A DNA stretch of 48,791 bases, from the NCBI GenBank assembly GCA_001275005.1, contig JWZX01003146.1, positions 1 through 48,791 on the forward strand, given 5' to 3'. This document shows positions 1 to 48,791 of this stretch, one piece after another. The notes beneath the pieces were generated by a model. The model worked only from the letters and a program-made list of their open reading frames with translations. It had not been told where the DNA came from and did no database searches. Numbering within the stretch: the stretch's first letter is position 1; each line of letters starts with the position of its first letter. This DNA is from Chrysochromulina tobinii (taxonomy: Eukaryota). Both the position numbers and the translations under genes were made by a program.

Positions 1-43
<43 letters not shown>

Positions 44-102
44 ACGCTGCCGACGCCGACGCCGACGCCGCCGCTGCCGCCGCTGCCGTCGCTGCTGCCC
101 GC
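1..102. repeat. (GCC)n trinucleotide microsatellite decaying into GCC/GAC/GCT; probably intronic
   Basis: Pure gcc run at 1-42, then degenerate copies. It lies upstream of a likely splice acceptor (ttcacag at 181-187). Confidence 0.85.
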
Positions 103-187
103 GCCGCTGCTATGCGAGAGTCACCCTTCCACTCTGTGTTGACCCCTCGCCGCACTCGGCCCCGTGCATTCACATTCACATTCACAG

Positions 188-1675
188 GTCTACTTCAACT
201 TGGGCTGGCCGCTCAGCACCATCGCGCTGGCCTGGCTGGCCACCGCTCTCGTCGCGGCGGCAGCTACGTACATGCAGTTGCCCTCGTGGCGATGGCTGCA
301 GGACGAGCGTGTGCGCGTGGAGCGCCAGCAGCAGCAGCGTGGATCGAGCTTGCTCGCCGAGGCCGAGTACAGCTCACTTTACAGCGCACTGCCGTCCTTG
401 CCTGCGTGTGGGCTGACCGGGGCGAAGCAGGCGCCGCCGCCAAAGCCGCTGTCAAGGAGCCCGATTGCCGCGGATGGCTGGGCAGCGCGAGAAGCGCCTG
501 TTGCAGACGTCGTAGCACGGACTGGCGTCGCCGCTGGTGCCAGTGCCGCCAGGCCAGCGACCTTGTTGGGAGCTGAGGGCGATGAGGTCGAGCGCCGTCC
601 CGAGCACAGCCCACCGCCGACGCCTGGCAGCCTTTCGATTCTGAAGGCGCTGCACCACCGCGTGTGCGTCGACAGCGCGGCGGCCGACGAAGAGACGCCC
701 GAGGAGTTGCACACGCAGGCGTTGGTGACGGCGCTGCAAGTGCTGCGCACGGGGAGCCATGACGAACGGCGGCTGGCAGCCGAGGCGGAGGCGGCCGCAG
801 CGCTGGTCCCGATGGCAGTCGAGACGTCGCCACTGGCGGAGGCGGCCGCAGCGTTGGTCCCGATGGCAGTCGAGACGTCGCCAGCCTTTTCACACGAGTG
901 GCAGATGGTCCTTTCGCTGAATCCCGTGAGCCCGAGTAGAAGGGCTTCTCGCGAGGATCCTCTGAGCCGACCAACGAACCGCTCCATGCATCGGCGGCTC
1001 CTGCGCTCGCAGATGCTGCGCACGGACACACTGTTGCTGATGATGACGATGGCCTTCGCCAACCTAAAGGCAACGTACTACATCGTGTCATTCTCGGAGG
1101 ATGCACGCGTTCTATTCCCGCCCGAGGTGGCCGAGCGGCTCGACGTGATCTTCAACGTTGGGTTCCCGATGGGATCCCTCATCTCGTCGCCGCTCACCTC
1201 GCTGCTGCTGCGTCGCTTCCGCAAGCGGCCTGACGTATACATGATGGTCGCTGTCGTCGGCGTGAATGTCGTCGGTCTGCTCACGCTCAGCAGCTACCCA
1301 CTGCCACAGACGGTCGCCGTGATGCTCTTCGGTCCGTCACGCACTCTCCTCTGGAGCTGCTACTTCCACTTCCTCGCGCAGCCGAATCGCTTCGCGCGTG
1401 CGACCAAGGGCCGGATGCTTGGTTATTCCAACCTCATCATCGCAGTCATGAGCGACCTGCCGCCGTATTTGCTCAACTGGTGCGTCACGCGCTTCAACGG
1501 CCTCACGCTCGCCACAGTGCACCTGCTGCTGCAGGTGGCGCTGCTCGGCTGCCTGGCTTTCCCGGTTTACCTGCACGCATGCCACCACGAGGAGGTAGCA
1601 GCCAAGGCCAGCAGCACGGCCACAAGCTCGCGACGTGAACCTGTGAGGCAGTCCTCGTCATTTGTACGGCCATGA
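188..1675 (+). CDS. MFS-type multi-pass transporter, last exon(s); the 5' part lies outside the window
   Basis: The ORF has hydrophobic TM segments (YFNLGWPLSTIALAWL; MMTMAFANLKATYYIVSF; VYMMVAVVGVNVVGLLTL; YSNLIIAVMSDLP) split by a long low-complexity loop. (CACATT)n-CACAG just before 188 looks like an intron 3' end, and the exon starts in frame at GTC TAC. Confidence 0.6.
   Translation, partial: VYFNLGWPLSTIALAWLATALVAAAATYMQLPSWRWLQDERVRVERQQQQRGSSLLAEAEYSSLYSALPSLPACGLTGAKQAPPPKPLSRSPIAADGWAAREAPVADVVARTGVAAGASAARPATLLGAEGDEVERRPEHSPPPTPGSLSILKALHHRVCVDSAAADEETPEELHTQALVTALQVLRTGSHDERRLAAEAEAAAALVPMAVETSPLAEAAAALVPMAVETSPAFSHEWQMVLSLNPVSPSRRASREDPLSRPTNRSMHRRLLRSQMLRTDTLLLMMTMAFANLKATYYIVSFSEDARVLFPPEVAERLDVIFNVGFPMGSLISSPLTSLLLRRFRKRPDVYMMVAVVGVNVVGLLTLSSYPLPQTVAVMLFGPSRTLLWSCYFHFLAQPNRFARATKGRMLGYSNLIIAVMSDLPPYLLNWCVTRFNGLTLATVHLLLQVALLGCLAFPVYLHACHHEEVAAKASSTATSSRREPVRQSSSFVRP
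784..883 (+). repeat. 51-bp tandem duplication inside the CDS (AEAAAALVPMAVETSP x2)
   Basis: ggcggaggcggccgcagcg(c/t)tggtcccgatggcagtcgagacgtcgcca starts at 784 and again at 835. Confidence 0.9.
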
Positions 1676-1963
1676 CGCATACGTACGCTGTACGGGCACA
1701 GTGCCCTCTGGGCTACAGTAGATCAGTAGTCAACAAATTTGACCACGCTCTGAGTCCTCTCGCCCCGGGCAGAGTAGCACGATTATACGGCTCGCAGCGC
1801 GGGACCGGTGCACGCGTGAGCAGACATATTCGCATGAGGGAGACAACACAAACTTTTACGTTATTTTCTATTTCGGTGCCGTGCAGGTCGCGTCGTGACT
1901 CGTCTCGCGGGACCACGCGGAACACGCAAAAGCGCGCACCCCCTGGCACAACACCGGTCGCAA

Positions 1964-3307
1964 TCAGGCCCCGCTCTGCTCTTTCAACAGCTGCGCTTGC
2001 TTCCTGAGCTCCTCAGTGTCGAGCACGTGGATGGACTCCCACGTGTCTCCTTCGGCGCCATATCCCCGCCAGCGCACGCGCCACTGCGAGTTGCCCTTGA
2101 AGACACGGTACGCGAGCAGCGCAGCAATGGCAGTCGCACTTCCGTCTGCTGCCGGGTCTGCGGCCGCCTCCGCGGCCGCCTGGCCCTCGGCCTCGGGGGC
2201 TAGCCCGAGTGCGATGCCCGAGTCCCGGCTCAGCTGCGCATCGAGGAGCCTCTTCTCAGCCTCAAGCCGCGCCTCAAAGCGTGCCTTCTCAGCGAGCAAG
2301 TCGGGTCCTAGGATGCGCAGGTCGTAAGGGGCGTCCGTGCCCTCCTCGCGATCTCGCCGGATCTGCTCGACGAGCGCCTTCACCTTGGCCTCATGCGCGT
2401 CGAATTCGGCCTGAGCAAGGGCGGCCTCCTCCGCCTTCAATGCCTTGGAGGCCGCGCGACCTCCCTCGACCTGCTTACGCAGCTTGGCGACCATTTCGCC
2501 TGCCTCGGCCGCCAAGCTGCGGCCCGCGTCGGTCGCGTCGGTCGCGCCGCTCGGTCCACGCTGCATGGACTCCAGCTTGAGGGCGGCAGCAGCCTCTTCG
2601 GCTTCCTCCTTGACGAGTTCCTCGCGCACCTCGGCCCACATCGAACGCTGGCCAGATTGGCCAAAGAGGAAGCCCGGAGAGAGCTCGATTACCTGGAAGG
2701 TGCCCGAGGTGATGGCGACCGGAAGCGCGTTCGGCAGCCACTCGACGCTCTTGTAGAAGAACTTGAATCGGTCGGGCGGCAGAGCGCCCTCAGTCACTGC
2801 GCGGAGCGCCGCGTCGACGCCGCCAGTGTACACCCCTTGGCCCACCTCGACAGCGCCCGGCAACTCGAACTCGCCGTGCACCATAGTGATCGTGTCGCGG
2901 CCTGCGTCGCCCCCGAGGAATACGGCGTTTGCCGCAAAGGGCGCCATCTTGGCGTCGGGCGCGAGGTCCTCCACCGTCCAGGGCGTCTCGTGGTTGAGGA
3001 GCACGCCTTTCGTGCCGTCTGGACCGTGCTCGAGGATGAGCACAAGGCTCTCCAGAAAGTAGTGGTCGAACGAGCCCGGATGGGCGAGTATCACCGAACC
3101 CGGCCCGAGCGACTCGGCGGGCCGCGGGAGCGCCCAGAGCTTGCGCGAGGCGGTCGCCGTCCCCAGCCTGTTCATCCAATCCTCCGAGAAGAGGCCTGCC
3201 ACCGGCGCCGTGCACCGCCGTGCCGCACGAGATGCGCCGTTAGCCTCACGACTGAATAACTCGTGCCCTTGAATGAAGGCGAATGCCGCAAGCGCCAAGA
3301 ATGTCAT
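1964..3307 (-). CDS. DUF179 (YqgE/AlgH-like) protein with coiled coil and C-terminal chromo-like domain; likely signal/transit peptide
   Basis: DUF179-like motifs: PGSVILAHP, FLESLVLILEHG..GTKGVLLN, VFLGGD, RFKFF. The C-terminal LLAYRVFKGNSQWRVRWRGYGAEGDTWE matches the chromodomain pattern. The ATG at 3307 gives a hydrophobic N-terminus (MTFLALAAFAFI). Confidence 0.75.
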   Translation of the reverse strand: MTFLALAAFAFIQGHELFSREANGASRAARRCTAPVAGLFSEDWMNRLGTATASRKLWALPRPAESLGPGSVILAHPGSFDHYFLESLVLILEHGPDGTKGVLLNHETPWTVEDLAPDAKMAPFAANAVFLGGDAGRDTITMVHGEFELPGAVEVGQGVYTGGVDAALRAVTEGALPPDRFKFFYKSVEWLPNALPVAITSGTFQVIELSPGFLFGQSGQRSMWAEVREELVKEEAEEAAAALKLESMQRGPSGATDATDAGRSLAAEAGEMVAKLRKQVEGGRAASKALKAEEAALAQAEFDAHEAKVKALVEQIRRDREEGTDAPYDLRILGPDLLAEKARFEARLEAEKRLLDAQLSRDSGIALGLAPEAEGQAAAEAAADPAADGSATAIAALLAYRVFKGNSQWRVRWRGYGAEGDTWESIHVLDTEELRKQAQLLKEQSGA

Positions 3308-3764
3308 CACGGGCAGCTCTCCTTCCGCCCAAATAGGGACGACCACATCGGCGGCCGCCAACCCAAGGGGGCGACCGTCAAGGTGGGACACGTGGCGCGA
3401 AACCGAGCACGAACTGAGCGGCACGCGCCACGACCCAAAGTTCAGCGGCAGGTGGAGATCACTGATCTGCGACTGAGAAACGTACCTGTCATGTGTGTTC
3501 GGCTGGTCCGCAGGCTGGTGGGTTTGGATGGTTGTGAGGTTCGTCTATGTGTGATCCGTGTGCCCGTGCGTGCGCCCGTGTGTCCCGTGTGTGTCCCGCA
3601 TGTTTGTGCCCCGGCTCCCAACGGTTTCTTTGAACCGCCAGACAGGTGCGCATCAAAAGAAAAACCGTTTCATGAATTTCAGCACGTGATCGGATTTCCC
3701 AATTCTCGGGGCCCGACGACCGAAGCCTCCCCGCCGAATCCTTTTCTCCCCATCGAAATCCATC

Positions 3765-5330
3765 ATGCCGACCACGCCCAGATCGCACGGCTCAACCCGA
3801 TCGAGATACGCGTCACTGGTGGCCTCGCCGTCGTTCCGTAAGCGGCACCTGCACACACCCCCCGATGTTGGGACGGAGATGAGCGACTGGACGCCTGCGC
3901 GGAAGAAGCCTGCGATCATCTCGCCGCCCGACAGTGCCAGCTGCAGTAACAGCGGAATGGCCATCGACTTCTTCGAGTCGTCCCTGCGCCAAAGCAGTGC
4001 TGAAATGCTGGTCGACCTCTCTGCAACGCCCCCGCGTAGGCGTTCTCTGGGGCGCCGGAGCAGCGCTGAAATGAATGTCGACTTCCCTTCACCTGATCCA
4101 AAGGCAGCTAACGGCGTGTTCAGCACGATTTCGGCGGTCTTCTCGCCTCGAGCATCACCCCGGACGCACACCCCTGCGGTCCCTTTTGCCAACTCACCCA
4201 CTGCGAAGGTGCGCTCACCCATCGCCAAGCGCTCGCCCATGGCCAAGCACTCGAGCACTCTGAGGCCGGCCATGGAGCCCCAGTCGCCAGCCCTCTCGAC
4301 ACCGGGCCTCAGTACCGCGTTCAACCGCGCATTTGCGTTGAACTGGAGGATGGAAATGGCAGCGGACGACCCGCCTGAGGAGGCGAAGCCGGCGGCGGCG
4401 GTGGTGGCGGCTGTGGATCCACCCCCGGTCGCTCTCGCGCCCGTGCCAGTGCCGGTGCCGGTGGGTCCCGCGGAGATGCGTCACGCGTGCAACCACTGGC
4501 TCGCGCTCGCTGGCGTAGACGAGGAGCGCCAGCTGCAGCAGTCCCTGTACGCCAACCTGTGCGCCGCGCCGCCGCCGCCGTCAGACGTGATCAGCCAGGT
4601 GGAGGTCGACCTCACGCGCACCGACTTGCGGCTGTACGAATGCGAGCACGACCCACCAGAGCAAGCCCCCGAGCGCCGGATGGCCCTGCGCCGCGTGCTG
4701 CTCGCGTTCGCGCGCCTCGACCCGTCCACTGGTTATGTGCAGGGAATGGGCGACATTGCGGCGCGTGCGCTGCTCTCGTCGGCAGCACTCGACGGCATGC
4801 ACGCTCGCGCGAATGGCGGTGGCCTCATCACTGAGCGCGCCGAGGCAGCTGCCTTTTGGTGGCTGCGCCACGTGACCCAGTCGCTGCTCCCGGGCTTTTT
4901 TGCGCCTGGGATGGCTGCCGTGTGGGAAGAGGTTCGCCTGCTTCGGCGTGCCCTCATGCTACTTCAGCCGCACCTGTTGGCGCACCTAGACGAACTCGGG
5001 TGCGAACTAGCTTGCGTCGCGCCCTCTTGGTACCTGACGCTCTTCCAGCGCATTCTGCCACGCTCGGAGTGCGGGCCCGCCCTCACCAGCCTCGCGGGCC
5101 GCAAACTTGCCACCACCCACCTCGCGCTCGGCGTCCTGCTCTCGCGCGAGCACAAGCTCCTCGCCGCGCGCAGCTTCGAGGCTGTCACTCAGGCTCTCTG
5201 CAGCGCGAGCGGCGCCGAAGACGCGCAGCGACGTGTCGCGGCCGGCGCCCTGCGCGCGGCCCATGAGGCGGCGCTGGCCATTCCACTTGCGTTGCTGAAG
5301 GATCTTTCTGATTCAGTCTCAGATGCGTGA
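3765..5330 (+). CDS. TBC-domain Rab GTPase-activating protein
   Basis: IxxDxxR-type motif (QVEVDLTRT), YxQ motif (GYVQGM) and SWYLTLF. The N-terminus is S/P-rich and disordered. Confidence 0.85.
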   Translation: MPTTPRSHGSTRSRYASLVASPSFRKRHLHTPPDVGTEMSDWTPARKKPAIISPPDSASCSNSGMAIDFFESSLRQSSAEMLVDLSATPPRRRSLGRRSSAEMNVDFPSPDPKAANGVFSTISAVFSPRASPRTHTPAVPFANSPTAKVRSPIAKRSPMAKHSSTLRPAMEPQSPALSTPGLSTAFNRAFALNWRMEMAADDPPEEAKPAAAVVAAVDPPPVALAPVPVPVPVGPAEMRHACNHWLALAGVDEERQLQQSLYANLCAAPPPPSDVISQVEVDLTRTDLRLYECEHDPPEQAPERRMALRRVLLAFARLDPSTGYVQGMGDIAARALLSSAALDGMHARANGGGLITERAEAAAFWWLRHVTQSLLPGFFAPGMAAVWEEVRLLRRALMLLQPHLLAHLDELGCELACVAPSWYLTLFQRILPRSECGPALTSLAGRKLATTHLALGVLLSREHKLLAARSFEAVTQALCSASGAEDAQRRVAAGALRAAHEAALAIPLALLKDLSDSVSDA

Positions 5331-5900
5331 CGTATAGGTCATATCACTATGTTGTCGACGACCGTGGGAAACGAGATGCGCACATCCGATTCAATCGAAC
5401 GGAAGCGGTCGCCGTCCCGAGCTAGATGCGATGGCGCGACCGATGTGATGAGTGAGCAATGAGCAGGATGTGGATGAATGTGGGGTGTTTGAAGTGTGCG
5501 TACCGCCAGTTTCCACGAGGTCCTCTCCAGTATTTCCTACAAACCGCGGCGCGTTCAAAGCTTCAAACTTCAAATCCGCCCGGCGCGCGGCGGCGGCGCG
5601 TCCGCGGTCCGGTCCGCGCACTCGTTCCACTTAGAAGTTAGATCTTAGACTTAGTCCGCACGTGCGGAAAGTCATCTTGTCCGTCGATCCGCGTGGCGCT
5701 CCGTCCGCTCTCCGTCGTCGGCTTAGGGCTTTGAGCCCTCCGCCATTTGACGACCGCTTCCCGTCTTCTTTGATCTTTCTTATAATTATGAACGCAGATC
5801 GTATAGACGAGGATCGAGGTCGATCCGCGAGGGCCGAGCGTGCTACCGTGCTTGTGGCGTTATTCCGTGACCGCGTCACATCGCCCAGACCAACACCTTG

Positions 5901-7607
5901 TCACCATCGCCGTTGCCCCGCATGCGCATCGTGAACTCCGTTATGAGCGCCGCGAGAGAGCCCAGGCGCCGGCGGGCCCGATCCCATTCGAAACGGCCCC
6001 CCTCCCCCGCCCCCACCTGCCCCTCGACCGGGCCCGTTAGGCCCGTCGTCGCACAAGAAGAGCAGCTCACGCGCGACGGGCTCGCCATTACGCCGCTGCA
6101 TAGCGGCTACCTCCCGCGCAAACGGCGCATCCGCTGGTAAGAGGAGCGTATACGCGTCGCCACTGGCGCCCGCGCGGCCGGCACGGCCGATGCGGTGCAC
6201 ATAGTCCTCAGCTTTATCTTGTGCAGGCGCGTCGAAGTTGACGACCGCGCGAACGTCCTTGACGTCTAGGCCGCGCGAAGCGACATCGGTGGCGATGAGC
6301 ACGGGTGCGCTCCCCTGACGAAATTGCTGCAGCACCCAATCCCGCTCCTGCTGTGACTTGTCGCCGTGCAGCGCCTCTGCACCCAATCCCCTCCTGCGCA
6401 GCTCGGTGCGCACTGCCTCGCAACCTCGCTTCGAGGCACAGAAGATGATCACACGCGCAATCTGCTCGCCGTCGGCAATGCCGGCGCCCAGGACAGCGCC
6501 GCCCGGCGGCAAGGAAGGCGGCGGCGGCAAGGACGGCGGCGGCGGCAAGGACGGCGGCGGCGGCAACGACGGCGGCGGCGGCAATGTTTTCGCTATCCCA
6601 GTTTTCCAGCTTTCGAAGGACGGCGGCGGCGGCAACGATGGAGGTGGCGGCAACGACGGCGGTGGCGGCAACGTCGGCGGTGGTGGCAACGACGGCGGTG
6701 GCGGCCATGATCCTAGCTCGGCGAGGATGTTGACGAGCGCATGGTGCTTCTCCGACTCCGAGTAGCAGATCTGAAAGCGCTGAGTGACGCGCGCGTTGGC
6801 AGAGAGCCGATCTGCGTGATCCACCGTGACCATGAGCGGCTCACGAAGCCACTCGCGCGCGAGCCGCTCGACCTCGCGGGGCCATGTGGCCGAGCACATG
6901 AGCGTCTGCCGGTCGGGCCGTGACTGCTGCATCACCTGCCGAAGCTGCGGCTCGAAGCCGAGGTCAAGCATTCGGTCGGCCTCGTCGAGCACCAGGTACG
7001 TGACGCGGCGCAGGTTGGTCAGGCCGCCGTCCAGAAAGTCGAGAAGCCGGCCGGGCGTGGCGACCACGAGCTCGACACCCGTCTGCAGGTCGCGCTGTTG
7101 CGGCCCCTTGGGAACCCCACCGTAAATAGCGCTGCTCGTCACGCCCGACGAGGCGCCGAATCGGTCGCACTCGGACTTGATCTGCACCGCGAGCTCGCGC
7201 GTCGGCGCGAGCACGAGCGCGATCGGCCCGTCGCCCGGCTGCAGGTAGTCCTGCGCCACAATGTGCACCAGTGCGGGCAGCACAAAGCTGAGCGTCTTTC
7301 CAGAGCCTGTGTTGGCTAGCCCGATGAGGTCACTGCCGCTGAGCGCAATCGGCCATGCCTGCATCTGGATCGAAGTTGGGGCCGTGAAGCCCGCCGCCTC
7401 GAGCTCTGCGGTGATGAATTCGGGGAAGGCTGCCTCCAGAAATGTGCGCACGGGCTTGGGCGCGCGGCTAGTAACCTCGATGTGGTGCTGGCGACGCCAC
7501 CTCGCCACCTCGCGTTCATCCAGAGCCGCAACGGCGGGGTGTTCCATGTAGAAATCGCGCTCTACAGGCGGCAGCGTGAAGAGCGCCGTGCCACCATTAG
7601 CGGCCAT
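5901..7607 (-). CDS. DBP2: DEAD-box RNA helicase, DBP2/DDX5-like
   Basis: Q motif (GFTAPTSIQMQAWP), GSGKT, PTRELA, TPGRL, DEAD, SAT, LHGDKSQQER, DVASRGLD and HRIGRAGRAG. GDGPIALVLAPTRELA is typical of the DBP2/DDX5 group. Start placed at the ATG at 7607. Confidence 0.85.
   Translation of the reverse strand: MAANGGTALFTLPPVERDFYMEHPAVAALDEREVARWRRQHHIEVTSRAPKPVRTFLEAAFPEFITAELEAAGFTAPTSIQMQAWPIALSGSDLIGLANTGSGKTLSFVLPALVHIVAQDYLQPGDGPIALVLAPTRELAVQIKSECDRFGASSGVTSSAIYGGVPKGPQQRDLQTGVELVVATPGRLLDFLDGGLTNLRRVTYLVLDEADRMLDLGFEPQLRQVMQQSRPDRQTLMCSATWPREVERLAREWLREPLMVTVDHADRLSANARVTQRFQICYSESEKHHALVNILAELGSWPPPPSLPPPPTLPPPPSLPPPPSLPPPPSFESWKTGIAKTLPPPPSLPPPPSLPPPPSLPPPPSLPPGGAVLGAGIADGEQIARVIIFCASKRGCEAVRTELRRRGLGAEALHGDKSQQERDWVLQQFRQGSAPVLIATDVASRGLDVKDVRAVVNFDAPAQDKAEDYVHRIGRAGRAGASGDAYTLLLPADAPFAREVAAMQRRNGEPVARELLFLCDDGPNGPGRGAGGGGGGGPFRMGSGPPAPGLSRGAHNGVHDAHAGQRRW
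6499..6705 (-). repeat. 18-bp coding tandem repeat encoding (SLPPPP)n in two blocks
   Basis: Repeated ggcggcggcggcaa(c/g)gac units on the + strand translate as SLPPPP/TLPPPP in the helicase. Confidence 0.9.
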
Positions 7608-7760
7608 GTGTTGTCGAGGAAGCGTGCAATCCCTGGGATCCTCGAGTGTGTTCGCCCCGCGGCGGCACAATCGGCGGAGCTTCGTGCTGTGAATGTGAAT
7701 GAGTCACCGCACGTGGGCACACACAAAACCTATACCCGAACGCGTTCAAAGCCCCCCACG

Positions 7761-9443
7761 CTATTGCCCTGAGAGCCAGCCGTCAACCGTCGCCTTCTGC
7801 TTGTGAAGCGCATCCATCGTCTTACATGTGCCCTGTGACCTCCGGCGCACCGCTGCGAGCATCGTCTCGCCCACTGCGCCGTGCCCGCGTAGCCTGGCCT
7901 CGAGAGCCGCGAGCCGCGTCGCCAGGCTGATCAACGAGGTGCTATGTGCCGGGAGCAGCTGCATCAGCGTCTCGGCGTGCTCGGCGAGCGCACGAACGGC
8001 GAGGGCGATGAGCGCAGGGGCGGCGCGTTCTTCCCCAGCGAGGGCCTCGAGCGCTTGGCAGCGCAAGGCGCGCGTCTGCACCGCTATCCAGTGTGTGGCT
8101 GCGACCTCCCTCTGGAGTATTCCGAGGGCGCCTTCAGCTGCGCTTCGCGCGTCCTCCCAACTGTCGTACTGCTTCGGCTTGAACCCGACGATCTTGCCAC
8201 GCAGTTTCTGGACGCTGAAGACGCTTGCGTGCGCACGGCGCGCGAGGTTCATGTCACCGTCAAGGTCGTCCAAGAGCTGGTCGACTGGATCGAGCTCCTT
8301 GAGGGCACATGCGCTCGCGGGCTGGGCGCATCGCGAGCAGCCGCATTCAAACCCAAAGAGCGTCGCGAGGAAAGCACGCCGCTCGCTTCGCGGGAGGGTC
8401 GCGAGCTCGTCCTGATAACAGATGGTGAGCTGAGCTCCTGCGGGCACCTCATCGAGGGTGTACACGCGCGCCCGGCCGCTCGCCGCCTCGACTGGCGTCA
8501 ACGTGCAGTTCGGCCAGCACGAGTGGTTCAACATTGAGACTCTCTCGTAGATGAGTCCGATCGGATCCTCGATTCCTTCGATGCGCGTCTGGAAAGCATT
8601 GTTGATGACGGCAGCGTGCGCGGCCATGGCGTCGGCTTCGCTCACCCCCTTCATCTCACGCAGCCACATTGCCGCCGCCTTGGCGTCGTCGCCGCCGTCA
8701 CGGGGCGCCCCCGGCGCAGGACGCAGACCCGTCGCGCGATTGAGCAGCTTCCGAGCAAGGACCAGTGCAGCCATCGTGCCTGCGACGTCGTCGTCCTCGC
8801 TGTGCACTATGTGAGGCCGTTCCGTGAGAACGACGCTGCCGGCGGGGAGGGCGACACGCGCGTACAGGCCGCGCTCGCCGTCGACCTCCCGTTGCTCGAC
8901 GAGTGGAGACAACGCCGCAGTCTCAAGCTCAGCCACCGTGCCGCCCAATGACGGATTGTAGCAATGGTGGGCCGCACGATGTACGAGAATGGCCATTTCG
9001 ACCGCACTGCTGCATGAGGAGGCACCATTGAGGACGACCTGCGCGCAGGAGCCGAGTTGCTTAAGGCGCGCATCCTTGGTGCCGGAGGCAACATCGGCGA
9101 TGGCAGCATGCACCGCCCGCTCCGAGTCGTGCGATACGGGAAAGCGCAGCACGTCCTCGTCTGCTGCCCGGCCAACGTGTGCACAGCGAACACGCGACAA
9201 GAAGCGGCGGATCTCGAGTGGAGAGAGCGGCAGCGAATTGCCAACGCATTCCAGTGCAGCGAGGGCAGCACGGCGTAGGTCTTTCGACGCATCGACGGCG
9301 GCACCGCGGTCTTTGGCTTCATCGACAGACGTGGAGTCCTTGGGTTCATCGACGGTAGCGAAAAAGTCCTTGATGGATCTGCGAAAGACTATTGCCGCTG
9401 CGCCTAGAGCGGCGGCCAGAGTAAGAGCGATGGCCTTCGACAT
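7761..9443 (-). CDS. SET-domain (SMYD-like) lysine methyltransferase with N-terminal hydrophobic anchor
   Basis: RGLYA, NHSCWPN, QLTICY and post-SET FECGCSRC. An in-frame TGA directly precedes the ATG. Confidence 0.85.
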   Translation of the reverse strand: MSKAIALTLAAALGAAAIVFRRSIKDFFATVDEPKDSTSVDEAKDRGAAVDASKDLRRAALAALECVGNSLPLSPLEIRRFLSRVRCAHVGRAADEDVLRFPVSHDSERAVHAAIADVASGTKDARLKQLGSCAQVVLNGASSCSSAVEMAILVHRAAHHCYNPSLGGTVAELETAALSPLVEQREVDGERGLYARVALPAGSVVLTERPHIVHSEDDDVAGTMAALVLARKLLNRATGLRPAPGAPRDGGDDAKAAAMWLREMKGVSEADAMAAHAAVINNAFQTRIEGIEDPIGLIYERVSMLNHSCWPNCTLTPVEAASGRARVYTLDEVPAGAQLTICYQDELATLPRSERRAFLATLFGFECGCSRCAQPASACALKELDPVDQLLDDLDGDMNLARRAHASVFSVQKLRGKIVGFKPKQYDSWEDARSAAEGALGILQREVAATHWIAVQTRALRCQALEALAGEERAAPALIALAVRALAEHAETLMQLLPAHSTSLISLATRLAALEARLRGHGAVGETMLAAVRRRSQGTCKTMDALHKQKATVDGWLSGQ

Positions 9444-9448
9444 TCACG

Positions 9449-9459
9449 TGGCTCCTTTG
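9449..9459 (+). repeat. Target-site duplication, left copy (TGGCTCCTTTG)
   Basis: Identical to 21071-21081. The edge bases overlap the microsatellite, so the true length may be 9-11 bp. Confidence 0.9.
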
Positions 9460-9502
9460 AGTGAGTTGTGAGTGAGTGAGTGAGTGAGTGAGTGAGTGAG
9501 TT
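9459..9502 (+). repeat. 5'-terminal (GAGT)n tract in two runs: GAGTGAGTT + GT(GAGT)8T
   Basis: Read directly from the sequence. It is the reverse complement of the 3' tail unit. Confidence 0.95.
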
Positions 9503-9505
9503 CGA

Positions 9506-12500
9506 ATGTCGGGCGTCTTGCTCGCGTCGGCTCCTCCCCTTACGGTAACTCAGAAAAATAGCGCGCGCGGCGCGACTGGCGCAACGTACGTCCAGGCAGA
9601 CACACACAACCAGGCAGCATCACGACGCCCACGCAAGCCAACGCTGCCCCGCCCGCATGCAGCGGAAAGAAAAAGGGGGGTCCAACAGGTCAACGTCACC
9701 ATGCAGGACTCCATGCGGCTATTGTCTACGGTGACACAGACGGGCGACAAGCAGATCGGCAGCACCACGATGCCCCCGCAAGCCAACGCTGCGGCGCCCG
9801 CATGCAGTGAAGAAGAAAAAGAGGGGCTAGACATCTGCAGACAACACGCCTTTTTGGCAGGGCTCAAAAGACGATGGACAAGAACCACGCGCGCGCATAC
9901 GTCAACGTCACCACAAACCAGGCAGCACACTCCATCGGCAGACTACGCTTCGAGCTCAACAAGCTCGCCGCGCTGGGCAACCCGCAGACAGCCGCACACG
10001 CCATCCGGCTGCTCAAATGGGCAGCAGCGCAGCAGCAGCGACGTCTCGCAAAGAAGATTGCCCAATCTGACGCGCGCGACGTCACAGCACGCGCCGCTGC
10101 ACAAAATGACGATGATCAGAACGATGACGACAAGATTGATTGCGAAAATGAACATGACGATGATTGCGATTACAGCAACGATTGCGACCACCAGCAGCGA
10201 CTGCCCACGCAGCTCAAAGCGTTACCCCGCGCCGGAGCCGAGGCGCGAGCCCGCTGGGCCCTCGCCCGCGCCAGCGGCGCACTGTACAAGAATACGTGCG
10301 GCACGGGCAACGCAGCCGGCACTGCCGAAGCCCTCCGAATTTGGAACCACATCTCCGTCGTCTGCTGCCGAGTCGACTGCCACGCACTCGTCGACCTCAA
10401 GGCGGCACGCCGCCAAGCCCGCGCCCAAGGCAGAGCAAACTTCATCCCTGGAGACGGGTGCGCGGGACCGTTCTGCTCCGCTGATCACCGACGAAACCGC
10501 TTTGCAAACCGGCAGCTCGCCCAAGCCGACCAGATCGACCGCGGAGAAAGACTGCTGGCCCGCTGGCCCACCGACCGAATGGACAAGGAAATCTACGTGT
10601 ACAACAACGAGCACGCGAACACAAGAGCAGCCGAAGCCCGACAAACCGCCAAACGCCCGACTGCCTAATCCCATGAGAGCGATACTGATTGCAGCGACGA
10701 TCATGATGACGACAATGATGACGATGACGATAATGACAACTGCAATCATGATGATAGATTCGAGTACCAAAACTAATGACCCGAGTACCATGACCCGAGT
10801 ACCAAAGACGATGATGAGAGTGAAGAACAACTTGACTGTGATGAGTAGCCTCGACCTCACCACTGACAACGATTCTCCAAAGCCCATCAAGTTGATGAAC
10901 CCATCGGATCTCACGACAATGAAAGAGATGAACCTGATTGCGACGACGATTATGATGATGATGATGATGACAGCAGGTGACAGCGACGGAGCCGAAGGCA
11001 CGAACGGCACCGCGAACGACGGCAACAGCAACGACGCCGGCGACAGCGGAAACAAAGGAGGCGCCGATGGCGACAGCGCCGGCGGCAGCAAGGGCAGCGA
11101 CGGCAGCGGCAACGGCAGCGGCGGCAAAGGCGGCGGCAGCGGCGGCAACCCCGGCGGCAGCGGCGGCAACCCCGGCGGCGGCGGCGACAACCCCGGCGGC
11201 AGCGGCGACAACCCCGGCGGCAGCGGAGACAACCCCGACGACGACGACGAAGCGGATGGCGAAGCCGATGGCGGAGACGAGCCCACCGACGAGAATGCTG
11301 ACAAGGACGACACGAAGGACATCCCAAGACATCGATGGGAAGAGACGTATAGCCCATCATGGACGAACCCACCCACAACGCACGTCGACCAACAAGAAAG
11401 GCAAGCCATGCTAGCTGCGCTGGAGATCCAACGCCTACTTCACGGAGCAGCCGCGCGCGCCCGGCTCCTGGTACGCGCCGACGAACGAGAGCCGAATATA
11501 GACTGGCCACCGAACAATTGCACTGCCGATCAACTCCAAGTACTTGAAGAGACAGCCATCAAGTCCATCTACACGTTCGCGAGCAGCCCTGAGAAGATCA
11601 ACGAGAAAGAGCTGACCACCATCTTGGACTACATCACACGAGCTGAAGAGATACAAGAGATCGACAACATCAACTTATCCTACATCATCACGGAGAATAC
11701 GTCAAACTTCCTGTACCAGTGGATGATACGACACAGCGGCACGTACCCAAGACAACAAGTACGGAAGGGACTCAGGACGCTGGCCGTAAAGGTCGCGGAG
11801 GCGGAGACCAAGGCAGAGCAAGACCGCATCGTCTACGCACGGCTAGCCCAACACGCAGAAGAAGACGGCGAGCACGAGCACAGCTACTACAAGTTGGTCG
11901 CCACCAACGTCAACGGTCGACTACGTCTCAAAGATCGTGAACACCTTCTTCAACAAGACGATGAGACGCTCGATGACGAGGCCGTTCGAGGCGATCAGAC
12001 AATGCAAAGGGAACCCGACTGCGCCCTCTCAACAATCTTAGGCTGGCTGCAAGACCCGACGTCGAACGTAGCGGGCGTGTGGGCCGTCGAGACGCACCTC
12101 AACGACAAGGACGCGGACGAAATCATCGACCACCTGAGCACTTTCCATCCGGCCATCGGCATGCTAGTCTCGATCAAGATCAAAGAGGACTCTAGCGCCG
12201 GGCTTGCTTTTCTGTACCGCGTCGACGTTCTTGAACCCCTCACGCCCCTGCAGCCTCCCTTTGCATTCCACACCGCAGATGGGCATCTACATCCAAAGCC
12301 AGACCGCCTGCCCAAACCTCGACCCGAGAATGACCGACTTGTAAGACACGTATGGCATGGCCGCCTCGCCGATATCAGACTAAAGTGGAGCCGCGACTCG
12401 ACCGAGATGATCACTACGGGCGTCTACGTGCCGCAAGTCAATCGCGAGGCCGACAACATCCTGTGGTTCGAGATGGCTACCCAAGATTGGAGCACGTACA

Positions 12501-15500
12501 ACGCTCTCCGAGGTGCACAGGGCGACTTCAACGCGACGCCACGCTACACAGGGAAGAAGCCCCAGACGGCGCAGAAGCAGGCGAATCAACGGCTCGATCA
12601 ACTCCTAGCGACGACAAAATCCGAGCCGATCGGCGACTTGGCTCAATGGACTCACCAACAACCTGTAGGGACGGCCGGACAAGCACCCGATGCCAGAGGC
12701 GTTACAAGAACCACCATCGACCTCAACGTCATCGGCGAGGCGCTTGCACCGCGCTTGAAGGCCTGCGATGTGATGCCCAAGACGAGCGGCGACAAGAGTT
12801 TTCACAGGTCGGTGGGCTACTACTACAAGGTCAGAGGCCAGGAACCAACGAAGGCACAAGTGGCGCGCCCCAGCACCATCGACAAGATCGGCAAGTCAAA
12901 AAAGGAAATCGAAAGCGAGACGCCAACAGGCTGGAAACTGTGGATCGACCTGATGCCCATCGCCGTGAAAGACGCCGCCTGTCTGCTGAACGGCATAGCG
13001 CCAGGAGAGCACATCAGGCCGGACCTGGTCGCAGCAGCATTCTCAAGGTCGAACCCGGTCACCGCCATCGCCGTATTCAAGTACCACATCATGGAGACTG
13101 CCCTCGACCTTCAACGCGAGAAAGCGGGCAAGGGCATCAAGCAGACGACGAAGACAGAATATCTACGAGGACTCGAAGAAAAATGGATTAAGATGATCTC
13201 GACGGTCAATGCGCTGCCCGAGGACGACAAGAGCTTCGACAAGCATGCGGAGGTCAGGCCGGAGTACGAAGCCTCCTTCAAGATGAGAGAGATACCGAGA
13301 GCGATCGTCAAGCTCCCCGAGCTCAACCTGAACAACAAGGCGCGCAAGGCCCGCGAGATGGCACTCGTCGAGAAGGCCTACAATGCTGCCGTCGAAAAGT
13401 ACTCGAGGCGACTCAACGACGCCACGCTCGACCTGCTCGCAGAGGAGATGGAGGAGCTCTCGGAAAAGACCGAGGCAAGAGGCGGGTTCCAGCACGAGGC
13501 GTGGCGCCTAGCCAAGGAGCACTCGATCGCAGCGCGCACCAAGTCCTTCCAACCGAGGCACGCGTCCGGCATCAACACGCTGCAGCTCGATGAGAGTGCC
13601 AAGAAGGGCGAAAGCCCGACGGTATCGGGCGACAAGTTTCGGGTACTCCTCGCCAACAGATACGCAGCGAAACAGGCCGCGCGCCCCGGCCACCCCGGCC
13701 CATGGCTGCACCTCGCCGACGCCGTGAATCTCTTGCACCCCCAGCACGCAGACATCAGTACTGATTCGTCGGCCGAAGATGGGATTCGCTACGACCACCC
13801 CTCCCTGAAATCCGTGATTGAGACCGGAGCGTGCCCGGCCCGCGCTCAAATCCAGCACGCGACCGAGATTGAGTCCATCATGATTGCCCTCGACCATATG
13901 CAGAGCAGCCTCGAAGCAGATACGCGCAGAACTTTTGAAGCGTTTGATTCGCAGATCAACAGAGTCAAGATGAACATGGCCACTGGCACGGACAAGTTTC
14001 ACGCCTACTTCATCCGCAAAGGAGGAGCGCTGGGAAAGAAGGTGTACAAGTACCTGCTCTCAAGGCTCTACGAAGCTGAGATGATGGACAAGGCAGGCCT
14101 GACCTGGCAGATTGCAATGGCGCTCAAGGCCAAGCGCAACCCGCACACAGTCAAAGGCTACCGCGACATTATGGTCAGCTCGCACGACTGGAAGATCATC
14201 ACGGGATGCATGGGGAGCCAATACCAAAGGTGCGTCGAGCGCCGCCGTCCAAGTGAACAGATCGCCTACGAGAGTGGAACCTCGAGTTCGTGCACTCGGA
14301 TCACACTCGGTCACCGCGCGCGCACGACTTTGGCAATGCACCAAAGAGAAAGGCGAGCTGAGTTTATGTCCGACTTTAGTTCATTCTTCCCGAGCATCAT
14401 CCACAAGGTCGTTTTCGAAGCAGAGCGACGAGTCGGAGCCCAACGGAGTCACACGAGGATGCTTTGGGCAACGCACGCGAGAGTAGTCGCGTCGATCCGC
14501 ACGGCCTCAGGCATGACGCCAACGAGACCAATCAACCGAGGCGTCGGCCAAGGCTGCAAACTGGGCGGCCCCCGATCACTAATCGTCACCCTACCCATCA
14601 TCGAGCTTCAACGGCAATGCGTTCCGGCACAGAAGCTTATCGCCCCCAAAGGATTTGGCAGGCACGGTTGTACAAGTTGGATGAGCGACGACCAAACCTC
14701 CGACCCACCGCCTTTTGACAGTCTTGTACAGCTCGCAATCGATGTCTTCATGCACGGCGCCGAGCTTTGCGCCCAACTCCAAGTAGATCATGAAGCAGAA
14801 GCAGCCGACAAGACGAGCGCGAAGCTCTCGCACTACAAGGACAGAGGCACGGTCTGCACCGACGACGAGACAAACTTTGTGCACGTCATCAAGCAAGCAG
14901 GTCGACTCGCACAGCGACCACTCGCAAGATGCCAAGAGTACAAGCAGATAGGCACAGAGAGCACCCATGGCACCAACTTTAGCGCCATCGTCAAGAGGAC
15001 CACGGACAACATCATCGCTCTGATCACGCACGTCTCCAAGCTCGGCGTCACCAATGCGGAGCACGACATCCGGATGGCCAATTCCATCATCTTTGGGACG
15101 CTCTCTTTCCCAAGCCGAGGTACGCCCTTCCCCGCACGTGACTTGGAGCGAATCTCAACTGCCTGCCGACAGGTGCTTGTCAACCACGGCCATCTCAACA
15201 AGTCCGAGCCGGCCGCGATCAATTTTGCCCCGCGCAGTGCAGGAGGACGCGAACAAGTCGTTCCGCAGGCAGTGGCCGATGCATCGCTCGTCACGCAGAC
15301 CTTGTTGCTCCTCAACAACGCCGATGGAGATCGCGACAAGGCGGCCATCGAGAGCCTCTTCTTCGTCAACGCGTGCGCCTTTGGATGGACGAGCACCATC
15401 GAGGAGCCAAACCCGATCGATTTCGACGTAACCGAGGTACAAGATCTCCTACTCGAGGCGCTGCCGTGGGACGCGTTCCAGCTCGCGTTGATCCGCCTCG

Positions 15501-18500
15501 AACTACGCATCAGCAAAACTACGCGAGACAGCCAGAGCGCATGCTCACTGCGAGCGCACGTGCCTGCAGACGCCATCCCGCCCGAGGAGAAGCTCGTCCA
15601 CTGGAACGAGGCGGACAACTCCAATCTCAGGTCCCCGCGCATCGAGCCCGGTGGCAGGCCACCATTGATGCCCCGATGGCCACGATCCCGGCGATTGTGC
15701 TTCTTAGGGTTGCACAGGTTTGACCAGCTGCTGCTAGGAGTACGACAACCGTTCAAGAGGCCAACGAAGAACGAGCAGTCGAGCCGCGGCGAAGGATTCG
15801 CTCACGACGGCTACAAATACTTGGAGCCCGAAGGACGAGCCCATGGGTGGTACCCGTACTACGCCAACGACCCGACCGTGTCCGACCTGTTCCTGCACGA
15901 CCAAGACTCTCTCTCGGCGATCGACGAAACCACGATGCGCGACTACCACGTCACGGTCCGATTCAAATCGTTCACGACGCTAACCGCAGAGCTTCGAGAA
16001 CGTCACGTGCACCTAGATCAAGAAGACCGGAGAAATCTCTCGGCGCTCTGCGAGATCTTCAAAGCTGCGCACCGCTACGAACAAGGCACGAACGACCTTA
16101 TCGACGCGATCCATGCGTTCGCGCACAAGGCGGCCACAGCGATGCTCGAGAGGGACCAGGAAATGCTCGAGAACATCGCAGAGTTTGCCCAACAGCAAGC
16201 AGGGCAACGACTCGGCGACAAGTTCGTCTTCATCGGCCGCAAGTTACGAGCTCAACGACCGCGCGAGGAAATGTTGGAGCAGATCAGGAAGAGCGAGGAG
16301 GTCACCGAGCACACGGACGAGCACGTCTACGAAACACAGCGTGAGTACAGCGAGCAGCACACGTACGAGTATCTGAGCAGGGAGGCCATCATTGACATCG
16401 CCACCAAGTACGAGAATGCGTGGGAGCATGAGAGGAAGACGTTGCCAAGGGACCTTGTCAAGTACCTCAAAACAGGAAGCCTGCACACTGCCGCCGAGTG
16501 CATCGCCGCGCTCCAGGAATCTGACCTACGCGGTACTCAGGCCCGTTCGTTCGCAGAGCACCTGCAACAGCTGGACGCGAGCGGCACGAGACCTGATCTC
16601 AAGGAACGGCACGGAGCACTTGACGATGAGGCGACCGCAAGAGCGATCATCGCCACTACCGAGGAGCTCATCGGCACGTGGGCGCCGAGCCAGTGGCACG
16701 CGGGAGAATCGCCGGCGGAGACTCAGCTGGTACAAGACCGCACCCGCCTCCAGCGCACATGGCGCCGACCAAGAAGGCAGACGTACGTTCGGGGCGGCAT
16801 TGATGATCGAGGGAAGCACACCCTCTCCCTCGAGCCCTCGAAGCAGGACAAGGCGCACGCTCGACGATTCTTCATGCCTCTCAACCCGTACTCGCACACG
16901 GATTCGTGCTACAGGGCGGTCAACGCATCGGGCGGTCTCCTCTTCAAGAACTCGACGAGCATCTATGACTGCATCAACCCCCAGGTATGCTGCACGCCTC
17001 TCCTTGCCATATTCACCCGCGTACGCAAACTCGAAGACGGCACAGGTATCAAGGTCGTCGACTGGACGGGGGAGGAGATCACGGTCAAGATCCTTGACAA
17101 GGAGAAACTCAAGATGAACGCCGACCAGGACCGCGAACTTCTTCAACGACTCGCTCCAATGGAAGACCAGCGCAAGTACACGGCGGTGTGGTTTGGAGAC
17201 GGCGGGCGGAAGGGCGCTGACGGGGCACTGGACAGGCGCGTCTCTTGGGGCGCTGTCGTCGTATGGAAATCGTGCGGCACGCTGATGCGCAACTACCACC
17301 TTGGCGCGTTGCATCCCGAGTGCGACATCCAACACGGAGAGCTCATGCAGATCTACAAGTCCACGGAGTTTTGCATCGAGCAGCTTCGACAAGGAGAAAC
17401 GGTACGGATGCTGTGCGGCTCTGACTCCCAAACCTGCGCAGATGACGTCGAGGCAGCACGATCGGCACGGAACCACCGAGACTTGCACGACTACGATGCG
17501 AGCATCATGGTCGAGACTATCGTCCACAACATCATGACGATCGAGTCGAAAGGCGGCATCTGGGACCTGTTCCGAGTGCCCGGCCACTCGTACACGCCCA
17601 ACGTCATCGCGGACGCGCTAGCGACGGCAGCCCAAACATGTCAACAGTTCAGCCAGGAGGTCGAGATGAAGACGGACCGGGCTTTCGTCGTGCTCTGCGA
17701 CCGCACGGAAGATCAACCTTTCTGGCTGCAGTACGACAAGGGCGCCAAGATGTTCCGATACCTACGTCTTCGAGGTCAACAACGCAGAGTCGAACGAGAA
17801 CTACGAGAATTCCACGCCAAGCACGCCAAGAATCTCATCGCCCAGACCAAGCAGGATCAGGCCTTCAACCTCATCGAGATCATCAAGATGAGGCTGAAGA
17901 GCTCTTACGGAGTCCCGCTCTCGAGAGCGATGCTCGACCGACGAGCCCTTGCCCTAGCCCAAGAACAACTAGAACACGAACGGATCGAAATGCAGAAGAA
18001 GCTCGACACGATCATCTACCCGATCCTCAACTACGACGCCCTCCCAAGCCTTGGCATCAAGATGGACGCGCCGCGATGGACGACCGCGGTCGAGCAGTTT
18101 GTGGCAGAACCTTGGCTCACGAGATCAGCGACCAGGTTCAACGTGTCGTTCCAATTCGCCAACACCGCCCTCCGCACGGATGCCAGCGTCATCCCGGGCG
18201 TTACGGTGTGCCCCTTGTGCAAAAGAGATGTGAGCCCAACGGTATGGCACTTGATGACCGAGTGCACGCTGAAGACGTGCGAGCTTAACATGCCGCACCT
18301 CCCGCCAAGAGTACCTTTAACGACGACTGCCCAAGACCCAACGTCCACAGACGACGAAGCGACAGCCCCTTCGGCGAAAGTGGCCAGAGGAAGCAACGCG
18401 TACCTGGCCCAGGAGATCTTGTGGACGCTGCGAGAATTCCGACCTGCAGGCGAAGCTTGGCCAACAGACCTGCTGGAGCCGAACGAGAAAAACACCTTCC

Positions 18501-19936
18501 TGAAGGAGTTCAACAGGGCCTGCACGACGCTCGAGCTCTCGTGCCAGAGCCGCCAGCACGATGAGGATCGAGGAGTACCGCCGGTACTGGACAATGACGG
18601 CGAGATCGCCAAGTTTGACACGCTCCGCTTCCTCGCTTGCCACCTACCTCGCGATCCGCTCGCGTCGGTCTTCAAGATGCCCAAGGACGAGGAGGGCAAG
18701 GTGAACAAGAACCAGGCCGAAGAAATGCACGAGAAGAAGAAGACGTTCTTCGAAGTGTGGGAGCGACTACACCAGCTGATAGTCGAGGCCATCAACCAAG
18801 CGAAGGCCAAGTACAACCGCATGAGCGCGGCAAGCCGTGCAGCATCCCGAGAAGACGATCAAGCACCACAATTCCGAGAGACGAACGCCTACCAGATCAA
18901 CGAGACGACGCCAGCACGAGCCGAACGAGCACAAGCACAACGGAGCCATCGAGATGAACGGAATGAAAGGCGGAGCGCTGCCGACCTCCTCGAGCTGAAC
19001 AAGAAGAACGAGATGCAGAAGAAAGGCAACCACTTCAACAAGGTCGTCGCCACGTCCCAGATCGGCCACATGTTACAAGCAAGGATCGACGGGCACGTGA
19101 CGCTCTCGCAGCCCTTCGTGCTACCAGCGAATCTGACTTTTGTCGAACGGACATCGAGATGGACGCGAATGGCTGAACCCACCGGCGCAGGAGAAGAAGA
19201 AGAACACGAAGACGCGATGGAAGTAGACTCAACAAGGAACTCAAGCAGACTATCTTACGATGCAGACGACGATTCGAGCAGACGACAATCCGAAGGGAGC
19301 TCCCTGGTCAGCTCGAGGGCGGTGACGCCGCCACCGAACTCTTGGGGAGCATTGGCAGATGATGACGAGGGCAGCTACAGCGGAATTTACGACGAAGGCA
19401 GTGACATGAGCGGCAAAGGCAAGACCAGTGACGTCCCGGGCGACGATGGCGGCAAAGGCGGCAGCAGCGAGCTTCAAGGCAGCGACGGCGGCAAGGGCGG
19501 CAACAACAGACGAGGGAGCGGCAAGGGCAAAGGCGGCGATAGTGGAACCCATGGCGGTAAGCACGGCGACAGGAGTAGCGGCAGTGGGCTCAGAGGCAGA
19601 GGCGGCGGCAAGGGCAGCAGCAACGAGTTCCGCAACGACGGCGGTGGCAAGGGCGGCAGTGGCAGGCAACACGGCAGCGGCAAAGGCAAGGGCGGCAGCA
19701 AGGAGCTCCACGACAGCGACAGCAGTAAGCACGACGGCAGCGGACTCCACGATGATGGTTCTAGCTCAGCAGGGTCAAAGAGCAGTCACCACAGCGCAAA
19801 GAACGGCAGCAGACGGATGATTAAGAGACAGAAACGTGCAGAACAACGAAGAGAATTGAGCAGCGACAGCCACGCGGCTCAACAATCAGCCGAAGACGCA
19901 AGAGCAGAACAACCGGAGAAGAAGCAGAAGCAATAA
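9506..19936 (+). CDS. Retrotransposon polyprotein: APE endonuclease (~11885-12820), reverse transcriptase (~13970-15255), RNase H (~17180-17630), CCHC knuckle (~18209-18265). True start uncertain, possibly 10673 or ~10952
   Basis: APE: ATNVNG, VETHL, GDFNA, TIDL, SFH. RT: ATGTDKF, GYRDIMV, EQIAY, DFSSFFPSIIH, RGVGQGCKLG, MSDD, YKQIG, APRSAGG. RNase H: WFGDGG, HGEL, SDSQ, VPGH..NVIADALA. Zinc knuckle: CPLC-x8-H-x4-C. The frame is open for 3476 codons. Confidence 0.9.
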   Translation: MSGVLLASAPPLTVTQKNSARGATGATYVQADTHNQAASRRPRKPTLPRPHAAERKRGVQQVNVTMQDSMRLLSTVTQTGDKQIGSTTMPPQANAAAPACSEEEKEGLDICRQHAFLAGLKRRWTRTTRAHTSTSPQTRQHTPSADYASSSTSSPRWATRRQPHTPSGCSNGQQRSSSDVSQRRLPNLTRATSQHAPLHKMTMIRTMTTRLIAKMNMTMIAITATIATTSSDCPRSSKRYPAPEPRREPAGPSPAPAAHCTRIRAARATQPALPKPSEFGTTSPSSAAESTATHSSTSRRHAAKPAPKAEQTSSLETGARDRSAPLITDETALQTGSSPKPTRSTAEKDCWPAGPPTEWTRKSTCTTTSTRTQEQPKPDKPPNARLPNPMRAILIAATIMMTTMMTMTIMTTAIMMIDSSTKTNDPSTMTRVPKTMMRVKNNLTVMSSLDLTTDNDSPKPIKLMNPSDLTTMKEMNLIATTIMMMMMMTAGDSDGAEGTNGTANDGNSNDAGDSGNKGGADGDSAGGSKGSDGSGNGSGGKGGGSGGNPGGSGGNPGGGGDNPGGSGDNPGGSGDNPDDDDEADGEADGGDEPTDENADKDDTKDIPRHRWEETYSPSWTNPPTTHVDQQERQAMLAALEIQRLLHGAAARARLLVRADEREPNIDWPPNNCTADQLQVLEETAIKSIYTFASSPEKINEKELTTILDYITRAEEIQEIDNINLSYIITENTSNFLYQWMIRHSGTYPRQQVRKGLRTLAVKVAEAETKAEQDRIVYARLAQHAEEDGEHEHSYYKLVATNVNGRLRLKDREHLLQQDDETLDDEAVRGDQTMQREPDCALSTILGWLQDPTSNVAGVWAVETHLNDKDADEIIDHLSTFHPAIGMLVSIKIKEDSSAGLAFLYRVDVLEPLTPLQPPFAFHTADGHLHPKPDRLPKPRPENDRLVRHVWHGRLADIRLKWSRDSTEMITTGVYVPQVNREADNILWFEMATQDWSTYNALRGAQGDFNATPRYTGKKPQTAQKQANQRLDQLLATTKSEPIGDLAQWTHQQPVGTAGQAPDARGVTRTTIDLNVIGEALAPRLKACDVMPKTSGDKSFHRSVGYYYKVRGQEPTKAQVARPSTIDKIGKSKKEIESETPTGWKLWIDLMPIAVKDAACLLNGIAPGEHIRPDLVAAAFSRSNPVTAIAVFKYHIMETALDLQREKAGKGIKQTTKTEYLRGLEEKWIKMISTVNALPEDDKSFDKHAEVRPEYEASFKMREIPRAIVKLPELNLNNKARKAREMALVEKAYNAAVEKYSRRLNDATLDLLAEEMEELSEKTEARGGFQHEAWRLAKEHSIAARTKSFQPRHASGINTLQLDESAKKGESPTVSGDKFRVLLANRYAAKQAARPGHPGPWLHLADAVNLLHPQHADISTDSSAEDGIRYDHPSLKSVIETGACPARAQIQHATEIESIMIALDHMQSSLEADTRRTFEAFDSQINRVKMNMATGTDKFHAYFIRKGGALGKKVYKYLLSRLYEAEMMDKAGLTWQIAMALKAKRNPHTVKGYRDIMVSSHDWKIITGCMGSQYQRCVERRRPSEQIAYESGTSSSCTRITLGHRARTTLAMHQRERRAEFMSDFSSFFPSIIHKVVFEAERRVGAQRSHTRMLWATHARVVASIRTASGMTPTRPINRGVGQGCKLGGPRSLIVTLPIIELQRQCVPAQKLIAPKGFGRHGCTSWMSDDQTSDPPPFDSLVQLAIDVFMHGAELCAQLQVDHEAEAADKTSAKLSHYKDRGTVCTDDETNFVHVIKQAGRLAQRPLARCQEYKQIGTESTHGTNFSAIVKRTTDNIIALITHVSKLGVTNAEHDIRMANSIIFGTLSFPSRGTPFPARDLERISTACRQVLVNHGHLNKSEPAAINFAPRSAGGREQVVPQAVADASLVTQTLLLLNNADGDRDKAAIESLFFVNACAFGWTSTIEEPNPIDFDVTEVQDLLLEALPWDAFQLALIRLELRISKTTRDSQSACSLRAHVPADAIPPEEKLVHWNEADNSNLRSPRIEPGGRPPLMPRWPRSRRLCFLGLHRFDQLLLGVRQPFKRPTKNEQSSRGEGFAHDGYKYLEPEGRAHGWYPYYANDPTVSDLFLHDQDSLSAIDETTMRDYHVTVRFKSFTTLTAELRERHVHLDQEDRRNLSALCEIFKAAHRYEQGTNDLIDAIHAFAHKAATAMLERDQEMLENIAEFAQQQAGQRLGDKFVFIGRKLRAQRPREEMLEQIRKSEEVTEHTDEHVYETQREYSEQHTYEYLSREAIIDIATKYENAWEHERKTLPRDLVKYLKTGSLHTAAECIAALQESDLRGTQARSFAEHLQQLDASGTRPDLKERHGALDDEATARAIIATTEELIGTWAPSQWHAGESPAETQLVQDRTRLQRTWRRPRRQTYVRGGIDDRGKHTLSLEPSKQDKAHARRFFMPLNPYSHTDSCYRAVNASGGLLFKNSTSIYDCINPQVCCTPLLAIFTRVRKLEDGTGIKVVDWTGEEITVKILDKEKLKMNADQDRELLQRLAPMEDQRKYTAVWFGDGGRKGADGALDRRVSWGAVVVWKSCGTLMRNYHLGALHPECDIQHGELMQIYKSTEFCIEQLRQGETVRMLCGSDSQTCADDVEAARSARNHRDLHDYDASIMVETIVHNIMTIESKGGIWDLFRVPGHSYTPNVIADALATAAQTCQQFSQEVEMKTDRAFVVLCDRTEDQPFWLQYDKGAKMFRYLRLRGQQRRVERELREFHAKHAKNLIAQTKQDQAFNLIEIIKMRLKSSYGVPLSRAMLDRRALALAQEQLEHERIEMQKKLDTIIYPILNYDALPSLGIKMDAPRWTTAVEQFVAEPWLTRSATRFNVSFQFANTALRTDASVIPGVTVCPLCKRDVSPTVWHLMTECTLKTCELNMPHLPPRVPLTTTAQDPTSTDDEATAPSAKVARGSNAYLAQEILWTLREFRPAGEAWPTDLLEPNEKNTFLKEFNRACTTLELSCQSRQHDEDRGVPPVLDNDGEIAKFDTLRFLACHLPRDPLASVFKMPKDEEGKVNKNQAEEMHEKKKTFFEVWERLHQLIVEAINQAKAKYNRMSAASRAASREDDQAPQFRETNAYQINETTPARAERAQAQRSHRDERNERRSAADLLELNKKNEMQKKGNHFNKVVATSQIGHMLQARIDGHVTLSQPFVLPANLTFVERTSRWTRMAEPTGAGEEEEHEDAMEVDSTRNSSRLSYDADDDSSRRQSEGSSLVSSRAVTPPPNSWGALADDDEGSYSGIYDEGSDMSGKGKTSDVPGDDGGKGGSSELQGSDGGKGGNNRRGSGKGKGGDSGTHGGKHGDRSSGSGLRGRGGGKGSSNEFRNDGGGKGGSGRQHGSGKGKGGSKELHDSDSSKHDGSGLHDDGSSSAGSKSSHHSAKNGSRRMIKRQKRAEQRRELSSDSHAAQQSAEDARAEQPEKKQKQ
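9874..10668 (+). CDS. Candidate ORF1 of the retrotransposon, overlapping the long ORF in another frame
   Basis: Strong C/G-ending codon pattern and a natural-looking protein with an acidic tract and a Cys/His cluster (CCRVDCH...CAGPFCSADH). The long-ORF frame over the same bases reads like an out-of-frame translation (T/M/R-rich). Confidence 0.5.
   Translation: MDKNHARAYVNVTTNQAAHSIGRLRFELNKLAALGNPQTAAHAIRLLKWAAAQQQRRLAKKIAQSDARDVTARAAAQNDDDQNDDDKIDCENEHDDDCDYSNDCDHQQRLPTQLKALPRAGAEARARWALARASGALYKNTCGTGNAAGTAEALRIWNHISVVCCRVDCHALVDLKAARRQARAQGRANFIPGDGCAGPFCSADHRRNRFANRQLAQADQIDRGERLLARWPTDRMDKEIYVYNNEHANTRAAEARQTAKRPTA
11140..11236 (+). repeat. 21-bp coding tandem repeat (GGSG[G/D]NP)n in the retrotransposon
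   Basis: About five ggcggcagcggcg(g/a)caacccc units. Confidence 0.85.
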
Positions 19937-20329
19937 GAATAACCGAACAGGATAATCACAGCTCTGAATAGCCCAACTGCATGATTGAGTTCTGATTGCG
20001 AAACGATTAACAGACCGAGGCCGATTCATTAAGAGATTGAGAGAGCATGATTATGAGACTGAATGCGACTGAGAGAGACTGAAACTGAAAAACCAACCGC
20101 GAACGTGATCGAGAGCCGAGTGATTGAGAATACAAAAACAGACAAAGTGACTAAGCCGATGACTAAGATCCTGAGTACACGCTACGAAGGGACTCACGCC
20201 CATGTGATTCTCTCCGCACAGAAGAGAACAATGGCGGCAAACGAGACAGCGAGGCCCTAGAGAGAGAGTGAGAGCAAGAGTGCGAGAGCGAGAGAGCCCA
20301 CAAGACCGAGATGATGAAGGGCGCAACAT

Positions 20330-21050
20330 ACCGCGATGACACGCGCCGAAGGTCGGTCCTCGACAGGTTTACAGCCCCTTGCGTGGCTCAGCCCTAGCCC
20401 GCTCGGCGCGCTGAGGGACCAACTTCTCGGTGCAAGGAGTAACTCCCGAGCCCGGAAGTTCGAGACCGAGATGCTCATTCTGATCGGCAAGGTGACCACC
20501 AAATCCTGTATCTCTGATGGACACAGCCTTAACGGGCGGTCAAGCACGTGAGGGGGTCGCCGCAAGGCTCCTACTCGTTCACCTGGCTCTTCGGAGCCGG
20601 GGCGGCGACCCCGATCTCTCGGCCGGCGGGCCAATGAAACGCAACCGAACGACAGGGGGTCGACGGGACGGACAGTGAGAGGGGGAGGCCCTAACGGGCC
20701 AAACCAGCGGCTCTCTCACGTCCCGTCGACCAGTCGTATGCCATGTGGGTACACACCCGTGCATACCCGCAAGGGACCCACCCACTGCATGACCGATACA
20801 GCGTCTGTTCCTCCCATGGGGGGGTTGGCAGTTTCGCCGGGCAGTGGTGTGGGGCACGGAGAGAGCATAGCGAGTGAGTGAGTTACACTCACTCAGCATA
20901 GCGACGCCCGAACAGGAATCCGTTGGATTCAAAACACGGCCATGAGTATCGGGTGAGGATACTGCATGTGCTGCTATGGTATACCCTATGAGCCTCAGTA
21001 GGTATATCGACCCGTACCCCGTATTGTTCCACGGTGTGTCTGTGTCTCAA
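20330..21050 (+). ncRNA. Highly structured non-coding 3' region of the retrotransposon RNA; function unknown
   Basis: Perfect stems at 20553-20563/20602-20612 (11 bp) and 20658-20670/20719-20731 (13 bp). cUUCGg hairpin at 20582-20601; GGCCC-UAAC-GGGCC at 20687-20700; CCC-GCAA-GGG at 20766-20775; GAATCC-GTT-GGATTC near 20916-20930. Confidence 0.55.
20864..20904. repeat. Mini inverted-microsatellite insert GTGAGTGAGTTACACTCACTC flanked by the 10-bp direct repeat AGCATAGCGA
   Basis: Direct repeats at 20864-20873 and 20895-20904. The 21-bp core has a (GAGT) arm and an (ACTC) arm. Confidence 0.85.
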
Positions 21051-21051
21051 T

Positions 21052-21070
21052 AACTCACTCACTCACTCAC
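21052..21070 (+). repeat. 3' tail A(ACTC)4AC of the retrotransposon
   Basis: Follows AATAA and directly precedes the right TSD copy. Confidence 0.95.
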
Positions 21071-21081
21071 TGGCTCCTTTG
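21071..21081 (+). repeat. Target-site duplication, right copy (TGGCTCCTTTG)
   Basis: Identical to 9449-9459. Confidence 0.9.
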
Positions 21082-21416
21082 GCCCGTTTTCCCCACACCA
21101 GGGGCGACGACCCGGCGCGCGTGGCAACGCTCTTTCGCTCGGCGTCGGAGCCCCAATTCACAATGAAAAAGGAGGGGCTGGGCATGTAATCTCCGTTTTC
21201 CGCTCGGTGGACAGCCCGTCGACCTTAGCGCGAGCCCCCATACATATGAACTCACACCACACGTAAAAGGAGGGTGCTCCCTCGTGTGGGATTTGAGCGC
21301 GACTGTCGCGTTACGTTCACACGTCTATTCATACGTCTCGGCTGGGCAGGTGGCGACTGGCGACCAACCGCCGAGGGGGTCGGGACGCAGTGGCTGGTTG
21401 CCAGAGCGTCCACAGC

Positions 21417-21794
21417 ATGTCGCTCAAGATGACTGGCCAGATGGACTGGCAGGACTATGCCACGTACAGCCAGTACCATCCTGACAACCTCAAAAAGCCG
21501 CCGCTAGTCTTCGCAGATCATGTCAAGGCTCCAGCCCCACTTGCAACGCTCACGGAGATAGACAAAAAGGTCTTCGGCGCGTGGGGCCACGCACTCTGCT
21601 GCGAACCTGCGTATGGAAAGAATGAGACCTGCACACGACTCAAGGAACGCGTCACGCCAAAGGTCGGGCAGACATGGGATAAGGTAATTCGGATAGAACG
21701 GGGAAAATCCATATCGCAGACAGCCATGTACGGCGGCAGCTTGCGTGAGATGTCCTTCGAGGAGATCGTGGAGGCGCGCGGCAAGAAGGGATGA
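21417..21794 (+). CDS. Small hypothetical protein (125 aa)
   Basis: ATG-started ORF with host-like codon use and non-repetitive, globular-looking composition (MSLKMTGQMDWQDYATYSQYHPDNL...). No domain recognised. Confidence 0.55.
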   Translation: MSLKMTGQMDWQDYATYSQYHPDNLKKPPLVFADHVKAPAPLATLTEIDKKVFGAWGHALCCEPAYGKNETCTRLKERVTPKVGQTWDKVIRIERGKSISQTAMYGGSLREMSFEEIVEARGKKG

Positions 21795-22416
21795 GCTGTT
21801 TCCGGCGGCACGCTCGAGCTGACCGCGCAGCGTAGCCGCGCTGGCGCAGGTGCAATGTGATCCGCATGCCCACGTTCAACGTGCATGACAGCAGGGTCAA
21901 AGCCGGCGTCCAGCAGCAGTCGGCGTGTAGCTATGGTACACAGTGCACCCTGCCCATCAGCGCGCTGATGAGTGACCCTGCTACCTGCATGAGCGTGTCT
22001 TTTTCTTTTGTGCCGACGACTGTGAAAGTCTGATGAGCACACCGTACTATAGTTAGAAGTTACGTACGGTACTAGCGGCAGCGGTAGCGGCCTAAGTCAC
22101 AGGTGTATTAGAGCGGTCGAGCCTATCGGAGTAGACACACGCTCACGTCAGCTGGCTGTACTATACAGTGCTCTGTGTCCACGTGTGTACATGAATGTAA
22201 GATTCCTAAAATTTGTTTCCCACGCCGGTGTAGAGACGGGCAGACGCGTATTTCAGATTGATCTGTATCTCAGATTCAGTGAGGAGACAATCGTCGCGAG
22301 CATCGGCCCGGTCCGCGCAACGCCCTGAGCCTCACCCCTGATGGGCCTTTGAGGGGGTGGGCTCGTGACACGTGAGAGCGCTGGACGAGGGCGTGAGGCT
22401 CGCTGCTCGCCCCTGG

Positions 22417-22446
22417 GGCTGTAGTAAGGCTGTAGTAAGGCTGTAG
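22417..22446. repeat. 11-bp tandem repeat (GGCTGTAGTAA) x2.7
   Basis: Read directly; intergenic. Confidence 0.8.
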
Positions 22447-22570
22447 AGCCGTTCGGCGCACGCCCACGCGGTCGCGTCGGCCTTCTCGCGTTTGCTTGCG
22501 CCACCATTGCGCAGACGTGTAGTATCTGAGGTACCATATGAGTCGTTACATGTAGGCGCGTCGCACTGAC

Positions 22571-24196
22571 TTACCTACGCGCTGCTGCTGCGCCTGCGGG
22601 CGAGCCATGCTCGTGGATGGAGGACCTGGCCATGGCGCCGGAGAGCCCGCTGGCGCCGGCGCCGGCAGGGGGCATCCTAGCGGCGACGCCCGCATGTACC
22701 CAGGTCAGCAGATTGCGCGAGAGCGCATGAAAGCCCGCTGTGGAATGGATCTCCTTAAAGTGGTCGACAATGTATCTCACACACACGTCCTTGAGGGGAG
22801 TGGCCGAGTGCTTGTCAGCGACGGTGAGCGTGTGACACACGGTGTCCACAGAAAGCTCGGACTCGATCTTGCTGACGCAGATGGACTTGAGCTGCTCCAC
22901 TCCTAGAAAGTCGGCCGCCGCGAAGAGCTCGAGCGCGATCTCCGAAGTGACGTCGACGCGGTCCGTGTAGAGGTGCTCGAGGAGCGCTCGGAAGACGTCG
23001 TACGACATGTCCTCTAGCGAGACTTCGGTCTGTGTAGACTCCTTCATACCGCTCTCGAACATGCCGCGGAAGTAGGCGCAGCGCGCCGCGAGCACCACCC
23101 GGTGCGCGTGTACGCGCGTACCGCCCACCATGATCGTGATATCCGAGAGGAGAGGGTTGTTGAGGAAGGTACGCCAGTCGGCGATGAGCGTGGACGAGGG
23201 CTGCGTGTCGAGCACTTGGATGTCGTTGAGGAAGATATAATCGTCCTCCGCCACGTCCCAGTATCGGCCGCCGATGAGAAAGACCTGCTTGCTCACGACG
23301 CCCGCCGCGTGGCACGCGCGACGCAGCGGCGAGGCAGAGTCGACTGCGACCGTGGCCCACGAGAGGGTATCGGCGTCGAAGGTGCACAAGGCGTTATCGC
23401 ACTCAAAATGGAGATCGGCTTCGGCGTTGTAGTACTGGCCGCCAAAGACGAAAAGCCGCTGGTCCACCACCGAGGCCGAATGGTACCGACGCTCCTGCGG
23501 GATGCGCCCCGAGACCACTGGTCGGCTCCAAGCCATCCGCTCAGTGTCGAGGATGTGCAGGTCGTTCAGGTTGACGGGCCTGTCCTCCACGTCGAGGCCC
23601 GCGCCGCCGAAGACGACGATCTGCGCGCCAACCACGGACGATGTGTGCCCCTCGCGCTGGCTCGGCGGCTCGCCCGAGCACACGCCGACTGACCATCCCA
23701 TCGGCATCGTCTCGACGTCGAGCAGGTGCAGATCGTTGAGGTAGTGGGACTGATCCTCGTCGTCGACCCACGTACCACCGAAGATGAAGAGGCGCGTCTC
23801 GACCGCGACGGCCGTGTGGCCCTCGCGCTCGATTGGCGGGCAGCCGCTCGTGACCGGCAAGCTCCATGTGAGCGTGCGCACGTCGAGCACGTGCAGGTCA
23901 TTCATGTAGATCGTCCTGTCTTCCTCATCAGTCCACGTGCCGCCGAAGATGAAGATGAGCTGGCCAACGACGGTCGCCGTATGGCCCTCGCGCTCCTTGG
24001 GTTCGCAGTCGGTGGGCGGTGACGAGAGCGCCATCGTTTCCGTATCGAGCACCTGCATCGGTGGACACACGCAGTTGTTATGGTCGTCCTCATGCTTGCC
24101 GAAGAGGATGTACAGGCTCCTGTCGACGACGGAGACCGTGTGGCCCTCGCAAGGCTTGCGCATGCGGCCCCGTGGTTGAGCATGCTCCCATCGCAT
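22571..24196 (-). CDS. Kelch-repeat + BTB/POZ protein (LZTR1-like architecture, Cullin-3 adaptor type)
   Basis: Six Kelch repeats (REGHT...IFGG...NDLH.LD..T..W), then BTB (SDITIMVGG..VHAHRVVLAARCAYFRGMFESGMKES) and a BACK-like helix. The stop codon overlaps an AG/GTAAGT donor-like site, so a further exon is possible. Confidence 0.9.
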   Translation of the reverse strand: MRWEHAQPRGRMRKPCEGHTVSVVDRSLYILFGKHEDDHNNCVCPPMQVLDTETMALSSPPTDCEPKEREGHTATVVGQLIFIFGGTWTDEEDRTIYMNDLHVLDVRTLTWSLPVTSGCPPIEREGHTAVAVETRLFIFGGTWVDDEDQSHYLNDLHLLDVETMPMGWSVGVCSGEPPSQREGHTSSVVGAQIVVFGGAGLDVEDRPVNLNDLHILDTERMAWSRPVVSGRIPQERRYHSASVVDQRLFVFGGQYYNAEADLHFECDNALCTFDADTLSWATVAVDSASPLRRACHAAGVVSKQVFLIGGRYWDVAEDDYIFLNDIQVLDTQPSSTLIADWRTFLNNPLLSDITIMVGGTRVHAHRVVLAARCAYFRGMFESGMKESTQTEVSLEDMSYDVFRALLEHLYTDRVDVTSEIALELFAAADFLGVEQLKSICVSKIESELSVDTVCHTLTVADKHSATPLKDVCVRYIVDHFKEIHSTAGFHALSRNLLTWVHAGVAARMPPAGAGASGLSGAMARSSIHEHGSPAGAAAARR

Positions 24197-24426
24197 AAGC
24201 GCTGAAGGCTGAGCCGAGCAAGCGGCTCGAGCGGCGCCGCCCGCTCACGACGCGGCACGAAGGGCGGCGTCCTTGCGGCCGCTCTCGGCGGCGCTAAGAG
24301 AGACGTTACATGTACCGGCTCCCCCCGGTGTCTTTTTACCGGTACGAAACATTTCTTGGGCTCTTGAAGCTGCTGCAGTTGAAACTACAGTTCTTTGGTT
24401 TCCCACATTCTTCACGTCCGCGGGGA

Positions 24427-25950
24427 ATGCTGGTGGACGCGGTCGAGGCGGACGCCCAGATGGCCGTCAAAGGAGCAGAAGCGCTGGAGGTGGCCACAAA
24501 AGCTGAACTACCGATGCTCAGCGACGAAGATATATGTCTGATCCTCTCTTTGATGCCCATTGACAACCTTCCAGCGTGCGCTGCAATCTGCAAGCACTGG
24601 GCCGCGGTCCTTCGTGGGGATGGCCTGCTGTGGAGCAACATATTCACGCATCGTTTCGGCGGCACCGTGGAGCCGACCGCTGCGCGGCACGCTTGCAATC
24701 GGTGCATGTCGACTATTCGTGCGCTCGCCATGACGACCGAGTCGTGTCGAGGGATGCGCAAGACCGCGCATCACCTTAGGCCGCTCTCCAGGCGCGCAGG
24801 AGCGGCCGCTGGTCAACTTGGACCTCTGATTGTAATCTCAGGCGGCGCGACCGACCACTTTAACTTGACGAGCCATGTGGACGTATGTCTCTTTGCGAGC
24901 GATCGGAACGGGCGCGAGTTGGTGGCGCCTGCGGTCCATCCGTTGGGGGACAAGATGCCAGAGCGATGGCAGCACAGTGCCGTGAGCTGGAGAGAGGAGC
25001 TCTGGCTCTATGGCGGCCAAGACCGCGGGCGTGGACATCCTTGCGGGCTGCTGCACGTGCTCGCTCTTGGGGATAATTCGCCGAGCGCTCAGCGAGCAAG
25101 CTTGGGCGAGGAGAACATGCTTTGGCCGCCACAGATTAAGAGCCGGGCTGTGGGCCTCGTACGGTGCAAAGACGACGAGCTCCAGTCCAGTGTGGAGCTG
25201 CCTGTATTGTACTTCCCCGGGGAGGGCCCCGCTCTGACCGGCCACACCGCCCGCCTGGTGGAGGATGGGAACTTGGCTTACATGCTTTCGTTCGGTGGGA
25301 AGGCCGCGGGTGGCACGGTCACAAACTTGCTTTGGCGCATCAACCTTACTTGGGCGCATCCGATGGACGCCCTGTACGACGAGTGTGGACACCAATTCCT
25401 CGAATGGCGGCTGCTGCTGGCCACAGGGAGGACGCCATCACCCCGCTACTGCCACTCGGCGGTGGAACTCTCGCGCGGCTGCATGATCTTTGGCGGGTGG
25501 GCTCAGGGGCGGGATCCGGGCGCTACGCAGCTCAATCAGGGCACCGTGTTCCTCAGCGACCTTCACGTGCTCGAGCTGCCGTCGATGAGCTGGGTTGCGC
25601 CGGATGTTTCGGGCTCGGTTCCACGCGGGCGGTGCCAGTCGGTGATGGTGGCGGCGCCCGATGAGGAACTCGTACTCGTATTCGGTGGTGCGTGCCACCA
25701 CGACCCCAAGCCTGGGCAGGCCTATGGAGACATGGTCTTGGACTTGTTCGACGTCGTCCTCTTACATGTGCCCACGATGACGTGGCTTCCGCAAAAGGGC
25801 TTGCCCTCGAATTATCAGCAGCGGGGCGGCACCAACACACTGATCCGCACCGTGGACGGTCGTTGCTTTGTCTTCGGTGGGATGAACAGTGACGAGGGCT
25901 GTAACGAGCCAAACTTTCTGAACGACCTCACTGAGCTGGTTGGTCTATAG
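24427..25950 (+). CDS. F-box + Kelch-repeat protein
   Basis: F-box (LPMLSDEDICLILSLMPIDNLPACAAICKHW) followed by Kelch-like repeats (RWQHSAV..LWLYGG; GHTA..FGG; PRYCHSA..IFGG). Start placed at the ATG at 24427. Confidence 0.85.
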   Translation: MLVDAVEADAQMAVKGAEALEVATKAELPMLSDEDICLILSLMPIDNLPACAAICKHWAAVLRGDGLLWSNIFTHRFGGTVEPTAARHACNRCMSTIRALAMTTESCRGMRKTAHHLRPLSRRAGAAAGQLGPLIVISGGATDHFNLTSHVDVCLFASDRNGRELVAPAVHPLGDKMPERWQHSAVSWREELWLYGGQDRGRGHPCGLLHVLALGDNSPSAQRASLGEENMLWPPQIKSRAVGLVRCKDDELQSSVELPVLYFPGEGPALTGHTARLVEDGNLAYMLSFGGKAAGGTVTNLLWRINLTWAHPMDALYDECGHQFLEWRLLLATGRTPSPRYCHSAVELSRGCMIFGGWAQGRDPGATQLNQGTVFLSDLHVLELPSMSWVAPDVSGSVPRGRCQSVMVAAPDEELVLVFGGACHHDPKPGQAYGDMVLDLFDVVLLHVPTMTWLPQKGLPSNYQQRGGTNTLIRTVDGRCFVFGGMNSDEGCNEPNFLNDLTELVGL

Positions 25951-26379
25951 ATAGCAGGGGCGGAGACCCCGCGCTAGGAGAAGGTAGTCGACTTTAGTCG
26001 TGGGCGTAGCGCGGTGTTTTATAGCCGGCGGGGTTTCAGGCGGGGTGCCCGGGGCACGCTTAGACGTTTCCACGTCGGCGGTAGAGCTAAGAGCGTTTAC
26101 GTGAATACGCAATTCCCATGGCACGTTCCGCAATTGCGCAATACCGCGGCGGACGTAGTTACGTCTACGCACTACGGCGCACCGCTGGGAGGCGGAGCGT
26201 CCGAGATCACGAATATCGAAATAACATATCATGACATTTTGAAAAATCGGCCTAAGGTAGCCTCGTGACACTTCTCCTCCTGAGCCACATGTGCCGAGTG
26301 GCAGCGCGTCGGCGCACACGTCACGTCTCCATCCGGCTCCACCCCGGATGGAGGTGCGCACGCCGTGCGGCCTCACCCG

Positions 26380-27414
26380 CTAGAGTTCACGCTCGCCATC
26401 GAAAGCATGATCGATGCCGACGCTCTTGCGGCTCTGCTTTCCGCGCGCGAGCGCTTGCAGCCGCGTCGCGCTCGCGTGCTCATCGTCTGACGCGTCGGGA
26501 GCAGAGAGCGCCGCGGAGCCATCCTCTTGCAGCACCTTGACGTCGAGCTCATCAAGCTCATCAAGCTCAATTACGATGCGGTACGGCGCGGGCGCGGGGA
26601 CGGCCGCCGCAGCCGCCCGCGCCGCCGGCGCCCGCGCCGCCTCGTCGGGCGGTGGCGGCTTATCCGCACAAGCGTCGCCCGACTCGAGTATGTCGTCGGC
26701 TTCAACTGTTGGCAGCTCAACATCTGGCACTGACGGTGCGGGCGGCTTCACGGCTGGCGGCGCTGGCGGCGCTGGCGGCGCTGGCGGCGCTGACGGCGCT
26801 GGCGGCGCTGGCGGCACTGGCGGCGCTGGCGGCGGCTTCGCTGCGGCCGCAGCAGCCTCCGCAAGGCGAACAAGCGTCTGCTCGAGCTGCAACTGCGTGG
26901 TAGCGAGCGCCGCCTCGGCCTCGGCCTGCGCTGCATCGGCCTCGGCGAGCTTGACGGCCTGCTCATTGAAGGCAGCAACCTGCTCGTCGAGCAGCGTCTG
27001 CAACGCGTCGCTCCTCTCCACCTCCGCGTCGAGCTGCGACTGCATCTCGGCAAGCATGGTCGAGGCGGCCGTGGCGACAGAGTCCTCGCTCAGGCCAGCC
27101 GATGCTGCAAACGCCAGAGTCGACGCTCGCTGCTCAGCCGCTGCAGCGCGTGCTTCCGCGGCGGCCAGTGCCTCCTTGAGCTCGATGACCGTCTCTGGCG
27201 GCGGCCGCTCCTCACCGCCGCTGCGGGCCGAGGAGAGCTTCGCCGGCTTTTTACTGGAGACGGGTGAATCCTTACGAGGCGTCGTCCGGGCAACCGGCGA
27301 CGAGGAGCCTTTGCTAGCCTTCTCGACAGCCTTCTCGGCCGCCAACTTCGGCTTTACTGCTGCTGCTGGTGTCGCTGTTGTTGTTACGGTGGCTAGCTTG
27401 GCCTTGGGCGCCAT
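26380..27414 (-). CDS. Coiled-coil, Pro/Ala-rich protein with a C-terminal IQ-like calmodulin-binding motif
   Basis: Heptad-rich centre, (PPA)n repeat and ATRLQALARGKQSRK (IQxxxRGxxxR-like). The 3' end could be spliced further. Confidence 0.65.
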   Translation of the reverse strand: MAPKAKLATVTTTATPAAAVKPKLAAEKAVEKASKGSSSPVARTTPRKDSPVSSKKPAKLSSARSGGEERPPPETVIELKEALAAAEARAAAAEQRASTLAFAASAGLSEDSVATAASTMLAEMQSQLDAEVERSDALQTLLDEQVAAFNEQAVKLAEADAAQAEAEAALATTQLQLEQTLVRLAEAAAAAAKPPPAPPVPPAPPAPSAPPAPPAPPAPPAVKPPAPSVPDVELPTVEADDILESGDACADKPPPPDEAARAPAARAAAAAVPAPAPYRIVIELDELDELDVKVLQEDGSAALSAPDASDDEHASATRLQALARGKQSRKSVGIDHAFDGEREL

Positions 27415-27680
27415 TCTTGACCAGTTTGCTCGGAGTTTGGCGTGCTCCCTGAACTGTCGTTACTTTTCCTTTGAACAGCACCATGAAAACTGCCCTCGGG
27501 TGTTTGTGGACTCATGGGCGTTTCTTGGTAGGTATTACATGCCGAACTGACCCTGAGCGGACCACGCTTGAGCGCAGGTCAGGGAGGCGGCGCAGTGCCC
27601 GAGTCCCAAGCACAGTGTTTCGCAGGCCCGTGGGATACGGGGTGAGGGCCGCCCCGCTTTGCCTCTCCGCCGCGTGCCTC

Positions 27681-30089
27681 ATGTGGTCGCTCGCCGCAGC
27701 CGCTTCCGTCGAGCCTCGGCACAACGATGTCTTTGACACGTGGATGCGCACGCACGCAAAGGTCTACCCCTCAATGGAGGCGCGAATGGCAGCGCTCGAG
27801 GTCTTCGAGGCCAACGATAGGATGATCGAGGAGCACAACGCACGCAATGTATCCTTCACGCTGGGGCACAATGCCTACTCGGACCTGACGCATGCCGAGT
27901 TCCGACGGCGCATGCTCCCAGCACTTGGTGTGTCGTCTGAGAGCTTTGGTGGGCTCCGGGTCAAGGTCGAACCTGCCATGGGTCACGCCATGGATTTGGG
28001 CAACGTCAGCGACGTCGACTGGGCTGAAGCGGGCTTCGTGGAGCGCGTCAAAGACCAGGGACGCTGCGGGGCCTGCTGGGCGTTCGCGGTCGTGGGCGCC
28101 ATTGAGTCCGCCTTCGCCATCGGTGGCAACCCACTCACGTCACTGTCCGAGCAGGAGTTTGTCTCCTGCGACAAGGAGGAGCAAGCGTGCGCTGGTGGCA
28201 GCATCGAGCGGGCGACTGCATGGAGCGTGTTGCACCCGCTGTGCGATGAGGCAGACTGGCCATACACTTCCGGCCACACCGTCATGCCGGGCGAGTGCCC
28301 GGGGTCGCTTCCTTGCTCACCCAAGGTTTCCGTCGCCGCCTACAAAGGTACCTGGGGCGATGAGAAGGCCTTCGAAGCGGCAGTCGCGCGCCAACCCGTG
28401 GCGGCGGCGATCGCGGCGGGCAGTAAGGCGTTCCAATTCTACAAGAAGGGGATCTACGACGACGCCTCCTGTGGCACCGCCGTTGATCACGCCATCCTTC
28501 TCGTCGGTTTCGGTACCGACGTCGCGAGCCCGACCCCCGACTATTGGCGGCTCAAGAACTCGTGGGGCACGTCGTGGGGCGAGAAGGGCTTCATGCAGCT
28601 CGCACGCGGCAAGAACCAGTGCGGGATCGCGTCGGAGGCCGCGTGGCCGGTAGGGGTCCACAACGCGCCCCCGATGCCCCCGGAGTCGCCCCCGAGCCCC
28701 CCCTCGCCGCCCGCGCCCCCGAGCCTGCCGCCGCCGCCGGCACCGCCCTCGCTGAACGCATCTGAGGCGGCAAGTGTGGCCGCCGCCGCGGCGAGTCTGT
28801 TCTCGCTCGTGCTCGCGCTGCTCGGCCTGTGCTGCAGCTGCTGCGGTAGCCGCAAGGGCCGCTCGATCCTCGTCTACATCGCGCTCGGTTCGGCGCCCGC
28901 TTGCGTGGCTCTGCTGCTCTCGCGCTGGAGCCGCATGAGCCACCAGCTGCTCGGCACGGCGCCGTCAACCACCGCATGGGCGGACGGTTGGGCATGCGCC
29001 GACCCGACTGCCGACGACAACTACACGACGCTCTTCACCCCGTGCGCGGTCCTCGCCTTTGCCAACGTGCTCGCCACCTCGGCCCCGCTCTGGGTCTGCT
29101 CGCTCGCGCTGCATCTGCTCTCTCGAAGCACGTGCCCGACCGGCACTCGCCCATGGGAGGCGACGCGCCACATGGTGTGCGACCTGCTCCCGCTCCTCAC
29201 ATGCGTGCTACTCGTCCTCGATCGCGGATGCGACATCGGTGTCAACCTACTCGGACCCCTCTGCAGCAACCGCACGCTGCTCGGCGGCCCGCGACTGGCC
29301 TCGTGGATGCCCCTCGCGGCGGGGTTCGTCAACAGCGCGGCCATGGCTGAGCACGGCGACTGGGTGCCCAGCGCGCTGCTCGGCGCGCCCGTCGCGCTCG
29401 CGCTCGGCACGGCGCTGCTAGCCTCGCTGGCGAGCCTGTGCGCACGCACGCGGCTCGCCGAGCAGCACCTCCTCTACGAGGAGCCCGCAGCGCTCGAGCC
29501 GTGGGCAAGCTCGCTCTTCTTCCTGGCGCTGTCGAGCGCCGTGCTGGGCGTGCCGCTCGCTTTCCACGTCGACGAGCGCCGTTGGAGAGCCGCCCAGCAC
29601 GGCGCCTCCACCGCGAACGGCAGCACGCCCGACACGGCGCCTCACGAGCGGCTCGAGGTGGGCGCGAGCGCGCTGTACCCGGCGCTTGGGTTCGTGGCCA
29701 TCGCCGTCTGGAGGTGCTGCCCGAGCCGACCTGAGCGCCGTGGTGGGCGGCGCCACGCCCTGCGGTACGGTGATCACGCTCACCACGGCGCGCTACCGGT
29801 AACGCGCGCGCTTGCGACCATCAACAGCGAAGAGTTACACCAGCATAACCATGCGCAGACGCAGACACGGCGGCACGGCAACAGCATCAGCATCCTCGAC
29901 CCCCTGGGCGCCCCCTTGGGCGCCGCTCCCGAGGCGATGCTGTACGATCACCTGTACGACCCCCTCGGAGCCTCCTGCCCAACCGACGGCCAAGGGCCCC
30001 TCAAGGCGTTGGTCTCGTCGGCGCCCACCACTACGACGCCCACCCGAGGTCACAGCGGCGGCGCAGCCGGCGCGGCCGCGAGCCTGTAA
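27681..30089 (+). CDS. Papain-family (C1A) cysteine protease with I29 propeptide, Pro-rich linker and multi-pass TM C-terminal region
   Basis: ERFNIN-like and GxNxYxD propeptide motifs; catalytic QGRCGACWAF, DHAILLVGFG and KNSWG; several hydrophobic helices after the PPSPP linker. Start uncertain. Confidence 0.85.
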   Translation: MWSLAAAASVEPRHNDVFDTWMRTHAKVYPSMEARMAALEVFEANDRMIEEHNARNVSFTLGHNAYSDLTHAEFRRRMLPALGVSSESFGGLRVKVEPAMGHAMDLGNVSDVDWAEAGFVERVKDQGRCGACWAFAVVGAIESAFAIGGNPLTSLSEQEFVSCDKEEQACAGGSIERATAWSVLHPLCDEADWPYTSGHTVMPGECPGSLPCSPKVSVAAYKGTWGDEKAFEAAVARQPVAAAIAAGSKAFQFYKKGIYDDASCGTAVDHAILLVGFGTDVASPTPDYWRLKNSWGTSWGEKGFMQLARGKNQCGIASEAAWPVGVHNAPPMPPESPPSPPSPPAPPSLPPPPAPPSLNASEAASVAAAAASLFSLVLALLGLCCSCCGSRKGRSILVYIALGSAPACVALLLSRWSRMSHQLLGTAPSTTAWADGWACADPTADDNYTTLFTPCAVLAFANVLATSAPLWVCSLALHLLSRSTCPTGTRPWEATRHMVCDLLPLLTCVLLVLDRGCDIGVNLLGPLCSNRTLLGGPRLASWMPLAAGFVNSAAMAEHGDWVPSALLGAPVALALGTALLASLASLCARTRLAEQHLLYEEPAALEPWASSLFFLALSSAVLGVPLAFHVDERRWRAAQHGASTANGSTPDTAPHERLEVGASALYPALGFVAIAVWRCCPSRPERRGGRRHALRYGDHAHHGALPVTRALATINSEELHQHNHAQTQTRRHGNSISILDPLGAPLGAAPEAMLYDHLYDPLGASCPTDGQGPLKALVSSAPTTTTPTRGHSGGAAGAAASL

Positions 30090-30107
30090 GAGCCTTGGAT
30101 GCCGCAG

Positions 30108-30149
30108 GATCTCGACTAGATCTCGACTAGATCTCGACTAGATCTCGAC
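30108..30149. repeat. 11-bp tandem repeat (GATCTCGACTA) x3.8
   Basis: Read directly, just downstream of the protease stop codon. Confidence 0.9.
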
Positions 30150-30467
30150 CACCCTGCGAGCGGCGCCGCGCCGCCGCCCCAGTACTCGGCCACGCCGGGC
30201 CTGTACCCGCGGGTGACCGAGTCCAGCGACTATTAGCACGCATGCGGATTTCCCGCGGCATCATGAGCATCAGCATGGAGATCGGAAGAGACCGCGGGAC
30301 CGTGCGCAGCACTGGCGCAGCAACCAGCATAGGAGCGGTAGGACAATTCTGAGAGTGATGGATCTCCCTGCGTATTTAGAGCGACAGACGTAAGGTTGCC
30401 AGTATTTCGTGTGTGTCCTTGACCGCGCTGTGTTGGGCACATTCTGCGGCCGACCATGTGAGCGCCT

Positions 30468-31253
30468 ATGAGTTGGAGCTTCCTCGAGGCTGCGGGATCC
30501 CGCGGGCGCGATCTCAACGGCTCCGACTGCCTGTATGGCGAGTGCCACCTCGAGCACGCGCTTGTGGCGGTGCGGTTGGTAGCTGGTGCCGGCCGAGGCG
30601 TGTTCGCTCTGAGCCTCATTGAGCCCGGCACTGAACTTTGGTCTGAATCGCCACTCACATATGCGGAATCGCGTGAAGCGCTGGTGCAAAAGGTTGATGC
30701 CATGGTGTGCCACTTTGAGAGCCTCTGTCGAAAGCGTCGCGCTTCTAGCAAGGGTGAGGGCATCGTGGCGTGCAATTTCTTCGAACAAGGCGTGCTTGGC
30801 GCAAACCTGTTCAAGCAAACAAGTTTGCTCAACCATGCGTGCTGCCCGACTGCCTCATTGCATTTCGAACACAAGTCTTTTTCAGGCGAGTGCCGAGTAC
30901 GCGCCATCGTGGCGCAGCGCTTGGACTGCGGTAAAGAAGTCTGCATCAGCTACAGCGCCACCGCGCTCTTCATGCCGACGGTCGAGCGGCGAAAGTGGCT
31001 TCACGACCGCTGGGGATTCTGGTGCCGGTGTCCACGGTGCGAAGGCACGCTCCCAGAGACTGACCTGAGGCGGTGGGCGCTGCTTGAGGAGGCAGCCGCG
31101 GCGGCCGATGCCCTCGGCAAGCCACGACCCAAGACCGTTGACCCCGCGGTGGTTGCGCTACAGCGGCGAGCCGCCGAGGTAATCGGTGTTTGGCTGCCGG
31201 ACCTCGCCGAGGGTGCGCGATTCACAGAGTCGGCCGAGTACCTTGCGAGTTGA
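30468..31253 (+). CDS. Small SET-domain protein
   Basis: GRGVFA, LLNHACCP, EVCISY and post-SET WGFWCRCPRC. Confidence 0.85.
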   Translation: MSWSFLEAAGSRGRDLNGSDCLYGECHLEHALVAVRLVAGAGRGVFALSLIEPGTELWSESPLTYAESREALVQKVDAMVCHFESLCRKRRASSKGEGIVACNFFEQGVLGANLFKQTSLLNHACCPTASLHFEHKSFSGECRVRAIVAQRLDCGKEVCISYSATALFMPTVERRKWLHDRWGFWCRCPRCEGTLPETDLRRWALLEEAAAAADALGKPRPKTVDPAVVALQRRAAEVIGVWLPDLAEGARFTESAEYLAS

Positions 31254-31416
31254 TGATGGGCGGAGTTTGGGTAGTACCTGGAGATAGCAAGTGCTATCTC
31301 CCGACGAGTGGCACGATCAAATGTAGTTGTGTGTGTTTTCTCTCGTCTTTCCGTCTCACACACAAGACACATGATCGTGGTTCACTGCACGCCGATCGGA
31401 TGAAAGCTCGCCGTGC

Positions 31417-34161
31417 ATGCATTTCTTGCATCGTATTTTGGGATTAGCCACAGTTTCATATTCTGGAAACGCGTGGAATGGCCACACGCACATACGTCTC
31501 GGCCTCGAGAATAAGGAGGAGATGCTTGCAGATCTGCAGGAGGCTCACTCGACCCTTCAGCGCGCGGTGAAGATGCTGCACCGCTCTGCGCCCACCCCGG
31601 TCACCACCGTTGCACAGTTGCACAGTTTTCCGCCAGCGCACCGCCAGGTCAACAACACCTTCTCCGCGTTGCGCAACAAAGACAAGGACGTTGCCGCCGC
31701 CGTCGCCGGCTCCACCCAGACGATGACCCGCGCGGCGTCCGCGCCGCCTGGGCCTTTGGGCATCGCTCGGCGATTCGCTGTTCTCGGCGGCAGGCCTGCG
31801 AGCCCGGCAAAGTCCGAGTTTGTCTTGGTGCCGACCAGCGCTCCCAACAAGGCGGCAAGGCACATGGGCGTGGTTGCACGTCAGGCGCTCGGGTTGGCAT
31901 CCTCGTCGCACGCCCAGCCACTCTTGCAGCCGCAGCTGCACGAGATGCTTCTCGAGCTCGAGCGCAAGGATCGCGAGAACGCTCGGCTCAAGGACACGCT
32001 CGGCGCCCTTGCCAAGGAGCGCGATGCGGCCATCGAGTCGGGATGCAAGGCAGCGAGAGCGATCGCGCGGAACGACGAGGACCTCGCTCGGATTCGTCAC
32101 ATGCTCGAGAAAGCCGAGGAGGATCAGAAGCGGGAGCGCGCGGCGGCCGAGAGCTTGGCGTCACGCCTTGAGGTGACGTTGCGCGAGCTGGGGGAGATGC
32201 GTTCGAAGGTCTTCCAGCTCGAGGGCGAGGTCGTAAATCTGAAAGCCGCCAACGAGGCTGCTTCCGAGAGCCGTATTCATGCGGAGGCTGCTTTGGCAGA
32301 GAGTGCGTCGAGGGAGCAAAGGTGCATCAATGAGACGCGCCTAGCGAGGCAGACGGCGGAAGCACACGCCGATCTGTACAAGAAGGAGCTCGCGGCGGCC
32401 GCCAAGGTCCTCGCGGCCGACGCGGAGCTCAAGGCGAGCCGCTCTGCCGATGCGGCGGCGGCCGAGCAGAGGCGCCGAGCGCGGCGCGAGGCGAGGATGC
32501 TCGGGGAGGCTCGGGATACGCGCGAGCTGCTCGCGGCGAGGCAGGAGGAGCTCTCACGGATGAGTGAGAGCGATCTCATCGAGCTCACCGCACCGTATGT
32601 GGAAGCGGCCGCCGTGTGGGCAGCTCTCGAGCCCCGACCGCTGGGTTCGGATCCGTCGGGCATCGGGTGGCAGACAGCACCCCCGATCGCGCTGCTGTCA
32701 GCCAACTGGCTGCGCACTCAACGGGATGGTGGCCTGCCTGAGCGACAGAGGCTGCCTCCCGAGGCGTTCATTACGGTGGAAGTGCTGCGCTCGATGGTCG
32801 GCACGTCGCCAAAGGGCACCGCGCCCAAAGGGGGGAGCTCCTTCCTCTACCGCCCCCTGCCGATCATCTGCATCCTGCACGGCCGTATGGCGCTGGCCAT
32901 GGGCGGCGCGACGCACCCGGACCCTTCTGGCCATCATCTCCGCCTCATCGCGCGCACGCTCAACGAGCGCTGGTCCGAGTTCACCCGAGGGCGCGCAGGC
33001 ACCTCCCTCACGGGCATCACCGACCTGGGGATCTTGTACGAGTGGGGCTCGCTCTTCATGGCCCCTCTCGAGGCGAGCTCCGGAAAGCCCCTGCGCCGCC
33101 GCTCAGCCCTTGAGGCGCTTGCCTTTGGGGCAGGGCTCGAGGCACTTGACACGCTCTTTGCTTCGCGCCTCACTACCGTGTGGATCCTGCCGGACGAGAC
33201 CCCCGGGGGCGGACTTGGGGGGAGGGCAGAGGACGACGAGCTGCAGCCGCTGTTTGCGGAGGCTTGGCCGTGTTACCTGCACCAGATAGCGACCCTCATC
33301 AAGCCCTGCACTCTCCAACTTGAGGGACCGACGTGGCCGCAGATTCTCACCCTCAGCACCAGTGGCGCCACCTCCCAGTTCGGGGCGGAGGCCGTCACAG
33401 CGTCGTTTCTTCCGCGGTGTGCGCCGCCTGCCGAGCCGCTCGCCTTTCGCCGCGGCCACCGGCTAGCGGCGCACGTGGGCGCATGGAGCGCGTCATCATG
33501 TCCGTATGCACTCGAACGCATCGAAGCACAGTTCAGCTCCGTCACCCTCGCGGCGCTCGGTGGCATTGAGGAGCTCGTCTTCCGACGGTGCGGATGGGCC
33601 GATGAGAGCGCGGCGCGCTTGGCGAGCGTGCTGCCCGCATGCGGCCGGCTACGGCGTCTTGTGCTCTCGGCGAACGCCATCGGCGATCGGGGCGCAGTGG
33701 CGCTCGCGACGGCGCTCGCCACCCCGACGCTAGCCAGCCTCGAGGTCCTCGCACTTGACCACAACGCCATCGGCGACGCCGGCGGCGCTGCTCTCTTCCG
33801 CGCCGCGACGCTCGGCGAGCGCTGTGGCGAGCACATCGGGCAGCCCCATGAGGTGCAAGCAGCGACTCCGAAGGATGTCAACACGATGCCCACGGGGGCG
33901 CCCAGCACGGCGCAGGAGCCCTCATCGCGCCTGCCCACGCCATGTAGGGCGCACGGCCTGCCGCGCCTACAGACCCTCGCCCTGAGCCACAACGAGCTGA
34001 GTGACGCCTCGGTGCTCGGGCTCCTCGGAGCGCTCATAGCGGGGAGTGCCCTGCTGGGGATCGTCAAGGTGGAGCTCGAGGGCAATCCGATCACACAGGC
34101 CACGCTCAAGGAGATGGCCAAGGCGCTCAAGAAGGCGAAGAAGAAACGCGGTGGTAAGTAG
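31417..34161 (+). CDS. Coiled-coil + central HPDP-motif domain + RNI-like leucine-rich repeat protein
   Basis: Long coiled coil; central LLSANWL..LPERQRLPPEAF..HPDPSGHHL..YEWGSLF; LRRs LRRLVLSANAIGDRGA, LEVLALDHNAIGDAGG and LQTLALSHNELSD. Start uncertain (ATGs at 31417, 31478, 31522). Confidence 0.75.
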   Translation: MHFLHRILGLATVSYSGNAWNGHTHIRLGLENKEEMLADLQEAHSTLQRAVKMLHRSAPTPVTTVAQLHSFPPAHRQVNNTFSALRNKDKDVAAAVAGSTQTMTRAASAPPGPLGIARRFAVLGGRPASPAKSEFVLVPTSAPNKAARHMGVVARQALGLASSSHAQPLLQPQLHEMLLELERKDRENARLKDTLGALAKERDAAIESGCKAARAIARNDEDLARIRHMLEKAEEDQKRERAAAESLASRLEVTLRELGEMRSKVFQLEGEVVNLKAANEAASESRIHAEAALAESASREQRCINETRLARQTAEAHADLYKKELAAAAKVLAADAELKASRSADAAAAEQRRRARREARMLGEARDTRELLAARQEELSRMSESDLIELTAPYVEAAAVWAALEPRPLGSDPSGIGWQTAPPIALLSANWLRTQRDGGLPERQRLPPEAFITVEVLRSMVGTSPKGTAPKGGSSFLYRPLPIICILHGRMALAMGGATHPDPSGHHLRLIARTLNERWSEFTRGRAGTSLTGITDLGILYEWGSLFMAPLEASSGKPLRRRSALEALAFGAGLEALDTLFASRLTTVWILPDETPGGGLGGRAEDDELQPLFAEAWPCYLHQIATLIKPCTLQLEGPTWPQILTLSTSGATSQFGAEAVTASFLPRCAPPAEPLAFRRGHRLAAHVGAWSASSCPYALERIEAQFSSVTLAALGGIEELVFRRCGWADESAARLASVLPACGRLRRLVLSANAIGDRGAVALATALATPTLASLEVLALDHNAIGDAGGAALFRAATLGERCGEHIGQPHEVQAATPKDVNTMPTGAPSTAQEPSSRLPTPCRAHGLPRLQTLALSHNELSDASVLGLLGALIAGSALLGIVKVELEGNPITQATLKEMAKALKKAKKKRGGK

Positions 34162-34761
34162 TTCACACACGAATGCAAACCTCTCGCACGCTACAGAAAC
34201 GCGACGAGATCAGCTGTGAGCTGTACAGTGAATCAGCTCCTGTCGCAAAGTAGATCCAACATGCAAAGATCCGAAAGTGGTCAGCGTCGACGTGCCCCCC
34301 TCCGCCCCTGGGCGCGAGTCTGACGTGACACGTGTGTTTGCAGCGCGGCCGACCCGATCACGGGCCGGACCCGGCGTGACGGCTGACGAAGCTGAAAGGG
34401 CTTCATTAGGTTTTCTAAACGACACTTCACATGAGCTGGAGAACAGCGCCTTCACCATGGCCTTCACTCTCCAGTACACGTACCAGTCGGTGAGCCGCGA
34501 GCCGCGCGTCGCATCGCAATACCACCCAATCACCACACGCTACTACTGCCGCTTCCTTATCGACTCGCGCGTCGCTCTCGACGTCGCTCGCGTCCGCCAG
34601 AACCAACAGAGAGTCCGCGCTGCCTCGTCGCTCGCGTCGTCCCCTCCCGGCTCGCGTCGCCGCTCGCCGGCATCGTCGACCAAGCAGTATTGTCATCGAC
34701 TGCGCCGTGCGCCTCATGCCCATCGCCGCCGCTGCCTTCGGACCGCCTCGTGCCCGGCTGC

Positions 34762-37440
34762 CTACCGCCTTGGAGGGCGCCCCTTGCGCTTCTTGAGTCC
34801 GGGCGGCCCCGAGGGCATGTCCGGCGAAAACGAGGGCGCCTGCGCCGCCTCCCCGCCACCCTCGAGGCCGTCCTCTCCTGTGCCGCCATCGTCTAGGTTC
34901 GCATCGTACTCTGCGCGCGTATACGCGTCGGAGAGCGTCGTGTACGCGTCCGAGACGCGCTTGAAAGCGCGCGCGGCCGACTCGCGCGCATTCTTATCGG
35001 GGTGCAGCAGCAGCGACATGCGCCGGTAACCCTTTTTGAGCTCCGCGGGCATCGCCGCACGGTGCGTGCGCAGCACATCGTAGTGGGTCTTGCCCGCGAG
35101 CGCCACCTCGGCCGCAACGAGCTGCAAGAACTCCTCCGCGCTCAGCCGGCCCGCACGCCCGCCCTCGTACTCGCCGAGCAGACCGGACGCCTCAGACTGC
35201 GAGCGCTTCAGTCCGAGCTCCGTAAAGGCTTGCCAGATCCGGTTGGGCAAGTCGGGCGCACTGGCCGTGCCCAGCCCGTACCGTTCAAAGAGACGGCGGG
35301 CCTCGTCGGTGATGGGCGTCTCTGCCTTCTCCTTGGCCTTCTTCGCGTCTTCGTCGAGGAAGGCGGGCCCGTACGGCTGCTCGATGAGGAGCCCAATCTG
35401 CTGACGCGCCGCGGCGACGATCGGCCAGAGCATCCATAGGACGATCAGGGCGACGAGCGAGAGCACCGAGCGCGGGAAGAAGTAGAGTAGTGTGAGCAGC
35501 ACGCCAACGGGGAGCAGTAGCTTGTAGTCGGCGGTGCCGAAGACGAGGCCGAGCAGGCACACGTGCAGAAAGGGCCAGTGGAAGGGCATGTAGTAGCCAC
35601 CCAGCGCCATCTCCGTGAGCAGCAGGCAGATGCGTGGTAGCGTGATCAGGAACAGGAGCCACGCGACGAGGCCGAGCAGCCCGAGCGCGAGCGTCGGCAG
35701 GAAGTAGAAGACGAGCAGGAGCGTGCCCGCGCCCGCGCCGAGCTGCCAAGCGCCCAGGTACACGAGCAAGCCGGCCGTGCCGAGGCCGAGCAGCACCAGA
35801 GACGTGTACGGCAGCAGCCAGCATAGGAAGCAGGCCGCGACCGAGGCGGCGCCCACCGCCGGCTGTGGCACCACAGTCGACCATGCAAAGTTGGGGTGCA
35901 GGTACGTGAGGAGCGCGCCCGAGGCGACGACGAAGAGCGCATACGCATGCCACGGGAACCTCCAAGCAAGGGCGAGGGCGAGGAGTACGCCGATGAGCCG
36001 CAAGGGCCAGCGCAGCCGCGCGCGCCAGTAGTAGAAGAGATACTCGAGACGCTCGTACAGCTCGGGGTCCATCGCGACCGTCGTCTCCCACTTGCTGCGC
36101 ACGCGCTGCCACACGGCCTGCGAGGCGTTGCTCACGAGGCGCAGCAAGTAGAGGAGACCGACAGCGCGTGCCGCACGTGGCAGTGCCTCAACGGCCAGCC
36201 AGTGGATCCACTGGAGCAGCAGCGCAAGATAGTACAGCGCCTTTCCCTTGGCACCGCGTGGCGGCGGCGGCAAGGACGCGTCCGCGTCCTTGTACGAGTG
36301 CGGCTGGCTCGCCCCTGCTGGAGATGACGACGCCGGCTGCGGTGGCGGCCGGTACGCGGCGGCGGCCGTCTCCGATTTTGGAGCTGTCGGAGGCATCGTG
36401 TGCTTGGCCGGCGCGGCCGGCGCGGCGCGGCGCGAGCCGCCGCCGCTGCTGCCGCCGCCAGTGCTGCTGCCGCCGCCACTGCGGCTGCCGCCGCCACTGC
36501 GATTGGCACCGCCGCTACTGCCGCCGCCGCTGCCGCCGCCGCCGCTCGCGTTGCCGCTGCTGGCAGAAGCGGCGGCGCCGCTGAGGCCGCCGCCTCCGTA
36601 GTCGCCATACTGCTCGCGCGACGCCAGCGCGTCGGCGCGGCAGGCCTCCTTTTCTGCCTCCTGCTCTCGCAGCACCGCCGCAATCTCGCGCTCGGCCTCG
36701 CGTAGGCTCTCGGCGGCCGTCGCGTCGTGCGGATTGAGAGCTTTTGCCTTGCGCAGCAGCCGGACGGCACGCTGTAGGTCGCCGTTGCGCAGCGCGGTGG
36801 TACCCGCGGCGAGCGCCTGCGCCGCGGCCTCGCGGTTGGCAAAAGTGAGCTCCGGAGGATCTGCGGCCGCGGAGGAGGAGGAGGAGGTGGAGATGGAGGA
36901 GGTGCTGGTGGCCGGCAGAGAGGCAGCGGTGGTAGCAGCGGCACTCGGGACGGAGGGCTCCGCGGCGATGGCGGCGGCGGTGGATGAGGCTGCGGCAGTA
37001 CTCGGCAAATGAGGAGTTGCCAAGGCCGATGGCCTGGTCTGAGCTCGTGAAGGCTCGGCAGGCGGTACTGCTGGCTGTGGTGGCGGCTGCGGCTGCGGCG
37101 CTTGTACAACTGCTGCTCCGGGCGCGGGCGACTTCTTGTGCGCGTCTCTGAGCTGCTGCAGCCGGCGCGCGACGGTGAGCCGCTTGTACTCGAGCGCAAC
37201 CTGCAGCGGGGTCACGCCCTCGGGGTTCTCGACGCTCACGTCCATGCCGACCTCAGAGAGCCACTCGACGAGCGCAACGACACCGCCCATCGCTGCGTAG
37301 TGCATGGCCGTGTAGCCCTTGGACGTCGAGCGCGCATCGAGCACCGAAGGGTGTGCGGCGAGCAGCGCCTTTGCTTCCGCGATCTGCCCCTGCTGGCAGG
37401 CGCGCAGGAACGCCTTGCTCTCCTCGGCGGTCTCAGCCAT
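34762..37440 (-). CDS. Ankyrin + TPR-like + multi-TM + DnaJ-domain co-chaperone
   Basis: Ankyrin (GYTAMHYAA..G; GVTPLQVA), TPR-like helix pair (AVRLLRKAKALNP), long hydrophobic region and J-domain (HYDVL..ELKKGYRRMSLLLHPDKN..AFKRVSDAYTTLSD..RAEYD). Confidence 0.88.
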   Translation of the reverse strand: MAETAEESKAFLRACQQGQIAEAKALLAAHPSVLDARSTSKGYTAMHYAAMGGVVALVEWLSEVGMDVSVENPEGVTPLQVALEYKRLTVARRLQQLRDAHKKSPAPGAAVVQAPQPQPPPQPAVPPAEPSRAQTRPSALATPHLPSTAAASSTAAAIAAEPSVPSAAATTAASLPATSTSSISTSSSSSAAADPPELTFANREAAAQALAAGTTALRNGDLQRAVRLLRKAKALNPHDATAAESLREAEREIAAVLREQEAEKEACRADALASREQYGDYGGGGLSGAAASASSGNASGGGGSGGGSSGGANRSGGGSRSGGGSSTGGGSSGGGSRRAAPAAPAKHTMPPTAPKSETAAAAYRPPPQPASSSPAGASQPHSYKDADASLPPPPRGAKGKALYYLALLLQWIHWLAVEALPRAARAVGLLYLLRLVSNASQAVWQRVRSKWETTVAMDPELYERLEYLFYYWRARLRWPLRLIGVLLALALAWRFPWHAYALFVVASGALLTYLHPNFAWSTVVPQPAVGAASVAACFLCWLLPYTSLVLLGLGTAGLLVYLGAWQLGAGAGTLLLVFYFLPTLALGLLGLVAWLLFLITLPRICLLLTEMALGGYYMPFHWPFLHVCLLGLVFGTADYKLLLPVGVLLTLLYFFPRSVLSLVALIVLWMLWPIVAAARQQIGLLIEQPYGPAFLDEDAKKAKEKAETPITDEARRLFERYGLGTASAPDLPNRIWQAFTELGLKRSQSEASGLLGEYEGGRAGRLSAEEFLQLVAAEVALAGKTHYDVLRTHRAAMPAELKKGYRRMSLLLHPDKNARESAARAFKRVSDAYTTLSDAYTRAEYDANLDDGGTGEDGLEGGGEAAQAPSFSPDMPSGPPGLKKRKGRPPRR

Positions 37441-37700
37441 ATGCCGCGCGCGAACAGCGAATCGCGCACGCGCTCACGCACGTGTCGTCGGTGAGCCGCA
37501 AATTCACAGCGACCCGCAAACGCAACATGTAATGATGTAATCGACTCAGCCCGACGCGCGAGACACCGTACATGTACCGGCTTCACCTTCACGAACAAAC
37601 ATTTGCATGCGATTGCAACGCGCTGCACCGCATTAGGCAAGACTCGACGAGAACCGCCCTGGCCTCTGGTCGGTGCGGTGCCTGCCCCTGCGGAGGAAGA

Positions 37701-39194
37701 ATGTCAGCGGCTCTAACGGACGTACTCATTGATGACAAGTCCTTTGCCAAACCAGTGCCACGATCCGCCGCAACCGGCGGAAGTACCACCTCCGGCTCAT
37801 TGCCGCCCGACCCCGAGTCCCAGCAAATGTCGAATTCGAAGCTGCCCAAGAGCAAGCGCAACGTCATCCACGAAGGCAGCCCCAGGGTCTCCGACCGGTT
37901 TCCACGGGTGTTCAGCATGAGTGGTGCCGCGATGTTGCTGCCGTCACAGCACTCGGTGCACATGCAGCAGCAAATCGGCGGAAGTTCTAGTCCTCATCGT
38001 CGGCAGTCGAGGGAGTCAAAGGAGTCGAGGGAGTGCGAGACGTCGCCTTGCGGCTTTCGTCGCCTGTGCGTGTTCCAGTCCATCGCCTTCATCGTGTTCG
38101 CGCTCGGAAACATTGGGCTCAACGAGTTCAACCAGTATGCGCTCAGCAAGAATCCGCCATGGCCACGGTCCTGGCCCGCCTTCTGCTTCCCCGTCTTCTA
38201 CTCTATGTGGCATATGTTCTTCTCGGCACTCGCCGCGTACCTTCTGGCATGCGTCGCGATGCCCAACGGCAAGGACCTGCCCTCGTTCGCGCAGCTGTGG
38301 CGGTATAAGCACGGACTGATCCCTATCGCGTGCTGTACAGCCATCAGCACCTGGCTAAACAACTGGAGCTTCACCCTCGTCTCCCTCTTCCTCAATCAAG
38401 CGATCCGTGCCATGGGGCCGCTGCCCACGGTCGTATTAGAGTACATCATCATCGGGCGCAACCCGGGCGCGCCGATCGTGGCGTGCGTGGGCTTCATCTG
38501 CATCGGCTCGATCCTCTCATGCGCCTATCGCTTCCAGGAGGCGTACATAGCGCCTCCGGACACTAGCGGCTTCGACGATGTGTGGCTGGGCTTCGCGATG
38601 GTGTCCATCTCCATCCTGCTCAGCTCGCTTCGTCCAGTGATCGCGATGATCCTGATGTCGGGCACCGAGACTCATCCAAAACTCGACCCGGCAGTGGTTC
38701 TCTTCTACGACTGCAGCCTCGCTTTCTGGTTCATGCTCCTCTATTGGACTGCCGGCCCCGAACGCGAGCCGAGCCTGGCGTACCTCGCCGACCCGGCCAC
38801 GCGCTGGGTCGGTGTGCACGTGATCACCGTGGGCTCGTCGATGGCCTTCATGTACAACCTGGCGACCTACTACTACGTCAACCTCACCTCGGCAGTCACC
38901 GCCACAATCGGCGCCAACGCCGTCAAGATTACCCTGATCATCGTCGCCGCGATGCAGGACAATGACGTGCAGGACGTCTATACCTGGGCGGGCGTCGCGC
39001 TCGTCATCATCTCGATCGCCGCGTACGCTTATCTGACCATCGAAATCGCCGCTGCTGCTGGCGCGCCAGATGAAGACGCCTCGTTGGAGAAGCCGCCTGC
39101 TGTCGAGACCACGCCGCTACAGCCCGCGCCGCTCAAGTCTCCAGTACTTGGCCCACGCAACATGAGCGAACATGCCATGGCCCTGCTGACATGA
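37701..39194 (+). CDS. Triose-phosphate/nucleotide-sugar transporter family (DMT superfamily) protein
   Basis: NIGLNEFNQYAL, FCFPVFYSMWHM, LNNWSFTLVSLFLNQAIRAMGP and YNLATYY..LTSAVTATI..VK match the TPT pattern; about 10 TM helices. Confidence 0.85.
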   Translation: MSAALTDVLIDDKSFAKPVPRSAATGGSTTSGSLPPDPESQQMSNSKLPKSKRNVIHEGSPRVSDRFPRVFSMSGAAMLLPSQHSVHMQQQIGGSSSPHRRQSRESKESRECETSPCGFRRLCVFQSIAFIVFALGNIGLNEFNQYALSKNPPWPRSWPAFCFPVFYSMWHMFFSALAAYLLACVAMPNGKDLPSFAQLWRYKHGLIPIACCTAISTWLNNWSFTLVSLFLNQAIRAMGPLPTVVLEYIIIGRNPGAPIVACVGFICIGSILSCAYRFQEAYIAPPDTSGFDDVWLGFAMVSISILLSSLRPVIAMILMSGTETHPKLDPAVVLFYDCSLAFWFMLLYWTAGPEREPSLAYLADPATRWVGVHVITVGSSMAFMYNLATYYYVNLTSAVTATIGANAVKITLIIVAAMQDNDVQDVYTWAGVALVIISIAAYAYLTIEIAAAAGAPDEDASLEKPPAVETTPLQPAPLKSPVLGPRNMSEHAMALLT

Positions 39195-39318
39195 ACCAGC
39201 CGAGGGACAGGTTTTTGTGCGAAATCTGTGTCTACTTTCACAGCAGAAAGGTCATCAAAAAGTTTCGCCGCCGGGTGCATGGCTGCCGGGCGTTGACCAG
39301 TCCGCCTCCGAGCTCCAC

Positions 39319-42300
39319 ATGGCGTGCGTGTTAGCCGCGACCAAATCATCGTCGGGCAAGGCTGTTGGCTGCCATGGCGCGTCTACAAGTACTGCTTGCG
39401 TCGGCGCTTGTGCGGCGGTGCAGGAGCGGCAGCAGCGGCAGCGGGGGCTTGAGACAGGAGCAAATCAGAAATCCTCGGCTGGCAAGGATCGTGTGGGCGA
39501 GTCGCACGATAGCGAGGCCGTCGGCCTGCCTCTGGACGCGCAGTCTTTGTCGCTCTGGCTCGCAACCGAGCATCGCCGAGTGCTCTCCGCCATGCTCCTC
39601 TCGAGCTTGGACGGCAGCGCTCCTGACGCGACCCGATCGGCAGCCAAGGCGATCGTGCGATCGGAGACCCTCGAGCAGGCGCGAACGCTCACGATCGACC
39701 GATGGGGGAACCGCGCGCAGGCGCCGAGCGCCGAGACCTTGCAGCTGTGCATCGGCCTGCTGCGCACGCTCACGGAGCTGGCGGACTCGGGTGACGTGCT
39801 CGGAGGAGGCGGCGCGAGCGGCACAGGCAGCGAAGGCGGCGGAGGCACGACGAGAGGAGGCGACGGGGGCGATGCGGGCGGCGGAGCGGGCGGCGGAGCA
39901 GACGGCGGAGCGTGCGGCGGCATGCCGCAGGCGGGCTTCGTGCCTCTGCCGAGCGGCTTCCTACCGGGCGGCTTCGTGCCAGGTGCATCATACCGCGAGG
40001 GCGGTGCGGCGGTGGGCGCCGTACCGGGCGCTCTAATGCGCCCCAGCACCGAGGCAGAGTATGCTAGGCAGCTGCTACACTCGTCCACTGTCGTCAAGGA
40101 CGCGTTGGCAGCCGGCGAGCTGCCCGAGCGACTGGTGGCGCTGTTGCACGCGCCGCTCGAGGGCCCCTTGCGGCTGCAGCGGCTGCAGCTCGATCTACGC
40201 TCGCAGGCTCTCGCGGCCGTGCGTTCGCTCTTGCAGGGGCCGACGGCGCCGCCGGCGCGGCCGCTGATGCTGCTGCGCGCGCTTCGGCCGGCTCTGGTGC
40301 GGCGTGCGCTCTTCCAACATCTGATGGTAGAGGGTCTTCCGCGCAGTAGAGCCTCCTCCTCCTCGTCGTCGACTTCGTTTGGGTCTTCGGGGGATGCCTA
40401 TGCAGAGCAGCTCGCGATGACGCTCGCCGCGCTCACTACGGCGGTGGCTGAGCTTGCCGAGGCGGCGCCCGCGGCCGCGGCCCTCGCGGCGGCGAAGGCG
40501 GCGAGGCCCGAGCCCGAGGTGGCGGCGGCCGTGGAGGCGGCGATGAGCGCCGCGGCGAGTGCGGCAGAGCAAGCGGCAGAGGTGGCCATGCAAGTGAACA
40601 CCGAGCTGGCAGAGCAAGCCGCTGCTGAGGCCGCCCTGTCGCCCGCCGCCAAATCCCCCGCCTCATCCCCCGCCACATCCCCCGCCACATCCTCTTCCGA
40701 CAGGAATGGCGGCGGCGGCGGGGTGCTGCACTGGATCTTACTCGCGCTGTTGACCACGATCCCTGCTTTCGTTGTTTGGGAGGAGTCGGGGCGCACCTTG
40801 CCGCACGACGAGGTCATCCTGATCGGCATGATCTGCCTTCAAATCGCCTTCATCGTGCATGGCGCCACGCTGCGTACATGCGTGCGCCCCTCGCACGTGG
40901 CCGAAGCCGAGGGCACGTCAATGATGGATGCAATGATGCGGCGCGTCGTGAGCGTCCCTCTGCCCGTGGCATGCGCCACCTCCGCCGACGGCGCGCATGC
41001 GGCCCAGCGCCTCTGGTTCATTCTGCCCCCGGAGGCCGAGTGGCTGCTCGCGTCACCCGTAGGCGCGGCGGCGCTGCTGCGCTTCGTCGGGCGGGCGGGC
41101 GTGCCTCGCACGGGCCACGGCATAGCTCTTGGGACTCCCGGGCGCCATCCCGGGCGCACGCCACCCACAGCAGCGCTCTCGCTTCCTATTGGATCGGCAG
41201 GCGGCGGCAGCGCTGGCGGCGGCGGTACACGGGGCGGTGCTGGTCGCGCCAGCGGAAACGGCTCTGCTGCCCTCGACGCGTCCCTCGATCCCACTGAGGT
41301 GCTTCGCCGACTCGATAGGCTCGCGATCAACGTCGGACAATTGCATAACACCTTGCTCGGCCAGCTGCTGCAGCCCGCCCTCGCCCTCATCGCTCTTGTC
41401 GCCACCGTGCCTTCTACATACCACGGGAATCAGGGCGGCGGCGAGGGCGAACCTCCCTCGCTCGCTGGTGCGGACCCAACGGCCGTCTCGGCGCACCACT
41501 CGCGATTCGTACTTCGCCCGTGGTTCCTGCCCGACCCTGCTGCCCTCGGCGCCTCCGTTGCCATCCTCGGCGCCGGCGCGCTCGCCGCTTCGACCGCCGG
41601 CGCCGCCGCCCGAGCTCTCGGCGAGGACGAAGTCGCGTTACCGGCCACCGGACTCGTGTGTGGACTCCTCGGAGTGCTACTGCTACCCGTCCTCCTGGAG
41701 GCTTGGTGGCAGCCCCTACCGGCCGCCGTCGGTGGCGCCTCCGTCGGTGGCGCCGCCGCCGGCAGTAGCGCCGGCACCAGCGCCGGCGGCGCCGGGGCCG
41801 CCGAGGCCAACGAGCTGGGACTGGTACACTTTGCTTTCGTGCAGTGGGTGCGGCGGCAGGCAGCCCTGGCCGCACCGCGCCCGTCGGGGCGCGCGCCCGG
41901 TACTGCGCTCGCCCCGCACCCGGCTGAGCGCGCGGTGGCGGTGGCCCTTGGCCTGATGAGTGACTCCACACCGCAATACGTCTCCGCCGATCCGTACAAC
42001 ACCCAGAGCGCCGATTACGCCAAGCTGCGGCGCGCGCTGCTGCCGGCAGTGCGCCTGCGGCTGTGGGGAACCGACGAGGTCCAACGGACAGATAACCTCG
42101 CGGCGGTGGTGATCCCCCCTGGGGGGAGTCGCCCCTCCCGCCCGCCCCTCGGCAGCCGCCCAGCCGTCCATGAGAGCGCGTCAGCGGCGCTCGAGCGCCC
42201 CCTCGAGCCCGCAGTTCGCATCGTGGCCTCGGCCGACTTTCAGCATGCATACGACTCGTGGCGACGCTTTCCCTCCGCCAGCGGCTACGTCGAGGATGAG

Positions 42301-43426
42301 ACTGGCCATGGCGGTGCGCAGCCGGCACAGGCGGCGGCGGTGGCGGCGCGGGAGACTTTGCATCAGTTCGAGAGGGCCGTCGCGGCGAGCACGGCGGCGG
42401 CACGTGCCGCGTCGAACCGGCTGCCCTCCCTCGCGGCCCTCGAGGCCACCTGCTTCCCCACATCGAGCGTCGGCCCGCCAAGTTTGAATGAGTCCCTTAC
42501 CGGCTTCACCGGTGAGCTCGTCGCGCTCAGGTACGCCCTCGAAGCGCAGCACGACGCTCTCTTTCGAGCGAGCCAGAGCTGTTTGGTCTCGGGTAGCCAT
42601 ATCCTCTCGACCGCCTCCCGCGCCGCCGTGGCACCCAAAGTCGCCGCTGCTGGGATGGCGAGCACAGCGGCGGCCAAAGTCGCCGTTACCGCCGCCTTTG
42701 GCACTTGTGCGACGGCGGGCACCGCGAATGCGCGCAAGCTCGTCGAGAGCACGCCGCGCAGCAGCCGGAGATCATGGGGAATCCGATCTCATCGGGGCGA
42801 GATCCCCGAAGAGGCGCCCGGAAGTGGCGCGCCCGGTACGGCTCCTGCCTCGCGGCTGCTCCTGTCGGCTCAGAAGGAAGGGCCCGGCCGGCTGTCACGC
42901 AGGCCGTCACGCGCTCCGTCATTCTCCGTGGGTGTGGCGGGCGTCGCGGCGGGCAACACGGCGGGCGACACGGCGGGCGGCTTGGGCGGCGGCGGCAGCA
43001 GCGTCATCATGACTCTCGCTCCACCAACGACGGCGGGTCGGTGCGCGGTGAGGGGTCTCGACTTTAGCAGCACACCCGCGGCCGTACCGGAGCCTGCATC
43101 CGCGTACAATCCGGCCTCAACGCTGCCCGCGACGATCGGCTCGACGATGGGCGCCACCCAGGCTGCCCCATCGGCTGGCTCCCTCCTCGGGACCCTCCTC
43201 GCCACATCCCCCGCCACCCTCTCCGCCACCCTCCCCGGTACCCTCCCCGCCACTGCCACCCTCCCTGCCACCCTCCCCGCCACCCTCCCTGCCACCGCTA
43301 CCCTCCTCGCCACCCTCCCTGCCACCGCTACCCTCCCCGCCACTGCCACCCTCCCCGCCACCCTCCCTGCTGGCGGGCTCGAGGCGTTCGACACGCGGCT
43401 GGCCATGGACAACGGCGACGCTGACA

Positions 43427-43457
<31 letters not shown>

Positions 43458-43695
43458 AGATGACGACCCCGAATTGATCGCGGCAGACGTGATCGCTGCC
43501 GAGGTATGGCACTTTTTCGACGGCAACGGGCAGCAAGGCCCCGTCTCGGCCGCAGACCTCGCGACGCGGCGAGCACAGGGGCTGCTCACGGCCGGAGCCG
43601 CGCCCCTCTTCTGGCGCGAAGGGCTCGAGCAATGGGCGTCGCTCGAGGAGCTCCCAGAGCTGCTCGAGCTCATGAATGCGGCCGACCAGGTGTGA
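39319..43695 (+). CDS. Large Ala/Gly-rich membrane protein with C-terminal GYF_2 (DUF4339)-like domain
   Basis: 4.4-kb open frame with several TM segments and an acidic tract. The C-terminal WHFFDGNGQQGPVS..L...FWREGLEQW..LEELPEL matches GYF_2. Start uncertain. Confidence 0.65.
43185..43457 (+). repeat. Coding repeats: 12/18-bp (ATLP/ATATLP)n followed by (GAC)n poly-Asp
   Basis: gccaccctccc(c/t) units, then a gac run at ~43428-43457. Confidence 0.85.
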
Positions 43696-43967
43696 AACTT
43701 CCGGGTGTCAAACTTGGGAGCTCATAAAATCACACACATGTTCGACATGAATAGTTGATCTTGGGATGTCGTGCTCACCAGGCTGCTTGTTTAGTTTGAT
43801 GAATTGAACTCATTAACCTCCGCGTTCGAGCGAGTGCCCATGACGGCGCCCCGCCGGACTTGCCGAAGATCGGAAGAGAGAGAGAGCGCTAATGCTCCTG
43901 TGCAAACGAGAGCCGCGCGCCGCGACGGCCAAGGCCGCCAGCCGCGCGAAATCGCATCCTCGTAACA

Positions 43968-46370
43968 ATGTTACTTCGAGGGCTGACCGTGTTTGCAGGA
44001 GCGGGCGGCTTTCTATTCGGCTACAACCTGGGCGTCATCGCAGGGGTACTCCCACTGCTACGCAACGACACCAACCTCGCTCTCGATGACACGATGACGG
44101 AGCTCATCGTTGGCCAGGCCAAGGTTGGCGCGGCACTCAGCGCGCTCATCGGGACGTGGGTGCTGCAGACCCGCGGGCACGTCACGGTCTTCTGGGTCGC
44201 CGGCCTCGCCTTCGTCGCCGGTCCTATCCTCGTCGCCGCGGGCTCGTCGCACTGGGTGATGGTCGCTGCCGGCCGGCTGCTTACCGGCGTGGCCCTCGGC
44301 CTCTCGGCCGTCGCCTCCCCAACGTACCTCGCCGAGGTGACGCCCGCGCGATCGCGCGGCTTCGTCATCAGCATGTACGATCTCATGCTCACCATGGGTG
44401 CGCTCACGGCCGCGGGCGTGAACGCGTTGCTGCAGGTACAAGAGGTCGTCGACTGGTTGGACGCCAACCGTATAGCCAACGTGGTGCTAGAGCCTTGGCG
44501 GATCGCGTTCGCGCTGCCCGGTCTGGCTGCGCTGCCTTACTTCCTGTGCAGCCTCTGCCTGCCCGAGACGCCCGCATTCCTCGCGCAGCGTGGTCAGATA
44601 GACGATGCACTCGATCTACTGCGACGGCTGCATGGCAAGGCCGCGTCGGCGAGCGCGGCGTCGAACGCGGCGTTCACATCGACATCGGCGGCGACGCCGA
44701 CGGTGCAGCGGCTGCCATCGGCTGCACAGCTGGTGCCGCCGCATCTCAGTCCGAGCTACCAGCTGCCCGTGCCGGTACGGACCCCCTCTGCGCCTCGATC
44801 GATCTCGGGCGCGAGATCGATCGAGGGCGCAGAGCCGCCGCCGCGCTCGCCGTTCACGCTGCCGCCACTGCCGCCGCCGCCGGCCTCGCCGCCCAACCGT
44901 CCCGACGTGTTACAGGCCGCCTCACCGCCCGTCTTGCCGTCCATCTCGCCGCCCGCCTCGGCCCCCGCGGCGAGCGCACGCGGTCCAGGTCCATCAGCGC
45001 CGTCGTCGCCGCCAGCCTCACCGCCGTCACCACTCCTGCAGCCCCAGTCGCCGGCGCTGCCGCCGCGGACGTTTCCGAATCGGATGGAGTACCCAGAAGG
45101 CCGTTGGGATCGCGGCGCAGCCAGCCAGGTCTCCCCAGCGCAGCCCTCATCAAGCCTCATCAGCCCTCACCAGCCCTCATCAAGCCGCCAAGCTTCTGGC
45201 AGCTTACCACAGCCCTGTTGCAGCAGCTTACCACAGCCCTGTTGCAGCAGCTTTCCACAGCCCTCGTCCTCGAGCAGCTTTCCACAGCCCTCGTCCTCGG
45301 GCGGCTTTCCACAGCCCTCGTCCGGCGGGTTCCACAGCCGGGGCCACAGCCGGCAGTCGTCGCGTGGGCTTGAGCCGTCCTGGGGGGACGATACCCTGAT
45401 GACAGGCTCGCCCGACGTGACCGTGGACGGAGGTCAGGGCAGCAGTCTGATGCGATACACGTGCGCGTCGAGCAACGCTTCGATGACTGAATTGCCGCTC
45501 ACGGCGAGTGCGGAGCGGCTGCAGCGGCTAGTGGAGGAGGAGCAGCAGGAGGAGCTCAAGTTGCGCTGCACGACCTCGCGGGCGGCCGACGGTGAGTACA
45601 CAGCATGGGGGTGCCTGATACGGCGCGAGCGCTTCGGCTTTATTCTGGTGCTCGCGCTCGCGGCAGTCAACCAAGCCAACGGCGCCTCGTCCGTGCTCAA
45701 TTACTCGACGACGCTTCTGATGAGTTCCCTCTTCGAGGTACCCGTCGAGCTAGCGGTTACGCTCTCGCTCCTCCTGCTCTCGACGAAGCTACTCGGAGTC
45801 ATCGCCTCACTGCTCCTCGCCGGGCGATGCGGCCGGCGCATGCTCGTGCTCGCGGGCGCGCTCCTGACGGCCGGATGCCTCGCACTCGCCGCTGGCGCGT
45901 GTGCCTATGGCTCGCTGGCCGGAGTGCTCGTTGGTCTCTTCGGGTTTGTCCTCAGTTACGGGCTCACGCTCGCGCCAACCTTGCATCTGCTGCTAGCGGA
46001 GCTCTTCTCGCCGACCGCCCGGCCGCTCGGCGCGTGCCTCGCGACAGCGCTCTCCTTTAGCGCTGGCGCCGTCGTCGACCTGAGCATGCTCAGTTTGGTG
46101 GATGCTCTCGGCTGGTCGATCGTGCTGGGTCTTCTCGGATGCGTCTGCCTGCTAGGCGGCCTGCCGGTGCTGCTGCTGCCCGAAACGTGCGGCAGGACGC
46201 TGTCGGAGATCCAGAGCCTCCTCGCAGCGCGCCGAACCAGCGGCAGCTGTCATCCGTGCGGCGGCGCTGAGGAAGGCGAGCGCACAGCGCGCCTCGCGTC
46301 GCCCTTGTACGACGCGCAGGGGCAAGATCTCACGAAGCGGGCGAGCTCTGCGCTCGCCCTGTCTTTGTGA
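43968..46370 (+). CDS. MFS sugar-porter family transporter with a very long Pro/Ser-rich central loop
   Basis: GGFLFGYNLGVIAG, GRLLTGVALG, YLAEVTPARSRG, PETP, NQANGASSVLNYS, RCGRR, AELFSP..R and PETCGRTLSEI. Confidence 0.9.
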   Translation: MLLRGLTVFAGAGGFLFGYNLGVIAGVLPLLRNDTNLALDDTMTELIVGQAKVGAALSALIGTWVLQTRGHVTVFWVAGLAFVAGPILVAAGSSHWVMVAAGRLLTGVALGLSAVASPTYLAEVTPARSRGFVISMYDLMLTMGALTAAGVNALLQVQEVVDWLDANRIANVVLEPWRIAFALPGLAALPYFLCSLCLPETPAFLAQRGQIDDALDLLRRLHGKAASASAASNAAFTSTSAATPTVQRLPSAAQLVPPHLSPSYQLPVPVRTPSAPRSISGARSIEGAEPPPRSPFTLPPLPPPPASPPNRPDVLQAASPPVLPSISPPASAPAASARGPGPSAPSSPPASPPSPLLQPQSPALPPRTFPNRMEYPEGRWDRGAASQVSPAQPSSSLISPHQPSSSRQASGSLPQPCCSSLPQPCCSSFPQPSSSSSFPQPSSSGGFPQPSSGGFHSRGHSRQSSRGLEPSWGDDTLMTGSPDVTVDGGQGSSLMRYTCASSNASMTELPLTASAERLQRLVEEEQQEELKLRCTTSRAADGEYTAWGCLIRRERFGFILVLALAAVNQANGASSVLNYSTTLLMSSLFEVPVELAVTLSLLLLSTKLLGVIASLLLAGRCGRRMLVLAGALLTAGCLALAAGACAYGSLAGVLVGLFGFVLSYGLTLAPTLHLLLAELFSPTARPLGACLATALSFSAGAVVDLSMLSLVDALGWSIVLGLLGCVCLLGGLPVLLLPETCGRTLSEIQSLLAARRTSGSCHPCGGAEEGERTARLASPLYDAQGQDLTKRASSALALSL

Positions 46371-46859
46371 CGACCGATTAGATGCCGCATGCCCAAGGAC
46401 AGAACCACTGAGAAGCCGCACCAGATCACTGCACAGCCACAGGTCGGTCGTGCCAAAGACTTTCATGCTTCAAGGCTTGGTTATCGCAACGCACGGCCAC
46501 AGGGGGGATGTTACCACAAACACGTCTTTGCCGATCTTATTTGCCGATCACTCCGCCTGCGTCTCGCAACCGGTAGACGGTTTCAATTATAGGTTTCAAG
46601 ACCGATTAGGCATCGACGTCAAAAAGAAGGTTACTGGCGTGAATTTGGTTAGGTCCGTCCATCAAAACTTAACATACAATCATGGTTCACGCACGACATG
46701 TGGCTCATGATCACAGCGTCACACAGCGTAAGTCTTACTAACAGACCGTCGAGACTGTGTACGACAGATAACGAGGTACGAGAGGACCGGACAGTGACGG
46801 AGCCGAGCCGAGCGGCGTCGCTCCGAGATGCGAGAGCGAGTCCCGCCTCGCCGTTCATT

Positions 46860-46897
46860 GCTGTTCCATAGGCTGTTCCATGGGCTGTTCCATAGGC
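46860..46897. repeat. 12-bp tandem repeat (GCTGTTCCAT[A/G]G) x3
   Basis: Read directly; upstream of the astacin gene. Confidence 0.85.
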
Positions 46898-47207
46898 CAT
46901 ATCGTCGCGCCGCGCGAAAGCGCGAGACCGAGAGCGAGTCCCGGGGGCCGGCGCGTGCGCATGCGCATCGTACCGGTGCCCGCAAGCAGCTGGGCATTTG
47001 CGGCGGCCGGGCACCTCACCATCCCTTCTCCAAAGAAAATAAAACGTTGAGTAGCAGCGCATTGCGTTTAGCGCTTCTTTGGGCGCTCTCATACCCATAT
47101 TTGGGTCTGCCTGGAGTCCTTTTTGGACGCGATTCCCGTCGGAGGGCGTCAGACCCTTGCGCGACATCGCAGTCGCCCGCACACGCACATCGCTCACGCC
47201 TGAAGAA

Positions 47208-48791
47208 ATGCTTGCAGGGTGTGTGTTTTTGCTCACGGCTATCGTTGCGATGCCCACCGGCGACTCGTCCGGGCGGCTTGCTCAGCTTGAGCCGGCTCCG
47301 CTTGAGAAGGCGTCGCCGTCGAGGCCAGAGCTCAAGGCCGCGAAACGCGAAGTGAAGCTCCACCTGTACGACCGGAATGTGTGGAGCATGAGCGCAAACT
47401 CAAACATGCTCCTCGCAATGACCCTAGGAGGCAAGCTCCGTATACTTGCCGATTTCCTGCTCGACAGTGCAGGCACAGGCGTACCTATCGACGAACAGAC
47501 TCTTGCGTATGCGAATCACGTGAGGGGCTTGACCGACGCTCAGATTTTGGACGAGGCGCACACCGACGCCGTCAAAACTACCTTTGCGGAAGGAATGCTG
47601 CTCATGACCACCGATGAGGGTGAGGAGCGGGGCCTTACATTCACCGAGGAAGACATAGACAGGCTCTCGGGCACGTACCACTACAGTGGCGGCGGCGACG
47701 GCGCTGACCGGCTGGACCTTGGTGCCGCGGTCTCCCCCCCCTCCCCCAGTGCGTCGAAGAAGGAGAAAAGCGTCAAAACCAAGGCGGCCGTCATCTACGC
47801 AGACATCCCGTGCGCAGCCCTCAAGTGGGACCCTCAGTTGGGCTTCAATGGGCCTACTACGGTGCCCTACTGCTTCGACCCGAATATCAACGATGGGTAA
47901 GGCTGCCTTGAACGAACGCACGCGCATCCCTGCCGACGCTCATCCGGCTGGCGTGATCTTTGTTTTTCTCTCTCTCTCTCGCTCGCTCTCTCTCGCTCTC
48001 GCTCACCGAATGCGATCCGTTGGATCTCTCTCCTGTGTGCGCAGGCGCAAGCAGGCCGTGTATCAGGCTATCAATAAGATTGCCGCGGACGGCCTGTCCG
48101 ACTGCATCGGCTTTCAGGAAGTGACGTGTACTAACACGACTCAGAAGAAGATCCGATTCAAAGTGGTCGACACAAACTCATGCCACGCAGCGTGTGGCGC
48201 AGTGGAGACCGAGGTCAACCTGGGCTGGTGCGACTCCGTCGTGTACCTCGGCTCGATCATCCACGAGATCGGCCACGCGGTCGGACTGGGGCACGAGCAC
48301 AAGCGGCCCGACCGCAACCAGTACATCACGGTGAACTTTACTAACATCACTCCGGACTGGGTATCACAGTATTCGATCGACCCGGACATGAATATGGCGC
48401 AAAGCTACAATTACAACTCGCTCATGCACTACCCTAGCGGCTGCACCGGGACCAGCCCGTCAACATGCCAAATCACGCAGCCGGCGGGCACGCCGCCCAT
48501 CGGCCGCAGTTCGGGCGGCTTCGACGCGAACGACATGGAGCAGATCCGTGATATCTACGAGTGCCGCACGCGCCCGCCAGGCCCGCCTCCCTCGCCATCG
48601 CCGCCGCTCCCTTGCGTGAACTCCCCTAATACCGGCTTCAACTCGCCATTTAACACTTGCGCGTCCCTCGCCCCCTTTTGCAATCACGCCGAGTACGGGC
48701 GGACGATCCGTTACGAATGCCCCGTCACGTGCTGCGTGGGGACCTGCTGCAGCCCCCCCGCAGTCGCGCCGCCAGGCGGGTTCAGCCCGCC
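47208..48791 (+). CDS. Secreted astacin-family (M12A) zinc metalloprotease with ShK-like Cys domain; two exons seen (47208-47896, 48045->48791), runs off the window
   Basis: Signal peptide MLAGCVFLLTAIVA. After splicing: HEIGHAVGLGHEHKRPDR zinc motif, Met-turn YNYNSLMHY and ShK-like C..LAPFC.....IRYECPVTC..C. Confidence 0.9.
47897..48044 (+). other. Spliceosomal GT-AG intron (148 bp, phase 2) in the astacin gene
   Basis: GG|GTAAGG donor, (CT)n tract, GCTCAC branch-like motif and GCAG| acceptor. Splicing joins ...INDG to RKQAVYQAI... in frame with the zinc motif. Confidence 0.9.

Follow-up and report, generated by a model that had tools for sequence, protein, structure and literature searches.

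How non-LTR elements form their 5' junctions and prime the second DNA strand has been described as an open question (PMC11371274, PMC2718515). For R1 and R2, second-strand synthesis is reported to be primed by microhomology or nontemplated bases (PMC2718515). In classical L1 twin priming, as reported, reverse transcription starts from both nicks and microcomplementarity joins the cDNA ends, with the second end priming internally and inverting body sequence (bioRxiv 10.1101/2024.08.27.596794). Furthermore, Meyer et al. (2010) described L1 insertions with 5' poly(T) in primate genomes and proposed twin and dual priming to account for them. In the accessible part of that account, 39 loci from 918 candidates were verified, none was full-length, 26/37 were without a normal tail, and there was no internal microhomology (PMC2837659). 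The initial annotation of our locus had held that L1 twin priming does not give a second copy of the tail, which these 39 loci contradict. In the eel, template slippage on a (UGUAA)n tail has been described for UnaL2 and its SINE and likened to telomerase (PMC1636434). For RTE-related retroposons with microsatellite tails, the first base of the target site duplication (TSD) correlates with the tail repeat (PMC6007223).

Here, we describe an 11.6-kb LINE, with an APE-like endonuclease and a reverse transcriptase (RT), from a Chrysochromulina-type haptophyte. It lies in a stretch of 48,791 nucleotides that was analyzed as a whole (the window). Its (ACTC)n tail stands at both ends in inverted orientation, likely because the RT primes both 3'-OH ends of the target on (ACUC)n. 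As in classical L1 twin priming, both nicks would prime the RT and the cDNA ends would join by microcomplementarity; unlike there, the second end appears to take the tail and to stop at its boundary. As in R1 and R2, second-strand synthesis requires that the upstream target end become able to pair with the cDNA end (PMC2718515, PMC11371274), but the bases added here would be a templated repeat of 15 to 88 nt in the majority of insertions. In addition, the family has an APE-like endonuclease, and its targets are not sequence specific. The family resembles UnaL2 in its plausibly structured common 3' end, short repeat tail, and nonautonomous partner with a matching 3' end; UnaL2 slippage, however, is described for 3'-junction initiation only, and the accessible text mentions no inverted 5' tract (PMC1636434). 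The correlation between the first TSD base and the tail repeat is likewise seen here, whereas the available account of RTE-related retroposons reports no 5' inverted tail (PMC6007223). Our literature search, with partly strict phrasing and with Repbase Reports and most subscription journals outside its coverage, identified no family in which an inverted tail is routine; such a family may have been described earlier elsewhere.

Structure and coding capacity of the element

The initial annotation had read the locus as TSD-(GAGT)n-body-AATA-(ACTC)4AC-TSD, and positions 9449-21081 bear out this architecture (Table 1). Two nucleotides of the window's TSD are common with the tract register and one with the tail register. 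The window contains 14 occurrences of GAGTGAGT, where 1.44 would be expected (14 copies were reached in 0/100 shuffles), and every one of them falls inside this element. Independent Logan unitigs from three DNA runs enter the tract from both directions, covering about 40 of its letters on the flank side and about 37 on the side of the element, at a depth equal to that of the flanks. Because these unitigs do not bridge the repeat, the exact number of tract units depends on the window's assembly. Rejoined across the TSD, the target is without a GAGT array, but no empty allele of the locus, which adjoins a SET gene, was seen.

Table 1. Positions in the window of the features of the element
Feature	Position	Strand	Remarks
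5' TSD copy, TGGCTCCTTTG	9449..9459	+	11 bp maximal; its final 2 nt are in the GAGT register too
5' inverted tail tract, GAGTGAGT-T-GT-(GAGT)8-T	9459..9502	+	homologous tracts at 17 other sites
Long uninterrupted ORF, LINE polyprotein	9506..19936	+	frame open from 9500; first ATG 9506; ~3476 aa
Possible ORF1: Cys/His-rich ORF of 264 aa, overlapping in a different frame	9874..10668	+	no Pfam match
APE-like endonuclease region	11897..12800	+	TNVNG, ETHL, GDFN, TIDL by eye; model; fold match
Non-LTR reverse transcriptase domain	13937..15199	+	YRDI, GVGQG, MSDD
Probable RNase H-like region	17177..17644	+	FGDGG, SDSQ, VPGH by eye; no profile or fold confirmation
C-terminal CCHC-type zinc motif (CPLC...HLMTEC)	18209..18265	+	by eye; no Pfam match
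~720-nt 3' region	20331..21052	+	ends in conserved CTCAATA boundary
Tail-only mini-insertion in 3' UTR	20864..20904	.	no element body
Boundary AATA	21049-21052		
3' tail (ACTC)4AC	21053..21070	+	
3' TSD copy	21071..21081	+	

The polyprotein frame contains no stops in 9500-10970, against 13.7 expected; where it overlaps the possible ORF1, 3 versus 4 of 13 variants in 10082-10472 are synonymous in the two frames, a near-equal split that favors neither as the frame under selection. Neither the polyprotein itself nor its endonuclease region alone matched Pfam. A fold search with the predicted model gave human L1 ORF2p as the best match (E 2e-26), with R2 next, and the model aligns with EN-containing L1 structures over about 1020 columns, parts of its endonuclease domain having a pLDDT below 50. 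The four endonuclease motifs in Table 1, picked out by eye, are ones that we take to be those of APE. Of 76 relatives, several carry RVT_1; Exo_endo_phos also occurs in relatives, and the closest long relative is 25 to 32% identical. The RNase H-like region matches P0007 (E 3e-11), and Pfam RNase_H is present in two RT relatives; Pfam and PDB searches with the region were uninformative, and its single-sequence model has a pLDDT of 35.

The element thus combines a non-LTR-type RT (fold search, relatives with RVT_1) and an APE endonuclease N-terminal to it (model alignment, motifs, relatives) with a variable TSD, a 3' repeat tail, 5'-truncated copies, and no LTRs, as is typical of APE-type LINEs. 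No long terminal direct repeat was found among the 20 largest repeat families shown for the window. A TIR DNA transposon was considered and rejected: in place of fixed TIRs, a TSD of fixed length, and a transposase, we found end repeats of varying length, many break points, TSDs of 9 to 14 bp, and an RT.

The inverted tract is the family's usual outcome

We scanned for further copies with a search anchored only on the 3'-end motif and blind to the 5' end. After five unrelated chance matches had been dropped from 61 loci, 30 distinct insertion sites were labeled by hand; six were without a visible 5' side, and the tract counts rest on the other 24. The loci derive from metagenome records. As a sample they combine cultures with lake populations and favor young copies that retain an exact 19-mer; the counts describe the scanned sites, not the genome as a whole.

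The tract was present at 18/24 sites: in all four full-length copies and in 14/20 truncated copies, the latter at about 13 different break points spanning window-equivalent positions 19605 to 21014. Tracts of variable length at many truncation points were what the initial annotation had expected of its proposal, and a single fixed position in full-length copies was what would have spoken against it. Because its break points number about 13, the tract does not represent one fixed 5' end. An inverted tail that separates the 5' TSD from the body, the arrangement of twin- or dual-primed L1, stood at all 14 TSD-bearing sites, and the six tract-less sites were all without a TSD (Fisher p=0.0016); in the flanks, the background was 15 of 16,339 positions. 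The TSDs measured 9 to 14 bp, mostly 10 to 11 (12 exact TSDs), with one of 10 bp carrying one mismatch (L049). They hold no GAGT array, and a paralogous empty target of one site (L045, empty in L022) has one TSD copy and no GAGT, in agreement with the original view that the element did not insert into an existing GAGT microsatellite. No body inversion was seen across the 24 sites. Viral contigs held 82 (GAGT)5 loci, none of which was homologous to the family or formed a convergent TSD-flanked pair.

These counts establish the inverted tract as this family's usual outcome, which is new relative to the rare L1 cases. Compared with L1 5' poly(T) as reported (PMC2837659), the tract is common, includes full-length copies, leaves the normal tail in place, and is a tetranucleotide with boundary breaks and internal microhomology; the L1 profile of rare, truncated-only insertions without internal microhomology does not describe this family.

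A tail-only insertion

Within the 3' UTR of the window's element, a 10-bp TSD (AGCATAGCGA, at 20864-20873 and 20895-20904) encloses nothing but (GAGT)3-TA-CACTCACTC, with GAGTTA at the end of the tract. The empty form is shorter by 31 bp, and the insertion is missing in 21/26 scored loci, the window being among the 26. Logan unitigs contain the joint 20843-20895 of this region.

Junction letters and lengths

Microhomology was similar at both target ends, with means of 1.5 nt between TSD and tract (10/13 scorable sites; null 0.68, p=0.013) and 1.36 nt between tail and TSD (11/13 sites; null 0.65, p=0.018). Between tract and body, scored against the best of several reference copies, it averaged 1.5 to 1.8 nt (13/14 truncated sites; null 0.72, p=0.012-0.05); all of these p values are modest. 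The initial annotation had both junctions ending in GAGTT. This holds for the window's element, but in most other copies the tract joins the body as GAG, GAGTG, or GAGTGA, and in all four full-length copies it adjoins a similar start, T/TTT-CGAA-ATG.

A GAGT-T(A) break, whose letters are the complement of the RNA tail boundary, interrupts four tracts (window, L012, L042, and L052), always within 10 nt of the TSD (post hoc p about 0.002); in L052, it is equivalent to one G>T substitution. The 3' tails of L005 and L019/L049 carry the same boundary break at the same distance from their TSDs, and compound breaks (TGT, TAAGT, TAGTGT) also lie near the TSD. Other tract breaks (GATT, GAGC) resemble plain mutations. 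We had considered GATTGAG breaks as boundary derived and dropped them because a point change explains them (L020 versus L053).

Tracts were longer than tails at 11/13 sites and equal at two (median, 37 versus 18 nt; p=0.001). Their length also differed between assemblies of one site (L019, 37 nt, versus L049, 88 nt; L020, 46 nt, versus L053, 56 nt; and L047 versus L012). Later slippage or short-read assembly therefore accounts for part of the excess.

A model for integration and its alternatives

Given the architecture, frequency, TSDs, and junction letters of the family, we consider it probable that both target ends serve the RT as primers on the (ACUC)n tail, that the RT copies this tail repeatedly, and that the upstream tract primes the second strand. 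An APE-like endonuclease would nick both strands about 10 to 11 nt apart. The downstream end would pair with 0 to 4 nt of the RNA tail, and ordinary target-primed reverse transcription would carry it into the body. The upstream end would likewise start from the tail, either that of the same RNA or that of a second one, where the RT may stall at or just beyond the repeat boundary, realign, and recopy, giving 15 to 88 nt of (GAGT)n. The 3' end of this tract could then pair over 1 to 5 nt with the cDNA end wherever synthesis had stopped and prime the second strand; stalling in the tail at both ends would give the tail-only insertion. The tracts at many truncation points support the initial proposal of priming at both ends, the mechanism itself being read from the junctions. 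The length excess and boundary breaks favor telomerase-like re-copying, an idea that is itself not new, since UnaL2 is known to slip in this way on its repeat at the 3' junction (PMC1636434). The 6/24 tract-less sites count against this model. More tentatively, with slightly less than an even chance in our estimate, normal integration may be symmetric. The RT would then behave like a mini-telomerase at the upstream target end, building the second-strand primer there with the (ACUC)n tail as reusable template; a structured 3' RNA would be mobile template and telomerase-RNA-like cofactor at once and could leave tail-only inverted microsatellites in the genome.

It is unlikely, in our view, that a single pass of twin or dual priming seeded only 2 to 5 units and that replication slippage or assembly error later lengthened them. 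The mechanism proposed for L1, as reported (PMC2837659), would then suffice, and the variation between assemblies, the two sites with equal tract and tail, and the just three units of the tail-only insertion all fit; yet the tails, which are the same microsatellite, are shorter at 11/13 sites, and the compound breaks near the TSD are not simple slippage products. We find it still harder to credit an encoded leader, in which transcripts start in a donor (GAGT)n, the cDNA jumps to a 5' (GAGU)n leader that pairs with the tail, and truncated copies are internal deletions. The similar start beside the tract in all four full-length copies and the tract/body microhomology would both follow. However, neither the site-to-site variation of boundary letters near the TSD nor the same break in 3' tails is explained, the tail-only insertion ends GAGTTA whereas leaders end GAGTTC or GAGTTTT, and leaders would shrink every cycle unless refilled by another route.

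Snap-back of the cDNA 3' end onto its own (GAGT)n start, with the copied product joined to the upstream target end, would yield the same tract orientation and tract/body microhomology, and junctions of this kind are reported in R2-mediated insertion (PMC11371274). It predicts, though, run-on into an inverted TSD, of which none was seen at the 14 direct-TSD sites, as well as boundary letters beside the body instead of the TSD and tracts no longer than tails, and we judge it very improbable. A preexisting microsatellite, healing by host telomerase, and assembly artifact are largely refuted and deserve the least credence. Chimeric contigs do exist, assembled through the common 3' region (L040 and probably L030), and the target of L044 is a tandem repeat, but of a different unit. 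A preexisting array would be direct, not inverted; the TSDs are unique sequence, with a low background of tracts; several sites are found in more than one assembly; and the two ends are linked by their matching TSDs. Haptophyte telomerase, as reported for Pavlova and not Chrysochromulina, makes TTAGGG (PMC3622300), and no TTAGGG arrays were found in the scanned loci. Telomere healing by TERT was rejected, as the unit is the element's own tail and the RT folds closest to L1 ORF2p.

Both-end tailing on the (ACUC)n template would show how such elements start the second DNA strand, and the family offers a readable record of the 5'-junction and second-strand step at most insertions. Because the tail repeat is a tetranucleotide and its boundary is marked, the letters expected at both ends follow from whatever tail is placed in a reporter, a test out of reach with poly(A) elements. 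If correct, this mechanism would connect LINE RTs naturally with telomerase-type repeat addition and identify one origin of inverted microsatellites; it would also point to a route to defined 5' junctions in retroelement-based gene insertion.

The 3' region and the nonautonomous partner

The 3' region is common to a 1.3- to 1.4-kb nonautonomous element and many truncated copies. Structure in its RNA is plausible, not proven: RNAalifold paired 57 positions in the 3' 250 nt, five with two-sided change (10 close sequences), and the window's 3' end folds with a z of -1.75. An Rfam search of the 3' region and the partner detected neither a ribozyme nor any known RNA. Like a SINE, the partner has a 3' end in common with the LINE; a pol III-derived head (tRNA, 5S, or 7SL) was not found, with no near-threshold Rfam match in L030 or L014.

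RNA contigs from one run (X11) carry no evidential weight here, as contigs cannot show starts, ends, or levels. Their word depth is high over most of the 1.3-kb partner, but the last ~200 nt before the tail are left almost uncovered. One of them ends no more than 2 nt from the tract/body boundary, a point beyond which the DNA contig continues for 27 letters.

Family-wide occurrence of the inverted 5' tract

The initial annotation proposed that (GAGT)n repeats are added to both target strands in a telomerase-like manner and predicted such repeats at many different 5' truncation points. We scanned metagenome contigs with a 19-mer that lies 20 to 40 nt before the tail, so that the 5' end played no part in the selection. 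Of the 61 loci obtained, 5 were unrelated and the other 56 represented 30 insertion sites by flank (hand-curated table); 6 sites had no visible 5' side, and 24 were scored. A 5' (GAGT)n tract was present in 18 of these 24 sites, one of which (locus L041) is short and old. As predicted, truncated copies carried the tract (14 of 20), at about 13 break positions between window-equivalent coordinates 19605 and 21014. The full-length copies with a tract were the window's LINE and three copies of a 1.3- to 1.4-kb non-autonomous partner. The tract was present in all 14 sites bearing a target-site duplication (TSD), and the six tract-less sites all lacked a TSD (P = 0.0016; here and below, statistics on sites and junctions come from small samples and are partly post hoc). 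Later deletions, contig chimerism, or repair insertions may explain these six; chimeric assembly in the shared 3' region does happen (locus L040). Four tract-bearing sites lacked a usable TSD, because of a damaged 3' end, a contig edge, a probable chimera, and an uncertain case. Of 16,339 random draws of flank positions, 15 had a tract no more than 80 nt away. The tract is therefore neither a fixed encoded end nor a pre-existing array.

The element at the window locus

Rereading the locus gave the same TSD, 5' tract, and 3' tail as had been described, at both ends (see the table). The string GAGTGAGT occurs 14 times in the window versus 1.44 expected, each time inside the element. In three DNA runs, the element body lies on one contig at a depth equal to that of its flanks, and its last ~750 bp are common to many contigs.

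Features of the element and its partner
Feature	Position	Basis
TSD, 11 bp	9449-9459 and 21071-21081	Sequence reading
5' tract, GAGTGAGT-T-GT-(GAGT)8-T	Between 5' TSD and body	Sequence reading
3' boundary and tail, AATA-(ACTC)4AC	Before 3' TSD	Sequence reading
Non-autonomous partner, 1.3-1.4 kb	L030 (whole), L014, L018:6180-7580 (metagenome loci)	

The insertion lies upstream of a SET-domain gene on the opposite strand (window 7761-9449), 6 bp from its first ATG. The gene, partly covered by RNA contigs, has had its upstream region pushed 11.6 kb away.

A single reading frame runs without interruption from 9500 to 19936. A Pfam scan of this frame gave no match; its reverse transcriptase (RT) region has 76 relatives among 50%-identity representatives, and 16 scanned relatives contained RVT_1 (7/16), Exo_endo_phos (5/16), and RNase_H (2/16). 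The best fold match to a structure model of residues 791 to 1990 (mean pLDDT, 69) was human L1 ORF2p, over ~1020 columns, followed by R2. Putative RNase H and CCHC motifs were read by eye, and a EukProt predicted protein labelled Chrysochromulina matches part of the frame at 100%, so that the host falls within the haptophytes. By the features tested, the element is a LINE, with no clade assigned.

No stop codon interrupts the long frame within 9500-10970 (0 versus 13.7 expected), and a 264-amino-acid Cys/His-rich ORF (9874-10668) overlaps it in a different frame. Doubled depth over 9835-10691, together with a Logan joint of 10691 to 20359 in two runs, suggests a further derivative in which the polyprotein is missing but the overlapping ORF is retained along with the 3' region. 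In the 3' region (20331-21052), sub-families appear mosaic and many hairpins are predicted, with no Rfam match.

Junctions and the tail-only insertion

Microhomology to the repeat register averaged 1.5 nt at the TSD/tract junction versus a null of 0.68 (P = 0.013; 10 of 13 sites scorable) and 1.36 nt versus 0.65 at the tail/TSD junction (P = 0.018; 11 of 13). At the tract/body junction, it was 1.5 to 1.8 nt versus 0.72 (P = 0.012 to 0.05; 13 sites). In 11 of 13 sites, the tract was the longer of the two repeats (median, 37 nt versus 18 nt for the tail), repeat lengths from short reads being unreliable. In four tracts, the break reads GAGT-T or GAGT-TA, complementary to the RNA boundary UAACUC. 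Every such break lies at most 10 nt from the TSD, and the repeat resumes in a different way after each (post hoc P ~ 0.002); one of them also equals a point change. Two 3' tails have a GAGT-T-type break two units from their TSD. Such breaks would be left at either end by an RT that started copying some two units away from the boundary, overran it, and realigned.

A 31-bp insertion in the element's own 3' UTR, absent in 21 of 26 loci scored, reads TSD AGCATAGCGA, (GAGT)3TA, CACTCACTC, TSD and is the family's architecture without a body. It also occurs in a second lineage (locus L048). Empty forms were seen for this mini-insertion and for a paralogue of site L045 only, with none for the window locus.

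Mechanism and alternatives

The occurrence of the tail repeat at both ends is real, family-wide, and directly testable; its architecture, frequency, and junction letters are established. The mechanism that we favor as a whole, and consider likely from these sequences, has both target ends primed on the tail. Nicks would be staggered by 10 to 11 nt; the downstream end would enter ordinary target-primed reverse transcription, and the upstream end would prime on the tail, of the same RNA or a second one, and copy it repeatedly. The tract would then pair with the cDNA end, and the second strand would begin. The LINE behaves as if tail-primed twin or dual priming had become the rule, probably with re-copying.

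Single-pass priming on the tail with later slippage, consistent with tract lengths that differ between assemblies of the same site, is unlikely. We regard as quite unlikely an encoded (GAGU)n leader reached through template jumping, and as very unlikely a cDNA snap-back, a junction type reported in R2-mediated insertions (PMC11371274). A pre-existing repeat, telomerase, or an artefact is scarcely credible; the haptophyte telomere repeat is given as TTAGGG (PMC3622300).

The earlier contrast with L1, that twin priming yields no second copy of the tail, was too strong, since 39 primate L1 loci with 5' poly(T) within the TSD are on record, for which twin-priming variants and dual priming were proposed (Meyer et al. 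2010, PMC2837659). In that report, such loci are rare, never full-length, mostly without a normal tail, and without internal microhomology. The telomerase-like slippage described for UnaL2 differs in being at the 3' junction (PMC1636434), and R1/R2 second strands are described as primed via microhomology or non-templated bases (PMC2718515). A literature search, Repbase excluded, found no family with a routine inverted tail.

The partner and unusual copies

The partner joins a unique head of ~620 nt, which contains CTCTGATG-type repeats as well as a short ORF, to the LINE's 3' ~720 nt. Its start, TTTCGAAATG, resembles the LINE's TCGAATG, and most of it is covered by RNA contigs (one run). At locus L054, LINE coding sequence (19605-19878) is fused to the 3' region at ~20630, with a tract cap and a 10-bp TSD, which shows internal deletion or template switching within a single insertion. 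The copy at L010, which lacks tract and TSD, adjoins on its 5' side an inverted repeat with arms of ~19 nt, perhaps another element that took away the copy's 5' end. Locus L032 has, ~1000 nt upstream and ~3090 nt downstream of the match, an interrupted (CTCA)n array and a decayed GAGT...ACTC pair; these features, located apart from any element body, are possibly older products of the process behind the inverted tails.

Follow-up and report, generated by a model that had tools for sequence, protein, structure and literature searches.

Background

How the 5' end of a LINE is joined to the second cut strand is a step of retrotransposition that is still debated. In primate and human LINE-1 (L1), priming on the tail from both sides has been described before as a rare event: the accessible part of Meyer et al. 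(2010; PMC2837659) describes 39 verified L1 loci in primates at which a 5' poly(T) lies within the target-site duplication (TSD). The authors attribute them to variants of twin priming or to dual priming; both target junctions show microhomology, and no copy is full-length. Such second-end priming on the L1 tail is rare, and its trace is a poly(T) without internal features. L1 products that consist of the tail alone have been described as well, as solitary poly(A/T) tracts that account for 157 of 6,418 somatic events in the relevant part of a recent preprint (bioRxiv 10.1101/2024.08.27.596794). Among other elements, endonuclease-positive Penelope-like elements such as Pen2a_Av commonly carry an inverted pLTR copy within one TSD, according to the sections available of PMC3846280. 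The tandem-repeat tails of RTE (PMC6007223) and of squamate CR1-L3 and Rex (PMC6050309) are described there as pairing with the target over one to a few bases, which spreads a microsatellite. The routes of 5' joining are covered in PMC4245944, whose accessible part reports ZfL2-1 without 5' inversion, and the corresponding part of PMC9977147 contains nothing alike. In the literature surveyed, which mostly excluded subscription papers, Repbase reports and supplements, we found no LINE with routine inverted microsatellite ends.

The locus described here lies in a window of 48,791 nucleotides, the whole stretch of DNA that was analysed, which is GC-rich DNA from a gene-dense eukaryote, judging by the neighbouring genes. 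It is a hairpin in the 3' UTR of a LINE copy, and represents a secondary, almost body-less insertion there. Like the primate L1 poly(T) heads, the family places an inverted copy of its tail between the 5' TSD and a truncated body, and it shares with them microhomology at the target junctions and the impossibility of separating twin from dual priming; TSDs measure 7-20 bp at the primate loci and 6-13 bp in this family (PMC2837659). The primate loci have a poly(A) tail that is often missing, L1 parts of at least 61 bp and no internal microhomology, as far as the accessible part of that report describes them (PMC2837659). Unlike them, this LINE has a tail of tetranucleotide units whose unique junction identifies the template, keeps head and tail together, has bodies down to 0-2 nt as well as a head on an 11.6-kb copy, and shows weak internal microhomology. 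Neither poly(A)/poly(T) nor the L1 TTTT/A nick motif is found here, the tail being (ACTC)n. The footprint would have arisen in a way comparable to the L1 poly(T)-head events, but it is not one of them.

The remaining systems differ more clearly. Solitary L1 tracts are single rather than two inverted arms in the events described (bioRxiv 10.1101/2024.08.27.596794), and a homopolymer L1 tail, unlike an (ACTC)n tail, cannot reveal read-through into the body. Penelope-like elements, as described in part in PMC3846280, have a GIY-YIG endonuclease, pLTRs of ~200 bp and self-priming, whereas this LINE combines a predicted APE fold with a LINE-type reverse transcriptase (RT) and inverts only its microsatellite tail. 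In the accounts of RTE, CR1-L3 and Rex the repeats stand at the 3' end only (PMC6007223, PMC6050309), whereas this LINE leaves two inverted runs per event, which form a hairpin if the body is short. What is new is a tetranucleotide tail that tags its template and a series of insertions from 0 nt to full length. Because the four-letter tail repeat has a unique junction, the template of each head, its phase and the point where it stopped can be read from the head itself; the footprint, in which both arms are present and the body is all but absent, marks the extreme of the series.

Results and discussion

A hairpin built like an insertion

The 41-base hairpin consists of a 21-nt insert (20874-20894) between two copies of a 10-mer, 20864-20873 and 20895-20904 (Table 1). 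A preliminary description of this DNA had claimed a 10-bp direct repeat flanking a GAGT arm and an ACTC arm, and the letters at 20864-20904 are exactly as it claimed, except that its single C spacer between the arms disappears: the C is in phase with the 9-nt ACTC repeat at 20886-20894, so the arms abut directly. The left arm had further been identified as the reverse complement of the 3' tail junction, including its TA. This proved correct over 12 exact nucleotides, with 21051-21062 as the sole match. Read on the minus strand, the GAGT arm is 2 nt of body followed by tail, and the entire insert is head, 2 nt of body (TA) and tail.

Table 1. Coordinates of the LINE element and of the mini-insertion in its 3' UTR (window positions).
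Feature	Position	Strand	Remarks
Left 11-bp TSD of full-length element	9449..9459		
(GAGT)n head of full-length element	9460..9502	+	Two segments, each with a GTT end
Long open frame	9506..19936	+	3478 aa stop to stop from 9500
APE-type endonuclease domain	11873..12850	+	Predicted fold matches LINE-1 endonuclease, E 4.9e-12
Non-LTR reverse transcriptase	13700..15400	+	SDD in place of YADD; profile, fold, aligned motifs
RNase H-like domain	17150..17680	+	D, E, D, H, N, D invariant in 6/6 aligned proteins
CCHC-like knuckle, putative	18209..18265	+	By-eye reading of translation
3' UTR containing the footprint	19937..21052	+	Last ~60 nt in tens of copies
Left copy of 10-bp TSD of mini-insertion	20864..20873		Single in related copies
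GAGT arm, 12 nt, ending in GTTA	20874..20885	+	Reverse complement of tail junction 21051-21062
ACTC arm, 9-nt perfect repeat	20886..20894	-	Minus-strand reading is GAGT head
Right copy of 10-bp TSD of mini-insertion	20895..20904		
(ACTC)n tail	21053..21070	+	
Right 11-bp TSD of full-length element	21071..21081		

A GAGT run followed by an ACTC run within 24 nt occurred in 0 of 200 order-1 and 0 of 200 order-3 Markov windows, and the window has only two ACTC runs of at least 8 nt, both inside the LINE element. The flanking 10-mer has no further occurrence in the window. Direct repeats of 10 bp at similar spacing number 41 in the window, mostly in low-complexity DNA; the repeat is not rare by itself, and it is the combination with the arms that counts. 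On the evidence set out below, the insertion is likely the work of the same LINE family, by two-ended priming on an (ACUC)n RNA tail and joining of the products.

The host element is a divergent LINE

The element carrying the hairpin is 11.6 kb long, with a (GAGT)n head, a body and an (ACTC)n tail inside an 11-bp TSD. The GTT at the end of each head segment is complementary to the AAC of the tail junction. Judged by predicted folds and profiles, the element is a divergent APE-type LINE with the order APE-RT-RNase H, and it has the traits of APE-type non-LTR elements: an RT, a predicted APE fold upstream of it, variable TSDs, 5' truncation and a 3' tail. For the RT, a 24-sequence profile (E 2.4e-29) and the predicted fold (E 1.3e-17) both match LINE-1 ORF2p; profile and fold lean on aligned relatives, as Pfam finds nothing credible, GIY-YIG included, on the 3478-aa frame or the three domains. 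The model of the APE region is of low confidence (mean pLDDT 59.5), its fold matches the LINE-1 endonuclease (E 4.9e-12), and Y185, G217 and D283 are conserved; PDB sequences gave 0 matches to this region, hence no direct sequence match. It carries SFH at the position where the L1 endonuclease has SDH. Two of the six aligned RNase H-like proteins match Pfam RNase_H, below the curated cut-off. Among cluster representatives there are 83 relatives, the best 33% identical, several of which match RVT_1, Exo_endo_phos or RNase_H. A Penelope-like identity was rejected, given the predicted APE fold, the lack of a GIY-YIG match and the absence of long terminal repeats from the element.

Several further features of the element and its surroundings were noted. 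A possible ORF1 is a 285-aa frame with a Cys/His cluster (9811-10668, plus strand), which lies in a different phase over the beginning of the long frame; there the long frame continues uninterrupted for ~490 codons whose composition is odd. The full-length element lies just ~6-16 bp upstream (9443-9459) of the codon at which a SET-domain gene (7761-9443, minus strand) apparently starts, which puts 11.6 kb between that gene and its upstream DNA. Four relatives of 2300-3700 aa (P0006, P0022, P0031 and P0044) have a divergent RT, and APE, RNase H or DUF4326 matches occur in some of them, which suggests a wider group of very long LINEs mostly missed by Pfam.

Related copies without the insert

To set the hairpin beside other copies, contigs from 7 of 20 sequencing runs (X1, X6, X7, X9, X11, X14 and X15) were compared with the window; runs X17-X20 share next to no words with it and lie outside the comparison. 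The seven runs possibly stem from one campaign and do not count as independent biological samples. In five of the seven (X1, X6, X9, X11 and X14), position 20843 is followed by 18 letters resembling the skipped flank and then by 20895, a joint that amounts to one 10-mer and no insert. Depth at this joint in the DNA runs was 346 versus 44 for single-copy sequence in X1, 276 versus 37.5 in X6 and 316 versus ~41-44 in X9, placing the insert-free allele at ~7-8 times single-copy depth. X11 and X14, both with the joint, are RNA runs. In X7 the insert-free state shows as a loose end, with two contigs that leave the window at 20873 and continue like 20905 onward, and one more diverged variant is present; the contigs of X15 include no insert-free joint.

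According to the preliminary description, a single 10-mer with no insert in the aligned 3' regions of other copies would mark a secondary insertion, and this is what the alignment revealed. Related copies hold the 10-mer once without the insert, so the hairpin was inserted secondarily and does not belong to a constant RNA structure. The insert-free copies are ~10% diverged from the window in the footprint region, so the polarity rests on parsimony and on the TSD. A constitutive structure of the 3' UTR RNA, such as a hairpin or a pairing partner of the tail, would have in its favor a stable predicted fold (z -4.5 for 41 nt) and an arm that could pair with the tail over 12 nt. We consider it extremely unlikely: the motif is not invariant among the run contigs; most copies lack it, among them the dominant variant of the RNA runs; the arm pairs locally rather than with the tail in the fold predicted for 20840-21070; and a search of 9300-21600 against Rfam returned 0 matches.

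The secondary insertion is probably not a fresh one-off. X7 contains a 74-nt contig that crosses the insert with zero differences at a depth of 157 versus 68 for single-copy sequence, corresponding to about two copies with the insert; given this roughly twofold depth, the footprint was probably inherited by more than one copy. The same two or so insert-bearing copies (157 versus 68) would also suit an ancestral hairpin, lost from the other copies by deletion between the two 10-mers, an event that would yield an identical empty allele. Such a history is very unlikely, as at least two differently diverged copy types lack the insert, and an ancestral hairpin would itself have to be explained, for which the TSD and arms point to an insertion.

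Two other patterns in the same runs concern the 3' UTR more broadly. A variant ~88% like 20331-21042 lies on a 2177-nt RNA contig (X11 record 1, X14 and X15) with other sequence on both sides; its depth is 570-1600, versus 5-15 for neighbouring host contigs in X15, though contig depth says little about expression. Candidates for this variant are a sister LINE, a SINE-like partner and a host transcript. Across 20994-21042, summed depth in the DNA runs goes from ~550-650 to ~2400-2500 over the last ~60 nt, and because of this jump most copies appear to be extremely short.

Mini-insertions of the same design elsewhere

Scanning metagenomes for three GAGT units followed, at a distance of at most 30 nt, by two ACTC units gave at least 120 loci. 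The family's tail junction occurs in 6 of the 120 listed loci, representing five sites: L045, L046, L089, L094/L099 and L097. Each of the six lies next to a direct repeat of 9-13 bp, compared with 4 of the 114 other listed loci for repeats of at least 9 bp; one of these four (L034) is the footprint locus itself. The bodies at the five sites are 3' suffixes of the element of 7, 32, 6, 15 and 11 nt, respectively (ambiguous letters counted), and none retains 5' unique sequence. A further site, L031/L062, has no body and a 6-bp repeat, half of which consists of repeat letters; its composition matches the window (r 0.98). Pre-insertion alleles with one TSD copy were seen at two places, the footprint locus and L045, whose empty site is contained in L094, and not at the other sites.

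The claim that like-built, TSD-flanked insertions exist elsewhere is thus borne out in the metagenome, with bodies of 0-32 nt, and the footprint joins the series with a 2-nt body when its minus strand is read. In total, head and tail share one TSD at the full-length copy, five mini sites and two body-less sites. The hairpin had been interpreted as the scar of an event that put tail repeats on both cut ends, which were then joined; the single-10-mer copies and these insertions elsewhere support that reading and two-sided repeat addition with it.

They also bear on host repair as an explanation. A staggered break in the 3' UTR could have been patched by a host polymerase copying the nearby DNA tail, first inverted and then direct, with no LINE synthesis at all. 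End-joining is known to produce inserts templated by nearby DNA, and here the exact template of the left arm (21051-21062) is only ~170 bp away; the extra 5' nucleotides of ZfL2-2 likewise derive from flanks, in the part of PMC4245944 that covers them. We nevertheless regard host repair as unlikely. It is weakened by the like layout at L031/L062 and L046, where BLAST found no element body within 5 kb on either side, and by the minis having TSDs of LINE-like length and microhomology to the tail at their target ends.

MITE-like deletion derivatives, with microsatellite TIRs and a DNA transposase, or repeats added by telomerase are hardly credible sources of the minis. Inverted ends with TSDs do resemble a MITE, and telomerase inserts at breaks are reported in mammals (PMC2246262). 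However, TSD length varies from 6 to 13 bp rather than being fixed, all bodies are 3' suffixes with no 5' unique sequence kept (the two observations on which a MITE or DNA transposon identity was rejected), the arms read into the element's own junction, and the element encodes RT and predicted APE folds. Targeting of an existing microsatellite was ruled out, as the runs are inverted rather than co-oriented.

Because the scan pattern required a head, the scan cannot show that heads are the rule. GAGT heads found without requiring one precede the truncation points 20515 (X7) and 20967 (X11 and X14); the other listed loose ends, before 20259, 20331, 20525 and 20962, continue with non-GAGT sequence and may be diverged sister elements or headless junctions. 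Other organisms' GAGT-rich DNA, with no TSDs, accounts for most of the listed scan loci. Head and tail without an adjacent TSD occur at four GC-rich loci (L024, L051, L072 and L104), and at L029 the flanking repeat is offset by about 10 nt. We rejected L043, L047, L077 and L109, where the direct repeats consist of repeat letters, and L093 and L096, which lie in lower-GC DNA without the family junction. In viral contigs, the tail-junction scan gave 0 matches and the RT scan none. Two tail-junction matches in prokaryote genomes lie in bacterial, coding-looking DNA unlike the element and were put down to chance.

Microhomology and a model of two-ended priming

At the 16 primed ends of eight events, 30 bases in all could belong to either the target or the repeat, where the null gives 10.6 on average, and none of 18,750 simulated sets reached this sum. 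Without L045 the sum is 25 over 14 ends versus 9.3 (P 1.4e-4). L084 was left out of this test, and the two target junctions were pooled. Between head and body, microhomology at four minis is 2, 1, 2 and 3 nt (P about 0.02, with L045, at 0 nt, left out), which is only suggestive. Given this weakness, end-joining and a template jump are both possible. By eye, no consensus is visible in 18 nick contexts, and the L1 TTTT/A motif is not among them.

The head segments end in GTT and the footprint arm in GTTA, which complement the unique junction in front of the tail; the tail itself was therefore the template, and synthesis must have restarted at least once. Heads occur at eight different body boundaries, from which we infer that plain target-primed reverse transcription of a transcribed 5' end cannot have produced them. 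The best reading would be twin priming (on one RNA) or dual priming (on two RNAs), the two not being separable. In the simplest model, whose enzymatic steps we infer from the DNA sequence, both cut strands are primed on the RNA tail and then joined. The endonuclease would nick the two strands 6-13 bp apart, and each 3' end would pair over 0-5 nt with the RNA tail and be extended with GAGT repeats, the extension sometimes reading into the unique AAC/TA junction. One extension would normally enter the body and stop anywhere from 0 nt to 11.6 kb; at the footprint, one side would have stopped 2 nt into it. The two new strands would then be united by end-joining or a template jump, and fill-in would leave the TSD.

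Two-ended tail priming recurs in this LINE family and may be routine. We advance only tentatively, and with more doubt than confidence, the stronger proposal that the family normally makes its 5' junction by second-end priming on its RNA tail, so that every insertion, from 0 nt to full length, gets a head. If so, the cDNA would land on the inverted tail head, and integration would be symmetric, both ends receiving repeats in the manner of telomerase; each event that fails would then leave the seed of a hairpin microsatellite behind. Body-less insertions of this kind also offer a concrete way for short palindromic microsatellites to arise. Changing the tail would make both twin versus dual priming and the need for a head testable.

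Sites of insertion and similar hairpins

L084 has a 7-bp repeat and an imperfect head and comes from another sample. Together with L096 and L093, likewise from other samples, it belongs to a set of GAGT/ACTC hairpins with flanking repeats of 7-9 bp and without the family junction, possibly other families working the same way. L045 and L094 are two independent minis, from different samples, that lie ~45 bp apart in homologous flanking DNA. This spacing hints at an insertion hot spot, and the footprint, inside the family's own UTR, may be another such case.

Follow-up and report, generated by a model that had tools for sequence, protein, structure and literature searches.

A structured 3' untranslated region as a candidate reverse transcriptase recognition scaffold in an 11.6-kb non-LTR retrotransposon of Chrysochromulina tobinii

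Contig JWZX01003146.1 of Chrysochromulina tobinii (assembly GCA_001275005.1), analysed here as one window of 48,791 nucleotides, raises the question of what role is played by ∼700 nucleotides of densely folded RNA at positions 20330–21050, in the 3' region of a long A-rich element. A preliminary description of the DNA had proposed an RT-binding scaffold analogous to a telomerase or retron RNA, a ribozyme or a captured non-coding RNA. Our analysis favours the first of these as the most likely role, but with the structured 3' UTR of an R2-type LINE, and not telomerase or retron RNA, as the right comparison: we give a probability of roughly 60% to the reading, made by analogy, that the fold is a cis-acting scaffold for recognition by the reverse transcriptase (RT), like the R2 3' UTR, and that the family likely uses its tail as the template when priming at both target ends and has a preferred target motif.

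As shown in Table 1, the stretch between 9459 and 21070 is an 11.6-kb non-LTR retrotransposon with a 1.1-kb 3' UTR that contains the folded module. Its ends are mirror images of each other, with (GAGT)n at the head and (ACTC)n at the tail. Because the 10-bp duplication lies outside both repeats, and because a pre-existing microsatellite target would leave a same-strand repeat on either side, both repeats are part of the insertion. A simple-repeat tail and a target duplication are present and long terminal repeats are absent, as in a LINE.

Table 1. Positions of the retrotransposon, its folded 3' domains, the insertion inside them and the target-site features within the window
Feature	Position	Strand	Remarks
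Whole non-LTR retrotransposon, 11,612 bp	9459..21070	+	exact 10-bp direct repeat at both limits; A-rich skew across span
Left target-site duplication, TGGCTCCTTT	9449..9458	+	
Right target-site duplication, TGGCTCCTTT	21071..21080	+	
(GAGT)n head, ∼11 units	9459..9501	+	one register break; reverse complement of tail repeat
(ACTC)n 3' tail, 4.5 units	21053..21070	+	
Open frame, 3478 codons (uninterrupted, 10.4 kb)	9500..19936	+	no Pfam match
Putative parts of the open frame			APE-like, ∼aa 800–1105; RT, ∼aa 1480–1830 (MSDD); RNase H-like, ∼aa 2560–2710; CCHC knuckle, aa 2904–2922
3' UTR, first part	19937..20545	+	folding not above shuffles (z +0.8 and -0.9)
Predicted domain 1, 11-bp stem around UUCG hairpin	20553..20612	+	z -3.6; pair probability > 0.8
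Predicted domain 2, long interrupted stem capped by GGCCC-UAAC-GGGCC hairpin	20649..20737	+	z -5.3
Predicted domain 3, nested stems	20777..20853	+	z -1.6 (20735–20862); 3' strand carries reverse complement of shared target motif
Predicted hairpin with compensatory pair 20943–20966	20937..20973	+	U-A to C-G
Predicted hairpin with compensatory pair 20980–21006	20978..21008	+	U-A to G-C
Mini-insertion, 21 bp	20874..20894	-	reads as (GAGT) head of 9 nt, then the final two bases of the body, then (ACTC) tail of 10 nt
Mini-insertion target duplication, copy 1, AGCATAGCGA	20864..20873	+	
Mini-insertion target duplication, copy 2	20895..20904	+	
Motif CCCCACACCA in host flank	21091..21100	+	10 bp past main duplication
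Motif CCCCACACCA at mini-insertion	20845..20854	-	9 bp past mini-insertion's duplication
Flank 11-mer complementary to module 20693–20703	21078..21088	+	may be chance

The long open frame supplies a candidate binding partner for such a scaffold. A search of 1.84 billion protein representatives returned 85 matches to it, and an RT profile built from 69 sequences (the query and 68 relatives) matched L1 ORF2p (2e-75), R2 (2e-58) and group II intron RT (2e-23). The alignment-based model of the RT (pLDDT 87) had L1 ORF2p as its best structural match (TM 0.75; L1 and R2 were the best Foldseek matches), with R2 at TM 0.69–0.71; the single-sequence model reached pLDDT 32, and a single-sequence PDB search gave no match. 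Further, a FastTree tree of 37 chosen unnamed matches placed the query in a divergent group apart from the canonical RVT_1 matches (support 0.99). Judged by these profiles and models, the RT is divergent and of the L1/R2 type, as expected of a LINE.

The APE-like, RNase H-like and CCHC parts are assigned from sequence less firmly than the RT. The putative APE motifs (N803, E864, GDFN 1008, TID 1072 and H1102) align with the APE profile of the relatives at E 0.04, SFH stands in place of SDH, the usual APE motif, and the relatives P0020 and P0022 have Pfam APE matches. The RNase H-like part scored 0.93 by Atlas features and only E 0.2 with a dedicated profile, and we take its D-E-D-D motifs as support for the assignment. 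A restriction-like endonuclease pattern (RHN or PD-(D/E)xK), of a kind that a very divergent domain could escape, was found after the CCHC knuckle in 0 of 4 proteins, and Atlas gave only weak zf-RVT leads for that region.

Several features of the coding region are recorded as side observations. The active-site motif MSDD (14681–14695, plus strand) is common to the relative P0006; the usual form is Y/F-A-D-D. A second frame of 285 codons (9811–10668, plus strand) overlaps the start of the long frame and is more protein-like (helical, then acidic) than its first 390 residues; from its sequence it is possibly an ORF1-like part joined by frameshifting. P0003, P0096 and P0097 are relatives at 57–90% protein identity. 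The related proteins P0002 and P0003 begin at a methionine matching residue 392, and P0006 and P0022 carry an extra domain inside the polyprotein (a weak DUF488-N3 match and a DUF4326 match, respectively).

Every stem and loop named in the preliminary description was found where it had been placed, including the 11-bp stem at 20553–20612, the 13-bp stem at 20658–20731 with its inner TGAGAG/CTCTCA stem, and the UUCG (20590), UAAC (20530 and 20692) and GCAA (20562 and 20769) loops. The 721-nt span folds better than its dinucleotide shuffles (z -4.31 with 20 shuffles and -4.36 with 40), and six control spans of the same length gave z values from +1.2 to -1.6. The dense fold claimed for ∼700 nucleotides is upheld to that extent, but its signal is confined mainly to 20550–20930: 200-nt windows starting at 20551–20751 gave z -3.6 to -4.8 (background, 1 of 79 windows below -3), and 20545–20640 and 20645–20740 gave -3.6 and -5.3, whereas neither 20330–20545 (-0.9) nor 20905–21050 (-0.3) beat shuffles. 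Similarly, the reported loss of A-over-T skew is true of the module as a whole, with a fall from 0.31 in the open frame to 0.06, but not of 20601–20700, where it is still 0.52. Both strands fold well, and the special tetraloops favour the plus strand 5:1. The folding of the 3' UTR is thus real, and, from models and analogy, it probably has a function. As a separate observation, domains 1 and 2 open alike (AGGGGGTCG, at 20550–20563 and 20654–20667, plus strand), perhaps as a duplicated binding site.

Variation between copies was available from a metagenome scan, which recovered, from at least 593 candidates, at least four assemblies (L003, L004, L005 and L006), all of the same insertion locus. 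The variant is a single 250-nt patch in L005 that covers only the last 250 nt, the domains at 20553–20737 lying outside it. Relative to the window it lacks exactly 31 bp, has an extra piece of 8 nt and two gaps of a single base each, and carries 19 substitutions; we infer that it derives from another copy of the family. Two double changes among these substitutions preserve Watson-Crick pairs that were predicted from the window alone (20943–20966 and 20980–21006), one pair being altered by two CpG-type transitions, the other by two transversions. A third double change disrupts a pair, and there the local fold of the variant rebuilds the stem with a bulge. When the same substitution types were placed at random, at least two compensatory pairs arose with P 0.010–0.018 for three long fold spans, 0.001–0.004 for a short fold span and 0.0065 for the dense part; depletion of broken pairs was not clear (P 0.03–0.69). 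The two 3' hairpins retain 23 of 25 pairs in the variant, and slid controls had no double change. In long folds of the variant one of these hairpins gives way to other pairings, and the local fold keeps it. A shuffle control on the two-row alignment (118 of 500) is uninformative with two rows. Overall, the outcome that the preliminary description had named as telling against the module, a fold no better than shuffles and no compensatory changes, was not seen, with the compensatory changes located in the 3' part only, which does not itself beat shuffles (z -0.3). L004 holds a further variant patch, matching window 9994–10240 in the element's 5' part, that comes from a different copy.

One apparent hairpin of the module has a different origin. 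The GAGT/ACTC "hairpin" is a separate insertion inside the module, missed by the preliminary description; it is flanked by the AGCATAGCGA repeat, the only 10-mer repeated 31 nt apart within the window, and from its sequence it is likely a mini-copy of the element. The fold signal is independent of it, because the span upstream of it still gives z -4.0. Junction registers are identical in the 11.6-kb element and the mini-insertion: both 10-bp duplications start and end in T, both heads start GAGTGAGT and both tails end CTCAC. Because these registers match those of the whole element, the orientation of the mini-insertion is fixed independently of any target motif. It is present in L003, L004 and L006 (three of the four listed assemblies match the window here), and L005 has no hairpin and one copy of the duplication; this short assembly variant may have lost the hairpin by slippage between repeats. 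The inserted piece is predicted to pair over 14 bp with the tail in the window copy (-74.4 kcal/mol, compared with -68.1 with the tail forced open), and the fold predicted for the variant that lacks the insertion leaves the tail unpaired (0.8–1.0). By these fold models, pairing with the mini-insertion may hamper priming in the window copy. Zepp reportedly inserts into copies of itself, as the mini-insertion does. DIRS elements have inverted termini and an internal complementary region; a DIRS-like reading was ruled out by the LINE-type RT and by the separate target duplication around the internal piece.

The two insertion sites resemble each other. In their shared orientation, the duplication is preceded by CG and starts with T-x-GCT at both sites, and the motif CCCCACACCA lies beyond it; the 8-mer formed by the first eight bases of the motif, CCCCACAC, occurs at just these two sites when either strand of the window is searched. 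Ten matching bases in a row, with offsets differing by no more than one base, were found at 27 of 48,464 positions in either orientation, and with the orientation fixed at 3 of 48,670 and 6 of 48,680 positions, a null of about 1e-4 to 6e-4 that is post hoc and concerns two events; a wider anchored alignment of the two sites was less striking (65 of 6,921). From these comparisons, the family probably has a target motif preference, with the motif read by protein.

These results suggest how the scaffold might work. The element's own protein would bind the folded 3' UTR and keep the (ACUC)n tail single-stranded and available as the initial template for target-primed reverse transcription. Its endonuclease would make a 10-bp staggered cut ∼20 bp before a CCCCACACCA-like motif, which the protein would probably read; the bottom-strand end (A in both events) would pair with a tail U and start cDNA synthesis, the top-strand end (T in both events) would also be extended on an (ACUC)n tail, either that of the same RNA or that of another one, to give the (GAGT)n head, and the two products would then be joined. 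First-strand synthesis halting two bases into the body would yield the 21-bp head-plus-tail piece, which would have landed in a target-like site within the element's own 3' UTR. The scaffold reading is favoured because the module lies downstream of the stop codon and ahead of the tail, within the limits set by the duplication, and because it combines a fold z of about -4, compensatory changes, an unpaired tail in the variant and an L1/R2-like RT. Two-end priming is favoured because both events share junction registers and have 10-bp duplications starting and ending in T; the mechanism and the target motif are drawn from these two events. In the available sections of PMC10499050, the 248-nt 3' UTR of R2Bm has at least 11 stems and is needed for self-specific priming, a 40-nt core is sufficient, and an upstream motif is read at a fixed distance from the nick. 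By analogy with that 40-nt core, most of the module may serve something else. Consistent with two-end priming, twin or dual priming, with the tail serving both target ends, has been proposed for 39 L1 loci with 5' poly(T) in five primate genomes (PMC2837659, available sections), and LINE 5'-end joining and second-strand priming are called unclear in the part of a 2025 review that was available (PMC12503042).

The main rival, which we regard as unlikely though worth weighing in full, keeps the same scaffold but has the (GAGT)n head transcribed, so that head and tail form a panhandle; the mini-insertion would then result from an RT jump that starts two bases inside the body and ends on the paired head. 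The complementarity of head and tail is exact over 19 nt and covers 23 of 25 nt overall, and such a jump also yields head, two bases and tail with no extra bases. However, the two heads differ in length (∼43 compared with 9 nt), the register break of the long head fits copying that went through the tail and on by one base into the body, as repeated priming leaves, and a transcribed head would need some renewal route.

A somewhat more doubtful possibility is that the stems act in RNA stability, in termination or in the control of translation, or are simply neutral fold-backs, with no part in RT recognition and a coincidental motif. The tetraloop excess is indeed marginal, as five tetraloops only modestly exceed the background (mean 1.9; at least five in 7 of 134 spans, spans overlapping the module counted), a host stretch just past the element (21240–21460, minus strand) that has no Rfam match folds equally well (z -4.1), and what looked like one of the hairpins turned out to be a by-product of insertion. 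The compensatory changes argue against this account, as does the motif null of 3–6 of about 48,700 with the orientation fixed.

Target choice by base pairing is known from the EBS loops of group II introns and from bridge RNAs. We consider it improbable that the module guides target choice here, its segments 20693–20703 and 20845–20854 base-pairing with the top strand just past the cut. Windows of 30 nt with two complements to the module of at least 10 nt number 17 of 48,760, all overlapping and right after the 3' duplication and nowhere else, and in the DNA of the element itself the mini-insertion shows the corresponding spacing to segment 20845–20854. However, the predicted fold has both segments largely base-paired and not in loops, a protein-read motif explains the 10-mer equally well, the flank 11-mer has no counterpart at the mini site, the observation is post hoc and concerns two events, and no LINE precedent was found in the literature searched. 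Equally improbable is the fuller proposal in which the LINE RNA picks its site by pairing and the RT caps both cut ends with (GAGT)n, telomerase-style, at every insertion, which would make the system RNA-guided and potentially reprogrammable. The flank was also considered as a decayed module copy, and this was rejected, the local alignments not being significant (66, 5 and 35 of 100 shuffles reach the score).

Least probable of all is a captured host non-coding RNA or ribozyme riding in the 3' UTR, since the stable plus-strand domains with UUCG, GCAA and UAAC loops, and the ribozymes known in LINEs from the source sections available, are set against negative searches: none of 4227 Rfam families (telomerase, retron, SRP and RNase P included) reached the gathering score, four chance-level matches appearing at E up to 10, and Rfam searches of the window, module and flank gave nothing above chance; HDV-like and hammerhead scans, with patterns written for the known core motifs, found none on either strand of the module or at the element's 5' end; there was no tRNA; and no stand-alone or second copy lies in the window and four loci (118 kb). 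The ribozyme and captured-RNA readings of the preliminary description are therefore not borne out. Searches for other family copies gave two unrelated pattern matches in viral contigs and otherwise none, and none in prokaryote genomes. In the host flank at 21965–22040 (plus strand), two CTGATGAG motifs and a GAAA stand in a loose hammerhead-like order, without Rfam support.

Returning to the scaffold reading with two-end priming, we compared the element with known systems, in each case as these are portrayed in the available portions of the cited papers. Like R2 (PMC10499050, PMC12503042), it has a multi-stem 3' UTR right before the priming end, a related RT fold and a candidate target motif whose distance from the nick is constant. 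Unlike R2, its motif is downstream, its folded part is ∼500 nt compared with 248 nt in R2Bm, it has APE-like and RNase H-like parts where R2 has a restriction-like endonuclease, and it has a microsatellite tail, a 10-bp duplication and a target in a host gene 5' flank and not in rDNA. The L1 loci with 5' poly(T) likewise carry an inverted tail copy at the 5' end within the target duplication, some with tails at both ends, but they are truncated L1s with poly(A) (PMC2837659), whereas the element shows a four-base repeat in both of two events, one of which keeps an uninterrupted 10.4-kb frame while the other is almost bodyless. The nearest architecture is that of Dualen/RandI from green algae and cryptophytes (PMC5029228, PMC3747384), with one very long ORF, the order APE-RT-RNase H-CCHC, a short-repeat tail and an algal host; these portions make no mention of a mirror-image head for Dualen/RandI. 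Because no restriction-like endonuclease motif was found after its CCHC knuckle, we do not file the element as Dualen, and its RT is only distantly related to anything named. UnaL2 and plant L1 elements (PMC3747384) also combine a repeat tail, associated with template slippage, with compensatory changes in a 3' structure, but their structures are single short hairpins, compared with at least five predicted domains here. SART1/TRAS (PMC7265360) share a preferred target; in those elements it is the cut site, within telomeric repeats, that the endonuclease recognises, whereas the best-shared bases of the element would lie ∼20–29 bp from the inferred first nick.

The more unusual features of the element are its mirror-image repeat ends, in both of two events, and the shared motif. 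No LINE family that has RNA-guided targeting, or a microsatellite head that mirrors its tail, is described in the literature searched, which held few subscription papers and no Repbase entries. An inverted tail copy in both insertions would record the fate of the second target end, and the open frame, short tail and candidate target motif make up a system that could be tested in vitro. A candidate for a new sequence-preferring, RNA-specific RT, in a lineage undetected by Pfam, is of interest for gene-insertion tools; RNA-guided target choice, if true, would be a new kind of system, on evidence that is thin.

The host DNA around the element is intron-poor and GC-rich, and the closest named matches by identity of a neighbouring helicase are from Prymnesium and Emiliania (70%; one gene, no phylogeny). 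The insertion point lies 5 bp ahead of the ATG of an oppositely oriented SET-domain gene (7761–9443, minus strand), which the 11.6-kb element cuts off from its upstream region. On the other side, a 125-codon ATG frame without a Pfam match is present at 21417–21794 (plus strand); together with the SET-domain gene, it would place the insertion site within a short divergent promoter region.
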